This document shows, in pieces, positions 1-64,000 of a stretch of 64,000 bases of DNA. A model generated the notes under the pieces. That model was not told the origin of the DNA. It worked only from the letters and a program-made list of their open reading frames with translations, and did no database searches. Numbering within the stretch: position 1 is the stretch's first letter; each line of letters begins with the position of its first letter. The position numbers and the translations under genes were made by a program. The DNA is from an uncultured archaeon. GTDB lineage: Archaea > Asgardarchaeota > Lokiarchaeia > Sigyniarchaeales > SOKP01. The stretch lies in the NCBI GenBank assembly GCA_964486045.1, contig CAZALK010000018.1, forward strand, positions 149 to 64,148, given 5' to 3'.

Positions 1-144
1 GATGAATTAGATGAGATTCCGGAGGAAGAGAGCTTCAACCCAAATTATGATGAATTAGATGAGATTCCGGAGGAAGAGAGCTTCAACCCAAATTATGATG
101 AATCAGATGAGATTCCAGAGGAAGAGAGCTTTAACCCAAATGAT
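1..144 (+). repeat. 48-bp coding tandem repeat, at least 3 copies (DELDEIPEEESFNPNY), truncated by the window start
   Basis: Units at 1-48, 49-96 and 97-144 are near-identical and contiguous; frame 1 is open to TGA at 154-156. Confidence 0.9.
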
Positions 145-568
145 TTATTATTATGACAAGCATATTCATTTAGTAGATCAAATCTATGAAGATAAAAATA
201 TGATAAAAAGGGTTTTAGAGGATCGTAATTGTGTACTTCAAAAATTTATTCCAATCTATAAAAGTTCAGAAATCAAAGATCCTTTAAAACAATCAATGAG
301 AATAAGTGATAGTTTTGAAAAATATTTGACTGCAATTAACAGAATTTCAAAATCAGGATGTTTAGTTACCAACAAAGCTTTAGCTAATGAATTATCGATA
401 TTAGTTTATGGAGTAATTAGTAGATTTTTCAAAAGGAATAGAGTTGTAATGAAACAATATGTAGAGATTGATAAAACTAAAAGACCTACTGTATATACCT
501 TAACTAATAAGGGGGTAGAAGGTATTTTATTGATTCAGTATTTTAAAGAATATTACAATTCTATCTAA
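1..568 (+). CDS. Partial acidic-repeat protein with a C-terminal winged-helix-like domain; frame break near 145-181
   Basis: Frame 1 encodes the acidic repeats and stops at 156. Frame 2 (ORF 59..568) carries TNKALANEL...VYTLTNKG, a wHTH-like pattern, and its N-terminus is the off-frame reading of the repeat. Confidence 0.45.
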
Positions 569-675
569 TTCTTTTATCAATTTTTCGATAGCTCCTATCA
601 AAATAACAATCCTTAATTAATTTGATTTCTTTTTCAAAAATATAACATATTGAAATTATATCAAATAGAATAAAA

Positions 676-747
676 ATGAGAAAGATAAATTTTCCATTTT
701 CAGCCATTTTGATAAATTTTTATGTGATTAAGGGTTATTTTGATTAA
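676..747 (+). pseudogene. Relic N-terminus of a chelatase-like paralog (MRKINFPFSAIL...)
   Basis: The first 12 codons match MKKLNFPFTAIL of the downstream gene, then diverge and stop after 23 aa. Confidence 0.6.
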
Positions 748-803
748 GAAAACTACAATTGTAGGTAGTTAATTCTTGGAAGTTTAAGAAAACATCTTGT
801 ATT

Positions 804-3008
804 ATGAAAAAACTCAATTTTCCCTTTACTGCGATCCTTAGTCAAGATAAGATGAAGATGGCATTAGTATTGAATGTTATAGACGCTCAAATAGGTGGAG
901 TTCTTCTTACAGGTCATCAAGGTACAGGAAAGAGCACGGCTGTTCGAAGTCTTGTTGAATTAATGCCGCAAATTGAAGTTGTTAAGGATTGTGAGTTTTC
1001 TTGTGATCCTTATTCTGATATTGACGATTTATGTGCCAACTGTATAAAGAAGAAGGAGAAAGGAAAAGTTGAAACTAAGTTTAGGGACATGTGGTTGGTT
1101 AATCTACCCCTTGGTGTCACTGAAGATATGGTGTGTGGATCTTTATCTATCGATAAAGTGTTGACTGAAGGGATAAGAGCACTACATCCCGGATTATTAG
1201 CAAAAGCTAATCGTGGTATTTTGTATGTAGATGAGATTAATTTACTTCAAGATCATATTGTTGACGTTCTTTTAGATTCTGCTGCCTCAGGAGTAAATAT
1301 AATAGAAAGAGAGGGGATATCTGTGTCTCACCCTTCTAGATTCGTCCTTGTTGGTAGTATGAATCCAGAAGAAGGAGATCTTCGACCACAGATAGCTGAT
1401 CGCTTAGGTTTAGATGTTAGAATCAAAGCTCCAAGAGATTCAAAATTACGTGCTGAAATAACTAGGAGAGTAATTAAATTTGATGATCATCCGAAAGAAT
1501 TTGTTAAGGATTATGAAGATGAACAAAACAAATTAAGGCAGAAAATCCTCAATGCTCGCAAAATTTTAAAAAATGTACAAATCCCTAGTTCTGTATATGA
1601 ATTTGTATCTCAAATCGTTAGCGAGTTAGAGATCTTTTCTCAAAGGGCAGATATCACTTTTATCAGATGTGCTCGGGCTCATGCTGCTCTAAGCACAAGG
1701 AAAAGTATAATAGAGGAAGATTTAAATGTTGCAATGGATTTGGTATTTGAGCATAGAATTCAATCTCTCCATTATGAGATGACACCTGAGGAGATCAAAT
1801 CAAAGATTGCAGAAGTTTACGGGAAAATTAAAGAAGCTTATGAAAATACAAAAGTTTTGCAACCTAATAGGGAGACAGAGGGACCTTTGAAACATGATGA
1901 TGATTCTCAAAAAGAGTTTAAACGTCAATCTGTTGATCCTGATAAAGTAGACATTCCTGAAACAGAAGAACAAAAACTTCCCTCGCCAAAATATCCTGAT
2001 AATAAGAAACGTAATCCAAAACCTGCCGGTGGTTGGAAGGTAAAGAATATCCCCTTGGACAAAGACCTAAAATTCTTTGAAGCCAAAATCGACTCAATGC
2101 CATTTATTTATCAGATGGAAAAGAAAATGACATCAATATTGGATAATATTAGAAAAGATAGAAAAATATCTGATTACGGAGGCAGGGGAATTGGGAGAAG
2201 AATTAAAGTTTCTTCTTACCAGAAAGGAAGATATGTCTCATATAGAACACCTTTAAATGAGCAACCAAAAAGTATTGCTTTAGACGCCACGATAAGGAGT
2301 TATTTAAAAAATATGGCCTACAATGAAACCGATATTGATTTTCCAATCCATTTTAATAAATATGATTTGAGAGACAAAATATATGAATATCGTGCTCCAT
2401 TAGCTTTGTTCTTTGTTCTTGACAGCTCAGCTTCAATGTACTACGTAATTAAACAAATGACAGATGTTATAATTTCTTTACAACGGGAGGGATATAGGAA
2501 AAGAGATAAAATTGCTCTAATTATCTTCCGAGGGAAAGAAGCTATCATTCTCCAGAAACCAACCGTTAATTTTAAATTGGCTGTAAATAAATTAAAAAAA
2601 ATTGAAGGTAAATCGTATACTCCCATGGCAGCCGCATTAAAAAAAGTATCTGACTTAATTAAAGTTGAGAAACTAAAAGACAGAAATGTTATACCAATCG
2701 TATTTGTTTGTAGTGATTGCGGAGCAAATATTTCAGTCAAATATCCAGAGTTGATTGCTCAAATTGAAACTGATTATGTATTAATTACTCGAGAACTAAG
2801 AGAATTAACAAAAAAATTATCAAAACAAAAAATCCATATGGTTGTTTTAGAACCTCGCAAGTCTTGGGCGACCCAAAATTTAGGAGTCCATTCGTATTCA
2901 GCAGAGAAGATAAAAAAGAACTTCAAAAAATATGCGAGTGCTCAAGTGTATAAATTCAATAAATATAATCCTAACTCATTAATTCTTGAACTAAAAAAGA
3001 TTCTCTAA
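804..3008 (+). CDS. Mg/Co-chelatase ChlI/ChlD-like AAA+ ATPase with C-terminal vWA domain
   Basis: Walker A GHQGTGKS, PGLLAKANRGILYVDEINLL, MNPEEG, and vWA MIDAS motif DSSASM. Confidence 0.9.
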   Translation: MKKLNFPFTAILSQDKMKMALVLNVIDAQIGGVLLTGHQGTGKSTAVRSLVELMPQIEVVKDCEFSCDPYSDIDDLCANCIKKKEKGKVETKFRDMWLVNLPLGVTEDMVCGSLSIDKVLTEGIRALHPGLLAKANRGILYVDEINLLQDHIVDVLLDSAASGVNIIEREGISVSHPSRFVLVGSMNPEEGDLRPQIADRLGLDVRIKAPRDSKLRAEITRRVIKFDDHPKEFVKDYEDEQNKLRQKILNARKILKNVQIPSSVYEFVSQIVSELEIFSQRADITFIRCARAHAALSTRKSIIEEDLNVAMDLVFEHRIQSLHYEMTPEEIKSKIAEVYGKIKEAYENTKVLQPNRETEGPLKHDDDSQKEFKRQSVDPDKVDIPETEEQKLPSPKYPDNKKRNPKPAGGWKVKNIPLDKDLKFFEAKIDSMPFIYQMEKKMTSILDNIRKDRKISDYGGRGIGRRIKVSSYQKGRYVSYRTPLNEQPKSIALDATIRSYLKNMAYNETDIDFPIHFNKYDLRDKIYEYRAPLALFFVLDSSASMYYVIKQMTDVIISLQREGYRKRDKIALIIFRGKEAIILQKPTVNFKLAVNKLKKIEGKSYTPMAAALKKVSDLIKVEKLKDRNVIPIVFVCSDCGANISVKYPELIAQIETDYVLITRELRELTKKLSKQKIHMVVLEPRKSWATQNLGVHSYSAEKIKKNFKKYASAQVYKFNKYNPNSLILELKKIL

Positions 3009-3056
3009 CTTACTCTCCTAAAAACTTCTTAAATTTTATATTCCAAATCTTAATTA

Positions 3057-4307
3057 ATGGTAGAGTATACAAAATCCATTCTCGTTGTAGGTTTTAATAC
3101 AAGACCAATAGCTTACTCCTTGAAGAAAGCTGGTTATATTGTTTACGCTGTAGACTTTTTTGGAGATTTGGACCTATATCCAAATGTTAAAGATAGTTTT
3201 GTTCTAACAAAGGAGTTAGATACCGATTATAGTGCAATTAAAGACAAGTATAGTATGTTACTGGCTAAATTCGCTATAAAAATGTTGAGAAAATATCCTG
3301 AAATAGATTACTTATTGATTGGGAGTGGGCTTGATGATGCTTTTGAAGAACGATTAACCATTTTAAATGATATAAAAGATAAAAATTATAAAATAAAAAA
3401 TCTGAATAATGATATTAAAACAATCGAAAATGCTCGTGATATTGAGCAAATTTATAAATATCTAAAATTCAATAAATTTACGGTCCCATTTTCCATTAAT
3501 TACCAAAATCTCAAATTTTATAAACATAAACTGCAATTTCCCATCATTTTTAAAAAATTTAGAAGTGCTGGGGGGATCAATGTAATAAAATTGGAAAATT
3601 TTGAAGAATTATCAACTCCAATTAAGAATTTTGGGTTTAAGCCATTTAATCCTTCAGATTGGTTAATTCAAGAATATATCGAGGGGATACCTATTAGTTG
3701 TACAACAATTTCAAATGGGAGAGATTGCGAAATAATCTCAATAAATCGTCAAATTATTGGTGAAAAACTCCTAAATCCTCCTAAAGAATTTATGTATTGT
3801 GGTAACATTGTACCGTCAGGTTTGGCTAAAAAAGATGAGAAATTGATATCAGCGACGTCAAAGATGCTAACTCTCGAATTAGAATTGAAAGGAATTAATG
3901 GATTTGATTATGTTTTAAAACATCATTATCCTTATTTAATGGAAATTAATCCAAGAATCCCTGGTTCAATCAGCGCGTCTGAAAAAAGTCTTGATCTAAA
4001 TATTTTAGATTTACATGTAAAAAGTTTTGATTTGAATCAATGGGATTCAGTGAAAAAATCTATAAAATCAGCAAAATCAAAAGGATTTACGACGAAACTT
4101 ATATTTTTTGCTCCAAAAGAAATTGATAAAAATTTGATTATTAAGATAAACAATCTTGAATATATCCACGATAAAAGTGAACCAAATAAGAACATATTAA
4201 AAGGAGAACCTTTATGCACTATTTTATACAAAGCACATAGTCTCTCAGAGTCATATAATGGTGCCCAGAGAATTGTAACCGAAATTAATAATATTATTGA
4301 TAGTTAA
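3057..4307 (+). CDS. ATP-grasp family carboligase (COG2232-like)
   Basis: VDFFGDLD, IQEYIEG, YCGN, GFD and EINPR motifs. Confidence 0.8.
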   Translation: MVEYTKSILVVGFNTRPIAYSLKKAGYIVYAVDFFGDLDLYPNVKDSFVLTKELDTDYSAIKDKYSMLLAKFAIKMLRKYPEIDYLLIGSGLDDAFEERLTILNDIKDKNYKIKNLNNDIKTIENARDIEQIYKYLKFNKFTVPFSINYQNLKFYKHKLQFPIIFKKFRSAGGINVIKLENFEELSTPIKNFGFKPFNPSDWLIQEYIEGIPISCTTISNGRDCEIISINRQIIGEKLLNPPKEFMYCGNIVPSGLAKKDEKLISATSKMLTLELELKGINGFDYVLKHHYPYLMEINPRIPGSISASEKSLDLNILDLHVKSFDLNQWDSVKKSIKSAKSKGFTTKLIFFAPKEIDKNLIIKINNLEYIHDKSEPNKNILKGEPLCTILYKAHSLSESYNGAQRIVTEINNIIDS

Positions 4308-4828
4308 AGATTTTTCATTATTTCCTTTAATAATACATTAAATGCTAAATTAACATTTTCATCAGTTTTAGAGGATATTTTTATAAAATCTAAGAAACTA
4401 TATTTATTCTTATAGAAAACAGCATGTTTATCATCAACAACGATTGAATCAGATAAGTCTAATTTGGTTCCTAAAAAAACAATTGGTAAAGATGAATCTT
4501 TTCCTCTAAAAATATCAACCCAGCCATCCATTTGCTCCAAACTCGATTTGTTAGTAAGATCAAAAAGTAATAAACCTCCACTTGCTCCTGTAGCATAGTT
4601 CTTTAATATGTGGCGATAATCTTGTTGTCCACCAAAATCCCACAGTTGAAGATCGACTTGTGTGCCCTCGACATTGAATTTCTTCCAAAAAAAATCAACT
4701 CCTAACGTTGATTTTAAATCTATTAAAAATTTACCCTCAACATACCGATAGAGAAGTGTAGTCTTCCCAACTCCCGCATCCCCCCCAGTAATAATTTTAA
4801 AAAGTTTTGACGACATTTTTTCACCCAA
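4304..4828 (-). CDS. Rab-like small GTPase
   Basis: G1 GDAGVGKT, G2 TLGVDF, G3 WDFGGQ, G4 TKLD, G5 SSK; no C-terminal prenylation Cys. Confidence 0.92.
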   Translation of the reverse strand: MGEKMSSKLFKIITGGDAGVGKTTLLYRYVEGKFLIDLKSTLGVDFFWKKFNVEGTQVDLQLWDFGGQQDYRHILKNYATGASGGLLLFDLTNKSSLEQMDGWVDIFRGKDSSLPIVFLGTKLDLSDSIVVDDKHAVFYKNKYSFLDFIKISSKTDENVNLAFNVLLKEIMKNL

Positions 4829-4874
4829 TTCCTAATAATACATATCGCTTCGCTAGCCAGAGCCATTCTATTTG

Positions 4875-5621
4875 TTATATAACCTTCATTATTATCGCTT
4901 TTATTTTCGCGATATATGATCCTAATTTTCTCTCATCTGATTCTGGAACCGCAAGTGCGAGGATTCTATTCTCGTCTAAGTCATGTAAGATCACAGAACC
5001 GTTTTCTCCTCCAATAATGGAATATTCCATTCCGCTTTCTAACAAAACTCCAGATAGGTTATATAAAGCGGCTACCATGGCTGAAAGAATTGGTTCAGGC
5101 ATTGTGGATTGAATTTTAATCGGCAATCCATCTTTCGTTATTATTGCTAATACAAGTGTGTTAGGAATTGCTCTTTTCAATCCCTTAAATATTTCCTCTT
5201 TTAAAATAGCGGATGTCTCAATTACAGCATTTATCTGTAAACTTAATTTTTGTAATCTACTTATATGAGAATCTAATCCTTCAAGCTCTGCTAATTCACG
5301 ATCTAAATAGATTATCATGGTGATTGATTCTGCTAAAATTGAAAGGACAATCTTCTCCTTGCCCATTATCAAATTATAAGAAACATCTTGATTTAAGCTA
5401 TCTTTTAGCATTTTAGATGAAAGGAAAACAAGACTACTATTAGCGGCTGTCACTTCTCCCATTGTCATTTTTAAATCCTTTTTAAATACACCTGCTATTT
5501 TTGTGCCTTCAGGTGTTCCAATATTGATGCCCTTTATAGCAGCTGAGGATTCAAGTTCTTTCTCAATTATTTTTGATACATCTTTTTGTAATTCTTCTAG
5601 TATTTCATCTTGTTTTTCCAT
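4875..5621 (-). CDS. Tandem roadblock/LC7-domain protein
   Basis: Two ~120-aa repeats with roadblock pattern (INIGTPEG.. and LAIITKDGLPI...LSAMVAAL); directly upstream of the GTPase on the same strand. Confidence 0.8.
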   Translation of the reverse strand: MEKQDEILEELQKDVSKIIEKELESSAAIKGINIGTPEGTKIAGVFKKDLKMTMGEVTAANSSLVFLSSKMLKDSLNQDVSYNLIMGKEKIVLSILAESITMIIYLDRELAELEGLDSHISRLQKLSLQINAVIETSAILKEEIFKGLKRAIPNTLVLAIITKDGLPIKIQSTMPEPILSAMVAALYNLSGVLLESGMEYSIIGGENGSVILHDLDENRILALAVPESDERKLGSYIAKIKAIIMKVI

Positions 5622-5720
5622 AATTGCTTATTGTATATTTTTTTGAAAATAAAAAGATATTCTTATAATTTAATAATAATTTCAAGATTAGTTATACAAA
5701 ACCAGATGAATTATTAGAAG

Positions 5721-6836
5721 ATGGAAATAAAATCAAATACATATGTAATTATTTTAGCAGCAGGATATGCAACAAGATTGAGACCAATATCAAATAGAAT
5801 TCCAAAACCATTAATAGATATTAATGGTAAAACTCTTATTTCCAGAATAATCTCTAATTTCAGAGAAGCGGGGTTCACTAAATTTTGCGTTGTTGTTGGA
5901 TATAAAAAAGAATTAATTAAAAAAGAATTGTTAAGACACAAAGATCTTAATGTCTCTATGATTGATCAAGATAAACCAACTGGAATGGCTGATGCTTTTG
6001 CTTTAGCGCTGGATTTTATTCTCCAAAAAGAAGGAAATATTTCTAGTTTTTTTATTTCTGCTGCTGATATTATTTTCTCTAAGGAAGAAATATTGAAAAT
6101 TTATAACCTTTACAGTTATTCAGATATTGTTTTAAGTCTAATGAAATCGAATGATAATGATATAGCCAAAGGGCACGGAAATGTTAAAATATCATATGAT
6201 TCTGATTTTACTAAAGATAATGATCCGGGTCAAGGTCTAGGGATAATTGACATTATTGAAAAGCCACTAGTTCACCAAATTATGAGCCAATATTATTCTT
6301 TACCCCTGTATTTGGTGGATCGAGAAATTTTGTATTCTATGAGTCAATTAGAGGTTTCTGAACGTGGTGAAAAAGAGTTTCAAGATATCCTCAAAAGAGC
6401 GATATCAAACGGGATGAATATACGAGGAATCCGAATTGTGGATCCTGTAATTACAATTAAGAATGTGGGAGGTTTTCACCTAACTAATTTAAAGGATATT
6501 TTAGAAATGAACAAAAGATTCCTTTCAGGCGTTAATACAAATCAATTGGAGGATAGATCGCACAAAATATTTGAACCCGTGAGGATTGGAGATCACATAA
6601 TAATTGGAAATGATGTAATAATCGGACCCTATGTCAATATTGGTAAATTTTGTCAAATTGGACAATACTGTGAATTGACAAATGTTATTCTTTATGATAA
6701 CGTAACAATAGGTAAATCTAGTAAGTTAGATTGGTGTATCGTTGATAAAAATGTTATAATACCAGAGAATTTTCATGTAGAAGATTGTTTTATAACAAAA
6801 AATAATAAAAAGGAATTAGAAATCATAAATTTTTAA
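5721..6836 (+). CDS. NDP-sugar pyrophosphorylase with C-terminal hexapeptide repeats
   Basis: ILAAGYATRLRP...PKPL, EKP, and left-handed beta-helix repeats. Confidence 0.88.
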   Translation: MEIKSNTYVIILAAGYATRLRPISNRIPKPLIDINGKTLISRIISNFREAGFTKFCVVVGYKKELIKKELLRHKDLNVSMIDQDKPTGMADAFALALDFILQKEGNISSFFISAADIIFSKEEILKIYNLYSYSDIVLSLMKSNDNDIAKGHGNVKISYDSDFTKDNDPGQGLGIIDIIEKPLVHQIMSQYYSLPLYLVDREILYSMSQLEVSERGEKEFQDILKRAISNGMNIRGIRIVDPVITIKNVGGFHLTNLKDILEMNKRFLSGVNTNQLEDRSHKIFEPVRIGDHIIIGNDVIIGPYVNIGKFCQIGQYCELTNVILYDNVTIGKSSKLDWCIVDKNVIIPENFHVEDCFITKNNKKELEIINF

Positions 6837-6876
6837 ATCTTAATCGATATAGTAAAAATTATAAATAAGAAATATT

Positions 6877-7689
6877 GTGATTCTGATAATGGATCCTGAA
6901 TTTAAAAAGCAGCTTGAGATTAAAGATAATCTCCTTCGCTTAAAGGATGAACAAGTGAAAACTCTTGAAAGTTCACTAAATTTAAAAGATGAGCAAATAA
7001 AGACGCTTGAGAATTCATTAAACATTAAAGATGATAAAGCATTGACTTTAGAAAAAACAATAGAGCTAAAGGAAGACGAAATCAGGAAATTAACTTCATC
7101 TTCAATAAATAAGAATGTTCTAAAAGAAAACAATGAGAAAATTCAGAAACTTGAGAAGGAGATTGAGATTTTAAATGGAGAACTTGGCAAGGCAGATGAG
7201 GAGTTAGAAGGTCTAGAATTAGAAAATGAAAAATTAAGGAATCTTCACACAGAGCCTACAGATGTAAAGATAGTTGATTTTACCAATGTAAACATTTCTA
7301 AATCTGAGATTCTCGAGAAAATGAGGGAAATTGTTCCAAACTCTAATGCCAGTCTATTGATTGTAACTCCTAAAATTGAGGATTTACAAGAACTCTATTT
7401 ATATGAAGTCAAAGCATCAGTCAGTGTAAGAGTTGCCTGCTCAATAAATCCCGGTATTGAAGAACATTCTGAACTTTTGGAAGAATATGAGAGTCTAGAT
7501 AATATTACTCTTAAGAATTACAACTTGGAAGATAAATATGCATTAGTGAGAGATGGAGAAGAATTGCTATATGCTGTAACTGGCAAGTCTGAAAATAATT
7601 ATTTGGTAATACATACTAAAGATCCGAATCATATCAAGCTTTTAAATGCTTTACCATTAGAAGTTTGGATACGAAGTAGAAAAGTATAA
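6877..7689 (+). CDS. Coiled-coil protein (14-aa repeats) with a TrmB-effector/PLD-like C-terminal domain
   Basis: LKDEQVKTLESSLN-type repeats; C-terminal LLIVTP...VRVAC...ALVRDGEELL pattern with no HKD motif. Confidence 0.55.
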   Translation: MILIMDPEFKKQLEIKDNLLRLKDEQVKTLESSLNLKDEQIKTLENSLNIKDDKALTLEKTIELKEDEIRKLTSSSINKNVLKENNEKIQKLEKEIEILNGELGKADEELEGLELENEKLRNLHTEPTDVKIVDFTNVNISKSEILEKMREIVPNSNASLLIVTPKIEDLQELYLYEVKASVSVRVACSINPGIEEHSELLEEYESLDNITLKNYNLEDKYALVRDGEELLYAVTGKSENNYLVIHTKDPNHIKLLNALPLEVWIRSRKV

Positions 7690-7740
7690 AGAATTCTTTA
7701 TTTTAAACCTCGGTAATATATAAATTTGCTCGAGAGCTAA

Positions 7741-8592
7741 TTATATTTCAATATAACTCCTTTTTTTCTTGTTAAAATGAGCCAACTGATCATACCCTAT
7801 CCTTTTCAAAACTTTTAAAACTTTTTTAAATTTCCATGCAATATCATTCGGTTTGTGAGCATCAGATCCTAGTAAAATTGGGATATCGAGAGAATACATC
7901 TCTTTTAAGATTTTAATGCTTGGATATTGTTCCTTACATGGCTTTCTTAACCCACTAGTGTTAACTTCAACTGTTTTATCTTTTGTTTTAATCAATTCTA
8001 AAGTTTTCATAACCTCCTCAAAGACTTCCTCTTTATTACTAGGCTTATCATTGAATTTTTTTGGTAAATCGAGGTGTCCAACAACATCAAATTCAAAATC
8101 TTCTGATTTAAGCATCTTTCGCAACTTTCTGAAATAATTTATATAAACCTCCTGAGTTCCATAGTACCGAAAGTCTCTTTTAAACCTTGGATCATCAAAA
8201 CCCCATGCTCCTCTCCCATCTCGGAAATTTAAAATATGGATCGAGCCTAAAATATAATCTAATCTATTTTTGATTTTATTTAGATGGTCATTCAGTGATA
8301 GTTCTTGATTTTTCAAATAATCTACTTCAAATCCTATTCGAACATTGATATTAGTGGCGAACTTCTCTTTTAACTTTTCTGCGGTTGAGAGATAATCCTC
8401 AATTTCAGGTAAAGTGATTGCATATTCTTCATACGGAATCCTTTCAATATTCTTCAGAAATTCCATTGGAAAGTGATCACTCATGCCTATAGTTTCCAGT
8501 TTGTCCTTTATAGCTTGACTTAAATAATCTTCAATCGAACCAACCGCGTGATGACACATTTCATTATGTGTATGCCAATCTTCTAAAGCCAT
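7741..8592 (-). CDS. PHP-family histidinol-phosphatase (HisJ/HisK type)
   Basis: DWHTH, SDH, GSIH, GHLDLPKK, EVNTSG and GSDAH motifs; start trimmed to ATG 8592 (MALEDWHTH). Confidence 0.88.
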   Translation of the reverse strand: MALEDWHTHNEMCHHAVGSIEDYLSQAIKDKLETIGMSDHFPMEFLKNIERIPYEEYAITLPEIEDYLSTAEKLKEKFATNINVRIGFEVDYLKNQELSLNDHLNKIKNRLDYILGSIHILNFRDGRGAWGFDDPRFKRDFRYYGTQEVYINYFRKLRKMLKSEDFEFDVVGHLDLPKKFNDKPSNKEEVFEEVMKTLELIKTKDKTVEVNTSGLRKPCKEQYPSIKILKEMYSLDIPILLGSDAHKPNDIAWKFKKVLKVLKRIGYDQLAHFNKKKRSYIEI

Positions 8593-8676
8593 TCTACATA
8601 TATCCAATAATTTAAGCAAGATAAAATTAATGATTACACGATCTATACAAATAATTTTTATAATAAAAAATACGTA

Positions 8677-9183
8677 ATGATGGGGGATTACAAATTGGAT
8701 GGATACCATATGAGAAGGAAAGAAAAGGAAATAACTGATAATAGAGAAATACTTGATATTATAAAAAAGGGGAGATTTACTTCAATTTCGATGAGTAAGC
8801 AAAATGAGCCCTACATTATTACCTTAAGTTATGGCTATGACCAAGCTAAACATGCATTTTATTTCCACTGTGCCAAAGATGGGCAAAAAATCGAGTTGAT
8901 AAACTCCAATCCACAAGTTTGTGGAACAATAATAGAAGATAATGGTTATGACGAAGAGTGTGTTCAAAAGTTTCGATCAATAGTATATAGAGGAACTATT
9001 ACGATTATCACAGAAATTGAAGAAAAAAAACACGGATTTGAGATACTAATAAATCATTTAGAGAAAAATCCTAGTGAAACGAAGAAAAAATTACTAACGA
9101 GTGAGGAAGAATATATAAAACCAGCAATTTTAAGATTGGATATAACAGAACTCACATGTAAAGAAGAGAAAGCTGGATCATAA
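8677..9183 (+). CDS. Pyridoxamine 5'-phosphate oxidase-like (NimA family) flavin-binding protein
   Basis: MRRKEKEI, PYIITLSYGY and YFHCAKDGQK motifs. Confidence 0.85.
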   Translation: MMGDYKLDGYHMRRKEKEITDNREILDIIKKGRFTSISMSKQNEPYIITLSYGYDQAKHAFYFHCAKDGQKIELINSNPQVCGTIIEDNGYDEECVQKFRSIVYRGTITIITEIEEKKHGFEILINHLEKNPSETKKKLLTSEEEYIKPAILRLDITELTCKEEKAGS

Positions 9184-9217
9184 ATTAATACTTCTAGGTG
9201 ATGTCCGTTTTATTGAT

Positions 9218-10003
9218 TCATAATTTTATACACTTAAACACAGTTTGCCAACAATATTCTTTAAGAAACTTAATTCTATATAAAGGTTTTTCAATTAAAT
9301 TAAAAACCTTATAAGCAATTTTAAAAATATAAGGTTTATTAATAAATCTATTAAAATACATAGCAAGTGGAGATAAAAGAAAGAACTCGTAATGCTCCAA
9401 GTTTCCAAATATTTTCCCGGTATTAATAATATCGCTAATAAATAACGGGTGTTCATGTATCGTACGTTCTTTAGGGGCAAAGAATTTCCTGTTTATTTCT
9501 ACTATTGGATTTTTCTTTAAAGGCTCAATAAAAACAATAAATCCTTTTTTTTTAAGTAATCCTTTGCACTTATTGAAAAATAAACTTATATCGGGTAGAT
9601 GGTGGATAATTCTTGATCCCAGAATAATGTCAAAAGATTCTTCCTCGAAATCTGGGATTTGGGCATTCATTACTTTAAATTCTATAGATAAGCCTAGGAT
9701 TTTTGATTTTTCTTTACAATGTTCAATTAGGTTACTTGAAAGGTCGATTCCCATTACATTAGCTCCTTCTTGGGCAAGGTAAAAAGCTAATGAACCCGTA
9801 CCACATCCTACATCTAAAACTCTCTTTCCTTTAACATTTCCTAAGATTTGTTTCAACTTTAAATTGGCTATCCGAAAAAATTGTTCTTTTTCTAGATCAT
9901 ATTCTGAAATAGAGGTGGGTTTCATCTTACCGTAGTATTCTCTTTCATTTTCAAAAATTTTATCATATTTCGAAAGTAATTTCTGTCTTTCCTCTAAATC
10001 CAT
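9218..10003 (-). CDS. Class I SAM-dependent methyltransferase
   Basis: VLDVGCGTG, GIDLS and FDII motifs. Confidence 0.88.
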   Translation of the reverse strand: MDLEERQKLLSKYDKIFENEREYYGKMKPTSISEYDLEKEQFFRIANLKLKQILGNVKGKRVLDVGCGTGSLAFYLAQEGANVMGIDLSSNLIEHCKEKSKILGLSIEFKVMNAQIPDFEEESFDIILGSRIIHHLPDISLFFNKCKGLLKKKGFIVFIEPLKKNPIVEINRKFFAPKERTIHEHPLFISDIINTGKIFGNLEHYEFFLLSPLAMYFNRFINKPYIFKIAYKVFNLIEKPLYRIKFLKEYCWQTVFKCIKL

Positions 10004-10132
10004 TCTAAACTATCAAATCCTTTTTATGATTTAGCTTAATCTGATTTATATGCTCTATTTATTTCTTTTACTTTAACTTTTATTAGGATATAAAATTTAT
10101 TTTAACTGAAATATGTATCTAAGTTTTTATTA

Positions 10133-11899
10133 TTGAATAAAAGAACATATGCGATGAATGCTCGAAAGATACCTGAAAATATTTACGCAAAAATATTAAA
10201 TCATGATATAAGTCTCAATAAAGGAATTGAATTACTCCTTTCTATACTACATGCTAGTGAAAAGAACGACATTATTCTTGAGTGTAAAACAACTCTCAAA
10301 AAATTAAGTAAGAATTATGCCGAAACTTTTCAAGTCTTCAAAGAACTTATGGAACTGGGCCAAAAAGCGATAATAAGGGTATATGCTGCGAAAGAATTGT
10401 TTTCTAATTTTAAAGAAGCATCTGAAGTTTTTTTAAAAAGATATATTCTAAAAGATTTATCTGCATATTTTCTAACAGAATTTTACAAATTCTTGGACGG
10501 CAAAGGAGATAAGCTCTCTCAAAATTTGAGATATACATTAATTAGTAAATATAAAAGGATATATGGTGTAACCTGCGAGGAAGCGCTATTTTTTGTAGAT
10601 TTAGAAGCTACTCAAATCAGCGGCAAAAAAGACTTAGATTTTATTCCAGGTTATTTTAAAAAATTCAATACCTCTAAAATCCATCTATTAGTAGACGGTT
10701 CTCAGTTTAACTGTGTTATCAAACGAAAACATACTCGAGCTTTAAATCTTAGCCGTTGGGAATTTGAGAGAATTCCAAAAAGCATTAGTTCTTTATCAAA
10801 ATTAGTTTACCTAAACTTGTCAACACTTAAACTAAAGATGATTCCTGAAACTTTAAGTCGGTTATCTGAACTTAAATATCTTAATTTAAGTGGGAATCGT
10901 CTATCACATATCCCGAACTGGTTAATTGATTTTTCTGTAAAAAATAATTTAAATTCATATATACTAGAAGGAGTTAGTAATTCTGATTCTGTAGTGTTAT
11001 GTTTGATAGAAATTTTATGTGGGAAGAAAATTGATAAAGCTCAAGAAAGGGAAGACGTTTTTTCGTATGAGATGGGTCTAAATTATAAAATAAATAAGTT
11101 CGGGCGCGTAATTGGGCTTTATATCAAAGACGAAAAAATAGAGTTGGGGATATTCCCCATACAAATCTGTTCACTTGAGTTTCTTCAAGAATTAGATTTA
11201 CCGAAATCCTCAATTGAGGCTATTCCCATATGTATAGGGGATTTAAAACATCTCAGCTTTTTAAACTTATCAATAAATAGGATTAAATCTATACCTGAAT
11301 CAATTATTTTATTAACAAATTTAGAGTATATGAATATTAATGATAATTTACTTTCAGAAAAAGAAATATTGGAATTATCATGGAATAAAAATGGATTATA
11401 TGCATTGGAACAAGGTGACTTCGATAAGGCTATAAAAGAATGTGAAACAACATTAAAGATTTATCCAAAAAATAAGCTTGCTCTTTTTCACCTTGGTATT
11501 GCTCATAGAGAAAAAGGTGAATTTGACGTAGCAACACAAGCATATAGAATGTTTCTAAAAATTGACCCATACAGTTCTGTGGTGTGGAGTAGTTTAAGTG
11601 ATATTTATCATCAAACTGGGAAATATAATAAAGCAATAATAGCAATAAAAAACGCTTTAGAGATAGAACCAGAGATAGCATTATTATGGAGTAATCTAGG
11701 ATTAAATTATAAGAAATTAGGCAAGTATGATGATGCAATCGAATCTTATTTACACTCTCTTAAAATTGACAAAAGAAATCAATATACGTGGGAAAATATT
11801 GCTTCTGTTTATCGAGATAAAGGTGAAATTATGAAGGCAATTGAAGCTGATGAAAGAGCTTTAGAGCTTAGCATTAGCTCAGAAAATAATATTGATTAG
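10133..11899 (+). CDS. Leucine-rich-repeat plus TPR protein
   Basis: LxxLNLSxNxL repeats followed by about five TPR motifs (WSNLG..Y..LGKYDDAIESY). Confidence 0.88.
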   Translation: MNKRTYAMNARKIPENIYAKILNHDISLNKGIELLLSILHASEKNDIILECKTTLKKLSKNYAETFQVFKELMELGQKAIIRVYAAKELFSNFKEASEVFLKRYILKDLSAYFLTEFYKFLDGKGDKLSQNLRYTLISKYKRIYGVTCEEALFFVDLEATQISGKKDLDFIPGYFKKFNTSKIHLLVDGSQFNCVIKRKHTRALNLSRWEFERIPKSISSLSKLVYLNLSTLKLKMIPETLSRLSELKYLNLSGNRLSHIPNWLIDFSVKNNLNSYILEGVSNSDSVVLCLIEILCGKKIDKAQEREDVFSYEMGLNYKINKFGRVIGLYIKDEKIELGIFPIQICSLEFLQELDLPKSSIEAIPICIGDLKHLSFLNLSINRIKSIPESIILLTNLEYMNINDNLLSEKEILELSWNKNGLYALEQGDFDKAIKECETTLKIYPKNKLALFHLGIAHREKGEFDVATQAYRMFLKIDPYSSVVWSSLSDIYHQTGKYNKAIIAIKNALEIEPEIALLWSNLGLNYKKLGKYDDAIESYLHSLKIDKRNQYTWENIASVYRDKGEIMKAIEADERALELSISSENNID

Positions 11900-12108
11900 A
11901 TTGTCACTAAAATCCATTCACAGTTCTTCATTATAAACTAACATTAAATCCTAAAAGAGTATGAGCCTTGAAGCTATTCTTCAATAAAATTAGAGCTGGG
12001 ATCTAAAAACAGTCTAAGAATCCATTGAGAGTTCACATTGTTAAACTATATATTAAATCCGATCAATATTATAATTATAAAAAAACCATAAAAAAAGTGA
12101 AAAAAAAA

Positions 12109-12321
12109 ATGACCCAAGCGTATGAAAAAGTAATGGAAATGGAAAGTATTGAAGTTGAAGAGATTGAACAGTCTGAAGTTCAAGAAAATGAAGTTGATGA
12201 GCTCCTTGGAGATTTAAATCCAAGATATTTCGAAGAAGCAATTCCTTTGAATAGAGCCAAAGAACGAATTTATGCCGCAAAAAGTTATTCTAATTTTAGC
12301 TTCAATGCATATGGAAATTAA
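12109..12321 (+). CDS. Small acidic hypothetical protein (70 aa)
   Basis: ATG at 12109 within ORF 12025..12321; protein-like composition; T-rich tract follows. Confidence 0.6.
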   Translation: MTQAYEKVMEMESIEVEEIEQSEVQENEVDELLGDLNPRYFEEAIPLNRAKERIYAAKSYSNFSFNAYGN

Positions 12322-12457
12322 ATAATTTTTTACTCTCTTATTTTTTAAGTGTTTTAGATATCCTTTTCTCTAAATTTCTAATTTCTGAATGATTATTTGT
12401 TGATATTATCTATTGTCTCTTTTTTAAATTTTAGAATTCAAGTTCTTCAAGCAAATA

Positions 12458-13105
12458 TTATTCAATATAAGTATTTATATACCGTTTAACCTCACTAGCA
12501 GGCTGGAAAATTCCAAAATGTCCTTCACATAAGATGTCCGCTTTTAATTCTAATAGTTTTCTGAGAGAATTCTGATAATCTTCAAAATTGCTCACACCCG
12601 GTATTATAGGTCCGTGTAAATCTTGTCCGAACAATATTTTTTTGCCTTCAATTTCAAGTAAAACCGAGATAGAACCAGGAGTGTGTCCAGGGGTGTGAAT
12701 ACATTGGAAATCATAATTCCCAAAAGTTAAGCTCTCATGTTCACCAACAAATTTTTTTTCGAGTTTAACAGGCTTATAATTAACTCCATACCATGATGCT
12801 GCGGTTTTTCTATCATGTCCCCTCTCTTCGATTGGTATAGCATCCAATTGATGAGCATAGAACTTAACTTGCTTATTATATTCTTTGAGGTCAGCACAAG
12901 CGCCTATATGGTCAATATGAAAATGTGTAATTATGCAATGCTTAATGTGCATTGGGTTTAATCCTATTTTACTGATGCTTTTTATCACATTCAATTCCAT
13001 ACCACAATCAATTAGAACCAGACCTTCATCACTATTTGTGTTAATTAAATAAACAGAACAACCAGCATCACCAAGATGATATACGTTCTTAATAATTTCT
13101 TTCAT
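12458..13105 (-). CDS. Metallo-beta-lactamase-fold hydrolase
   Basis: THFHIDHIG, TPGHTPG and EGH motifs. Confidence 0.88.
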   Translation of the reverse strand: MKEIIKNVYHLGDAGCSVYLINTNSDEGLVLIDCGMELNVIKSISKIGLNPMHIKHCIITHFHIDHIGACADLKEYNKQVKFYAHQLDAIPIEERGHDRKTAASWYGVNYKPVKLEKKFVGEHESLTFGNYDFQCIHTPGHTPGSISVLLEIEGKKILFGQDLHGPIIPGVSNFEDYQNSLRKLLELKADILCEGHFGIFQPASEVKRYINTYIE

Positions 13106-13128
13106 AGATTTTTGAAGCCTTTATGAAG

Positions 13129-13935
13129 TCATTTTTTTTTCAAGTAAAGTCGTTTATACATGAGGATAGTGACTACACAAGCCATCCCCGCGGAAAATAC
13201 AACATCTGAGGCATAATGAGCACCAAGAACAATCCTAGCAAGACCTACAAAAATTGCCCACCCGGTTATTAGTATTGTAAGTATGATTTTTTTTGGATTT
13301 TTCCATTTGTAATCTCTTATTAATATCAATAAGGGTAGTACCATAAAAGACATGCTTGTATGTCCGGAAGGGAAAGAACTCCCATCTGAAGTTGGACCTG
13401 GTGGCAGAAACCAAGGAGTGTAATCCACAAAGGATGCTAAATCTCTAAACCTTATTCTTCCACATAAAAGCTTTGTAATCTGAATAAATGCCAAGGGATT
13501 AACTATAGTCAAAACCGTGATGACTGCTGAAATCTTCCTATACTCTCCCCAATCTTTTTTGAAAGTTACTAATGTAAATAAAACTAAAGGTAGCGTCAAC
13601 GATCCCCCTATGAGCATTAAATATGAAGAATTAAATATTAACCCTAAGAGGAGTAAAGCAATTCCAATTATAACAATTACATAAGCTGGAATTTTTTGTT
13701 TGTTAATATTTTTGTTATAACTCCCTATAAACACAGATAAGCCGATTGCTATCAATCCCCATCCAGGGGCTTCCCCAAATTCCTCTCCAAAGATTCCCCA
13801 AGGTGAATTTTGATCTACAACTGCTTTTGAAATCTCTAAATCGGTAAAACCAAAGATCAGTGCCAAAATAACCCATAAAACAATTATGCATAAAAATAAC
13901 TTATTGATAAAAGATTGTAAAATATGTTCAAACAT
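13129..13935 (-). CDS. PAP2-family membrane phosphatase
   Basis: K..GRIR, SFPSGH and R...GAHYASDV motifs; multiple TM segments. Confidence 0.88.
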   Translation of the reverse strand: MFEHILQSFINKLFLCIIVLWVILALIFGFTDLEISKAVVDQNSPWGIFGEEFGEAPGWGLIAIGLSVFIGSYNKNINKQKIPAYVIVIIGIALLLLGLIFNSSYLMLIGGSLTLPLVLFTLVTFKKDWGEYRKISAVITVLTIVNPLAFIQITKLLCGRIRFRDLASFVDYTPWFLPPGPTSDGSSFPSGHTSMSFMVLPLLILIRDYKWKNPKKIILTILITGWAIFVGLARIVLGAHYASDVVFSAGMACVVTILMYKRLYLKKK

Positions 13936-14169
13936 TCGAATACCTTTTAAAATTTTGTATGATAATATTCCTAATTATTTATTCTCTTATTTAAAATGTT
14001 CCATTAACAAAATAAGAAGTAACTCTGGACAATAAATTCAGATCCCAACAACTTCTTCCAATTTAAAATTAATTTTTACATCTATAATAATATTTAATAA
14101 TATTTATTTTTATTTTCTTATTCCACTTTAATTGATATTTAGCAGAGAGCTACTATAAAACAACATTTT

Positions 14170-14976
14170 TCATGTGTTTCCTAAAACCTTAAAACGTAAG
14201 TAGTCTAAACTTTGGAGAGCTTCTTTATATAGTTTATTTTCTATAATCAGATTTCTTTTCTTTAAGCTAGGTTCTTTCAAAAACAAGGAATTAATTGGGA
14301 TTGCTCCTTCTTCCAATTTTCCATGTGTGTCTTTCCCATAATTGTTTGATAAGTGAATTGCGATTATAGGATAACTACATATCATTGATATATTTTCTAT
14401 CATTTCATTATAATCAGTATAAAAGGTATTTAAATGTCCTATATCAAGTAGAAAGTGCAAAGTCGGGAAAATTCGACTATAGGATTGGATATCATTTAAA
14501 TTTTCAATTAAACCGGTTGTTGTAGATTTTTGACGATTTTCAATAGCCAAGGGTATTGAATAGTTATCAGATATTTTAATTAATTCTGAAAGTGTTTTAA
14601 TTTGTTGTTTTTGCGCCTTTTCTTTTACTGAAGGTATTTGATAAAAAGCGTTACTAATCTTTCCCGTATGTACAACATTATAAAGGGGATCCCATTTCTT
14701 TACGAACTTAATTTCCTTAAGTAATACTTTACTTGAGTAGTAACGTAGTTTACTGTCTAATGAGGCTATATTTACATCAATAAATGACAAATGGAAAGAA
14801 ATCTGTAAATCTGATGAGTACAGTTTATTGATAAGTTTTATTGTTTTTTTCCGATACTTTTGAAATTTAAAAATTGGATTATCTAACTGAATTTCACATA
14901 TATCGATGTTAAGATCACATATTGAATTTAATATCTTCTCAAATTCCCAATTAGCACGAATTGAAATTCCTAACAT
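14170..14976 (-). CDS. Sugar-phosphate isomerase/epimerase (AP endonuclease 2 TIM barrel)
   Basis: VVHTG, AIEN, LDIGH, IHLSNN..DTH and IIE motifs. Confidence 0.8.
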   Translation of the reverse strand: MLGISIRANWEFEKILNSICDLNIDICEIQLDNPIFKFQKYRKKTIKLINKLYSSDLQISFHLSFIDVNIASLDSKLRYYSSKVLLKEIKFVKKWDPLYNVVHTGKISNAFYQIPSVKEKAQKQQIKTLSELIKISDNYSIPLAIENRQKSTTTGLIENLNDIQSYSRIFPTLHFLLDIGHLNTFYTDYNEMIENISMICSYPIIAIHLSNNYGKDTHGKLEEGAIPINSLFLKEPSLKKRNLIIENKLYKEALQSLDYLRFKVLGNT

Positions 14977-15041
14977 AATTGCATTAATAATATTAAATCT
15001 AAAAACTTTTAGGGATTAAAATAAATAAATAATTGAGATAA

Positions 15042-15662
15042 ATGCCTGCGAAAGGAGATGGCTTCGTTTCTAAATATATAAACAGACCTTTTTCTAATCA
15101 ATTAACTAAATTCATAATACATTTTTGGCCCAATTGTAACCCTAATCTAGTATCTATTATATCTGCTTTATTTGGGATTATTGGTTCTTTATTATTTATT
15201 AAGAATTTTCCCCTTTTAGGAGGTATTTTTATTCAAATTTCAAGTATAGTTGATGGTTCTGATGGTGAACTCGCGCGTACTACTGGTAGAACTTCTTTTT
15301 TTGGGGGTTTCTTTGATTCTGTAATGGATCGGTATGTTGATGTGTTTATAATTGTAGGTCTTACTATTTATTCTCTTAGAATTCTTTTGATTATACCAGC
15401 ATTTTTATTAGGAATAATCACTATCACCGGTGCCTATTCAATAAGCTATACTGCTGCTAAAATTGAATCAAGAAAAGATATTGACTTTTCTAGAACAATT
15501 CAAGGACGTGATACAAGACTGTTTATTGTGTTTTTAGCGGGAATTTGCGCAATTTTCTCAGATTGGGCAATTCCATTATGCTTACTTTTGATTTCAATTC
15601 TAACTCATGGATCTGTTATTTTAAGAATCAATCAATTAAGAAAAATAAGAAACTTAGAATAG
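15042..15662 (+). CDS. CDP-alcohol phosphotransferase, DIPP-synthase-like
   Basis: GDGFVSKYINRPFS N-terminus typical of DIPPS, plus DGSDGELAR...G.FFDSVMDR. Confidence 0.82.
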   Translation: MPAKGDGFVSKYINRPFSNQLTKFIIHFWPNCNPNLVSIISALFGIIGSLLFIKNFPLLGGIFIQISSIVDGSDGELARTTGRTSFFGGFFDSVMDRYVDVFIIVGLTIYSLRILLIIPAFLLGIITITGAYSISYTAAKIESRKDIDFSRTIQGRDTRLFIVFLAGICAIFSDWAIPLCLLLISILTHGSVILRINQLRKIRNLE

Positions 15663-15824
15663 AAATCTTTATTAATTTTTTTAATTAAAGCTCAGAATAG
15701 AGGATAATTACTTAAATTATTCACAAAACTTTCGATATCAATGATTCCGAGATAGGTTTCTAATTTTTACAAAAAAAAAATAAAATTAAGGATTCTTACA
15801 TATAAATATCAATTCTTAAAATTA

Positions 15825-16982
15825 TTATTCAGAGCCTTGTTCATTTTGTTTGGTCATTTTTTTAATTGATTGTATACTTGCTTCTGGAAAACCTTCAATA
15901 AATTCTTCCGTTAATTGATAAGCTTCATCATCACTATGCTGTATTGGTGGATGTTTCATAAAATAAGAAGAAGGATTATACAATACCCCACCTTGATTTC
16001 TATCCAGTGCTATTTTTAAACACCTTATTGCATCTATTACTACTCCCGCAGAATTAGGAGAATCTTCAACTGAAAGGCGTAATTCGAGATTTATTGGAAT
16101 ATCCCCAAAGATATTTCCCTCCATTCTAATAAAACATACTTTATTATCCTTTTGCCATGGAACCCAATCACTTGGGCCAATATGTATATTTTCATTTTTC
16201 AGTCTAACTGCCATCTGTGATTGTACTGCTTCCGTTTTTGATCTTTTTTTGGAAACTAGCCTACTCCTGTCAAGCATATTCAAGAAATCTGTATTACCTC
16301 CCGTATTCAGTTGGTATGTTCGATTAAGTTTTACACCCCTTTTTTTGAAAATATTCGTTAATACTCGGTGTATTATAGTTGCACCTATTTGAGACTTGAT
16401 ATCATCTCCTATTATTGGAATGTTTTTATTTTTAAATCTCTGTGCCCATGTTGGATTGCTTGCTATAAATACAGGCATACAGTTTATGAAACCTACTTCT
16501 GCTTTTAAGGCACATTCAGCATAAAAGTTTACCGCTTTTTCAGATCCTACGGGAAGATAATTGATAAGCATATCTGCTTTACTATTTTTAAGTTCTTGAA
16601 TTATTTCTGTTTTTGTTGGTTCCTCATGGTCAGATAAGACAAATGAGAACTTTTCATCATGGTTTTGCATATGTGGGGCAAAACTGTCCAAAATTCTTCC
16701 CATTTTAACATTAACTCCAGTTTTAGGAATATTCTTATGAAAAATTTTAGTACAATTAGGTGGTTGAAAAATAGCCTTTGATACGTCTTTTCCAACTTTC
16801 CTACGATCAATATCAAAGGCAGCAACTACTTCAATATCACTTGGTAAATATCTTCCGATATCCCAATGCATTAAACCAATAGCTTCCTTTCTTGATTTTT
16901 TTTTATAATAGTAGATCCCTTGAATTAAAGAACAAGCACAGTTACCAAGTCCAGCAATAGCTATTTTAATTTTACCTATCAT
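15825..16982 (-). CDS. ino1: myo-Inositol-1-phosphate synthase
   Basis: GLGNCA, NYLPVGS, GDDIKSQIGAT, QLNTGGNTDFLNM and EDSPNSAG motifs. Confidence 0.96.
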   Translation of the reverse strand: MIGKIKIAIAGLGNCACSLIQGIYYYKKKSRKEAIGLMHWDIGRYLPSDIEVVAAFDIDRRKVGKDVSKAIFQPPNCTKIFHKNIPKTGVNVKMGRILDSFAPHMQNHDEKFSFVLSDHEEPTKTEIIQELKNSKADMLINYLPVGSEKAVNFYAECALKAEVGFINCMPVFIASNPTWAQRFKNKNIPIIGDDIKSQIGATIIHRVLTNIFKKRGVKLNRTYQLNTGGNTDFLNMLDRSRLVSKKRSKTEAVQSQMAVRLKNENIHIGPSDWVPWQKDNKVCFIRMEGNIFGDIPINLELRLSVEDSPNSAGVVIDAIRCLKIALDRNQGGVLYNPSSYFMKHPPIQHSDDEAYQLTEEFIEGFPEASIQSIKKMTKQNEQGSE

Positions 16983-17030
16983 TGTTTACCTCTATATTTT
17001 TCGATTTAAAATATATCTCTTTTATAATAT

Positions 17031-17888
17031 TCATTCTACCTCAATATCCTCCTCATATAATTTCTTCTTATTAGTATTATTTATGTATTCCTTAGAAATT
17101 AGGCCAAAAGGATGAATTTTAGAAGATTTATTGAAAAGTTTTTTCAGTTGGTGATATTTTTTATAATTATCAATATCTAACCAAAATGTATTCGGAAAAT
17201 CATAATAACTAATATTCAAATCTGAATTTAGTGCTGATAAAACAACGTTTGTCACACCAAATTTTTTAAAAATTGATTCAACATTCTCACATATCTTTCT
17301 AATAATTTTCGTTTTTAATATGAAAACTCCCATATCCAGTCGATTATATTTTTTTAAACTTTTTCCCAAATTAATAATAAAGAAGTCTTCTCCATACACT
17401 TTTGTAGCATCTTCTGTATCGCAATATACTCTTTTATTATGCATTGGATCCGTTGCTAAAAGAATATCTTCTTTCTTATAATTTTTTAACATCATAGAAA
17501 ATATATTTTGTGAAAATACATGATCCGACATGGTTAATACAGTATATTCTGAAGCAATTTTATTAATCCCTAAGAAAAAGCTATATCCATTTTCTCTCTC
17601 GGGTAACTTATTTTCGATAATTTCTAACTCCAGATTTGCTACATCAATCCAAGGGTGAGCGATTGATTTTAAAACCCTTTTCTTGTATTTTGAATTGCTA
17701 TGTATATTACTAGTAACAATTTTAATTTTAGTTATCCCTGTTTCAATCATTCCAGCTATAATATTTCCTAAAATATTGGAATTACGTAACTTTAAGAACC
17801 CTTTCTTAAATTTCCCATCCACTGATTTGAATCGGCTAGAATTACCCGCTGCTAAAATTAAACCTTCAAATCTGTTGTTATCTATCAT
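17031..17888 (-). CDS. Nucleotidyltransferase, CTP:inositol-1-phosphate cytidylyltransferase (IPCT)-like
   Basis: ILAAG.SSRF, PERENGYS, LTMSDHVFS, ATKV and WLDID motifs; adjacent to ino1. Confidence 0.8.
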   Translation of the reverse strand: MIDNNRFEGLILAAGNSSRFKSVDGKFKKGFLKLRNSNILGNIIAGMIETGITKIKIVTSNIHSNSKYKKRVLKSIAHPWIDVANLELEIIENKLPERENGYSFFLGINKIASEYTVLTMSDHVFSQNIFSMMLKNYKKEDILLATDPMHNKRVYCDTEDATKVYGEDFFIINLGKSLKKYNRLDMGVFILKTKIIRKICENVESIFKKFGVTNVVLSALNSDLNISYYDFPNTFWLDIDNYKKYHQLKKLFNKSSKIHPFGLISKEYINNTNKKKLYEEDIEVE

Positions 17889-18346
17889 TAAGATCAGCCT
17901 TTTTTCATTGAGAATTTTAAGTTATTGACAAACTTGAATGAGTTGGATTGGAATAATATTAAAAGCTTTCTTTATAATTATATTTACTGCGCTAACTTAG
18001 ATACGGTATACTAAATCATTATTTTTTTTAATGCATAATAATTTAAGAAAAGTTTTTAAATTTCTTTCACATTTAAATTGCTGAATCAATTGTATTTTTA
18101 TTAAAATTAATGGATATATAAGTTTTGGCATTTTCCTAAAAACATAGCTTTTAAATTTAATAATCTTTTATTTAAATAAAAATCTGTCTTAATAATATTT
18201 TATTATTACTAATTATTCAATAGTAAATGAACAATGCCCCGTAATGTATTTATCAATAATATACGTACCTTAGGAAAAAATTCAATTAAACTATTCTTTT
18301 TATAGCAATTTAAATTACATATATTACATAATTTTTTCTCTGGATA

Positions 18347-19183
18347 TTGATAAGAATGGAAGAAAATGAGAAATCTCCTGTCAATGAAGAAAAAAAAAAC
18401 TTTTCGGTAAAGGTAAAAAGATATATTAAAAACTTATTTGATTTTTCACATTATGATACCAAAACCATCATTTACATTCTATTATTTATAGCCTTAATAG
18501 TAGCATCTTTTGTTTTGTTATATGTTATATATTTTGTAGATAATACAATTTTATACCGATTTGTAGTAGTATTTTTTGTAAATCCTGTTTACGGTTTAGG
18601 GATCCTTGGATTCTTTCTATTTGTAGTAATAATGGGTGTACAAGGACTTCTTGTTCCACTCCCTTCTGAACTGATATTATTAGCTGCAGGTATGATTTGG
18701 GGAATATATTTAGGTGGCTTAATGGGAGTTATCGGGTCAATGGCTGCGGCATTATTGTGCTACTATGTAAGTAGACGAGGAGGACGCCCATTGGCTGAAA
18801 AGTTTGTGGGTGAAAAAGCGATTAATTTAGCTGATAATTTCATTCATAAATACGGAACAAGTGCGATAATTATAGCCAGACTTCTACCATTTGTGGCATT
18901 TGATCCGATTTCATACGCTTCTGGATTAGTAGACTTAGAGATCAAAAAATATTCTTTAGGAACCTTAGTTGGATCTATTCCCCGGGCTTTTTTTTATTCT
19001 CTTTTAGGTGCCTCTTTAGGTATTTCCCCACCTATAATTTTTGAAGATTTGCCCGATGTAAATGCTCAATCTGCATTTTTTAATAATATTTTATTAATAA
19101 TCTTGGCAGTTTTAGTTTCGATGTTTCTTTTGTATTACCTTTTAGCAAGATACTATGAAAAGAAAAACATTGAAAAAAATTAA
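18347..19183 (+). CDS. VTT/DedA (TVP38/TMEM64) family membrane protein
   Basis: VPLPSE...AG, ARLLPFVAFDPISYASG motifs. Confidence 0.9.
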   Translation: MIRMEENEKSPVNEEKKNFSVKVKRYIKNLFDFSHYDTKTIIYILLFIALIVASFVLLYVIYFVDNTILYRFVVVFFVNPVYGLGILGFFLFVVIMGVQGLLVPLPSELILLAAGMIWGIYLGGLMGVIGSMAAALLCYYVSRRGGRPLAEKFVGEKAINLADNFIHKYGTSAIIIARLLPFVAFDPISYASGLVDLEIKKYSLGTLVGSIPRAFFYSLLGASLGISPPIIFEDLPDVNAQSAFFNNILLIILAVLVSMFLLYYLLARYYEKKNIEKN

Positions 19184-19189
19184 TACAAT

Positions 19190-20113
19190 CTAATCTTCAG
19201 TCTTTAATATCCAAGTCTCTCTTATTTTCTTCCTTCCTTCTAAATCCTCAAGCTTAAAGTTTGGAATTTTTCTTAATAATTTTATCGAACTTAATTTTGT
19301 TTTATCTGGTTCTATTTTCTTATGAATCAAAAAACCACAATCTTTAAAGAAAACTTCTGCCGTCTTAAAGCTTTCAAATTTATTATCATCCACATTGTGT
19401 TCTGTGAGAAACCTTCTTCCCTGATAATCATAGAATCCCTTATTGATATCATTTTGCTTTTCGTTCTTAATATAGATATCTGCTGTTATCCAAAAACCTC
19501 CTTTCTCGCTCAATAGATTATGAATGATTGCGCATAATTTTCGTTTTTGTATTTCGTCAAGATAAACCAATAATCCTTCATTCGCAATAGCGATGGGATT
19601 TGTACTAAAATGATTGATAATATCAAAAAAAGCATATTCATCTAATGCATTCAACCCCTGCATGAATAAATTATCAATAGAATAATTACAAGTCCTTTTG
19701 GTTAATTCCTGTATAATAAGCTTTTTACTTTCAATTATTTGAGGTAGGTCAGTATCTACATAACTAACATTGGGATCTTTACACATGCTTAGACCTCGAA
19801 AAGAAAAACCAGAAGAAAACTCAAGGATATTTGTTATACCTACTTGATTCAATGCCCTATCAACAGACTTATATCTGCTTTCAAAATGAATTAGTCTCAA
19901 TAAAAAGCCAATAGAAGATAATTTTTTCTTTAAATCTTGTATACTGTTTTCACCCCAGATCAATCCGGCAGCTTCTCTTGCAAAGGGAATAGTTGTTAGA
20001 GCCTTTGTTAAAAGTAGTGATTTGGCAGATGGACTGATCGAATTAAATTCGAGGTTTAAAGATTCTTTCATTATGCTTAGTGATACTTCTAATCCATAAA
20101 AATTTTTCTCCAA
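19190..20113 (-). CDS. Leucine-carboxyl-methyltransferase-like SAM-dependent methyltransferase
   Basis: LEFSSGFSFRG, DTDLP and NEGLLVYL motifs. Confidence 0.75.
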   Translation of the reverse strand: MEKNFYGLEVSLSIMKESLNLEFNSISPSAKSLLLTKALTTIPFAREAAGLIWGENSIQDLKKKLSSIGFLLRLIHFESRYKSVDRALNQVGITNILEFSSGFSFRGLSMCKDPNVSYVDTDLPQIIESKKLIIQELTKRTCNYSIDNLFMQGLNALDEYAFFDIINHFSTNPIAIANEGLLVYLDEIQKRKLCAIIHNLLSEKGGFWITADIYIKNEKQNDINKGFYDYQGRRFLTEHNVDDNKFESFKTAEVFFKDCGFLIHKKIEPDKTKLSSIKLLRKIPNFKLEDLEGRKKIRETWILKTED

Positions 20114-20214
20114 TCAATACATAACCACTCAAGAAAACTTAAGTTTTAAACATGGTACTTAGTATTATTGTGATATCATTTCTCTTTTTTATCTAAGTTT
20201 GTTTTTTTTAGGAC

Positions 20215-20388
20215 ATGAATGAAAAGGAAAAACTTGATATTGTTGCTAAATTTGAGAAATATTTAGAATTAAATCCACCAGAATTTTACAAGGAATTAAA
20301 AAAAGCTATCAGCACTAATAATCGAGATTCCATTTGGGGCCTTTCAAAGATTTTCACTAGATATCAATTTAAGAAGCTAAATAATTAG
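20215..20388 (+). CDS. Small hypothetical protein (57 aa), absent from the ORF track
   Basis: ATG..TAG open frame MNEKEKLDIVAKFEKYLELNPPEFY... in an intergenic gap. Confidence 0.45.
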   Translation: MNEKEKLDIVAKFEKYLELNPPEFYKELKKAISTNNRDSIWGLSKIFTRYQFKKLNN

Positions 20389-20674
20389 AGTTTTTTCTGA
20401 TAATTTTTCTCCTTTATCGCTATTGTACATCTCTGTACAATAGTTTAAAAATCTTAATTAGACTAATTTTGTTTTTGTGTACAAATCAAGATCATTTATA
20501 ATTTATATACAAAATTTGTTTGTTCGTTATCATAATATAAAAACTTTTTTATTTGATAGTCTTTATAAAGTTGAGGACTATTTTTTGTTTAAGGTATAAG
20601 ATTATATTAGTTAAAAATAAAAGCTAAAAAAATTTTTATAACATTATTAAAAAAAGGTTAACAAAAAGTTATAG

Positions 20675-20938
20675 TTGAAAATTATGATTAACATCTCAGG
20701 AAATTACGAGAAAATGTTGGAAGATAATTTAAAAGAGGAATTGGTATGGTTAGAGGATGAGTTCAATTTTTTATTTAAATCTAAAAAAGATAAATACACT
20801 AGCCATGATATTACTCTCGGGAGCAAAATTTTGGAACAAGTAATTGATAATATCAAGACTAATCATAACGAAGAATTGTTAAACCTTTTGGCCGTCACTT
20901 TAAACAAGATTGAGCATTTGTACCCAGACTTTTTTTAA
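20675..20938 (+). CDS. Hypothetical helical protein
   Basis: 87-aa ORF with typical composition; no recognised motif. Confidence 0.6.
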   Translation: MKIMINISGNYEKMLEDNLKEELVWLEDEFNFLFKSKKDKYTSHDITLGSKILEQVIDNIKTNHNEELLNLLAVTLNKIEHLYPDFF

Positions 20939-21076
20939 TTAAATTTATTTTTAAGGTCTATTCCATTTTCTGTAAAAATCTCTTAAATTCATTTAGAAAG
21001 AAAAATTATTTTAAGAATAAAGCTCATATTTAAAAAGAAATAATGAGAATTTAATATCAGAAAATATGAGTCAATA

Positions 21077-22162
21077 TTGATAATGGAAAGAATAATTATA
21101 TCTCATTGGAATCAGCAAACAGGACCAGAACCGATAATCCAATACCCTCCAGAGAAAAATTTTCCCTCTAAAGATTTATTCTTAAAAATTTGGGCTAAGC
21201 ATGAACTAAATAAAAATAAAACTTCTATGATCGAATTTATCCCTGAGGATGGTGAGAATAGTTTTGTGTCAATTATTCAACATTTCGAAAATGAAATATA
21301 TTTCCTTATTTTAGTTTATGAGCATGGTAAAATAGTAGAGGAGACCTCTCCGGATATATTAGCAAGTATGAGTAAAAACTTGATTGAGTTAATCAATACT
21401 AACAAGATTACACGAGCTATTTCGGAAGCCTATAATACAATAAAAAATTACTCAAAACTCGATGAAGAAGAAAATCTAATTAATTTTTTTCAAGATAAGA
21501 TAAAGTATACAATACTACAAATATTACGAGATGGTGTAATATCTAAATTTGATCTGACTAATAAGTTACGGCAAGATTACGGTTTTTCCACATTAAATAT
21601 TGACCTAATCCTAATAGCTTTTATCCGTGAGAACTTAATAATCAAAGCGAATGTTCCAGGAAGTAAAGAATGTTATTTTTTGGTAAAGGATGTATCTTAT
21701 ATGAGGATCCCCCCCAATTCATTACCCATGGATAATAGGGAGGATGTAATATCCAAAAAATATTTAAAAGAATTAGAAAATTTCTATTATGGTTATGATA
21801 TTGTTTCTGAGATAGAAAATAAAACAATTGTCCAATCTGTATTACTAGATAGGGATGTTTTCTCTTTGATTAAATCCCTAAGGAAAGAAAATCTTACTGT
21901 GAATGAATGTTTTAATATATTAAATAATCGCGAAGAGCTTTTTAATGAACTATTGGAAAAGAAATTTATATATGAAACTAAAGGTATTGTGTATATCTTC
22001 TCGGATGTTCGCTTTATTAAATTTAAACCACATTATATAATCAAAAAGTTAGTGAGAAGGTATCAGAAACAAGAGATTTCTTTAAATGAATATTTAGCGC
22101 ATTTAAAGTTATTAAACGAGAAACCTACGGAAAATTTTTCCACAGATTATGAAATTGTGTGA
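21077..22162 (+). CDS. Longin/uDENN-like domain protein
   Basis: N-terminal IIISHWNQQTGPEPIIQYP resembles the 'hydrophobic strand-x-GP-x-YP' start of NPRL2/folliculin/DENN longin domains. Confidence 0.55.
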   Translation: MIMERIIISHWNQQTGPEPIIQYPPEKNFPSKDLFLKIWAKHELNKNKTSMIEFIPEDGENSFVSIIQHFENEIYFLILVYEHGKIVEETSPDILASMSKNLIELINTNKITRAISEAYNTIKNYSKLDEEENLINFFQDKIKYTILQILRDGVISKFDLTNKLRQDYGFSTLNIDLILIAFIRENLIIKANVPGSKECYFLVKDVSYMRIPPNSLPMDNREDVISKKYLKELENFYYGYDIVSEIENKTIVQSVLLDRDVFSLIKSLRKENLTVNECFNILNNREELFNELLEKKFIYETKGIVYIFSDVRFIKFKPHYIIKKLVRRYQKQEISLNEYLAHLKLLNEKPTENFSTDYEIV

Positions 22163-22216
22163 GGTATCCTTCAGTATTACCTACAATTTAATAATTTTTT
22201 ATTAAAAAGTTTTAAT

Positions 22217-22912
22217 TCACCTAGTTAAGATCGAAGAGTCTGAAATTTTTTTATCGATTGGGGCTATTCCGTCCCCATATATATGATATAGTCCAGTTCT
22301 TCGAGCAGTCTCATAAAAACTACGAAAAATATCTTTTTCTTGATCAAACAAAGCGCATGTTTTATATATTAAAGGATTCCATATAAACAATTCATGTTTA
22401 GGATCATACCAAAGATTCTCCTGTTTCAAAATTGAGATAAAATCTTTATCATCGATTATTTCTTTAAGATCTTGTTTATTTAACATGATTATCAAAGGAA
22501 TTTCTTTTATAAGTCTATTATTTGTTATATTTTTTAACTCTAATAAGAATTCAATATTATCCTCAAAAAATCTTATTTGAGAATCAACAACAAAAATAAC
22601 AGCATCAGTTTCTCCATCAAGGTCATTAAAAACTTTAGTTCGAAGCGGAGAAAAAGATTTTTGACCCGCGACCGTATATACTCGATAATATATCTTTTTT
22701 TTTTTTGTGGATTGAAAAATACCTCTATCAAAATAAAGCGTAGCACCGCTTGTTCTATCTATCTTTTGTAAATTACTAACAGGAATAATTTCTCTTTTTC
22801 CATCCTTTGTTAATTGATATAGGGTTTTAAGTATAGTAGTTTTGCCGCTCTGGGCAATCCCGTAGTATATGATCTTCAAATAAATGTTTCCATTTTTATA
22901 TTGAACCATCAC
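22217..22912 (-). CDS. MglA-like small GTPase
   Basis: KIIYYGIAQSGKTT, TLYFD, YTVAGQ, FVVDSQ and NKQD motifs. Confidence 0.85.
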   Translation of the reverse strand: MMVQYKNGNIYLKIIYYGIAQSGKTTILKTLYQLTKDGKREIIPVSNLQKIDRTSGATLYFDRGIFQSTKKKKIYYRVYTVAGQKSFSPLRTKVFNDLDGETDAVIFVVDSQIRFFEDNIEFLLELKNITNNRLIKEIPLIIMLNKQDLKEIIDDKDFISILKQENLWYDPKHELFIWNPLIYKTCALFDQEKDIFRSFYETARRTGLYHIYGDGIAPIDKKISDSSILTR

Positions 22913-23010
22913 AAAATCTCCTAGTTATATTTATAATTGAATTAGCTTAATAGAATCTTTTTTTGTCTATTAATTACTTATGTTTTTCTTTGACTATAAT
23001 ATTATTCCAC

Positions 23011-23062
23011 TCTAATAAATTCAATTTGAATATAAACTATAATTTTCAAAATTAAGGATTAA
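23011..23062 (+). repeat. Intergenic block A, copy 1 (copy 2 at 24513-24564)
   Basis: tctaataaattcaatt...aattttcaaaattaaggattaa is present at both sites. Confidence 0.75.
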
Positions 23063-23192
23063 GTGTTATAATATTATTTTTATAAAAAACAAAAAAAAAG
23101 AAATTAATTATGGTCTAAATTTATTACTACATTTACTACAGATTGGATCGGTCTCTTCTTACTATGGTTTAAGGTTCTTTTTCTACTATTAA

Positions 23193-23879
23193 CTATGGGA
23201 AGATTGGTGAAAAAAATAATAGCCATCCTCCGATGATTACTTCAAATATAATCGCCACCAGACCACCTATAACTGTAAGGACTTGAAAGCCGCGTTTTTG
23301 TTTAAAGTTAGGTTTTGTAAGTTCTATTCCATTACCGAAGCCAATTAAAATGCCAGCAACAATTCCTAACCATCCAATAAAGAGGGGTACTCCTCCATAG
23401 GCAACTAATACGATTGAAAATGCGAGTGTACCAATGGACCATAAGATCATTGCAAATTTGAACCTAGAGCTATTTGTTTCGGTAATGGTACGAGCTGAAT
23501 CACTTAACGAAGATTTTTCAGCACCACTAGTACTTGAGTATTGTCTTGCTATTTTGAGAAATCCCCCATAGTTTTTATCATCATAGATAAGGATCAAGCC
23601 TTCTCCCATTCGACAGATGAGAAGAACGATTCCAAGTATTATGTTATATGGGAGTCCGAAAATAACAAACAATATTATAGTAAGTATAATGACGCTTACA
23701 TTATGTATGAGCGCTAACCCGATACTTAATTGAAATTTTTTTGGAGCATCATTAATCTCTTGGAGCCAAGATTCTGAGTAACTTGTTTCTACTTTATAAC
23801 CAAATACCGGTAGCACTATCAAATATAAAACCAAAATAAACAGAAAGAGAAAACCAGCTAATCTTATTAGGATGATCAA
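23193..23879 (-). CDS. DUF4386-like membrane protein
   Basis: RLAGFLF, several TM helices, VP.FIGWLG and FE.IIGGWLL motifs. Confidence 0.75.
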   Translation of the reverse strand: MIILIRLAGFLFLFILVLYLIVLPVFGYKVETSYSESWLQEINDAPKKFQLSIGLALIHNVSVIILTIILFVIFGLPYNIILGIVLLICRMGEGLILIYDDKNYGGFLKIARQYSSTSGAEKSSLSDSARTITETNSSRFKFAMILWSIGTLAFSIVLVAYGGVPLFIGWLGIVAGILIGFGNGIELTKPNFKQKRGFQVLTVIGGLVAIIFEVIIGGWLLFFSPIFP

Positions 23880-24014
23880 AGGGAATCCTCCATGTCACCG
23901 TATTTTTTGTATAAATAATATTGTGTAATTTTATACCACCTTTTTTTTAAATATTTTTAATTGTTAATTTTAATACAGATTGGGGTTCTAATAATTTTTT
24001 TTTATAATACAATA

Positions 24015-24050
24015 TTTTTTTTACAATGAATAATGAATCTCAGATAGACT
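24015..24050 (+). repeat. Intergenic block B, copy 1 (copy 2 at 24565-24600)
   Basis: ttttttttacaatgaataatga...ca.atag.ct is present upstream of both 24111 and hdrC. Confidence 0.75.
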
Positions 24051-24110
24051 AGAATAAGAAGTAGTACTATCTTCAAATTAAAATTAAATTTTAAGTTAAA
24101 GTGAAAATTT

Positions 24111-24494
24111 ATGGCGGGTTTTGATGAAATGTTTGATGCTCGTACTGAGATTGAAAATTTTACTGAACAAAGAATAAGAAAATTATTAGAAGAACCTATG
24201 AATTCTTTTCAAGAGCCTAATTGGGTTCAAGCAGCAATACTTTTTGAAGATGTGGCAATACCTTGTAATAAAGTTTATTTTAATGAGGATATGTATAAAT
24301 TAGCTAATGCAATTGTAAATAGAGCAAAGGAAAACGGGTGTGAAGTTGTATATATAATAAATCCAGAGGTATATGATCTAAATAGAGAGATTACTTCTTC
24401 AGATGATTTCGATATCGCTAGCCATAAATCAACTATTAGAAAAATTCTTAATTGGATGCAAAATTGCAAAGATTTCCTAAAAGTATGGCGGTAA
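24111..24494 (+). CDS. Hypothetical protein
   Basis: 127-aa ORF; no recognised motif. Confidence 0.6.
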   Translation: MAGFDEMFDARTEIENFTEQRIRKLLEEPMNSFQEPNWVQAAILFEDVAIPCNKVYFNEDMYKLANAIVNRAKENGCEVVYIINPEVYDLNREITSSDDFDIASHKSTIRKILNWMQNCKDFLKVWR

Positions 24495-24628
24495 TCCTTT
24501 ATAAAATTCTAATCTAATAAATTCAATTAGATTATATATAACAATTTTCAAAATTAAGGATTAATTTTTTTTACAATGAATAATGATTTTCAAATAGTCT
24601 ATTTAATAAAAGGAAAAAAATCGAAATC

Positions 24629-25156
24629 ATGCATACATATTCTGACTCAGATTGGAATTGGGAATTTTATCAAGAACTCGTGGAGGATGTTAGCGAGAAT
24701 AAGAATATAATCCAATGTATGCAGTGTGGAAAGTGTGTTGGTTCTTGTCCTGCCTCTAAAATCTCTGACTTTAATATCCGGAAAATTGTAAATAAAGTAC
24801 TTCGAGGAGATAAAAGCGTATTGAAAGATTCTGATATTTGGTATTGCTTCTTATGTGAACGTTGCACAAAAATATGCCCAAAAGACAATATCAATATCCC
24901 CTTATTAATCATTAATCTGAGGAATGAAAGCTTTAAGAAGGGCTTCGGTCCCAGATACAATAACTTGGGAAAATACGTCGAAATGTCTGAAAGATTTCTT
25001 ACTAAAGGTGTAGTAGTTGAAGAACCCCTAGGTAAATTGCTCCCAAAAGAAAGAATTGATGAGTTAAATGAAATATGTAGTTTTGCTAGAATAAAATACG
25101 TATTTTCGGCAAGTAAACTCAATAAAAAAAAGAAGAAAAAGTCAAAAAAATCATAA
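24629..25156 (+). CDS. hdrC: Heterodisulfide reductase subunit C-like
   Basis: CMQCGKCVGSCP and WYCFLCERCTKICP; directly upstream of hdrB. Confidence 0.88.
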   Translation: MHTYSDSDWNWEFYQELVEDVSENKNIIQCMQCGKCVGSCPASKISDFNIRKIVNKVLRGDKSVLKDSDIWYCFLCERCTKICPKDNINIPLLIINLRNESFKKGFGPRYNNLGKYVEMSERFLTKGVVVEEPLGKLLPKERIDELNEICSFARIKYVFSASKLNKKKKKKSKKS

Positions 25157-25171
25157 AAAAATCAATCTAAT

Positions 25172-26188
25172 ATGATAACAAGCAACCTTTCTTTAGATTT
25201 AGATAAAATAGAGAGTGAATATCCAGAAAATCCAATAGATTTTTTCAGAGATAAAAGGATCTGCCTTTTTAAAGCTTGTTTGGAGGGAAAAAGATTTTTC
25301 CCTGGTGTAAGATGGGGAATTCAAGACTTTCTTGAAGAACTAAAATTAAACGTAGATGTTTGCACTAACCAAACGTGTTGTAGTGGAACTTTTTTCCAAA
25401 GGAATTTGATTACTAGAGCTCAATTCAGTGCTATTAATGAAAGAAACCTTTTTGAGCTTAACGAGCAAGCAGACATTGTTTTTTTCAGTTGTAACGGTTG
25501 CTATAACTCTCTAATGCGGGGTCGAGAATTCTTACAAAATCAAGAAGTTTATGGAAAAACTATTGAAATTTTAAATAATGTAGGAAAAAAAGTAGGAGTA
25601 AATAACACAGGAAAATACAAAATATTAGAAGAACCAAGAGTTCGATTTATCCACGATTTGGATTTTTTATACTTAATAAGGAATGAAGTTCTTAATTCAT
25701 TAAAGTTTAATTTAAAAGGTCTCAATGTAGCTGTGCATTATGGCTGTCATTACTTGAACTTATCAAGGGATAAAAGAACCTCTGAAATGTATTTAAAGGA
25801 TAAAACTAAAATGGATGATTTAGTCACATTATTTGGTGGGACATCTATTGATTATCAAGAAAAGGAAGGTTGTTGTGGTTGGGGTGCAAGTCAAATAGTA
25901 ATACATCCGAAAGAAGCATTACAGATTACCCATAGTAAATTGAAAAGCGCAGAAAATGTTGGTGCTGATTTTATGCTAATGCCCTGCCCTACTTGCTTAT
26001 ACACACTGAGTAAACCAGAATATAGGGAAAAAATTCATAATTGGTATGGAGAAAAGCTAGATATTCCCACAATTCATCTCAATGAATTACTAGCAATATT
26101 AAGGGGGTGTGAAGAAGATCGATGCATATCTCTTCGAAGAAAAATACCCCGACTCCATGAAATTTTCGAAATAATAACAAAAGAATAA
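25172..26188 (+). CDS. hdrB: Heterodisulfide reductase subunit B-like
   Basis: Two CCG domains: TCCSG/CNGC and HYGCH/CCGWG/CPTC. Confidence 0.88.
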   Translation: MITSNLSLDLDKIESEYPENPIDFFRDKRICLFKACLEGKRFFPGVRWGIQDFLEELKLNVDVCTNQTCCSGTFFQRNLITRAQFSAINERNLFELNEQADIVFFSCNGCYNSLMRGREFLQNQEVYGKTIEILNNVGKKVGVNNTGKYKILEEPRVRFIHDLDFLYLIRNEVLNSLKFNLKGLNVAVHYGCHYLNLSRDKRTSEMYLKDKTKMDDLVTLFGGTSIDYQEKEGCCGWGASQIVIHPKEALQITHSKLKSAENVGADFMLMPCPTCLYTLSKPEYREKIHNWYGEKLDIPTIHLNELLAILRGCEEDRCISLRRKIPRLHEIFEIITKE

Positions 26189-26193
26189 AAAGT

Positions 26194-26377
26194 CTGACGT
26201 CAATTTTAAAACTTAAAGCATAAATTCCAAGTATGAAGTCGGGAATCTAGGACAAGAATCTAAACAACACTTTTCAAAAAATAAGTCATAAAATAAACAT
26301 TAAGTATAATTTATATTAGTATTTTATTTTCCAAAAGTACTACAAGTTTAATTAAAGTTAATATGGGAGAAAGCAAG
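26194..26377 (+). repeat. 184-bp diverged direct repeat, copy 1
   Basis: Colinear with 26920-27103; shares gtataatttatattagtattttatttt and ends in ATG GGA GAA AGC AAG versus ATG GTA GAA AAC AAG. Confidence 0.85.
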
Positions 26378-26569
26378 ATCTTTTCAGATTACGCTCAGAA
26401 AGAAAAAAATGGGAGTTAATAAAGGAGAAAGAAAGAGGATTTATTCAAAGTACTCGATAAGATTAAATAAAGAATAACTCCTGTGTTGCTTTTCTTAATT
26501 TAGATCAACAAGTAGAAAAGAGATAAGAAATTATAAAAGGTAAAATAATTATTTAGATAGTGAGAAAAA

Positions 26570-26770
26570 ATGACCTCTAATCTTAAGGAAGAAATTATAG
26601 ATCTCATAAAAAAATTACCAGAAGATGCTACAATTGATGATATCATGTATCATCTTTACGTTAAAAAAAAGATACTCGCTGGTATTAAAGATCTAGATCA
26701 AGGAAAAGTAATTCCTCATGAAAAAGTCATGGAGAATGCTAAAGAGAGATTAGAACAATGGTTGAAATAG
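26570..26770 (+). CDS. Putative antitoxin (RelE/ParE partner)
   Basis: LPEDATIDDIMYHLYV..KI..G..D...GKVIPHE.V pattern; overlaps a toxin-like start. Confidence 0.75.
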   Translation: MTSNLKEEIIDLIKKLPEDATIDDIMYHLYVKKKILAGIKDLDQGKVIPHEKVMENAKERLEQWLK

Positions 26771-26808
26771 AATGGTCTTCTATAGCTCAAAATGATTCAA
26801 GTTTTTAA
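26758..26808 (+). pseudogene. Truncated RelE/ParE toxin (MVEIEWSSIAQND...)
   Basis: Typical RelE/ParE N-terminus overlapping the antitoxin end; stops after 16 aa. Confidence 0.65.
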
Positions 26809-26918
26809 CTTCTTACAATCTCCTCCTTAAAGATTCTTTTAGCTTGAATATCACCAACCTCGCATAACCTTTTTAGTAGAGGGAAGGCTAAGTTTGAATG
26901 AATGAGTCTCGTATCATA
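26805..26918 (-). pseudogene. Gene fragment YDTRLIHSNLAFPLLKRLCEVGDIQAKRIFKEEI
   Basis: Matches a motif I recall from an expanded Lokiarchaeia protein family (often LRR-associated); it has no start and is truncated at both ends. Confidence 0.55.
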
Positions 26919-26919
26919 A

Positions 26920-27103
26920 CTGACATTAAATTTAAAATTTAAAGAAAAGATTCCAGTTCTTTGAACGGGAATTTAAGACAAGTAACTAAACCTAACATTA
27001 TAAAATATATTTCATAAAACAAACATTAGGTATAATTTATATTAGTATTTTATTTTCTAAAATTACTACAAATGTAATTATTGTTAATATGGTAGAAAAC
27101 AAG
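26920..27103 (+). repeat. 184-bp diverged direct repeat, copy 2 (upstream region and first 5 codons of the DMT gene)
   Basis: Colinear with 26194-26377. Confidence 0.85.
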
Positions 27104-28024
27104 CATCCCATACCTTCCTCAAAGAAAAGAATAATCGCGATATTTTTATTAGTTCTTACTACAGTGTTATGGGGTACGTCATTCATCCTTACAAAAAACA
27201 TAACTGAAAATGTTCCTATTTTTCTTTATATGGGATTACGATTCGCAATCGCCTTTTTAGGGTTTATACCGTTGTTTTTTCGCTTAAAAAATCTTAATAA
27301 AAGAGCAGTTTTAATGAGTTTAATCACAGGTATGATATATTTTGTTGGTTTTGCGATTCAAACACATGGGCTTCAAACAACAACCGCAGGAAAAGCTGGT
27401 TTTGTGACTGGATTGAGTGCAATTATAGTCCCATTTATGGCGTGGTTTATGATTAAAAAACCACTAACCAAGAGAGTTTGGGTAGCTGTGATATTGTCTA
27501 TAGCGGGAATGGCTTTCCTATTATTAGAAGGTGAATCCGGAATAATTATTGGTGATTTAATCGTATTAATTAGTGCTTTCTTCTGGGCTCTTTATATTTT
27601 ATATAATGATAAATATGTTCCACTCGTGGATATTTATTCCTATTCCATGGTACAAATAGCGGTAATATCTGGTGCTAGTTTTATTAGTTCTTTGCTATTA
27701 AGGGAATCTTATTCTTCATTGTCACTAACTCCATCTTTTTGGTATGTAATGGTATATATGGGCATCGGGGTTATGACCCTGACTATTCTTTTTCAGAATT
27801 GGAGCCAGAGATATCAAGGTCCAACTCAAACTGCTGTTATTTTTACCTTAGAACCTGTTTTTGCAGCCTTGTTTGGATTTATTATTGGAAATGAAATATT
27901 ATCTTTGCTTGGTTGGATTGGTTGTGGTTTTATCTTTATCGCAATTATCATTACAGTGTTTAAAAAAACCGATCATAGTGGTATTAAATCCAAAAAAAAG
28001 AATTTATTGGTACAGCGTACATAA
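27089..28024 (+). CDS. DMT/EamA family transporter
   Basis: LWGTSF, GLQTTTAGKAGF and LEPVFA motifs; about 10 TM segments. Confidence 0.92.
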   Translation: MVENKHPIPSSKKRIIAIFLLVLTTVLWGTSFILTKNITENVPIFLYMGLRFAIAFLGFIPLFFRLKNLNKRAVLMSLITGMIYFVGFAIQTHGLQTTTAGKAGFVTGLSAIIVPFMAWFMIKKPLTKRVWVAVILSIAGMAFLLLEGESGIIIGDLIVLISAFFWALYILYNDKYVPLVDIYSYSMVQIAVISGASFISSLLLRESYSSLSLTPSFWYVMVYMGIGVMTLTILFQNWSQRYQGPTQTAVIFTLEPVFAALFGFIIGNEILSLLGWIGCGFIFIAIIITVFKKTDHSGIKSKKKNLLVQRT

Positions 28025-28157
28025 CTTTTTACTCAAACAATCATTTAAATATTTAAAAAGGTATTCTTTTTATATAAAAGGGTTGTTTTGTTAAGAATAA
28101 TTCTTTTCACCAATTTTTAATTAAGTTTAAATTAGTTGAATTCCCGAGATTTGAAAA

Positions 28158-28319
28158 ATGGCCACACCTGAATTAAATTCAAAAGATCTAGTCATATGTA
28201 ATAAGTGTGGCAACGTAATGATTACGAGAAAGATACGAATGAATCATTCAAGTGAAGAAGAATTCCAAACCATCAATCAATGCATAGTATGCCGATTTTG
28301 GACCCCATTAGATGGATAA
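28158..28319 (+). CDS. Stand-alone TFIIS-C-type zinc ribbon (53 aa), absent from the ORF track
   Basis: MATPELNSKDLVICNKCGNVMITRKIRMNHSSEEEFQTINQCIVCRFWTPLDG, a C-x2-C-x24-C-x2-C-x2-W pattern. Confidence 0.7.
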   Translation: MATPELNSKDLVICNKCGNVMITRKIRMNHSSEEEFQTINQCIVCRFWTPLDG

Positions 28320-28520
28320 ATTCTGCGAGTAATAATTTTATTCACTTTGGGAATAGAGATATGCAACATGTTTGAAATTCGAAACCGTAATATCGAATTT
28401 TCACCATTTTCATTCTTTATTACTTAAAAACTATGATAAGAAGTTTTAAAATCTTAACAAGAGCCTCAATTAGTGATTTATGCACTTATCTATCTCTAAA
28501 CATTAAGCTGGAAAGAAAAA

Positions 28521-28760
28521 AAGAAGTGTCCTAAGAACCCGAGCAAAATAATAAAATCAGGGAGAGAATTAAACTCAAACGAGTTTAATAGAGGGCTTAA
28601 TCAGAGAGGAGAACCTCCAAACTCTTGAAATCCAATGTTTCTCGGATGCAGATTGGACATCTTCTATCTATAGTAGGCAATCCATACTTAAAAATTAGAC
28701 GATTATAAATTATTTCTGTTCTTATGGTGAGAACAAAGTGTGAATAAACTAGCACCTCTT
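28521..28760 (-). ncRNA. Candidate structured RNA (~240 nt) of unknown family
   Basis: Terminal stem AAGAGGUG/CACUUCUU, three internal hairpins and a 3' U-tract. Confidence 0.3.
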
Positions 28761-28843
28761 ATACCTTATAATCTAAACATTATTTATTACTAAAATCATT
28801 AATGACAATAAACTAATATCTCTAAAAAATGCAAAAAAAGAAA

Positions 28844-29650
28844 CTAGCCCAATAACTCTTCTATTTTAAGTTTTAATCCATCTTCAGCTGCGATAATTCT
28901 TTTAATGTTAGTTTTTTCTTGGAGTTTTGCGACTTGCTCTGGAACATGATTTTTCTGTGAACGGGGTCCATCCATAAATGAACCAAAATGACTAATAATT
29001 AGACAATCTAGTGGAGTGCTAATCTTATTCAGATAGGGAATAACTTCATCAGTACAAACGTGTCTTTTGCAAGTTACAGAATCCGGACGCAATAAATTCA
29101 GAATAAGAATGTTAACATCCGCAAATTGGTCTGAAAATCCATCAAAAACCATAGTATCACTAGAATAAGCTAAAGAATAGTCATCAAGATTAAATCGTAG
29201 TCCAAATCCTTCATTATTAGGAGAGTGAACAACTTTACTTCCTATTATTTCTACTCCCTTGTAAATGATTATATCCCCAGTTTTAAATTTAACAATTTTT
29301 TCGACCATATTTAAGTGATAATCAGAAATCAGTGAAATAACATCATCAGTGGTGATCAAAACGCCCTTTTTATAATAGTTATAATTTTTATCGTGCAATG
29401 ATTCCCTTGAGCTTTCGATTACAGCACTTAAATCGTTATAATGGTCAACATGGGAATGAGATACAATAAATAGTTCAGTTTTTAATGGATCTTCTCCATA
29501 TTGATTAATCCGAACAATGGCACCGGGCCCGGGATCAATGTGAGCTTGTAGTCCATTGAATTTAAATAAAAATCCTCCCGTAGCACGATGTTGAGTTCTT
29601 ATTTGATGCCTTCCTCCCCCAGATCCAAGAATAACTAACTCATCGTCCAT
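28844..29650 (-). CDS. MBL-fold metallohydrolase (PhnP/RNase Z-like)
   Basis: LGSGGGR, IDPGPG, SHSHVDH, YSSDT and SHFG motifs. Confidence 0.85.
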   Translation of the reverse strand: MDDELVILGSGGGRHQIRTQHRATGGFLFKFNGLQAHIDPGPGAIVRINQYGEDPLKTELFIVSHSHVDHYNDLSAVIESSRESLHDKNYNYYKKGVLITTDDVISLISDYHLNMVEKIVKFKTGDIIIYKGVEIIGSKVVHSPNNEGFGLRFNLDDYSLAYSSDTMVFDGFSDQFADVNILILNLLRPDSVTCKRHVCTDEVIPYLNKISTPLDCLIISHFGSFMDGPRSQKNHVPEQVAKLQEKTNIKRIIAAEDGLKLKIEELLG

Positions 29651-29676
29651 AATTTAATAGTTTTTTCTCCTTTAAA

Positions 29677-30195
29677 TCAATATTTACTAACTTCAATAAG
29701 CTTTTTTGCTAGCGAATTAAATAACAAATCAATATTGTATCCTATTTTAGCAGACGTTTTTATATAATCAAACATATTAAAGATATTTTTTACGTGAAGT
29801 GCACTTTCATCGTCTACCGCTATAAAATCTTCTAAATCATTTTTTGTTCCAACCAATAGGATTGGTAAGTTTATATCATGAAGTCTGGCAATATTTACCC
29901 ATTCCAAAAGATCTCCTATTTTTGGCATCCTTGTTAAGTCAAACAATAGGATTGCACCTCGAGCACCCATAACAAAACTATCAAGAAGATGCCGAAATCG
30001 TTGTTGTCCTCCTAGATCCCATAGTTGTAGAGAGCATTGTATATCATCAAATAAAATTTCTTTAGTGAAAAAATCTACTCCAACAGTCATAACACTGGAC
30101 TCATCGAACATCCCATCTACATATCGACGTAGTAAACTCGTTTTTCCTACCGTTGCATTTCCAGTTACTAAAATTTTAAATATATAGTTTCGCAA
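29677..30195 (-). CDS. Rab-like small GTPase
   Basis: GNATVGKTS, TVGVDF, WDLGGQ, TKND and SAK motifs. Confidence 0.92.
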   Translation of the reverse strand: MRNYIFKILVTGNATVGKTSLLRRYVDGMFDESSVMTVGVDFFTKEILFDDIQCSLQLWDLGGQQRFRHLLDSFVMGARGAILLFDLTRMPKIGDLLEWVNIARLHDINLPILLVGTKNDLEDFIAVDDESALHVKNIFNMFDYIKTSAKIGYNIDLLFNSLAKKLIEVSKY

Positions 30196-30397
30196 AATTT
30201 AATCTTTTTAATTATGGATGGGTATAATAAGGTAGAATTAATACAATTATTTATTTTAATTGACACTAAACAAGATTTTTCTTTTTTTATTACTTTTAAT
30301 CTGCAATATTGTCTAAATTCTTATCACCCAAATATTATACTATTTTGTAAAATCTTGAGGTATAAGTCTAGATATAAAAAAATTCCTAAACAAATTC

Positions 30398-33300
30398 ATG
30401 TTAAGACAAGAATACTTTCAGATTCCAATTAAGGCGTTAAATGATTATGCAAAACGGATTGAAAGAAATTATATTAGTAAAACTGCGTCAGAAATTACAT
30501 ACTATGATGATTTAAGAAGATTTTTAGAGCAAATATTCCCGGTTAATAAGGGATATTTAGTTCAATCAGGATATAAGATAAAGAGTTCATCTAATCGTCC
30601 AGATCTTACAGTATTATTCAAAAATATTGTACTTTTCCATATCGAGGCTAAACTTCCGAACACTCCTCTTGAAAATATTGTAAAATTCGACCCGACTAAC
30701 AGATTGAATGATCAAATCTTACGGTACAGAAGAGAAGGCGTACAATTACTAATTACCGATTTTAAAATTTTTTTATTGATTGATCCAAATACACCAAATA
30801 CACCAGAAATTAAACAGAAAATAAAATTTGAATGTATCTTATTGGAAGAAATAAAAGCAAAATTTAAACCTGCGAAAAATGCCTTACCTAACTTAAAAAG
30901 GTTGTTAAATTATACTTGTGAAGAACATCTTCAAACTATCTCTAATATAAAGAACCTTATTAATCCATTAGCAGATATCGCTAAAATTATTAGAGATAAA
31001 GCAATTAAAATTTTGAAGAAATCACAAACAAACAATATTAGTAAAACTGAAAAAGTAGCTGCTAAATATTTAAAAGAAATTCGAGATGATTTTAAGAAAT
31101 CAATTTTTAAGGAAGAGTCAGAAGATGAAAACTCCTTATTTTCAGATCTTTTTGCTCAAACATTAGTATATGGTGCTTTTTCAGCCTGGATGAAATTCAG
31201 CCAAAATTACTCAAGTAAACCAAAATTTACATTACAATTGGTTGGTGAATATCTTCCGTATGGTAGTTTCATCCGAGACTTATTTTTAACCTTAAAAAGC
31301 AAAATTCCTTCAGAATTTAAAATGATTTTAAGTGAATTAGAAGTACGTTTTCAAAAAACAGAATATAAGGGTTTGGTTAATACAGAATCTATAATTACTA
31401 CCTTTTACAGTGATTTTCTAAACCTATACGATCCACTAACGGCGAAAAATAGAGGTGTAGTTTATACTCCTCATGAAATTGTTGATTTTATAATTCAAGG
31501 AATAGATTTTATGCTAAAGAGGTGGTTGGATAAACCTCAAGGTTTGATTTCTGAAGATAATTTAGAATTAGAAGACAATAACTCCTTATTGAAAATTAAG
31601 CAAACTCAACTTACTGAATTTCATCCTAAGGCTGGCGTTAAAGCAATTAAACGTCTGAGGATCCTTGATCCTGCGGCAGGTACAATGGCGTTTGCGTCTG
31701 GTCTCTTAAATTTTGCTCAAGAAGAATTTCAGAAAAAATTTTCACAAGTTTCATTAGCTCAAGGTGCTTTTCAAAAATGGGTTAAAGAGACGTTTTTTAA
31801 TAATGTATATGCATTTGAAATTCTTATGGCTCCCTACGTTCTTGGACATATAAGAACATTTTTAAGTCTTGATAATTTAGGTTTGGCTTTAAATTCTGAA
31901 GAGTTTCATTTAAAATCATATTTAATGAACACATTAATGACACCACCTAAAGATAGAAAAATTGAAGAATGGATTTTTAATAATATTGATATTGGACGTG
32001 AGATTAAAGAAGCACTTCAAATTAGAGATAAAAAAGATATATTTGTAATTATGGGTAATCCCCCTTATAATATAAGTAGTCAAAATAATTGTGAATGGAT
32101 AAATGAAAAAATTAATGATTACAAAATTGGATTGGAAGAAAAGAACCTTAAAATTCTTTCAGATGATTATGTTAAATTCATTCGGTTTGGACAATGGAAA
32201 ATTGAGCAAGTAGGTACAGGAATATTAGCCTTTATCACAAATAGTCGATATCTGGACGGCCAAATGTTCTCAATTATGCGCAAATCCTTGAGAAAAACAT
32301 TTGATTATATCTATATCGTAAATTTACATGGAGATATGAGGAAAAAGGAATCTGGGAACCCCTTTAATATACGCGTTGGAGTTGCTATAGCATTTATGGT
32401 GAGATTGGATAATAATCCAAATAAAAATGCTGCAATATTCTATATGGATGTTCCGAATGATACTCGAGAGGAGAAATTTGAAATCTTAAATCAAGGATTT
32501 AATGAAGAAAAATTTCTGGTATTACCCGAAACTACTAAGAATTACTATATTAAAATTGATACAACCTATATGGATCGATTTGAACAATTGATTTCTCTAG
32601 AAAAGTTGTTTATATCCAAACCTTCAAGTGGTATAATGATTGGTAGAGATAGATTATTAGTGGATGTAGATAAAGAAGTTTTAACAAGAAATTTAACCCG
32701 ATTTTTCAATAAAAAATACGAGGAATTGAATGATCTCAACATTAAAGTTAATGATACAAAGACGTGGAAGAAATCAAAAGTATTCAATGGGACTAACCTA
32801 GAAAAATCAATAAAAGAAATAAAAAAAATTAAGTACCGTGGTTGGGATTTCAGATACCTAGCTTATGATAGAGCACTAGTAGAAGGTCACAGGATGGGGT
32901 ATATTGATCAGATTTCTAAATCAAATCCCGCTATAACAGTTACAAAGTCCTCAAGGAAAAAAAAATTTGAAACTGCCTTTATAGTAGATGGAATTTTAGA
33001 GAAATGTTTTATGGCAGTAACAGACACATCCTATGCATTTCCGTTATACTTAAATGATAAAATCAATATAATAATCCCCAAATTACCATATAAAGCAAAT
33101 CAAGAACAAATTTTCTATTATTGTTATGGAATATTATATTCTCCTACATACAGGAATAGATATGATGAACTTCTAAGGAAAGAATATCCAAGAATACCAT
33201 TTACTACGGAGTCAAAAATATTTAAAAACATGTCAGATATTGGTAAAAAATTGGCCGATGTCCATCTAATGAGGCACGATATTAGTTTTCGTTTAGAATT

Positions 33301-33655
33301 GGCGGAATTAAATCCCGAAGATTGGATTATAAATAATTTTATTTTCAAACCAGACGAAGAAACCTTATATTTTGATAATATCTTAAAAGATAAGGAAAAA
33401 TCCACTATTGAGATTGCTTGGATAAGAGGAATTACCCCAGAAATTTGGAATTTCTCAATTGGATCTATAAAACAAATTGAGCAATTCTTAAAATCTCGAA
33501 AATATAATTCATTTCAAAAATATAATACTCTTCAGAGAGGTTTAAATCATAAAGAATTAGTTTATCTTTTGAAAATGGTAACTGCTATTGAAAAAACTAT
33601 TGAATTGCTCCCTCAAATAGATCATATTTATAACCAAATTGACATTCTTAGTTAA
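30398..33655 (+). CDS. Single-chain restriction-modification enzyme (nuclease, N6-adenine MTase and type ISP-like specificity domain; no helicase)
   Basis: RPD...IEAK (PD-(D/E)xK), GVVYTP, LDPAAGT, GNPPY, DDYVKF and YPRIP motifs. Confidence 0.88.
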   Translation: MLRQEYFQIPIKALNDYAKRIERNYISKTASEITYYDDLRRFLEQIFPVNKGYLVQSGYKIKSSSNRPDLTVLFKNIVLFHIEAKLPNTPLENIVKFDPTNRLNDQILRYRREGVQLLITDFKIFLLIDPNTPNTPEIKQKIKFECILLEEIKAKFKPAKNALPNLKRLLNYTCEEHLQTISNIKNLINPLADIAKIIRDKAIKILKKSQTNNISKTEKVAAKYLKEIRDDFKKSIFKEESEDENSLFSDLFAQTLVYGAFSAWMKFSQNYSSKPKFTLQLVGEYLPYGSFIRDLFLTLKSKIPSEFKMILSELEVRFQKTEYKGLVNTESIITTFYSDFLNLYDPLTAKNRGVVYTPHEIVDFIIQGIDFMLKRWLDKPQGLISEDNLELEDNNSLLKIKQTQLTEFHPKAGVKAIKRLRILDPAAGTMAFASGLLNFAQEEFQKKFSQVSLAQGAFQKWVKETFFNNVYAFEILMAPYVLGHIRTFLSLDNLGLALNSEEFHLKSYLMNTLMTPPKDRKIEEWIFNNIDIGREIKEALQIRDKKDIFVIMGNPPYNISSQNNCEWINEKINDYKIGLEEKNLKILSDDYVKFIRFGQWKIEQVGTGILAFITNSRYLDGQMFSIMRKSLRKTFDYIYIVNLHGDMRKKESGNPFNIRVGVAIAFMVRLDNNPNKNAAIFYMDVPNDTREEKFEILNQGFNEEKFLVLPETTKNYYIKIDTTYMDRFEQLISLEKLFISKPSSGIMIGRDRLLVDVDKEVLTRNLTRFFNKKYEELNDLNIKVNDTKTWKKSKVFNGTNLEKSIKEIKKIKYRGWDFRYLAYDRALVEGHRMGYIDQISKSNPAITVTKSSRKKKFETAFIVDGILEKCFMAVTDTSYAFPLYLNDKINIIIPKLPYKANQEQIFYYCYGILYSPTYRNRYDELLRKEYPRIPFTTESKIFKNMSDIGKKLADVHLMRHDISFRLELAELNPEDWIINNFIFKPDEETLYFDNILKDKEKSTIEIAWIRGITPEIWNFSIGSIKQIEQFLKSRKYNSFQKYNTLQRGLNHKELVYLLKMVTAIEKTIELLPQIDHIYNQIDILS

Positions 33656-33769
33656 AGATTTGAACCTCTTCTTCCCATTTATTTAATAAAATCAATTACT
33701 TAATATTTAAATATTAATTAAATACATCAATATTATTATTAAGTTATAATCTGATTAAAATTAGTTAAC

Positions 33770-34381
33770 TTGACTTCTGAAGAAATCAAGATTTCAAAAA
33801 CTCTTGAGAATGGAATCGAATTCTCATGTCAAATGTGTGGTGATTGTTGTAAAGGATTCAATGAAGGTGAAGTCTATTTATATGAAGAAGATATCCTTCG
33901 ATTAGCAAAACACTTAAATATGGTTGACAAAGAAGGACTTAAGAAATTTGCAAAAAAATATGTCAAAGTAATTAATGATACTTTTTTCTGGAGGGAGACT
34001 GGAGCTAGTAGGGGAAAGACTTATAAGTTTAAGACTTTATCGTTTGTTTTCACTGGAAATGATGAACATTGTCATTTTTTAGATGATAATAATCATTGTA
34101 CCGTCCATACAGCTCGTCCATTCCAATGTCGCTGTTTTCCTTTTTGGAAGATGATGGTTACTAGCAGAAAAAATGTTATAGAATATGCTAAAAAATGTCC
34201 AGGTTTACAGGCATCTCTTAAGGGGCAAGGTAAATATTATAATCCTCAAGAAATACAAAAATGGGCTAGAGCAGAATATGAAATGGAACAAAAATATTTT
34301 TTGAAAGTAAAAGAAAATAATTTTAATATCTTGAAAGTCTATCCCTTTCTACCAGAAGAAAAGCTTAAAGATGTCAAATAG
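33770..34381 (+). CDS. YkgJ-family Cys-cluster protein
   Basis: CQMCGDCC, CHFL..C.VH..RP.QCRCFPFW and CPG motifs. Confidence 0.88.
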   Translation: MTSEEIKISKTLENGIEFSCQMCGDCCKGFNEGEVYLYEEDILRLAKHLNMVDKEGLKKFAKKYVKVINDTFFWRETGASRGKTYKFKTLSFVFTGNDEHCHFLDDNNHCTVHTARPFQCRCFPFWKMMVTSRKNVIEYAKKCPGLQASLKGQGKYYNPQEIQKWARAEYEMEQKYFLKVKENNFNILKVYPFLPEEKLKDVK

Positions 34382-34530
34382 CTGTATCGTTTGAGCGATA
34401 TAATAGAATTTTATAATATAAAGAAGAAATAATAATATCTTTTACTAATTATTAGGAATAATTAATAAAAGCTTAACTCTATATTAACCATAGAACTGCG
34501 AAAAATTACATACATATAAGTGGTATTAAA

Positions 34531-36924
34531 TTGAAAATTGGTCTATTTATTTGCGATTGTGGTAAGAACATAAGTGGAACAATTGACAATGAGTATTTAA
34601 TTAACTATTTCAGCAAAATACCTGAAATTCATGTTATCGGAGATCAATATCTATGTTCTGAATCAGGCCTAAATAAAATTATTGATGAGATAAAATCGGA
34701 AAAGATAGATCGAGTAGTAATAGCTGCTTGTTCTTTTAAATTGCATGGTTTACTCTTCCGAAAAACTATTGAAAAGGCAGGAATTAATCAATTCTTAATA
34801 TCTTTTGCCAATATCAGAGAACAAAATTCCTGGGTTCATTTTACTCAACCCGAGAAGGCTACAAGGAAAGCTGTTGATCAAATAAAAATGGCCATAGAAC
34901 AACTTAAACTATTAATACCTTTAGATGTTCAATATTCTAACATCATTCCATCTACTTTAGTGATTGGGGGAGGGATAGCCGGAATCAAAGCTGCGTTAGT
35001 AATAGCAGAATCAGGATATAAAGTCTATTTGGTAGAAAAAAATCCCACAATTGGAGGTCACATGGCACTATTTGATAAAACCTTTCCCACTTTAGATTGC
35101 TCAATTTGTATCTTAGGCCCGTTGATGACAGAAGTAAAGGATCATCCTAACATTGAGCTCATAACTTATTCAACTGTTGAGAAAGTTGAAGGATATATTG
35201 GTAATTTTGAAGTTTTGATTACAAAAAAACCACGTTTTATCAAAGAAGATGTATGTGTTGGTTGTGTTGATATCTGTCGAGATGTATGCCCAATTGACAT
35301 TGAAGAGACTTTTTTTCCTCGGAAAGCTATTGATATAACTTACCCTCAGGCAATACCTTTACTCCCTAACATTCTCGAAGAGTATTGCATCGGTTGTAAG
35401 GTTTGTCAGCAAGCATGTGGAGAAAGAGATGCTATAGATTTCGATCAGGAACCTGAAAATTTGAATATAAAGGTTGGCTCAATTATAGTTGCAACAGGTT
35501 TGAAAACGTTTGATCCTTCCTTCCTTGGTGAATATGGTTATATTAAAAATCCAGATGTCATAACTACAATGGAAATGGAAAGATTACTAAATAACGATGG
35601 TCCTACTCATGGAAAAATAATTAAACCGTCAAGCGGTACAAAACCTAAAAAAATTTCATTTATTTTGTGTGTAGGTTCTCGGAATAAACAAATTAATCGA
35701 GAGTATTGCAGTCAGGTTTGCTGCAATGCGTCGATTAAACAAGCTGTAATAATTAAAAAAGAAAATCCCGAAATTGAGATCAGTATTTACTATAATGATA
35801 TTAGAGCTGTCGGGAAAAATTGTGAAGAATTTTATAATAGAGCTAGAGAAACTTTTGGTATAAGATTTATAAAGAGTAGTATCTCTGCTGTGTTAAAAAG
35901 TGATATTTCAGAACAATTATTAATTCGGGGAGAAGATGTTATTGAAAATAGGGTTTTTGAGAATAAAACTGATTTAGTAGTACTAGCTGTCGGTATTGAA
36001 CCCGCAGAAGGGACAAATGAATTGAGTAGGGTTTTAAATATCTCTCTAGATCCTTATGGGTTTCTTTTAGAAAAACATTTAAAAGTACGACCATCTGAAA
36101 CTACGTTAAATGGAATTTTTTTAGCCGGTGCTATACAAGGTCCAAAAGATATTCCCTCAAGCATTGCCCAATCGGAAAGTGCAGCTTCTAAAGTTATTTC
36201 TCTGATAGCAAAGGGGAAAGTTGAGTTAGATCCTCACATCATCTACTTCAATAAAGAGAAATGTGACTTATGTCGATTATGTCTTGATTCTTGTGTATAT
36301 AATGCGTTAAAAATCGATGAAGATCAACTGAAAATAACAGAAGAAAATTGTTCTGGGTGTGGAGCCTGCGCTGCTATGTGCCATTCTGATGCATTGTATA
36401 TACCAGGGTTTACAAAAGCTCAGCTATCTGCTCAAATTCAATCGCTATTAAAACAAAAAAGCGAATCACCTTTAATTATAGCATTTTTATGTAATTGGTG
36501 CTCCTATGTTGGTGCCGATCTCGCAGGAACAAGCAAATTAAATTATCCAACAAGTATCAGAATAATTCACGTTATGTGTACAGCAATGCTCAACCCTTCT
36601 TTAGTCTTTGAAAGCTTCTTTTACGGTGTTGATGGTGTGTTAATTGCCGGATGTTATCCCCAAGACTGTCATTATAAAGAAGGATTTATTAAAGCAACCT
36701 CTCGATACGAAAGCATAAAAGAGATCCTGATCGAAACCGGGATTAATGAGAATCGGGTTAAAATTATCAGTATAGATGCGGGTGAGGGGGAAAAATTTGC
36801 CAATGTAATAAAGGAATTTAAAGAAAGCTTAGAAAAATTAGGTCCTATTCGCCCTAATGAGTATACAAAATCCCTTTCAACTAAGAAAAAAGAAAAATCT
36901 AAAGAAAAGGTTAAGCAAAATTAG
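34531..36924 (+). CDS. hdrA: HdrA-MvhD fusion protein
   Basis: FICDCG, GGGIAG, KTFPTLDCSIC, CVGSR..YCS.VCC, ferredoxin motifs, and C-terminal FLCNWCSY.GAD...GC...DCHY. Confidence 0.93.
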   Translation: MKIGLFICDCGKNISGTIDNEYLINYFSKIPEIHVIGDQYLCSESGLNKIIDEIKSEKIDRVVIAACSFKLHGLLFRKTIEKAGINQFLISFANIREQNSWVHFTQPEKATRKAVDQIKMAIEQLKLLIPLDVQYSNIIPSTLVIGGGIAGIKAALVIAESGYKVYLVEKNPTIGGHMALFDKTFPTLDCSICILGPLMTEVKDHPNIELITYSTVEKVEGYIGNFEVLITKKPRFIKEDVCVGCVDICRDVCPIDIEETFFPRKAIDITYPQAIPLLPNILEEYCIGCKVCQQACGERDAIDFDQEPENLNIKVGSIIVATGLKTFDPSFLGEYGYIKNPDVITTMEMERLLNNDGPTHGKIIKPSSGTKPKKISFILCVGSRNKQINREYCSQVCCNASIKQAVIIKKENPEIEISIYYNDIRAVGKNCEEFYNRARETFGIRFIKSSISAVLKSDISEQLLIRGEDVIENRVFENKTDLVVLAVGIEPAEGTNELSRVLNISLDPYGFLLEKHLKVRPSETTLNGIFLAGAIQGPKDIPSSIAQSESAASKVISLIAKGKVELDPHIIYFNKEKCDLCRLCLDSCVYNALKIDEDQLKITEENCSGCGACAAMCHSDALYIPGFTKAQLSAQIQSLLKQKSESPLIIAFLCNWCSYVGADLAGTSKLNYPTSIRIIHVMCTAMLNPSLVFESFFYGVDGVLIAGCYPQDCHYKEGFIKATSRYESIKEILIETGINENRVKIISIDAGEGEKFANVIKEFKESLEKLGPIRPNEYTKSLSTKKKEKSKEKVKQN

Positions 36925-37074
36925 ATGAAATTTAATTAATTATTCAATTATAGATATAAATAGAATTAACTTAAATTTCATAGTGTACAAAAATTAAGTT
37001 TTACTCTATATTCCTAACATTAATCCAATTAATGGAATAATTGTAATACCACCAATTTTAAGTGTGAGTCAAAT

Positions 37075-38361
37075 ATGAGGGTAAGAGCCATTACGATTGG
37101 GCAAATAGTGCCTTTTTTGTACAAGAATGAATCGATCTTATCGTTTATGCAAGAAAATCTTGAGAATTTTTCGAATCTAAATAAGGAATTAATTAAAGAA
37201 TTTGAAGAAATTGGTTATCCCGTTCAAAGTAAACGATTTTGCTCCCAACCTCTTTTCAGTTATGACAATAGATTGTTTTATGAAAAAAATCTGAAAGATA
37301 CTCTAGTAGAAATAGAGAGTCAATTAAAATTTTTACAAGAAATGTTTAAAGATTATGATTTTGATTATTTTGCCTGTGCTATGATGCTGGCGAACAAAAT
37401 TCAAGAATTAGGAATTTTTGAGAAGTTACTGCTGGAACAAGTTCCTCAATTCATAAAAAACACCGATATATTTTTTACTTCTTTACAAGTAGCATCTACA
37501 CGAGAAGGGATTAATATTTCTGCGTTAAAATCTGGTGCCAAAATAATTAAAAAACTGTCTGACCCTGATCCATTTAATAATTTAAATTTTTGTGTGTCTG
37601 CTAACGTGGGTCCAAATTTTCCGTTCTTTCCAGCAGCTTATCATTTTTCAGATAAACCCGCTTTTTCACTTGCTTTAGAAATGGCTGATGAGGTGGTAAG
37701 TGCCATTGAAAAATCAGATAGCTTGAAAGAAGCCCAATTTAATTTACTATCAAGATTTAATCAAATTTATGACGATACCACCAAAATTTGCGAAAAAATT
37801 GGTCGAAACTTTAATGTTGAATTTAAAGGTATAGATTTTTCACCAGCGCCCTTTCCAGAGGTAGATAAAAGTATTGGAACGGCAATTGAAAAGCTGGGAA
37901 TTGAATATTTTGGAGCCAATGGGACTTTAACAGGAGTTGCGTTGATAAAAAATGCAATGCCTATTAACAAAGAGAAGGTTATTGGATTTTCTGGATTTTT
38001 TCAACCTGTATTAGAAGATTATATATTATCTAAAAGATTATCTGAGGATAAGTTCAATCTAGATTCGCTACTTTTATATTCTACTATGTGTGGTGCGGGA
38101 CTTGACGTTATTCCATTACCAGGAGATATAACAGAACGAGAATTATTTTACATTTTATTAGATATGTGTACAATATCGGTAAGATTAAAAAAACCGTTAA
38201 CTTGTAGGTTAATGCCAATACCAGGAAGAAGTGCGGGTGACAAGGTTGAGTTTGATTTTGAATATTTCGCATCATCAAAGGTAATCAATTTTAGAAGGCT
38301 AACTGGTGAGAATAAGAATGATCTCTTTAACAGAAATGAGAAGTTTCTCAAATTTCTGTAA
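37075..38361 (+). CDS. DUF711-family protein
   Basis: PFFPAAYH, GIDFSPAP, GFSG...PVLED, CGAGLDVIPLPGD and RLMPIPG motifs. Confidence 0.85.
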   Translation: MRVRAITIGQIVPFLYKNESILSFMQENLENFSNLNKELIKEFEEIGYPVQSKRFCSQPLFSYDNRLFYEKNLKDTLVEIESQLKFLQEMFKDYDFDYFACAMMLANKIQELGIFEKLLLEQVPQFIKNTDIFFTSLQVASTREGINISALKSGAKIIKKLSDPDPFNNLNFCVSANVGPNFPFFPAAYHFSDKPAFSLALEMADEVVSAIEKSDSLKEAQFNLLSRFNQIYDDTTKICEKIGRNFNVEFKGIDFSPAPFPEVDKSIGTAIEKLGIEYFGANGTLTGVALIKNAMPINKEKVIGFSGFFQPVLEDYILSKRLSEDKFNLDSLLLYSTMCGAGLDVIPLPGDITERELFYILLDMCTISVRLKKPLTCRLMPIPGRSAGDKVEFDFEYFASSKVINFRRLTGENKNDLFNRNEKFLKFL

Positions 38362-38429
38362 TAAGATTTTTTTAGATGAATTGAATACTTATTTTTTAAA
38401 GAGTTAAATTTATAATTGTACTGGAATTC

Positions 38430-38888
38430 TTGGTAACTAGAATGGAAGATAAGAGAGAAAAAAGCACTTTGTTGTTCTTTAATGAAGCTGAAGAATATTT
38501 TGATAAATTTGATAATCAAGATATTATAATGAATGAACCCGTGAGGGAAAACAGGTTTAATACTAACTTTTTAAGAAACACAATGTTAAATGAGTTAAAC
38601 AATTTAAAAGAAATTATTGAAAATAATCCAGATTTAAAAATAGAAGCATTATCAGAGGAAAATAAAGAGAAATTTCATAAATTTATTAACTATTATAAAA
38701 AATGCCCGATCTGTGGGGGTCCTAATCATTATTTCAACTTAAAACAATTGTTTTTTAACGAAAGTAAAAAAAACCTAATAAGGGATCTAATTCGGTTAAT
38801 GAATGTTAAGGACAAGAAATTTAAAAGGTATAATCTCACTCTGGGAGTTCCCTGCTGTAATTGTTTTGAAAAGATAATCCAAGAATAA
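38430..38888 (+). CDS. Hypothetical zinc-binding protein
   Basis: CPICG and PCCNC motifs. Confidence 0.65.
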   Translation: MVTRMEDKREKSTLLFFNEAEEYFDKFDNQDIIMNEPVRENRFNTNFLRNTMLNELNNLKEIIENNPDLKIEALSEENKEKFHKFINYYKKCPICGGPNHYFNLKQLFFNESKKNLIRDLIRLMNVKDKKFKRYNLTLGVPCCNCFEKIIQE

Positions 38889-38905
38889 TAGAAAAAAATT
38901 AATTA

Positions 38906-39235
38906 CTATAGATAATCTACTACTTGTCCACTTTGAGTGATTTCATAATAGATCTCATTTTCTTTAACAATTTTTTTAACACAAAAGGCTTTGATTAAGT
39001 AATCAATATTATAATCAAGCGAAGCTTCATCATTAACAAGATCTCTGCCTTTCAAAATTTTAAATAGATCATTTTTTGAAATTCTTTTTGCTTTGTTTAC
39101 AATAATTAAAATTTCACGTCTAATAGGATGATTTACAGCTTTTAAATACAGTGAGTGTAAATATTTTGATCCTTCAACAGTTTTGCCATAATCTTCCATA
39201 CTTTCATAATTTTTAAAATCAAATTCATCAGGCAT
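38906..39235 (-). CDS. ArsR-like winged-helix protein
   Basis: KAVNHPIRREIL...YEITQSG pattern. Confidence 0.7.
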   Translation of the reverse strand: MPDEFDFKNYESMEDYGKTVEGSKYLHSLYLKAVNHPIRREILIIVNKAKRISKNDLFKILKGRDLVNDEASLDYNIDYLIKAFCVKKIVKENEIYYEITQSGQVVDYL

Positions 39236-39358
39236 GCTTTTGAAATAGCTTCATAAAAAATAAATTTTATTTTAATAACTAGAATTTGTTTTAATTTTTA
39301 TTAGGAGTTTTTAAATTTAGATTAAAAAATAAAGCGATTAGAAACACAAATTAATAAG

Positions 39359-39676
39359 ATGGATAAAATGGAAAAATCAAAAACAATTTCTTTAGAAAAA
39401 CCAGCTCTCATAAATAATAATAAATTAAAGTTTAATCCTAATAAAGAGAAAATGGGTCAAAAAATAGAAAATTTATGGGGTAACGGTAATTTTAATGGGA
39501 AAAAATCTAAGTTTGAGACCAAAAAATTATACGTGAAATTAGAAACATCAGGGAAAGAGAGAAGAAAAATTTCATTAAAACTTGAAATTAATAGCCCAAA
39601 TGTCCATTCTAGTAATTACAATCTACTTTCTGAGCTTTTAAAAGAGTTTTTTAAGGTTGAGGATCGTAAACATTAA
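39359..39676 (+). CDS. Hypothetical protein
   Basis: 105-aa ORF; no recognised motif. Confidence 0.5.
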   Translation: MDKMEKSKTISLEKPALINNNKLKFNPNKEKMGQKIENLWGNGNFNGKKSKFETKKLYVKLETSGKERRKISLKLEINSPNVHSSNYNLLSELLKEFFKVEDRKH

Positions 39677-39816
39677 GTAATTTCTTTTTTAAATCAACAA
39701 TCACCATTCAATCCTGTTTTTATATTTTTAAAGAAAAATAGGTAGAGTTTTAAACCAAAATATTTTATGTTAGGACTCTTATTTTTTCATTAATTAGAAA
39801 ATTTGATGAGAATAAA

Positions 39817-40878
39817 ATGGATTTTACAGAAATAAAAAATCTTTTGGGTTCTGAAGCAGATAACCTATTAAATCACATATGTACCGGGATTCCGAAAGAT
39901 AGCATACATGCACCGGGACCAGACTATATTGATAAAGTCTTTGAGCACACAGATAGAAATAATTTAGTCTTAAATAGTATGGGAAGATTATTCAATCAGA
40001 CAGGAAGATTAGCTGGAACTGGATACCTTTCAATTTTACCTGTAGATCAAGGTATTGAACATAGCGCCTCAGCTAGCTTTGCAATCAATCCTTCATATTT
40101 CGATCCAGAGAATATAATTAAACTAGGTATAAATGGTGGATGTAGTGCTGTTGTCTCCACTCTTGGGGTATTAGGGTCGGTTTCAAGACGCTACGCTCGT
40201 AAGATTCCATTAATTGTAAAAATTAACCATAATGAACTCCTTGCTACACCCAATATATCAGATCAGACTCTTTGGGCGGGTGTTGATCAAGCTTGGGATA
40301 TGGGAGCGGTTGGGATTGGCGCAACAGTTTATTTTGGTGCACCAAATTGTAGACGTCAAATTCAAGAAATAAGCGAAGCTTTTAAATATGCACATGAATT
40401 GGGGCTTGTATGCATTCTCTGGACCTATTTAAGAAATACTAAAGAATTTATTAAAGATGGAAAGGATTACCATACTGCAAATGATTTACAGAGCCAAGCA
40501 AATTATCTAGGAGTAACGATTGAAGCAGACATTATTAAACAAAAGTTATCCACTACTAGTAGAGGATATCTTGACTTAAACTTTGGAAGAACCGATAAGC
40601 TGGTTTATAGTAAATTAGCGACAGACCACCCTATCGAGTGGAATAGATATCAAGTTGTTAACTGTTATATGGGAAGAATTGGGTTGATTAATTCTGGAGG
40701 TGCTTCCGGGGATAACGATATTGCGGATGCGGTGACTGCTGCTGTAATTAATAAACGTTCGGGAGGTATGGGATTAATTCTTGGTCGTAAGGCGTTTAAA
40801 AAACCAACACCCGAGGGTATAAAAATATTAAATGCAGTACAAGACGTTTATTTATCTAAAGAGATTTCATTAGCTTGA
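39817..40878 (+). CDS. fbaB: Class I fructose-bisphosphate aldolase (DhnA type)
   Basis: [34 protein letters not shown] and GRKAF motifs. Confidence 0.95.
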
Positions 40879-40890
40879 GAATTTAATTAT

Positions 40891-40910
40891 CTTTTTTTCT
40901 TTTTTTTTTT
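40891..40910 (+). terminator. Oligo-T tract, putative archaeal terminator
   Basis: Near-continuous T run 12 nt after the fbaB stop codon. Confidence 0.5.
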
Positions 40911-41034
40911 CACTATTTGAAGACTTGATTTTTAAATTGGTTTCATAAATTGTAAGAAAAAAGATTGCTTAGAAAATTAAAATTAAAAGTGTATTTTTCA
41001 TTATTCTTCTTAAAGAATAATTTTTCTTCATTAG

Positions 41035-41649
41035 ATGAAAATGCGAAAGGATAAAAACTTTAGACCAGATGCTAAGCAAAACCCTTATAGAATGAAGCGA
41101 TCGGCTCCAATCCCTATTAGGTCATTCATTGACTTCAATACTCAAAGAGTATGTCCTTCATGTGGGAAAGCAATCAAGATATCTCACAATTTCTGTAAAT
41201 TTTGTGGGGTTGACTTGAGTGCTATTGAGGCAATCGGGAGTTCAGATGAGATTTCAAAGCAATTAGCAATAACAGCGGTTACCGATCCTGATCCTGAAGT
41301 AAGAAAAGAAGCAGTAGATACATTAGGAGATTTTGGCGAGAAAAAGGTACTGGGTGTATTATCACATGTTCTTCTCAATGATCCAGATGAGGAAGTTAGA
41401 AAAGAAGCTGCTGACGAATTAGGAGATCTTCATCATCCCTATAGTATGGATGTACTTGCTAAAGCCTTGAAAGATGAGAGCCCCTTAGTAAGGAAGGAAG
41501 CTATAGAAGGTTTAAAAAAAATTAAAAAAAAAATTAAACCAGAGAAACAGTACAAGGGGAAACCTGAAGAAAGGGCTGAACGGGAAACTAAAAATGAAAC
41601 TAAAGAAAAAACAGAAGATGAACCTCAAAATCAAACTAAAATTGAATGA
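41035..41649 (+). CDS. Zinc-ribbon plus HEAT-repeat protein
   Basis: CPSCG...FCKFCG and three D....VRKEA repeats. Confidence 0.85.
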   Translation: MKMRKDKNFRPDAKQNPYRMKRSAPIPIRSFIDFNTQRVCPSCGKAIKISHNFCKFCGVDLSAIEAIGSSDEISKQLAITAVTDPDPEVRKEAVDTLGDFGEKKVLGVLSHVLLNDPDEEVRKEAADELGDLHHPYSMDVLAKALKDESPLVRKEAIEGLKKIKKKIKPEKQYKGKPEERAERETKNETKEKTEDEPQNQTKIE

Positions 41650-41661
41650 GAATACTATAGT

Positions 41662-42747
41662 TTAATCTTCATTATTAGGAATTTTGGGTAATGTCCTTCT
41701 CCCTGTTGACTTGGAATTTACAGGATTTCCTTTTACGGACATAGTTTTGGGTTTTTCTGGCATCGGTTTCATTCCGGGTTTCTTTTTAGGTGCGGGTTTC
41801 CTTTTTGGGGCCGATTTTTTCCTAGGTACCGGTTTCTTTTTGGGTGCTGTTTTCTTAGCTGCTGATGTTTTTTTAACAGAAGCTGGTTTAGAATCCCGTT
41901 GATTTTCTAAAACTTCGATAGCTTCAACTGAGGAATTGTCTTCTCCAAAATATACTCTTAACACATGATTATTCAGTTCTATCATATCTTTTGGAACTTT
42001 TTTAACAGGTTCCCAATCAGTTTCTACAACATCTTCCCCAAAAATATTTGCTGTTTTTGATACTGCAGCATAAAGTGTATGACCTACAATTAAATTTAAT
42101 CTTTTACAATCAGGTGGGGCGTCATTCTTTAGAATTTTCTCCATTATTTCTTTTTTTCGTGATTCTGAAACTCCTTTTGAAGGATAAGATGCAGAACTTG
42201 ATGATTTTGGAATTGGACCCCTTGTTTTTGTTGCGGGTGCAGATGTGGGATATGAAGAAACTACTTTTTTACTGCTTGTATCTTGTAATGCGGGGGAATA
42301 ATATTTGACTTCTTTCTGAGATGTGGAAGGCTTTTTCACATCAGTAATCACAGCCCCTCCCCCTCCCATTCTCTCTTTTTCCGCATTTCTCACATATCGC
42401 ATATCTTCGAGTTTTTCGGTAACTTCCATTGATTCTAATCTAAAAACATTTAGAAATTCTAAAGGTTCATCTCCGGCATCTACCGAAACAATTTTGCAAC
42501 GATGAAATTTAGCATGATTCATTAACTCTTCTTGGATAGCTTGGGCAACTCTAGAACTGATAAATCTTTTTCGAACTGGAGATTTAGGACCCTTCCAAAT
42601 AAAGATCCTTCTTACTTCTTCATGCACTATTACAAGTACTTGTTCTGGGTGTAAATTGGCTTGAAGTTCTTCTTCTGGAATGAATATTCTTTCTTTTTCT
42701 CCTGAATCATCCAGTTCAAAAATCATAAAGGGTTCATAATCTGACAT
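41662..42747 (-). CDS. Gelsolin-domain protein with a second domain and a Lys/Pro-rich tail
   Basis: LHPEQVLVIV...IFIWKGPKS...RF...VDAGDEPLEFL is a gelsolin-repeat pattern. Confidence 0.8.
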   Translation of the reverse strand: MSDYEPFMIFELDDSGEKERIFIPEEELQANLHPEQVLVIVHEEVRRIFIWKGPKSPVRKRFISSRVAQAIQEELMNHAKFHRCKIVSVDAGDEPLEFLNVFRLESMEVTEKLEDMRYVRNAEKERMGGGGAVITDVKKPSTSQKEVKYYSPALQDTSSKKVVSSYPTSAPATKTRGPIPKSSSSASYPSKGVSESRKKEIMEKILKNDAPPDCKRLNLIVGHTLYAAVSKTANIFGEDVVETDWEPVKKVPKDMIELNNHVLRVYFGEDNSSVEAIEVLENQRDSKPASVKKTSAAKKTAPKKKPVPRKKSAPKRKPAPKKKPGMKPMPEKPKTMSVKGNPVNSKSTGRRTLPKIPNNED

Positions 42748-42905
42748 TTTTATCTAACAATAAAGAAATATGATTAATTTTCAAAATTCATTTGAATTTT
42801 CTTAAGTAACTTACTTATTTTATAGAAAATATAAAATTACGTTATTTTAAATTTTATTTTTCCGAAAGGTAAGAATATTACCAAAAAATAATAAAAGTAA
42901 AAATG

Positions 42906-43646
42906 TTAATGATCATGAAGTACATTATCTATTGATAAAACAAACCCTAGCAGAATACGCCTGTCAGTTTCATTATCAAGTATCCTCAAAGCATAAGTAT
43001 CTTTAAAGTCTAATAACCCTCCAAGAAAAACATCTCTCCATCTGTCTGCTTTTTCGATTTCAGCAACAATTTTTCCAGACATATCAGTTACCTTATAGGA
43101 CCACCCCATAAATTTACCTTGAGCCTCGAAGAAACGTTCTCCACTTGCTGACTCTAAAAAAAACTTTGGTCGGAAAACAGAGAGTATTTTTTTTTTAATT
43201 CTAGCAATCATATTTCCTTGAGGATCTTTTAGATCTTGGGCTCCACGGGCAGATACGATTTTTGAGTGGATAGTAGCCGATAATGTGCCATCAATTTCGA
43301 GTAATTCAACTCGACGACGAATACTTAAAATGACTCTTTTCATCTTTCCAATTATTTGATTATTTTCATCAAGAATCTCGCCGGAACCCCAGTCCCAATA
43401 TTTTAAAGGAATAAGATCAACGATATCTTATTTTTCCTTAAGGATAAAGTAGTTACGGCTGATGTCGAATAACCCACCAGGGCGATCATAGGATTGAAAG
43501 CCCATCGTCATTGGTGAAATGCTTGTTGTTGGGTAAACGACCTCTTCACTCTGTTTCACACTGGAAGGGATCGATGCACCACACTTCTCACAAAATCTCT
43601 GCTGTTCTGTCAAAATTTCAACTCCACAATTAGGACAATATTTCAT
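42906..43646 (-). CDS. Zinc-ribbon plus LURP-one/scramblase (Tubby C-like) protein, 236 aa after removal of a 30-nt intron
   Basis: ORFs 43428..43646 and 42906..43343 are in one frame, separated by a single TAA inside the insert. The spliced form reads YFILKEKYWDWGSGEILDEN; downstream motifs include VAEIEK...DTYAL.I...D. Confidence 0.8.
43404..43433 (-). other. Candidate BHB (tRNA-endonuclease-type) intron in mRNA
   Basis: UU-AAGG-AA^A-AAUAAGAU-(AUCGUUG)-AUCUUAUU-CCUU-UA^A-AA: a 4-bp central helix, two 3-nt bulges and an 8-bp inner helix. Confidence 0.75.
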
Positions 43647-43845
43647 TTTTTTCCCTCTTTAAATTCAATTATATTTACAGTTTAAATGGTAATATTTTCT
43701 TTTAAATTTTACATTTTTAGCACAATTTCTCTCTTTTAATTCTTATTTGCAGGTTTTAATTTAGGAAAATTAAATCTCAAAAAACTTATGTCAGTAATCT
43801 TTTCAAAACGTTTTAATTGAATAAGGATTAAATTATATCTATCAT

Positions 43846-44610
43846 ATGCCAAACACTAGTATTCCCAAAATCCTAAAGTTAAAAGATTATATAACCCTTA
43901 TTGGGACTACTCTAGGGATTATTGCTTTAGTCTGTGCTACATTTGGAACTCGAGAATTTATTTCATTGGGATTTTTTTTAATTTCCATTACTTTAGGAAC
44001 AGATTTGATAGACGGTTATATTGCCCGTAAAACAAAAACCGTCAATAATATGGGGAAGGAATTGGATTCTTTAAGCGATTCATTAACATTTGGCATTACT
44101 CCTGCAATCTTGGCATTTCAAGCATTTAAAACTGAAACTATTTTTGACATAATAATTATAATAAGCTCTATTTGTTTTGCTTTTGGTGCTATTCTCAGAT
44201 TAGCGCGATTTAATATAACTGAAGATTCTGGATATACAGGACTTCCTACACCTATTAGTGCTCTAATGTTAATTACTTATTTTTATACCAACTATTTTTA
44301 CGCATATGGGATGGGAGGTAATACTTATCCAATACCATTGTTAGCATCTTATTTAATTCCTGTTTTTATGATTTTAATCGCTTGGTTTAATATAACAACA
44401 TTTATCAGATTTAGTGAGAAGGATAAAATAGTTTATATCGTTTTCATTGCTATCGCTCCATTATGTCCAATTTTTGGTATAATCGGTATATTAAACCCTA
44501 ATTTCTTCCTTTCTATGGCAATATCAATATTTTTTTTAACCTCTTTCATACTCGCATTGATACTTATTGTTAGAGGTTTCTTCCTTTATTTTAATAGGAA
44601 AAAGAATTGA
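43846..44610 (+). CDS. CDP-alcohol phosphatidyltransferase (archaetidylserine synthase/PssA-like)
   Basis: DLIDGYIAR...GKELDSLSD..TFG..P, LRLARFN and GLPTP motifs. Confidence 0.85.
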   Translation: MPNTSIPKILKLKDYITLIGTTLGIIALVCATFGTREFISLGFFLISITLGTDLIDGYIARKTKTVNNMGKELDSLSDSLTFGITPAILAFQAFKTETIFDIIIIISSICFAFGAILRLARFNITEDSGYTGLPTPISALMLITYFYTNYFYAYGMGGNTYPIPLLASYLIPVFMILIAWFNITTFIRFSEKDKIVYIVFIAIAPLCPIFGIIGILNPNFFLSMAISIFFLTSFILALILIVRGFFLYFNRKKN

Positions 44611-44643
44611 TCTTATTTATAGAATAACATTACGCAGAATTCC

Positions 44644-46632
44644 CTAAGCGAATTTATTCTTCCAGCTCTCAATATTCTCTATGATCTGTTTTGAATCAAT
44701 TTCTTCAAGTAAAAGGTCATTAAATCTATATTGATTTATTAAACTCCTTAATTTGTGTAAAGTTACGGAAAAACCTCTTTTTTCAAGAACAAGATCCGCA
44801 ATCTTTTGCAATTCGGCACTAAATTCCTCCCCTTTTAAGTTCGGTAATTTTTGAACTAAATTATCAAAGGCAGAATTGATCAGTTTGCCTGTTTCATCTC
44901 CTCTCTTTACAGTTTTTTTAGGTTTTGAAGCAGGTTTAGAAGCAAACTTTATTTTTTCTTGTAATTTTTTCTTAATCTCAGTAATTTGATCTTTTTCTCT
45001 TTGCCTCATAGGCGTTGCTTGAGAAATCTTTTCAGAAGATGGTATTTCTGCTTGCTTGACAATTCTAGATTTTTGCGGAGCAGTAGACTTTGGATCTTTA
45101 GGGCTTGTAATGGGCTTTATTTTCTTAAAAATCTCATTTTTGGCTTCCTTGATTGATTTTGATAGAATTTTTGAAGATTTAGCCTTTTGGGAGGCATAGA
45201 ATGTATCTGAATAAGCCTCTTCCCATATATTATTTATTAATGGATCAATTACCTCAATTAATGGTTTAAAATTAACTCCTACTCCGATAAAGTCATTTAA
45301 CTGGTTTTTTATGTCTCTTTGGATTATACCAATAGTTATGAGATTATTATCCTCCTTAATCGCGATTAAATTCTCGTTTTCTAGGGTTTTATATTCAATA
45401 TTGGTTAAAGAACTGAACTTTTTAACAATGCTATTGGTATGTGGTTCTGAAGCGATAATTTTGATTTTTAAACTTCTAGGAATTTTTTCAAACTGTTCAA
45501 TTGCTAAATGATTTTCTATGTGAGGTACTACAATTATTAGATCATCTTTCGATGTAGCAATAGATTTTTGAATTTCTTCATTAATTTTTATAAGGCTACT
45601 AACGGTCCAAATATTAACGATTTGTGTTTTATCTGAAGTACTCATTTCTTGATAATACGCTTTCATAAGATTTTCAACAGGCTTATTCAACTGTGAGACT
45701 TCCTCAATAGAGCTTTGAATTACAGCATTTATATTCTCTAAAACCTTATTTTCTAGGCTTCCCATCTCTTTAGATAATGAGTTGTTATTTTTTTTAAGCA
45801 TCTCATTAATTATATTCATTTTATTTTCAAAATTACTTAACATGTTAAGTAAAATCATTTTAAAGTCATCTCGATGTTGGAATGTAGTGTTTATTAAGTT
45901 TACTATCGGTTTCGTAGCTTTTTCGAACTCATGTTCAATTGTTTCGTAGAGTTTACTAGAAAACTGTTTTATTAATATCTCTGATTTCTCTTTAAAGATT
46001 TTATCGACGATAGATAAAATTTCTTCCTTATGTTTTTTGAATTCTAATGAATTAATTTGATTAATTATTTCTGACTTAATACTTAAAATCTGCTTCATGA
46101 AATGAGTAAATTGTGTTTGTGTCTGTGTTTTTATGAGTTGGCTTAATTCAAATATTTCTGTGTTAATGCTCTTTAATTCTTCCATTCCTTCGACAATGTC
46201 TTCTATTTCTTGTTTTTGTATAATAATATCTTCTTCGATATCGTTCCTCATGTCATGAAATTTCTCAAGAATGGTATCCAATTGAATTCCTTCATTCTGT
46301 TGGAAAATTTGATTTATAGTGTTAACTATTAGATCTTTAATCGAATCTTTTATTCCATTTAGGTTCGCATTAATATTTTCATAATAATTTACTATTGGAA
46401 GAATAGGTGGAATTGCATAATAATGTAATAAAATTTCTTTATTTTTTGGAATTAATTGAATCAACAAACCTCCGTTCATTAATTGACTTAAATTTTCATC
46501 AAATTCATCTAAAGACGTTTTTGAAACAATTGAATACAATTCATGATAAGTAAGTGGGGATTTCCCTATTATTTTTAAATAAATCTCAATAGCGTTATTC
46601 GAAAGTTGTAATTTTTTTAAAAAATCTTCCAT
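44644..46632 (-). CDS. TrmB-like HTH, long coiled coil and PLD-like domain protein
   Basis: N-terminal LSNNAIEIY..L...GLL...Y.AIPP (TrmB HTH pattern), long helical region, and a domain similar to the C-terminus of 6877..7689. Confidence 0.55.
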   Translation of the reverse strand: MEDFLKKLQLSNNAIEIYLKIIGKSPLTYHELYSIVSKTSLDEFDENLSQLMNGGLLIQLIPKNKEILLHYYAIPPILPIVNYYENINANLNGIKDSIKDLIVNTINQIFQQNEGIQLDTILEKFHDMRNDIEEDIIIQKQEIEDIVEGMEELKSINTEIFELSQLIKTQTQTQFTHFMKQILSIKSEIINQINSLEFKKHKEEILSIVDKIFKEKSEILIKQFSSKLYETIEHEFEKATKPIVNLINTTFQHRDDFKMILLNMLSNFENKMNIINEMLKKNNNSLSKEMGSLENKVLENINAVIQSSIEEVSQLNKPVENLMKAYYQEMSTSDKTQIVNIWTVSSLIKINEEIQKSIATSKDDLIIVVPHIENHLAIEQFEKIPRSLKIKIIASEPHTNSIVKKFSSLTNIEYKTLENENLIAIKEDNNLITIGIIQRDIKNQLNDFIGVGVNFKPLIEVIDPLINNIWEEAYSDTFYASQKAKSSKILSKSIKEAKNEIFKKIKPITSPKDPKSTAPQKSRIVKQAEIPSSEKISQATPMRQREKDQITEIKKKLQEKIKFASKPASKPKKTVKRGDETGKLINSAFDNLVQKLPNLKGEEFSAELQKIADLVLEKRGFSVTLHKLRSLINQYRFNDLLLEEIDSKQIIENIESWKNKFA

Positions 46633-46804
46633 CTTTAAGTCACATACTTCTTTCTCATAATTTTGTGAACTTTATATAAATTTTATAAACATTTTGACTT
46701 TTTAATTGTATTTATTTTTCATCTTTACTAAAAAATATAAGGATATTCTAACATTATGATAAGTAATAAATTTAAAGATCTCTGCTGATTTTTTATAAGT
46801 AAAT

Positions 46805-48178
46805 GTGAATACTATGAAGGAAGATGTCTACTTTTACTTGGATTTAACAAAGGATCTTCTGAAAAAAAAAGAATTGGTTAAAGTCATTAAATACTATATT
46901 GATGAGAAAAATAAAGCAAACATAAATGGTCGATATTCTCTCCTTATCTTCCAAGAAGAGGGTAACCCAATTTTTATCACTGATAAAAAGGATTCAGGCA
47001 TAATCGCAAAATCACTTGACGAAAATTGGAAATTTAGACCAAAAAAACAGAGTTTCTTTGAAAATGGCTTATTTTATATCTTTTCTTACATAGCCGAAAC
47101 TGTTAGAAAAAAATCCAAATTTAATCGAATAATAATTATAACAGATACCCCATCTGATTTATCTGAAGGCTATCAGGAAGCATTGTTTAATCTCGTCTCT
47201 AAAATAAAAAATTTTCCTACCTTTATTGATGTTATCAGGATTTCTGATAGCAATGAACGATTCTTTAGTGATGATGTAAAATTGAATATGTTAGCTAGTG
47301 ATACTAAGGGAGGTATATTTTATCTTAAAGACAAAAAAGAACTTAGCGATGTGATTAAAAAATTAGTGAAAACTAAGCAATTTACAAGCACATTTGTAAA
47401 CCAACCAGATCGTATTAAGATTACTAAAGAAGATTATGCATTTTATAATCAATTAGCAAAATCATTAAAAAAATCAGAGGTATCAATGGAAAAATTGATT
47501 TGTCATATATGCAAGGAGGAAGTATGTCCATTATGCACTGATGTATACGACATTCCTCTATTTTGTGAAGATTGCAATTCTAATTTTCACAATTGCTGTA
47601 TTACTAATCACACTATTAATCATAACATTGGAATTCCTAATATTTTACGCTGCCCTGGACCCTCGTGCGATGTACTTCTTAAAATAGATGAAGATGAAAT
47701 TATTGAAGTATCAGGTGAAGTGGAAGTGAAAAGTGTAAAAGAATTTATGGCTAAAGAAGTTTTTCATGAAATCCCTAAAACACTTCCTGAAGTATCAACA
47801 TTGCCACCATCATCTTCTAATGTTGGTTTAGTAAAGACATCTAAAACAGAATTAAGATCAGCTAGTACTAGTGACTCAATCGAGGGGGTACCGGTAAAAA
47901 CTATTCATATTGGCGGATTTTTTGGTAAATCTTATACAGTTAAGAAGGTTGGTGATAAAATAGTGTATGAAAGAATAACTAATAAAGCAACTTTTACCCC
48001 AGATACGACGACAGAGTGAAATGAGAACAATAAGATTCCCGTATCTAATACTGCCAATTATCTGAAAGCTGACCAAACGAGAAAAAAAGAAATAAGTCTT
48101 GTCATATGTCAACAATGTGGAAGTCAAATAGATCCAAAACAATAGATAAAATGCCCAACTTGTGGACACCAAATCTAG
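46805..48178 (+). CDS. vWA plus PHD/RING-like finger protein, paralog 1; ORF stops at 48019 and the C-terminal zinc ribbon lies beyond in-frame stops
   Basis: vWA-like IIIITD/IDVIRI; C4HC3-like cluster; the reading continues in frame past TGA 48017 and TAG 48143 to CQQCG...CPTCG. Confidence 0.7.
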
Positions 48179-48350
48179 ATATTACAATAAATTCAAGAGT
48201 TAGCAGCTTCTTTTCAAGTAAATCCTCAAAAAAAAATCATCTACGTATGTTTATTTATAAATAGAAGATTATGAAATAATAAATAAAAATAAATAATACT
48301 TCTACCATTATTTTTTTATAATTTACCGATATTTCTAAAATAGCAATTCA

Positions 48351-49688
48351 TTGATTTTGATGCTACCTAAAATATTATCCGAAGAGTTTATTTTTTATAT
48401 TGATTTAAGCACAAACTTTCTTAAAAAAAAATCAGTGATGAAAGCTATTGGTTCATTCATCAAAGAAAAGAACAAATCAAATGCTTTAAGTTCTTATGGT
48501 GTTGTATTTTTTCAAAAGGATGAAAATCCCGTAAATGAATATAATTTAAAAGATTCCGAATCTATTTTAAACATTATTGATCAAGCTTGGGAAAAAAGAG
48601 AAATTGAGAAGAGTTATTTAGAGAATGGTCTTTATGAAATTCTAGCTTATATTTTTAGAACCAGTAGAAAAGTTAGAAAGAATTATCGTGTAATAATTGT
48701 GTCTGATACCCCTAGTAAATTATCAGAAGATTATTATAACGCCCTTTATGATTTATTACTTAAAGCCAAGAAGTTTTCAACATTCATTGATATAATAAGA
48801 GTGGGAGATGAGCAGTTTTATGAAGATGACGTAAAACTAAAAGTTATTTCTTCGGAGACTTTCGGGGGGATGTTATACTGCCAAAATGAGAAGCTCTTAC
48901 AAAATATTTTAGGGTCATTAATTCAAAATAAGAGTGAATTTAAAGTTTTAAAAAGAGATGAAACAGATACTATTCTTCCTGAAGATAAAACGTTTTATGA
49001 ACGTTTGGCAGTCGATCTTATCTCCCTTTCTGCCGATGAAGAAGAGATATGTACAATCTGTGAACAGGAATTATGCCCAATATGTGAGGCTCATTCTGAT
49101 GAAGTCCATAAATGTTTTAATTGCAACGCAAAATTCCATAGTTGTTGTGGAGCTAGATATTCACTTGCTAAGAACATTGGGTTTAAACATCTATTTAGAT
49201 GTCCACAGTGCGAGACTTTATTAAAACTTGATGAAGAATATGTAGAGATGATATATAGAGAAGACCTCGAAGAAGAATTACCTGCAATTGATGAAGTTGA
49301 AATCGTTAATGAAGAAGCTCAAGTAGAAGTTAGCACCGAAGAGGATCTACCTATCGAGGAACCAGAAATGGAACAAGAAATTGATAAAGAAGTTGAAGTA
49401 GCGAATTCTGAAGTTCCAGAATCTCCCCCACCATCTGAAGGAACCAAAAAAGTCAAGGTTGGCGGATTTTTTGGAAAGGAAATTGAAATTAAACTAAAAA
49501 ATAGTTCCTCCACTACTCCTATAAAGGAAATGTCTGAGCCAGAAGCAGCACCAGAAAAAACTGCCTCTATAACTACACTAAAGCCCCCACGAAAAAAGAG
49601 AGTGAGCACAATAAGATTATGTCAAATTTGTGGTACTACATTACAAAGTGCTAAGAATTGCCCCAAGTGTGGAGCTAAAGTAGATTAG
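48351..49688 (+). CDS. vWA, PHD/RING-like finger, acidic linker and zinc-ribbon protein, paralog 2
   Basis: Colinear with paralog 1 (ENGL, DTPS, DDVKL, GGFFGK); CFNC...FHSCC...CPQC; C-terminal CQICG..CPKCG. Confidence 0.75.
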   Translation: MILMLPKILSEEFIFYIDLSTNFLKKKSVMKAIGSFIKEKNKSNALSSYGVVFFQKDENPVNEYNLKDSESILNIIDQAWEKREIEKSYLENGLYEILAYIFRTSRKVRKNYRVIIVSDTPSKLSEDYYNALYDLLLKAKKFSTFIDIIRVGDEQFYEDDVKLKVISSETFGGMLYCQNEKLLQNILGSLIQNKSEFKVLKRDETDTILPEDKTFYERLAVDLISLSADEEEICTICEQELCPICEAHSDEVHKCFNCNAKFHSCCGARYSLAKNIGFKHLFRCPQCETLLKLDEEYVEMIYREDLEEELPAIDEVEIVNEEAQVEVSTEEDLPIEEPEMEQEIDKEVEVANSEVPESPPPSEGTKKVKVGGFFGKEIEIKLKNSSSTTPIKEMSEPEAAPEKTASITTLKPPRKKRVSTIRLCQICGTTLQSAKNCPKCGAKVD

Positions 49689-49771
49689 TGAAAGTCTCCA
49701 ATAAAATTTTTCCCTGAAACATTTGTTTCTTATTCTAATTATATAAGATATATACTTAGCATGGTGAAATA

Positions 49772-50551
49772 ATGGACCTAATAATTCGAAATATGACCAA
49801 AGATGATGAATATTATGTTAGTACATGTAATCATATGAATGAAAATAATGAAGAAATTGAAATGTCTGCTCTTCGTCGAATAACTTGGCTTAAACGCATG
49901 GAATAACATGGTTTGAGAACAAAAGTAGTTTTATTAGGAAATATTCAAGTAGGATTCATATATGTTATGCCTATTGAAATAAAGCCATGGGGTATCCAAG
50001 GGAATGATTTAATGTTTTTTCCGTGCTTAGTTTCGCGACCCAAGTTTTCTCTGAAAGGTATAGGAAAAAGATTAATCAAAGCGGCAGAAGAAGAAACATT
50101 AAAGCAACAGCGTAAATGTCTTGTTACAATTGGTTGTTTTTGGGATTTTTAGTTAATGCTCGCCTAATATTTCGTCAAACTCGGGTATGAAATAGCAGCG
50201 AAAAAAGGTGTAGAAGCAATTCTTTGGAAACTATTTAACTCTAGTGCTGATCCTCCTCAATTTAGAGAAATAAACTATAGATATCAACCAGTACAAGGGA
50301 AAGTTGTTGTAAACCTATTTTGGAATACTTTCTGCCAAACAAGTAATGTAGAAGCCCAAAGAGTAAGAGATGTAGTTTCAGAATTTGAAGATAATGTTAT
50401 ATTCAATGCTATTTCTGCTGACATTCCATCGAATTTACAAAAATTTGGTCTATCTAGGAGAATCTATATCAATGGTAAATTAATCAAAGTAGGACCGGAG
50501 ATTGAAAAAGAGAAGTTGAGACAAGAGATTAAAAAAGCAAAAATTAAATAG
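49772..50551 (+). pseudogene. GNAT acetyltransferase plus thioredoxin-like/YoaP-type domain pseudogene
   Basis: A 260-codon frame with stops at 49904 (TAA), 50150 (TAG) and 50165 (TAA); contains the GNAT motif KGIGKRLIKAAE. Confidence 0.85.
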
Positions 50552-50594
50552 GTTTGGATTAGACAATTAAAAATAAATTGGTTGATTAAACCAA

Positions 50595-51944
50595 ATGGTT
50601 AAAATGTTTGTTAAAAATGAATTAAAAAATTTTCAAGAAAATAGACCTAAGTCGAAAAAAGTATGGGAGAGAGCACTTAAAGTATTACCAGGAGGAATTT
50701 CTCATAATATTCGAACTTTTGGTCTTCCTTTAGTCGGAGGATTTCCCGTATTCATTAATTCGAGTAGAGGACCACATCTTACAGATATTGATGGAAATGA
50801 ATATTTAGATTGTTGGAATGGCCATTTCGCTATGATTTTAGGTCATAATCATCCAGAAATTCAAAAAACTATCGAGAAATATCTCAAAAATGGATGGCAT
50901 TTTGGTACAAATACCGAACACCAGGTAAATCTTGCTGAAACTATTATTAAAGATAATTCTGGAATTGAAAAGATGAGATTTTGTGTGAGTGGTACTGAAG
51001 CTACAATGTATGCTACGCGTCTTGCCCGAGCATTCACTAAAAGAAGGTTTGTAGCAAAAGCTCGTTTAGGATGGCATGGCGCAAATGATACCTTAAGTTA
51101 TGACTTAGGAAATTTAATTGGTAGTTCTCATCCTCCCGGACTTATTAACGCTGAACAAGCGGGTATCATTACATATGAGATAAATAACGAAAGTACTTTT
51201 GATATGATAAAACAAAATGCTGATCAATTAGCAGCAATAATTGTAGAGCCTGTCTTAGGAGGAGGTGGTGGTTTTCCAGTCGAACACAGTTTCTTGAGGA
51301 GATTGAGAGAAGAAACAGAACTTCATGATATACTTCTTATTTTTGATGAGATAATTACAGGTTATCGTTTTACAGATTCGTTATTTCAAAACGAGTTAAA
51401 TATTTTACCTGATTTAACAACGATGGGTAAAATAATTGGTGGAGGTATGCCAATAGGTGCTATTGGAGGAAGAACAGATATAATTGAGCAATCTAGCCCT
51501 GAATCGGAGAATATGGTGTTAATAGGGGGGGGAACCTTTTCAGGCTATCCTCTTAGTATGGTTACAGGGTTAAAAACCTTGGAAATATTGAAAAGTTCTC
51601 AGCAGGAGTATACTCGTATTAACCAAGAGGGTAATAAAATGTTAAATAATTTAAACCAATATTTTGGTGAAGAAAAACTTTCTATCACAGCAATTGGTTA
51701 TAAATCTATGATTATGCTTCATGCTTTATCAAATTGGATTGAAAGTCCATCAATGCGAGAAATTTTTCAGTTTAAAGATAAAAAGAAGGAAGCCTTATTA
51801 CAATTGGCTCTTTTTAATCGAAATATATCAGGATTGCACGGTTTGGGTTCCATTTCTATGGCTCATACGGATGAAAATATTGCTCGAATACAAGAAGTTG
51901 TTCAAAATATAGCACACCCTGTTTCCCAATCAAACTTTAATTGA
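50595..51944 (+). CDS. Class III PLP aminotransferase (glutamate-1-semialdehyde aminomutase-like)
   Basis: SGTEATM, IVEPV, FDEIITGYR, PDLTTMGKIIGGG and GTFSG motifs. Confidence 0.88.
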   Translation: MVKMFVKNELKNFQENRPKSKKVWERALKVLPGGISHNIRTFGLPLVGGFPVFINSSRGPHLTDIDGNEYLDCWNGHFAMILGHNHPEIQKTIEKYLKNGWHFGTNTEHQVNLAETIIKDNSGIEKMRFCVSGTEATMYATRLARAFTKRRFVAKARLGWHGANDTLSYDLGNLIGSSHPPGLINAEQAGIITYEINNESTFDMIKQNADQLAAIIVEPVLGGGGGFPVEHSFLRRLREETELHDILLIFDEIITGYRFTDSLFQNELNILPDLTTMGKIIGGGMPIGAIGGRTDIIEQSSPESENMVLIGGGTFSGYPLSMVTGLKTLEILKSSQQEYTRINQEGNKMLNNLNQYFGEEKLSITAIGYKSMIMLHALSNWIESPSMREIFQFKDKKKEALLQLALFNRNISGLHGLGSISMAHTDENIARIQEVVQNIAHPVSQSNFN

Positions 51945-52015
51945 AGTTACAAAGGAGAAATTAAGTAAACTATTTTAAAACAACATAAATTTAAAATTCC
52001 TGACATGGTGAAGAT

Positions 52016-53059
52016 ATGAATCAAAAATTTGATGTTATACAAGTTGGGTTAGGTCCTATGGGTAAAATTATTACTAACCTTCTGTGCAGTCGAAGAAATA
52101 TTAATCTAAAAGGAGTAGTTGATATTAATCCTCAATTTATAGGAAAAAAGCTGAGCGAAATTCTTGAAACTGATCTTGAATTTGATCTTATCATCGAACC
52201 CAATTTAGATGGTGTTTTATTAAATGGGAAAGCTGATGTCGTTATTATTGCCACTTCATCTTCACTGGATAAAGTGGCGCCTTTAATTAAAAAAGCAGCT
52301 AAGTCCGGATCGAATATTATTTCGATATGTGAAGAACTATCTTATCCTTTTCAGCTTTACCCTAAACTCTCGGAAGAATTGGATGAATTAGCAAAAGTAA
52401 ATCGAATCACAATTACAGGAACGGGAATAAATCCAGGATATCTTATGGATTTGTTACCGATTGTAATCACTGCTCCCTGCCAAAAAATTAAATCAATCGA
52501 AGTAACAAGAATGATGAATTCAGCAAAAAGAAGAATACCTTTCCAAAAAAAAATCGGTACCGGTTTAACAGTTGAAGAATTTCATAGAAAGATTGGCAAT
52601 AAAGAAATCACGGGGCATGTAGGATTAATTCAATCGATCCAATTGATAATAGCTTCTCTTGGTTTCACGTATGATGAAATCATTGAATTACCCCCTAAAG
52701 AAGTTATTACAGAGAAAGAGCTCAAAACTTCTTATGGGGAAACAGTGCGTTTAGGTTATGTATGTGGTTTACAAAGTAAAGCTTTTGCGAAAAAAGATGG
52801 ACGTGAAATAATTGCCTTAGATTTCGTAGCATATGCAGGAGATCACGAGGAATATGATCGGATAATAATTGATGGGATCCCACGTATAGAACAAAAAATA
52901 ATAGGTGGTGTTCATGGGGATCTAGGCACTTCTGCCGTGGTAGTTAATTTAATTCCCAAAGTATTAGCTGCTAGACCCGGATTACTAACAATGAAAGACC
53001 TTCCTGTGCCATGTTATACTGGAAATATTTGGAAAAATGAGAATTTTAAGCTAGAATAG
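52016..53059 (+). CDS. 2,4-Diaminopentanoate dehydrogenase/DapB-like NAD(P) oxidoreductase
   Basis: GLGPMG, CEELSYP, GTGINPGYLMD, GHVG and GGVHGD motifs. Confidence 0.82.
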   Translation: MNQKFDVIQVGLGPMGKIITNLLCSRRNINLKGVVDINPQFIGKKLSEILETDLEFDLIIEPNLDGVLLNGKADVVIIATSSSLDKVAPLIKKAAKSGSNIISICEELSYPFQLYPKLSEELDELAKVNRITITGTGINPGYLMDLLPIVITAPCQKIKSIEVTRMMNSAKRRIPFQKKIGTGLTVEEFHRKIGNKEITGHVGLIQSIQLIIASLGFTYDEIIELPPKEVITEKELKTSYGETVRLGYVCGLQSKAFAKKDGREIIALDFVAYAGDHEEYDRIIIDGIPRIEQKIIGGVHGDLGTSAVVVNLIPKVLAARPGLLTMKDLPVPCYTGNIWKNENFKLE

Positions 53060-53092
53060 AAAAATTTATCGTTTATTGACGTTTAGATTATA

Positions 53093-54079
53093 CTAAAAAG
53101 CAACACTTATCGGAAAATACAACATAATTGCTAGGATAGCTGAGATCGGAAAGGTTAATAGCCAAATTGCGACTATTTTCCATAAACCTTTTTTCATCGG
53201 AGAATTACTTGCTTTTGAAAGTCCTACTAAAGAAGCCACAAGCAAGTGAGAACCAGAAAGGGGGATCTTTTGAATTGTCCCAAGAAGCATTACTACTGCT
53301 GTTGGCACTTGCACAGCAAATGCTGTACTTGGGCGAAGTTCCGTCATTTTTCCTAGACTTTTAATAACGATTCTTCCTAAGAGTACTATACCCGCAGCTA
53401 AACTTAATCCTGTTATGATTAGTAGTGAGATTACATTTATATTATCACCTGCTCCCATCACTATTCCGACTGCGTTTGAACTATCGTTACCAGCTCTGGA
53501 GAAGGCAGTTATACATATAACTATTAATATTAAATATGAATACTTAGTTTCAGATCTCTCATAATCTTGAAATCCATTTAAATTCTTAAGTTTATGATTT
53601 TGAAGTATTTTAACAACGAGATAGGTAACTGTAAAACCCACAACTGGAGATAATAACCACCATATACTCATTCCTAATATAGTCCCCCAATTTACACCTC
53701 CCCCACCCCCTAAAAGTAATCCTAATCCTATTATTCCTCCTATTGTCGAATGAGTTGATGAGATTGGTAGTCCTAATGCACTAGCTACTATTAACCAAAT
53801 AGCAGTTGAGATCAGTATTGTCATGATAACAGCATTTTGGCTGACATTAGTTGCATCATAATCAATTAAGAGAATACTACCTCCAACAGATTTTGCAACA
53901 CCTTCTCCTAACAGAATAGCTCCAGAGATAGCAAAAATTATTGCTAAAATGAGTATTTGTTTCATGTTAAGTATCCGAGAGCCATATAAAGGGGCCATAG
54001 TCTCATCATTTGCGCCAATAGCTATTGCTATCACGATTGAAATTGCTAAAAATATCATAAGAATTACTACAGAATCCAT
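53093..54079 (-). CDS. PiT-family inorganic phosphate transporter
   Basis: GANDE, GLPISSTHS, AGNDSSNAVG and PLSGSH motifs. Confidence 0.92.
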   Translation of the reverse strand: MDSVVILMIFLAISIVIAIAIGANDETMAPLYGSRILNMKQILILAIIFAISGAILLGEGVAKSVGGSILLIDYDATNVSQNAVIMTILISTAIWLIVASALGLPISSTHSTIGGIIGLGLLLGGGGGVNWGTILGMSIWWLLSPVVGFTVTYLVVKILQNHKLKNLNGFQDYERSETKYSYLILIVICITAFSRAGNDSSNAVGIVMGAGDNINVISLLIITGLSLAAGIVLLGRIVIKSLGKMTELRPSTAFAVQVPTAVVMLLGTIQKIPLSGSHLLVASLVGLSKASNSPMKKGLWKIVAIWLLTFPISAILAIMLYFPISVAF

Positions 54080-54114
54080 TTTCTTTCTTCTCCTCTTTGA
54101 TTACAATTGTATTT

Positions 54115-54801
54115 TTATTTACTTGGATATTTTACAATTAGGCTTCTTAAAAAATCACTAATTTCTTCAGCTCTGATAATCATATCAAATATTTTTATGC
54201 ATATTTTCGAAGTTAAATATACTCTTAAGGATTTTTCTTCTGATTTTTGATATATTAAACCTAATATTTTGTATTTGGCATCACGAGCACTTCGCTTTAG
54301 AGTTTCAATATGGAAGCTTTTCTGATAAGCAGTCTTAAAATCGGTCTCCATTAAGTTTACCATATCCACAAGAGTATCGATTGTTTCTTGGTATAAATCG
54401 TTAATTACTTTCATATCCTTTTTTATATCATCAAAGAGTTCAAAAGGAAATACCTTAAGCCCCCTTGCCAATTCTTCAGAATTATCTGATAAATCATCCA
54501 AATATTTAATTAACCGATAACGATCTTCGACTAAAAAAGGGAGAGCACGTTTATCTTTATAAAGAATGTTAATATAATTTTCCTTAGCAACATCAGCTTT
54601 ATGTTCGCATTCTATTACTTTATCTAATTTCTTATTTTTAATCTTACTACTAACAAGATCATTAATACAGTCGTGAAGTAAGAGCGAACCTTCTAAAACT
54701 TCCATATGGAATTGACTTGCTGCATTTAATAATCGGCTTCTTTTATTTGTCTTGAGTTTTAATTTCATTCCACTCACATCAAGATTTAATTTAATAATCA
54801 C
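54115..54801 (-). CDS. DUF47/PhoU-like phosphate transport regulator
   Basis: EHKAD and P...EDR..L...LDD motifs; directly upstream of the PiT gene. Confidence 0.85.
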   Translation of the reverse strand: MIIKLNLDVSGMKLKLKTNKRSRLLNAASQFHMEVLEGSLLLHDCINDLVSSKIKNKKLDKVIECEHKADVAKENYINILYKDKRALPFLVEDRYRLIKYLDDLSDNSEELARGLKVFPFELFDDIKKDMKVINDLYQETIDTLVDMVNLMETDFKTAYQKSFHIETLKRSARDAKYKILGLIYQKSEEKSLRVYLTSKICIKIFDMIIRAEEISDFLRSLIVKYPSK

Positions 54802-54913
54802 AATTATTATTTATTTCTTAAAAAAAATTGTATTTTTTCTATTATTGAAAGTTTAAATCCAAATAGAAAAAAAATTAAAAATAAGTAAGATTAAAAGATT
54901 TAAAAAATAATTT

Positions 54914-55486
54914 TTGAAACTTCTCTTGCCATTTCTTAAAATTAAAGTAGAGGATATAATATTTGATCCAAAAGTACAAACTTACTGCGTAAGTCCTTCA
55001 TTTAAATGTCCCAATTATGGACATTCATGGACTTGTCCTCCTGAGGCTCCGTATATGAAAGATGCCGTATCAAAGTTTCAATCTTTTTATCTCATCTATG
55101 ATGAAATCAATTTAAATGAATACATAAAGAAGAAAAAACTAGACAATCCAAATTTGAGAGAGGAAAAAATAAGAAATCAAGCATATACAGATAGTGCTTT
55201 CAAAAATAATTTAGAAAACGAAATTGATAAGTTTCTTGGAAATCATCATGAGGATTATGAAGAAAGACTTATTTTATGGGCTGGATTCTGTCGAACTTGT
55301 TATAACAATGTTGATAAAGGGTGTACTTATGATAGTGGTAAACCGTGTAGGTATCCTCATAAACAAAAGTATGCAATGGAAGCGGTTGGAGTAAATGTTA
55401 CAGACACGGTTAAAAATTTAAGCGTGAATATTGAATGGCCACCAGTTAACTTTGTGTATCGTTTCGGATTGATATGCTTCAAATAA
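54914..55486 (+). CDS. DUF2284 metal-binding protein
   Basis: CPNYG.SWTCPP, G.C..C and PCRYP...AMEAVGVNV motifs. Confidence 0.85.
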   Translation: MKLLLPFLKIKVEDIIFDPKVQTYCVSPSFKCPNYGHSWTCPPEAPYMKDAVSKFQSFYLIYDEINLNEYIKKKKLDNPNLREEKIRNQAYTDSAFKNNLENEIDKFLGNHHEDYEERLILWAGFCRTCYNNVDKGCTYDSGKPCRYPHKQKYAMEAVGVNVTDTVKNLSVNIEWPPVNFVYRFGLICFK

Positions 55487-55570
55487 TTCAATCTAATTAA
55501 AAAACTAACAACAAAATTGGACTCCATTTTCTTTTAATAAAGTTTAAACTTATTTTTTTATAGGTAAAAA

Positions 55571-56098
55571 ATGAATAATAATTTCTATAACATTGCCAAT
55601 TCAGGCTTATTAACGACGACTTGGGATATAATATGGAATGATCCAATTGGTTGGTTTTTAGAACTATCCTTATTCATCCAAATTTTAATTGTTATTGGAT
55701 TAATAGCCCTTACTATAGCTGCTCTTGTTTTGGTTTATTATATCTTAAAAGCTGTTGCTTACTTACTATATTATCTTTTTAAAGGTTTGTATTACCTCTT
55801 AAAAGGTATTTATACTGGATTATCAAAGTTATTTGAAGAATTAACATATACGATTTCCGGTAAACCAAGGAAAAAGGATCAGACCATACCCCCAATATCT
55901 GCGGAATTAATAGAACCACCTGTACATGCTTCCAATTTCGAAGAAGTAACTGACGTAAAAATCCCATATTATTGTACTGAATGTGGACAAAAAATAACGG
56001 AATCTGTGAATGCACTTCTGACAGAAAGAGGAATCGCGTTTTGTTTTTATTGTGGTACAGAATTTAAGCTGAAAACGGTTAACACTTCGAAGATTTAA
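55571..56098 (+). CDS. Membrane protein with C-terminal zinc ribbon
   Basis: Hydrophobic segment, YYLLKG-type repeats and CTECG...CFYCG. Confidence 0.7.
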   Translation: MNNNFYNIANSGLLTTTWDIIWNDPIGWFLELSLFIQILIVIGLIALTIAALVLVYYILKAVAYLLYYLFKGLYYLLKGIYTGLSKLFEELTYTISGKPRKKDQTIPPISAELIEPPVHASNFEEVTDVKIPYYCTECGQKITESVNALLTERGIAFCFYCGTEFKLKTVNTSKI

Positions 56099-56152
56099 CA
56101 CTAGAATAGAATAATTTAAATAAATAAAATATGAGAAGCAAAAATTTTTTCT

Positions 56153-57460
56153 CTAAAAGATATTACCATCTATAACTATTGTTTCTGATCTATCTGGACC
56201 AATTGAAAGGAAAGCGATCTCCGTCTTTAATTCTTCTTTAATTGCCTGAGTATATATTTTTGTTGCATCTGGTAATGCATCATATCCCTTTTGGGCAATT
56301 TCAGACCATTCCTCTCTGGTTCTAGCCTTCCAACCTTGAAAAGATTCATAAATTGGGTTACAATTTTCGATTATTTCATGTTGGATTGGCCAGCTTTCGA
56401 GAATTTTACCGTTTAATTCATAACCAGTGCATACTTTAATAGGATCAATCCCTTCTAAAGCATCTAAAAGTGTAATGATAATTTTATCCACACCATTAAC
56501 CATTATTCCGAATTTAATATTGAAAAGGTCTAACCACCCAACTCTTCTTGGTCTTCCTGTTACCGTACCGTATTCATGACCTTGTTCTCGAATTTTTTCA
56601 GAGGTGCCATCAACTAGTTCAGTTGGGAATTTTCCCTCACCCACTCTTGAAGTGTAAGCTTTAATAATGCCAACTATTCTGCCAATTTTATTAGGGGGAA
56701 TGCCTGTTCCTGCACAAATCCCCAAGGCGTTTGAATTTGAGGAAGTTCCGAAAGGATAAAAGCCATGATCTAAACCCAAAAGACTGCCTTGGGCGGCTTC
56801 AAAAACAATTTTCTTTCCAGAATCTATTTCTTTGTTTAAATAATAAGCTGTGTCAATTACATAAGGTTTTAACCTCTCACCATAGGATTTGTATTCTTTA
56901 AAGATTGAATTTATGTCTGCCTTCCAACTTGGATCATAAATGTTAATTTGACTTTTCTTAATAGAATACAATTTTTCTAGTTTTGGTCTCATTATTTCTG
57001 GATTTATCAAATCAAAAATTCTAAGACCCCATCGAGCAGCTTTGTCAGAATATGTAGGTCCAATGCCTCTTTTAGTTGTACCAGCACTGTATTTTCCTTT
57101 TGATACTTCTTCTAAGCCATCCAAAATATTATGGAATGGAAATATGACATGAGCAGTTGAGCTTAATTTTAAGTTAATTTTTTTGTGCAATTTTTTCAAA
57201 TCTTCAATTTCCTCAAGTAAAACTTTAGGATCGACAACGCATCCATTCGCTATAATGCATTCCTTCTCTAAGGGTGCACCGCTTGGCATTATTTTAAATT
57301 TATATTTAATTCCATCTGCATTTATCGTATGCCCTGCGTTATTTCCTCCATTATATCTTACGACAATATCTGTTCTTTGAGCAAAATAATCAACAAATTT
57401 ACCTTTGCCTTCATCTCCCCACGATAATCCAATAATAGTGATATTTTTACTCATATTCAT
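56153..57460 (-). CDS. purA: Adenylosuccinate synthetase
   Basis: WGDEGKGK, GGNNAGHT, GTTKRGIGP and EYGTVTGRPRRVGW motifs. Confidence 0.98.
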   Translation of the reverse strand: MNMSKNITIIGLSWGDEGKGKFVDYFAQRTDIVVRYNGGNNAGHTINADGIKYKFKIMPSGAPLEKECIIANGCVVDPKVLLEEIEDLKKLHKKINLKLSSTAHVIFPFHNILDGLEEVSKGKYSAGTTKRGIGPTYSDKAARWGLRIFDLINPEIMRPKLEKLYSIKKSQINIYDPSWKADINSIFKEYKSYGERLKPYVIDTAYYLNKEIDSGKKIVFEAAQGSLLGLDHGFYPFGTSSNSNALGICAGTGIPPNKIGRIVGIIKAYTSRVGEGKFPTELVDGTSEKIREQGHEYGTVTGRPRRVGWLDLFNIKFGIMVNGVDKIIITLLDALEGIDPIKVCTGYELNGKILESWPIQHEIIENCNPIYESFQGWKARTREEWSEIAQKGYDALPDATKIYTQAIKEELKTEIAFLSIGPDRSETIVIDGNIF

Positions 57461-57677
57461 TTCCCACTCATAATACTTAAAATTTAAATCAGTTGATCCT
57501 ATCCAAAAAAGATTATAATAAACCGTTTAAAAAATTTTTGGTTAGAAAGAACGGAAATAAAAAAGATACGTACTGATTTTTATATTTGAATTTTCTTTAA
57601 AAGTATAACCCCATTGTAATAATCTCTTAATAATCACTAAACTACTTTTAAAGAGATCTTGCTTTAAAAACTCTAGA

Positions 57678-58616
57678 ATGATGCAGAAAATAACTTTATT
57701 ATTCGATACGACTCACAATGAAATGTTAAATATAGAAGAGAAAGAGTTTTCTGATTTCTTAAATCTTTTGAATAGGATAGATGTAAACGTGAGAAAAGAT
57801 GAGAACGAACAACTTAAATTAGATATTCTGAAGGAAATCGATCTTCTAGTCATAGGAAATCCTATTGATGATTTCTTCTCAAGTATCGAAGTTAAATTAA
57901 TCGTGGATTTTGTAAGATCCGGAGGAGGTTTACTATTATTGAGTGAGTATGGTTCAGATTACTTACAGAAAACCAACTTAAACGACATTGCGGGGAAATT
58001 TGGTTTTAAGTTTGAAAAAAATCTTGTTAAAGAGGTTAACAAAGCTAATCAAAATTATATTAGTACACTTCACATCATTAATTTTTTAAAACATCAAATT
58101 ACCAAACATATTAGAGAGATTAAATTGGGAGGATCATGTTCTCTTTTCTTAAGTAAGGATGCTAAACCATTATTACAAACTAACCAAAACTCTTGGTCGG
58201 AAGTTTTCAATAGCTCTACTGAACAGTGGATAAAAGATGATGAGGAAAAAAAACACGTTATAGCTGCTTTTACAGAATTTGGCAAGGGAAAAGTAGTAGC
58301 AATAGGAGACATTGACATCTTCACTTCTGATTCTAATTTTGGCTTGAATTCACTAGACAACCAAAAATTTGTTCAGAACGTAATCAACTGGCTAATCGAA
58401 CCAGTTAAGGAATCAAAGATTAATTCTTTTATTCTTAATCAACTAGGAGATCTTCAATTTGAAATCAGAGAGTCAAATAAAATATTGAATAATATTATAG
58501 AAACAATGACGATTCTAGAGAAGAGGATAAGCTACCTAGAAGAAAATTCTCGAATTCACTCTCATCCAATCAATGTCGATCAGGATGGGGAGAGGGAATC
58601 ATTACAAGAAGAGTAG
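57678..58616 (+). CDS. GIFT (GldG/IFT52)/DUF4350-like domain protein with C-terminal coiled coil
   Basis: LLFDTTHNE, DLLVIGNP...E...I.DFV.SGGGLLL, GKGKVVAIGD..IF and N..FV.N.INWL motifs. Confidence 0.7.
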   Translation: MMQKITLLFDTTHNEMLNIEEKEFSDFLNLLNRIDVNVRKDENEQLKLDILKEIDLLVIGNPIDDFFSSIEVKLIVDFVRSGGGLLLLSEYGSDYLQKTNLNDIAGKFGFKFEKNLVKEVNKANQNYISTLHIINFLKHQITKHIREIKLGGSCSLFLSKDAKPLLQTNQNSWSEVFNSSTEQWIKDDEEKKHVIAAFTEFGKGKVVAIGDIDIFTSDSNFGLNSLDNQKFVQNVINWLIEPVKESKINSFILNQLGDLQFEIRESNKILNNIIETMTILEKRISYLEENSRIHSHPINVDQDGERESLQEE

Positions 58617-58723
58617 TCTATGAATCAACTGGATTATTCATAAATACAATTAAATATTAAAAACTTAAATTTCTATTATACTCAATTTCAATCTTATTAA
58701 ACTTATTTAGGAGTGATAAAAAA

Positions 58724-60169
58724 ATGCCATTAAAAACACCAGATGAATATCTTGAATCAATTAAAAAACCAGTTAATTTATATATGTTTGGCGAAAAGGT
58801 AAAGGAGTTTTGGAATCACCCTATTATCAGACCTTCAATAAACACGGTAATGAAAATTTATGAATTAGCACAATTAGATGAATATAAAGATATAATGACA
58901 ACCACATCTCACTTAACAGGTGAGATTATAAATAGATTTACTCACATTCATCAATCTATAGATGATTTAATTAGAAAGGTGCAGATGCAACGATTATTAG
59001 GACAGCATACTGCTTGTTGTTTTCAAAGGTGTGTAGGGTTTGATGGCGCCAATGCTCTTTATAGTGTTACCTATGAGATGGATAAGAAATATGGTTCTAA
59101 GTACCATGAACGGTTCAAAAAATTTTGGATAGACGTACAAAATCAAGATTTGATAGTAGGTGGTGCAATGACAGACACTAAGGGCGATCGAAGTAAAAGA
59201 CCTAATCAACAACCTGATCCTGATGCTTATTTACATATTGTAGATGAAAATGATCTAGGGATTATAGTTCGCGGGGCAAAAGTTCACCAAACAGGATTTT
59301 TAAATTCTCACAAGGTTATGGTAATGCCTACGTTAGCTTTAAGACCTGGTGAAGAGGAATATGCTGTAAGTTTTGGAATTGATGCTAATACAAAAGGAAT
59401 AACACTAGTCTACGGTAGACAATCATGTGACACACGTAAATTAGAAGAAGGAAAGTTAGATATAGGTAATTATAAATTTGGAGGTCAAGAAATTTTTGTC
59501 ATCTTTGAAGATGTATTTGTTCCAGAGGAAAACATTTTCATGAAAGGAGAAATTGAGTTCTCAGGTGAATTAGTTAACCGGTTTGGAGGATTTCATCGTC
59601 AATCTTACGGAGGATGTAAGGTAGGGGTTGGAGACGTGCTTATTGGAGCCGCTGCATTAATTTCAGAGTATAATGGGACTGATAAAGCATCTCACATAAG
59701 GGATAAACTTGTTGAGATGGTTCACCTAAATGAAACACTTTATAGTTGTGGGATTGCGTGCAGTTCTTTAGGATTCAAGAGAGAAGCGGGAAATTACGAA
59801 ATGGATATGCTTTTGGCAAATGTATGTAAACAAAATGTGACTAGATTTCCCTATGAGATCGGGAGATTAGCAGAGGATATAGCTGGAGGTATTATTTGCA
59901 CTTTACCGTCTGAAGCCGATTTCAAATCAAAACAAGTTGGACCTCTGTTAGAGAAATATCTTACCACATGTGAAGGATTACGTGTTGAAGATCGTTATCG
60001 GGTTTTGCGTTTTATTGAAAATTTAACTATGGGTGTATCCTCCGTCAGTTATAAAACAGAATCAATGCACGGAGCTGGTTCTCCCCAGGCTCAGAGAATT
60101 ATGATATCACGGGGAGCAGATTTGGAAGGAAAGAAAAAATTTGTCAAAAAAATTTTAGATGTTGAATAA
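58724..60169 (+). CDS. abfD: 4-Hydroxybutyryl-CoA dehydratase
   Basis: CFQRCVG.D, GAMTD.KGDRS, GAKVHQTG, HRQSYGGCK and ESMHGAGSPQAQ motifs. Confidence 0.9.
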   Translation: MPLKTPDEYLESIKKPVNLYMFGEKVKEFWNHPIIRPSINTVMKIYELAQLDEYKDIMTTTSHLTGEIINRFTHIHQSIDDLIRKVQMQRLLGQHTACCFQRCVGFDGANALYSVTYEMDKKYGSKYHERFKKFWIDVQNQDLIVGGAMTDTKGDRSKRPNQQPDPDAYLHIVDENDLGIIVRGAKVHQTGFLNSHKVMVMPTLALRPGEEEYAVSFGIDANTKGITLVYGRQSCDTRKLEEGKLDIGNYKFGGQEIFVIFEDVFVPEENIFMKGEIEFSGELVNRFGGFHRQSYGGCKVGVGDVLIGAAALISEYNGTDKASHIRDKLVEMVHLNETLYSCGIACSSLGFKREAGNYEMDMLLANVCKQNVTRFPYEIGRLAEDIAGGIICTLPSEADFKSKQVGPLLEKYLTTCEGLRVEDRYRVLRFIENLTMGVSSVSYKTESMHGAGSPQAQRIMISRGADLEGKKKFVKKILDVE

Positions 60170-60243
60170 ATAAGTGGAAAAAAGTTTTAATTTAACGAAA
60201 TTAAGAATTTAATATTATTAATTAGAACTTTGAGTCGCATATT

Positions 60244-61626
60244 ATGAATGAACAATCATTTAATGAGATCTTCTCTAATTTTGAGGAAATCTCAAATAAT
60301 TTTATGAGAAAAAATCAATACTTTGATATCTTATATGACTCTTTCTCATCTATAAAAATTAACAAATCTCCTTCTGTTGAGTCAATTTCAATTAACTCAA
60401 AAAAATCAGGAATTGTTGCAAGGACTTTCAGTGGTACATGGGAAGAAATAGCATTTAATAATTTCTCTGATCTCAAGAATATTCCAAAATTATTGCCTAA
60501 ATCATCAAATAAAGGAGAAGAGATTGCTGAATATAAGGGTTGGAAACTAAATAAAGAAGTTATCCCTAAAATTAATCCATCAGATATACCGATAGAAGAA
60601 AAAATAGAAAAAATTAGACAAATTTACGATTTTATCCAAAATTATGATAGGAGAATTTTATTATCTAGAATAATATATAAAGAAACTCATACCACACGCA
60701 TTTTTGTAAACAACGAAGGAAGTCAATTAAGGCAAGTAATCCCCCGTGTTCGGCTTTATATTTCTCCCATAGTAAAAAGCGGCATAAAGGTGGAGTTTGA
60801 TTATTTTTCTACGGGTGGTGAAATGGGATTTGAAATTTTTGATGAGATAACTGATAGTAAATTAGAACAAATAGCTACTGACTCTATTGATATGTTAAAA
60901 GCAGAAAAATCCCCCTCAGGAAGATTTCCTGTAATTTTAGATCCCGGAATGGCAGGAATTATAGCCCACGAGAGTTTTGGGCATGGTTTAGAAGCCGACC
61001 AAGTATTAAGAGGGAGAAGTTACTTAAAAGATAAATTGAATAAAAAAGTAGCTTCTGAAATTTGTGTGATATGCGACACTCCAAGTTTAGAGAATCAGAT
61101 TGGTTCATATTTTTTTGATGATGAAGGAATAAAAGCTGGAAAAAATGTTCTCGTTGAAAATGGGATCTTAAAAAATTTTATTTATGATAGAAGAAGTGCT
61201 TCAGTACTGAATGGAAGTCCGCAAGGAAATGGAAGAAGGGAGAGTTATGCTCATGTAATTCATCCAAGAATGTCAAATACATATTTTGAGCCAGGAAATG
61301 ATGAACTGGAAGATATGATATCGGAAATTGATGATGGTGTTATGATTCTTAAATCTTACTTCGGTATGGAAGATCCTATAGGTGGGGGGTGTCAATGTTC
61401 TTCTAAAAAAGGATATTTAATTAAGAAGGGCGAAAAAACAAAATTGTTAAAAGGTATAGCTTTAAGTGGATATGTTTTAGATATTTTGCAAAATATTGAC
61501 GCCGTAAGCAAAGATGAAACCAATTTTCACGGTGGAACCTGTGGTAAAGGTCATGCTGATGATATACCAGTAAGTGATGGCGGAAGTTATATTAGGATAA
61601 AAGAAGCATTAATTAGTCCGGGGTGA
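60244..61626 (+). CDS. tldD: TldD-family metalloprotease
   Basis: HESFGHGLEAD, FDDEG, GNGRR, PRMSNT and CGKG motifs. Confidence 0.92.
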   Translation: MNEQSFNEIFSNFEEISNNFMRKNQYFDILYDSFSSIKINKSPSVESISINSKKSGIVARTFSGTWEEIAFNNFSDLKNIPKLLPKSSNKGEEIAEYKGWKLNKEVIPKINPSDIPIEEKIEKIRQIYDFIQNYDRRILLSRIIYKETHTTRIFVNNEGSQLRQVIPRVRLYISPIVKSGIKVEFDYFSTGGEMGFEIFDEITDSKLEQIATDSIDMLKAEKSPSGRFPVILDPGMAGIIAHESFGHGLEADQVLRGRSYLKDKLNKKVASEICVICDTPSLENQIGSYFFDDEGIKAGKNVLVENGILKNFIYDRRSASVLNGSPQGNGRRESYAHVIHPRMSNTYFEPGNDELEDMISEIDDGVMILKSYFGMEDPIGGGCQCSSKKGYLIKKGEKTKLLKGIALSGYVLDILQNIDAVSKDETNFHGGTCGKGHADDIPVSDGGSYIRIKEALISPG

Positions 61627-61669
61627 GATCAAAACGACGCATGAGAAACTTGAATTTATTGAAAAGATT

Positions 61670-62962
61670 TTGAAATCGAGAAATGTTCAAGAATATGAAA
61701 TTTTTCTTAAAAAGAAAAAAGCTTATGAGTCAATTTTTTTAAAAGACAAAGTGGATAACCAGAGAAGTGTCAGTGATTTTGAGTATTCATTTAGGATTCT
61801 TTCTCAGAAAGAAAATAAAACGGGGATCGGAATTGTAAAAGGAAATTCAATGAAACCACGAGAAATTGAAAAAAATATTGACATTTGTATAGATTTATCA
61901 AAAATTAATTTGAGTTCTAAATACCATTTTCCGAGTAGATCCTCAACACAAAAAGTGTTAACATATGATAATAATGTTATAAATGATCCTATAGGTACTA
62001 AAAATGATTTAGTAGAAGAACTCTTATCTGAGATAAAACAAAATAAAGAGGTTCTACCAACTTTTGGTCGTTTTCGTGTTCATATTGATGAATTTTTCCT
62101 AAAAAATAGCAATTCTATTGATAGAAGTGCTTTAAGAACGTATTTTTTTCTTGAATTCTCCCTAAGAGCTCATAAAGAAGGAAAATTATCAGAATACTGG
62201 CCATTTCTCTATATTAAAGACAAAGATCAATTGAATTTTGCAAGAAGAGTAGAAAAGTGGGTATCTTTAGCACAAGATACCTTAAAAGCAAAATTTCCTA
62301 AACCTGCGAAGAGTGCAACTATTATTTTTTCCCCTCAAGTATTACACAATGCTCTTAATCCCGTAATTGGTGCTCACGCTTCAGGAAAAGCTTTTCATGA
62401 TAAAGTTTCATTATTTAAAATAAATGAAAATGTAGCTACCGAAAATATAACGATATTTGATGATGGATTATTAAATGGATGTCTTGCTACAAATGATTGG
62501 GATGGTGAGGGAACGCCACACCAAAGGCAAGAGATAATTAAGCAAGGAATCTTTCAGAAAATGCTTTTTGATCAGAAATATGGGATACTAGAAAATACCA
62601 TATCAACTGGAAACGGGATAAGAGCTATGGATGGATCCATTATTAATAGTATAAGTAATCTTGAAATCTTACCCGGGGAAATAGCCTTAGATGAGATGAT
62701 TTCAGGCCTAAAAGAAGGATACTATATTGAACAATTTTCCTGGTTAAGACCAAGTGAATTAACAGGGACATTTGGTGCAGAAATAAGAAATGGGTACTAC
62801 ATTAAAAATGGTAATTTCGAGACTCCAATTAAAATGGGAAATGTCAGCGGTAATGTTATACAAATGATCAAAAATTGTTTATCCATATCAAAAGAAAGGG
62901 AGTACACTTCCAATAATCTTTTTCCTTACATGGCATTTAAGAACTTAACCGTATCGTCCTAA
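61670..62962 (+). CDS. pmbA: PmbA/TldE-family protein
   Basis: WDGEG, STGNG and G.F...IRNGY motifs; lacks HExxxH; follows tldD. The true start may lie about 14 codons upstream. Confidence 0.88.
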   Translation: MKSRNVQEYEIFLKKKKAYESIFLKDKVDNQRSVSDFEYSFRILSQKENKTGIGIVKGNSMKPREIEKNIDICIDLSKINLSSKYHFPSRSSTQKVLTYDNNVINDPIGTKNDLVEELLSEIKQNKEVLPTFGRFRVHIDEFFLKNSNSIDRSALRTYFFLEFSLRAHKEGKLSEYWPFLYIKDKDQLNFARRVEKWVSLAQDTLKAKFPKPAKSATIIFSPQVLHNALNPVIGAHASGKAFHDKVSLFKINENVATENITIFDDGLLNGCLATNDWDGEGTPHQRQEIIKQGIFQKMLFDQKYGILENTISTGNGIRAMDGSIINSISNLEILPGEIALDEMISGLKEGYYIEQFSWLRPSELTGTFGAEIRNGYYIKNGNFETPIKMGNVSGNVIQMIKNCLSISKEREYTSNNLFPYMAFKNLTVSS

Positions 62963-63025
62963 GTCATATTTTATATTCCACCAATTTAACTAAGAAGAAT
63001 AAATATTTTTAAAAAAACACCCCTA

Positions 63026-64000
63026 TTAGAAGAAAGATGGCTCTCCTTCGAATTTTCTTACGGGTGGTTTCATTTTAGCTGTCTCTTCCGGAGATAAAAC
63101 TTCAACTAATTCATATTGCGAGTTACCCCTTCCCAATTTCTCAAGAAACCTAACAGCTTCATAAGGATCTTTGTAAGGGCCATGAAGTCTCGTGAAAGGG
63201 TGAAGATCTTCTTTAGGGTCTAAATTTACGTGTTTTAAAAAGGGGGGAATGTTTTTCTCTATAATACCTTCTTTTTTAATTAAATCGAGCGTCGCAGATT
63301 CAACTGCCACGATATCTTTTGATCCTAAAACTCCAATATCATTAATTACAGCTGGTTGAGCAAACCCCATACAATCGCAGAATGTAGTAATTTGGAGTGC
63401 AAAATTTAAGTAGAAAATCTTTGCTGGATTAAAAGTCTCAAGAACCTTATCTGTTGAAATTGCCATTAGTTCTTGAAATGCCGAGTAGCTTTCTCTGGGT
63501 ACTTTAAGAGCTCCTACATCAGCATCATTTTCGATACAAGAAAAGCATTGGTGACAATCATGATAATTTCTTATGAGGTTGTTATTCGCTCGAGTATATC
63601 GAAGTGCACCATAGGGACACGCTTCAACTAGTTTTTTTGCATGTTCAGCAGTTCCTTTCTCTTTATCCCAATATTTTTCAAATTGAGCCACACCATGTAT
63701 TTTCATCCATCGAGTCGCACCCGAGTAACCCCCAAGAGCAATATTCTTAATAGCTCCCCCATAACCACATGCTCCGTGCCCTTTTGCATGAGTTAAATCA
63801 ATTAGAACGTCAGCATCTTTAAGAACACCCCCAAGATCAAGTTTATCAATTCCTTTGTAATTGATTTCCACCGGAGTTATATAACCATCTTTTACTCCGG
63901 CGATTGGGATGATTGGACATCCGCACGTTTCTTGTGTATAACCTCTATTTACTGCATTATATACTGCAGTAGGGTTATCCGTAATGAAAGGGAAAGCTCC
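63026..64000 (-). CDS. DUF362 Fe-S protein (5' end outside the window)
   Basis: Frame is open to the window edge; THAKGH...GGAIKNIALG, CPYGA, CHQCFSC, FCDC and DIVAVE motifs. Confidence 0.88.
   Translation of the reverse strand, partial: GAFPFITDNPTAVYNAVNRGYTQETCGCPIIPIAGVKDGYITPVEINYKGIDKLDLGGVLKDADVLIDLTHAKGHGACGYGGAIKNIALGGYSGATRWMKIHGVAQFEKYWDKEKGTAEHAKKLVEACPYGALRYTRANNNLIRNYHDCHQCFSCIENDADVGALKVPRESYSAFQELMAISTDKVLETFNPAKIFYLNFALQITTFCDCMGFAQPAVINDIGVLGSKDIVAVESATLDLIKKEGIIEKNIPPFLKHVNLDPKEDLHPFTRLHGPYKDPYEAVRFLEKLGRGNSQYELVEVLSPEETAKMKPPVRKFEGEPSFF

What the first reader, a model, noticed from the sequence alone, without database searches (positions are those of the whole stretch)
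43401..43441. Bulge-helix-bulge intron inside a protein-coding gene: candidate endonuclease-type mRNA splicing in an Asgard archaeon
Seen: the two halves of the zinc-ribbon/LURP-one gene are in one frame and read ILKEK*DIVDLIPLKYWDWG. The mRNA folds as outer UU/AA, central helix AAGG/CCUU (4 bp), bulges AAA and UAA (3 nt each), inner helix AAUAAGAU/AUCUUAUU (8 bp) and a 7-nt loop. Cutting after the second base of each bulge removes exactly 30 nt (43433-43404), including the only stop, giving CUU AAG GAA|AAA UAU UGG (LKEKYW) and a 236-aa ORF. Known: this geometry is the substrate of archaeal tRNA-splicing endonuclease EndA, with ligation by RtcB; the mRNA example I know is crenarchaeal cbf5. 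Inference: the gene depends on splicing, and such micro-introns could be systematically misannotated as split genes in Asgard genomes. Unspliced mRNA would give a 72-aa zinc-ribbon peptide, so splicing could act as a switch. Caveats: the outer helix is only 2 bp, and a 6-nt direct repeat (AAAATA) at the junctions also fits a fold-back duplication or insertion footprint.
Basis: partly seen in the sequence, partly recalled or inferred. Interest (0 to 1): 0.95.

Follow-up and report, generated by a model that had tools for sequence, protein, structure and literature searches.

The report
tRNA-type mini-intron splitting an Asgard gene
A 30-base insert carrying a stop codon in a zinc-ribbon/LURP-one gene of an Asgard (Promethearchaeota) archaeon has the RNA shape that the tRNA-splicing enzyme cuts, and comparison with about 50 related genomes indicates that it is a real, spliced mRNA intron, one of at least six such introns in this genome.

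Summary
The minus-strand gene 42906-43646 is interrupted by 30 nt (43404-43433) holding its only internal stop, and the RNA around it forms a bulge-helix-bulge (BHB).

No RNA data could be found, so splicing rests on comparison:
- In the same genus, 31 of 49 orthologs are uninterrupted and read LKEKYWDWGSG.
- 18 carry a BHB insert of 27-30 nt, either at this site (8) or 9 nt downstream (10).
- Cutting after the second nucleotide of each bulge restores that peptide in all 18, including the frame-shifting 28- and 29-nt inserts.
- The stems covary.
- The downstream exon has Ka/Ks of 0.004-0.08.
- The genome encodes a two-subunit EndA and RtcB.

Five more genes of this genome, including the RNA polymerase A' gene, carry similar 27-32 nt BHB inserts that orthologs lack.

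Intron presence is scattered on the gene tree, which points to rapid gain, loss or exchange.

A motif-only genome scan showed no clear excess over a decoy motif.

In print I found coding-sequence BHB introns only for crenarchaeal cbf5. This scan's earlier notes describe similar cases on other DNA.

The parts
43434..43646 (-). Exon 1: start codon at 43644-43646, zinc ribbon (CxxC...CxxC), linker and the first strand of the LOR domain, ending ...ILKE
   Evidence: Pfam zinc-ribbon hits at residues 1-25
43404..43433 (-). 30-nt BHB intron holding the only internal stop (TAA 43428-43430)
   Evidence: Absent from 31 of 49 genus orthologs
42906..43403 (-). Exon 2: the rest of the LURP-one-related (PF04525) domain, stop codon at 42906-42908
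   Evidence: LOR, E = 3.7e-08, residues 90-237 of the read-through; Ka/Ks 0.004-0.08
43436..43439 (-). Central helix, 5' strand (exon, AAGG). Pairs with 43406-43409
   Evidence: The G/A at column 18 covaries with the intron C/U (AU 3, GC 3, GU 2)
43406..43409 (-). Central helix, 3' strand (intron, CCUU)
43433..43435 (-). 5' bulge AAA; predicted cut between 43434 and 43433
   Evidence: Cleavage rule from PMC2738675
43403..43405 (-). 3' bulge UAA; predicted cut between 43404 and 43403
43410..43432 (-). Intron hairpin h': 8-bp helix (43425-43432 with 43410-43417) and 7-nt loop (43418-43424)
   Evidence: Six of its 8 pairs show double changes among site-A introns
43401..43402 (-). Outer helix h, 3' strand (AA), pairing with UU at 43440-43441. 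Only 2 bp, so this is a relaxed BHB
   Evidence: 100% of cells paired; UA or UG

Best explanation
The 30 nt at 43404-43433 are an archaeal bulge-helix-bulge intron inside the coding sequence of a zinc-ribbon/LURP-one-related gene.

Proposed mechanism:
1. The gene is transcribed as one pre-mRNA.
2. The exon sequence AAGG pairs with the intron's CCUU. An 8-bp intron hairpin stacks on this helix, which presents two 3-nt bulges on opposite strands.
3. The splicing endonuclease (one catalytic and one structural EndA paralog, a likely alpha2-beta2 enzyme) cuts after the second nucleotide of each bulge.
4. RtcB joins the exons. The intron probably circularises.
5. The spliced mRNA encodes a 236-aa protein reading ...ILKEKYWDWGSG....

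Shown here: the structure, its covariation, exact restoration of the conserved peptide in 18 of 18 intron-bearing orthologs, selection on the downstream exon, and the presence of the enzymes.

Inferred: cleavage and ligation in the cell.

The intron is dispensable, since sister species lack it. It behaves like a fast-turnover or selfish element rather than a regulator.
For: 1. Orthologs. In genus g1, 31 of 49 orthologs are uninterrupted and read ILKEKYWDWGSG. 18 carry an insert with stops, at site A (LKE|KYW; 30, 30, 27, 30, 30, 29, 29 and 28 nt) or at site B, 9 nt downstream (YWD|WGSG; all 30 nt). The fixed rule of cutting after nucleotide 2 of each bulge gives LKEKYWDWGSG in all 18.
2. Frame-shifting inserts. 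The 28- and 29-nt inserts shift the frame, so neither read-through nor tolerance of the insert as a protein loop can rescue those genes.
3. Exact junction at site B. Site B has no junction repeat, so the junction is fixed to the base, and it is the one the BHB rule predicts.
4. Covariation.
- Site B: 98.6% of cells paired, 5 pairs and 14 cells changed on both sides, 0 of 500 shuffles as high; sliding the partner drops pairing to 57-69%.
- Site A: 89% paired, 7 pairs and 15 cells changed on both sides, 0 of 500. This includes a synonymous exon site covarying with the intron.
5. Selection.
- Ka/Ks of the exon after the intron is 0.004-0.08. For pairs in which both genes carry the intron it is 0.024-0.059, with Ks of 0.8-1.9.
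- The 19 codons between the intron and the first downstream ATG keep their amino acids through 3-4 synonymous codons.
- Site-B introns are 69% identical on average, against 43% at synonymous third positions.
6. Enzymes. Two PF01974 EndA paralogs of about 200 aa are present. One keeps Tyr/His/Lys and the other lacks the His. RtcB is present. Asgard archaea are reported to have the broad-specificity (alpha-beta)2 EndA (PMC5829648).
7. Same genome. Five more genes carry BHB inserts of 27-32 nt that orthologs lack, with junctions restored by the same rule:
- SelD-like AIRS gene
- AAA ATPase, 32 nt
- PurM-like gene
- RNA polymerase A'
- BcrAD/HgdC-like ATPase
An interrupted single-copy RNA polymerase A' gene implies that splicing works in these cells.
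8. The insert is real DNA.
Against: - There is no RNA evidence. No spliced junction or circular intron has been seen.
- The outer helix is only 2 bp at site A and at most 1 bp at site B, so the motif is relaxed (HBh'-like) rather than canonical.
- The fold is not more stable than shuffled sequence (z = -0.55).
- Motif-only genome scans give about as many ORF-repairing hits for a mirrored decoy motif: 289 against 324, 33 against 25, and 44 against 34.
- At site A a 5-6-nt direct repeat leaves the exact junction ambiguous and also fits an insertion footprint.
Confidence: 0.85

Rival explanations
1. The insert is an inert hairpin-forming insertion (a fold-back duplication or a tiny mobile element), and the gene is a pseudogene in the genomes that carry it.
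For: An AAAAUA direct repeat lies at the site-A junctions. The insert has a patchy, tip-wise distribution on the gene tree. No RNA data exist.
Against: - All 18 insert-bearing genes have no other lesion.
- Ka/Ks is 0.02-0.06 between insert-bearing pairs at Ks of about 1 or more.
- The stems covary.
- The inserts are better conserved than synonymous sites.
- Site B has no flanking repeat.
- The insert has no other copy in the genome.
- The same kind of insert sits in the RNA polymerase A' gene.
Confidence: 0.04
2. The ribosome handles the insert: either stop-codon read-through, or a gene-60-like translational hop from the AAA before the stop to the AAA 30 nt downstream.
For: In this genome the take-off codon AAA is followed at once by UAA and a hairpin, and a matching AAA lies just before UAU UGG. 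This resembles the T4 gene 60 layout (from memory).
Against: - Site-B inserts have no matching take-off and landing codons that would give YWDWGSG.
- Several site-A inserts have no stop right after the take-off codon.
- Read-through fails for the 28- and 29-nt inserts, and for the 32-nt insert in the AAA ATPase gene.
- It does not explain why the 4-bp helix and 3-nt bulge geometry covaries.
Confidence: 0.03
3. The gene is truly split. A 72-aa zinc-ribbon peptide and a separate LOR-domain protein, started at the internal ATG (ORF 42906-43343), are made and perhaps assemble.
For: Both ORFs exist. Methionine codon 28 of the junction alignment is invariant.
Against: - The 19 codons between the insert and that ATG would be untranslated, yet they are under strong amino-acid constraint in all 18 insert-bearing genes.
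- The LOR Pfam match begins upstream of the ATG, at residue 90 of the read-through, where Met is residue 102.
- There is no reason for BHB geometry to be conserved.
Confidence: 0.04
4. The insert is removed from the RNA, but by a route other than EndA plus RtcB (another nuclease, or self-cleavage).
For: The weak outer helix departs from the canonical hBHBh' motif. No enzymology has been done.
Against: - The junctions fall exactly at bulge nucleotide 2|3 in every case, which is the EndA rule (PMC2738675).
- 30 nt is too small for group I or group II ribozymes.
- The host has the broad-specificity type of EndA (PMC5829648).
Confidence: 0.03

Closest known systems
BHB intron of the cbf5 (pseudouridine synthase) pre-mRNA in Crenarchaeota (Watanabe 2002; Yoshinari 2006; Yokobori 2009, PMC2738675)
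   Same: - A small intron inside a coding sequence, with a relaxed BHB.
- Cut between the second and third bulge nucleotides by a hetero-oligomeric EndA.
- Lineage-specific presence and absence.
- Annotated in genomes as a split or frame-shifted gene.
   Different: - Different gene family (zinc ribbon/LOR) and different phylum (Asgard/Promethearchaeota).
- Two alternative insertion sites 9 nt apart.
- Presence is scattered among sister species rather than explained by a few losses.
- At least five more genes of the same genome carry such introns.
- cbf5 splicing has cDNA and in vitro proof. This case has none.
BHB intron in the 5' UTR of Haloferax volcanii HVO_1309 (PMC7714728)
   Same: An mRNA substrate of the tRNA-splicing endonuclease, outside tRNA and rRNA.
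   Different: It lies in the untranslated leader, is 46 nt long, and has been shown by circRNA-seq and in vitro cleavage. It does not interrupt a reading frame.
BHB introns of archaeal tRNA genes, including the heavily interrupted tRNA genes of Asgard archaea (bioRxiv 10.64898/2026.10.13.758758) and transposing tRNA introns of Thermoproteales (from memory: Fujishima 2010)
   Same: Same motif, same enzymes, and repeated gains at many positions. ARAGORN finds only 31 tRNA genes in this genome and flags 20 of them as intron-bearing, which fits a heavy load on EndA.
   Different: The host molecule here is an mRNA, so excision must restore a reading frame, and it competes with translation.
Unconventional cytoplasmic splicing of HAC1/XBP1 mRNA in eukaryotes (IRE1 cleavage, then ligation by tRNA ligase or RtcB; from memory)
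   Same: It works in a similar way: a small intron is cut out of an mRNA by an endonuclease at structured sites, the exons are rejoined by the tRNA-ligation machinery, and the reading frame downstream changes.
   Different: The nuclease (IRE1) and the recognition motif (twin stem-loops) differ, and that splicing is regulated by stress. No regulation is shown here.

Membership tests
Archaeal BHB (EndA-type) intron | A 4-bp central helix flanked by two 3-nt bulges on opposite strands | tested here: met
   Direct reading. All 18 intron-bearing orthologs have 4 of 4 central pairs and 3-nt bulges. Central helices are 100% paired in both alignments.
Archaeal BHB (EndA-type) intron | Flanking helices h (exon-exon) and h' (intron) of the canonical hBHBh' motif | tested here: inconclusive
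   h' is strong (8-10 bp) and covaries. h is only 2 bp at site A and at most 1 bp at site B. This matches the relaxed HBh' class, which only (alpha-beta)2 and epsilon2 enzymes are reported to cut (PMC5829648).
Archaeal BHB (EndA-type) intron | Cutting after the second nucleotide of each bulge yields the functional product | tested here: met
   The rule gives LKEKYWDWGSG in 18 of 18 orthologs with inserts of 27, 28, 29 and 30 nt. The same rule restores five other genes.
Archaeal BHB (EndA-type) intron | The host encodes the splicing endonuclease and the RtcB ligase | tested here: met
   Two PF01974 ORFs (102 and 67 bits) and one RtcB (557 bits). One EndA paralog has Y/H/K and the other lacks the His.
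Archaeal BHB (EndA-type) intron | Excision seen in RNA (spliced junction, circular intron) or in vitro | not testable with these tools
   No RNA run was listed for this gene.
cbf5 pre-mRNA intron lineage | Located in cbf5, at the codon of the catalytic aspartate | tested here: not met
   The gene is a zinc-ribbon + LOR (PF04525) protein.
Transposon or MITE insertion with target-site duplication | Flanking direct repeats, and further copies in the genome | tested here: not met
   Site A has a 5-6-nt repeat, but site B, RNA polymerase A' and the PurM-like gene have none. The inserts have no other copy in the genome.
Gene-60-type translational bypass | Matching take-off and landing codons around a coding gap | tested here: not met
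   Met by chance-like AAA...AAA in this genome only. Site-B inserts offer no such pair that gives YWDWGSG.

The most novel reading that the evidence does not exclude
This Promethearchaeota family carries a population of uniform, roughly 30-nt BHB micro-introns in many protein-coding genes, essential ones such as RNA polymerase A' included. These introns are gained, lost or exchanged between species on the time scale of speciation (17 state changes on a 48-gene tree, and introns better conserved than synonymous sites). On this reading, the closest archaeal relatives of eukaryotes routinely splice mRNAs with the tRNA-splicing machinery and tolerate a turnover of mobile introns in coding genes.
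Probability: 0.45. Interest if true: 0.92.

Novelty: new variant of a known kind. Interest (0 to 1): 0.8.

Why it matters
In the papers I could search, endonuclease-type splicing of an archaeal coding sequence is documented only for cbf5 in Crenarchaeota (PMC2738675). A 2020 paper still calls cbf5 the one example besides its own Haloferax 5' UTR intron (PMC7714728).

Here an Asgard archaeon has at least six protein genes that can be read only after such splicing, among them the RNA polymerase A' gene. The introns come and go between sister species.

If RNA data confirm this, three things follow:
- Gene callers systematically split or truncate such genes in Asgard genomes.
- mRNA splicing, and the problem of keeping ribosomes off unspliced messages, already exists in the prokaryotic relatives of eukaryotes.
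- The polymorphic sites offer a natural system for studying how BHB introns are gained and lost.

Tried and rejected
- RNA evidence. No RNA holder was listed for the gene in either search, so expression and splicing could not be examined.
- Read laying on X1. Nothing was laid, because a filter left the contigs out. This is not evidence.
- Thermodynamics. The fold of the 71-nt region is no better than shuffles, so it is not usable as support.
- Genome-wide enrichment of ORF-repairing BHB motifs against a mirrored decoy motif. Four designs were tried: strict or relaxed helices, flanks of 20-70 codons, and with or without a codon-usage score.
  - Counts were 289 against 324 overall, 33 against 25 and 44 against 34 in the 24-35-nt bins, and 6 against 11 at exactly 30 nt.
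  - There was no clear excess. In a genome of 31% G+C the motif carries too little information. The small excess in the 24-35-nt bin is about the size of the six ortholog-verified cases.
- Scan candidates rejected on inspection:
  - C12:83814 and C10:21587 are junctions between two complete genes.
  - At C5:152054 the "intron" is real DEAD-box coding sequence.
  - At C20:10068 the read-through looks like native sequence with an in-frame TGA.
  - C2:44948 is unconvincing.
- Repeat family. A search for other copies of the intron in the genome found none.
- Literature. Searches for Asgard mRNA BHB introns found nothing.

Full report
**What is there.** The gene lies on the minus strand of the window and starts at 43646 (MKYCPNCG..., a GAGGG box upstream). 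It encodes a zinc ribbon, a linker and a LURP-one-related (PF04525) domain. Reading is stopped by TAA at 43428-43430. The same frame continues open to 42906.

- UU/AA outer pairs
- central helix AAGG/CCUU
- 3-nt bulges AAA and UAA on opposite strands
- an 8-bp inner helix with a 7-nt loop

Cutting after the second nucleotide of each bulge removes 43404-43433 (30 nt) and gives a 236-aa ORF.

The minimum-free-energy fold contains the hairpin, the central helix and the 5' bulge. It is no more stable than shuffled sequence (z = -0.55), so the fold alone proves nothing.

The insert is not an assembly artefact. A contig from a second sample (depth 76) is identical across it. A diverged relative in another study (33 changes in 260 nt) keeps all 30 nt with one change, in the loop. 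Intronless relatives are present in that same run.

**The organism.** The genome has 5.18 Mb in 45 contigs and 31% G+C. Its relatives carry the names Promethearchaeota or Promethearchaeia MAG, which places it in the Asgard archaea.

**The comparative test.** I searched the read-through protein in 135 genomes of the family and read the junction in 48 loci.
- In the window's genus, 31 of 49 orthologs are uninterrupted and read ...YYILKEKYWDWGSGDILDE....
- 18 orthologs are interrupted by an insert with stops.
  - Eight are interrupted at the window's site (site A, LKE|KYW), with inserts of 30, 30, 27, 30, 30, 29, 29 and 28 nt.
  - Ten are interrupted 9 nt downstream (site B, YWD|WGSG), all with 30 nt.
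- In the other twelve genera no ortholog is interrupted at either site.
- Every insert forms a 4-bp central helix between exon and intron, two 3-nt bulges and an intron hairpin.
- The single rule "cut after bulge nucleotide 2" returns LKEKYWDWGSG in 18 of 18. This is the rule stated for cbf5 introns (PMC2738675).

Three details matter here.
- The 28- and 29-nt inserts shift the frame, so stop-codon read-through, or tolerance of ten extra residues, cannot rescue those genes.
- Site B has no repeat at its junctions. The only 30-nt deletion that restores GAU|UGG is the one the BHB rule predicts.
- The helices covary.
  - Site B: 98.6% of cells paired, five pairs and 14 cells changed on both sides, none of 500 shuffles as high, and pairing collapses when the partner is slid by one column.
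  - Site A: 89% of cells paired, seven pairs and 15 cells changed on both sides, 0 of 500. This includes a synonymous Lys codon position in the exon (AAA/AAG) that covaries with the intron's U/C.

**The gene is alive where it is interrupted.**
- None of the 18 interrupted genes has another lesion.
- Ka/Ks of the 172 codons after the intron is 0.004-0.08. For pairs in which both genes carry an intron it is 0.024-0.059 at Ks of 0.8-1.9. Intronless pairs give the same range.
- The 19 codons between the intron and the first downstream ATG keep their amino acids through three or four synonymous codons, for example Ser as AGC, AGT, UCC and UCU. This stretch is therefore translated, which argues against two separate polypeptides.
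- Site-B introns are more alike (mean 69%, up to 93%) than synonymous third positions of the exons (43%). The intron is itself constrained, or has moved recently.
- The genome has no close intronless second copy of the gene.

**The machinery.** The genome encodes two EndA paralogs of about 200 aa. One keeps the Tyr, His and Lys of the catalytic triad. The other lacks the His, as structural beta subunits do. RtcB is also present. Asgard archaea are reported to have the (alpha-beta)2 enzyme with the loop that allows relaxed BHB substrates (PMC5829648). That fits the weak outer helix here.

**Not an isolated case.** A motif scan of the whole genome, followed by ortholog checks, found five more genes in which a BHB insert is absent from orthologs and the same rule restores the conserved sequence.

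| Gene | Insert | Junction restored | Where found |
|---|---|---|---|
| SelD-like AIR-synthase-family gene | 30 nt | 123 + 201 = 324 aa, the length of nearly all uninterrupted orthologs | Only G000 among the 48 genus genomes that hold the gene |
| AAA ATPase | 32 nt, right after Walker B | DEIDKAD\|IEFPNDLL | G000 and two other species |
| PurM-like gene | 30 or 29 nt, with an 11-bp outer helix in G000 | FHV\|TRAAL | Confirmed in five genomes |
| RNA polymerase subunit A' | 30 nt | GHFGH\|IELARP | See below |
| BcrAD/HgdC-like ATPase | 27-35 nt, one site | MND\|KCAAGTG | 7 of 49 genus genomes |

For RNA polymerase A', the open frame after exon 1 is 81-113 aa instead of about 975-1000 aa in 15 of 124 genomes, spread over seven genera. 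I verified the sequence in four of them. The compensatory changes include a Gly codon GGA/GGG paired with an intron U/C.

A single-copy RNA polymerase gene that cannot be read without removing the insert is the strongest indirect sign that these cells splice mRNAs. I found the A' case in my own scan before seeing that a first-stage note on the same genome lists it, together with further unverified cases: EF-2, a histone, uL11, adk, fwdA, cdhA and a Rab-like GTPase.

**Dynamics.** On a maximum-likelihood tree of the spliced downstream exon (48 genes), the three states (none, site A, site B) need 17 changes, which is no fewer than shuffled labels need. Starred branches alone force at least 5 changes for site A and at least 7 for site B. 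Several well-supported sister pairs differ in state at Ks of 0.2-0.6.

Site-B introns share a recognisable consensus across distant clades, for example 27 of 30 nt identical between two genes whose exons are saturated at Ks 1.9. So either many precise losses occurred, or intron-bearing alleles are exchanged between lineages. I cannot tell which. The gene tree is not a species tree, and short conversion tracts would not show on it.

The intron is not a repeated element in this genome.

**What does not fit or is missing.**
- No RNA data could be found.
- The outer helix is minimal.
- My motif-only enrichment tests against a mirrored decoy never gave a clear excess. The excess of about 8-10 hits in the 24-35-nt bins is roughly the six verified cases.
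In a 31% G+C genome the motif has too little information, and many real cases (short exons, central helices with 3 of 4 pairs) were outside my filters.
- The idea that splicing acts as a switch producing a 72-aa peptide has no support. The intron is missing in sister species, and its distribution looks like that of a neutral or selfish element.

**Rivals.**
- A pseudogene with an inert insertion is contradicted by selection, by covariation and by 18 otherwise intact genes.
- A gene-60-like ribosomal hop fits the AAA-UAA...AAA layout of this one genome, but not site B or the other genes.
- A truly split gene is contradicted by the constrained codons upstream of the internal ATG.
- Removal by some enzyme other than EndA cannot be excluded, but nothing points to it.

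**Comparison with the known.** The closest published case is the cbf5 pre-mRNA intron of Crenarchaeota. It shares the relaxed BHB, the cleavage rule, the hetero-oligomeric endonuclease, lineage-specific loss and routine mis-annotation.

This case differs in gene, in phylum, in having two alternative sites, in its rapid turnover, and in being one of several such introns per genome. A 2020 study still lists cbf5 as the only other BHB intron in an archaeal mRNA besides its own Haloferax 5' UTR intron (PMC7714728). My searches found no report for Asgard archaea.

Earlier notes of this scan describe similar mRNA introns on other DNA. I used them as leads only.

**Verdict.** I class it as a new variant of a known kind.

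Noticed in passing
L140:1102-1131 (G000 contig C13:44101-44130, + strand): A 30-nt BHB insert with a stop splits the RNA polymerase A' gene at GHFGH|IELARP. The open frame after exon 1 is cut short in 15 of 124 family genomes from seven genera. The sequence was verified in G000, G092 and G017, with compensatory changes.
   Followed up: yes
L147 (G095 contig C27, RNA polymerase A' locus): At the same A' site this genome has a 65-nt insert. The first 30 nt form a BHB like the others. The remaining 35 nt would have to be a second, adjacent intron, and I could not fold them convincingly.
   Followed up: partly
G100:C4:219886-220152, G084:C17:339-606, G099:C314:189-455: Exon 1 of RNA polymerase A' is itself interrupted near residue 41-46 in three genomes (two pieces, or an internal TGA). 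This may be a second intron site in the same gene.
   Followed up: no
L058:1507-1536 (G000 contig C1:759271-759300, + strand): A 30-nt BHB insert in a SelD-like AIR-synthase-family gene (GGHTIYSEWPL|IGGEASGF). It is found only in this genome among the 48 genus genomes that hold the gene, so it looks like a recent gain.
   Followed up: yes
L057:1507-1538 (G000 contig C3), L056:1507-1536 (C5), L141:1510-1536 (C7): Three more ortholog-verified BHB inserts:
- 32 nt after the Walker B motif of an AAA ATPase
- 30 nt in a PurM-like gene, with an 11-bp outer helix
- 27 nt in a BcrAD/HgdC-like ATPase, where other species have 30-35 nt at the same site
   Followed up: yes
L142 (G000 contig C20, about 10030-10070, minus strand): A PurF-like amidophosphoribosyltransferase gene reads ...CPPLVFGCKFLNFS*SRSELDLAGRWAIKDL... 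with an in-frame TGA. The BHB candidate there looks false, and the TGA is unexplained (error, pseudogene or recoding).
   Followed up: no
L044 (G066 contig C95): The LOR ortholog of another genus has an in-frame TAA in the linker just after the zinc ribbon (...DLINIEIQ*KVDS...), not at site A or site B. I did not examine it for a BHB.
   Followed up: no
whole genome G000: ARAGORN finds only 31 tRNA genes in a genome that is 99% complete. It flags 20 as intron-bearing and makes several odd calls (Pyl, Stop). This fits heavily and non-canonically interrupted tRNA genes.
   Followed up: partly
window 43846-44610 (+): The divergent neighbour gene encodes a membrane protein with a DG..AR...G...D...D motif, typical of CDP-alcohol phosphatidyltransferases. 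Window 44644-46632 (-) encodes a 662-aa coiled-coil-like protein. Neither was studied.
   Followed up: no
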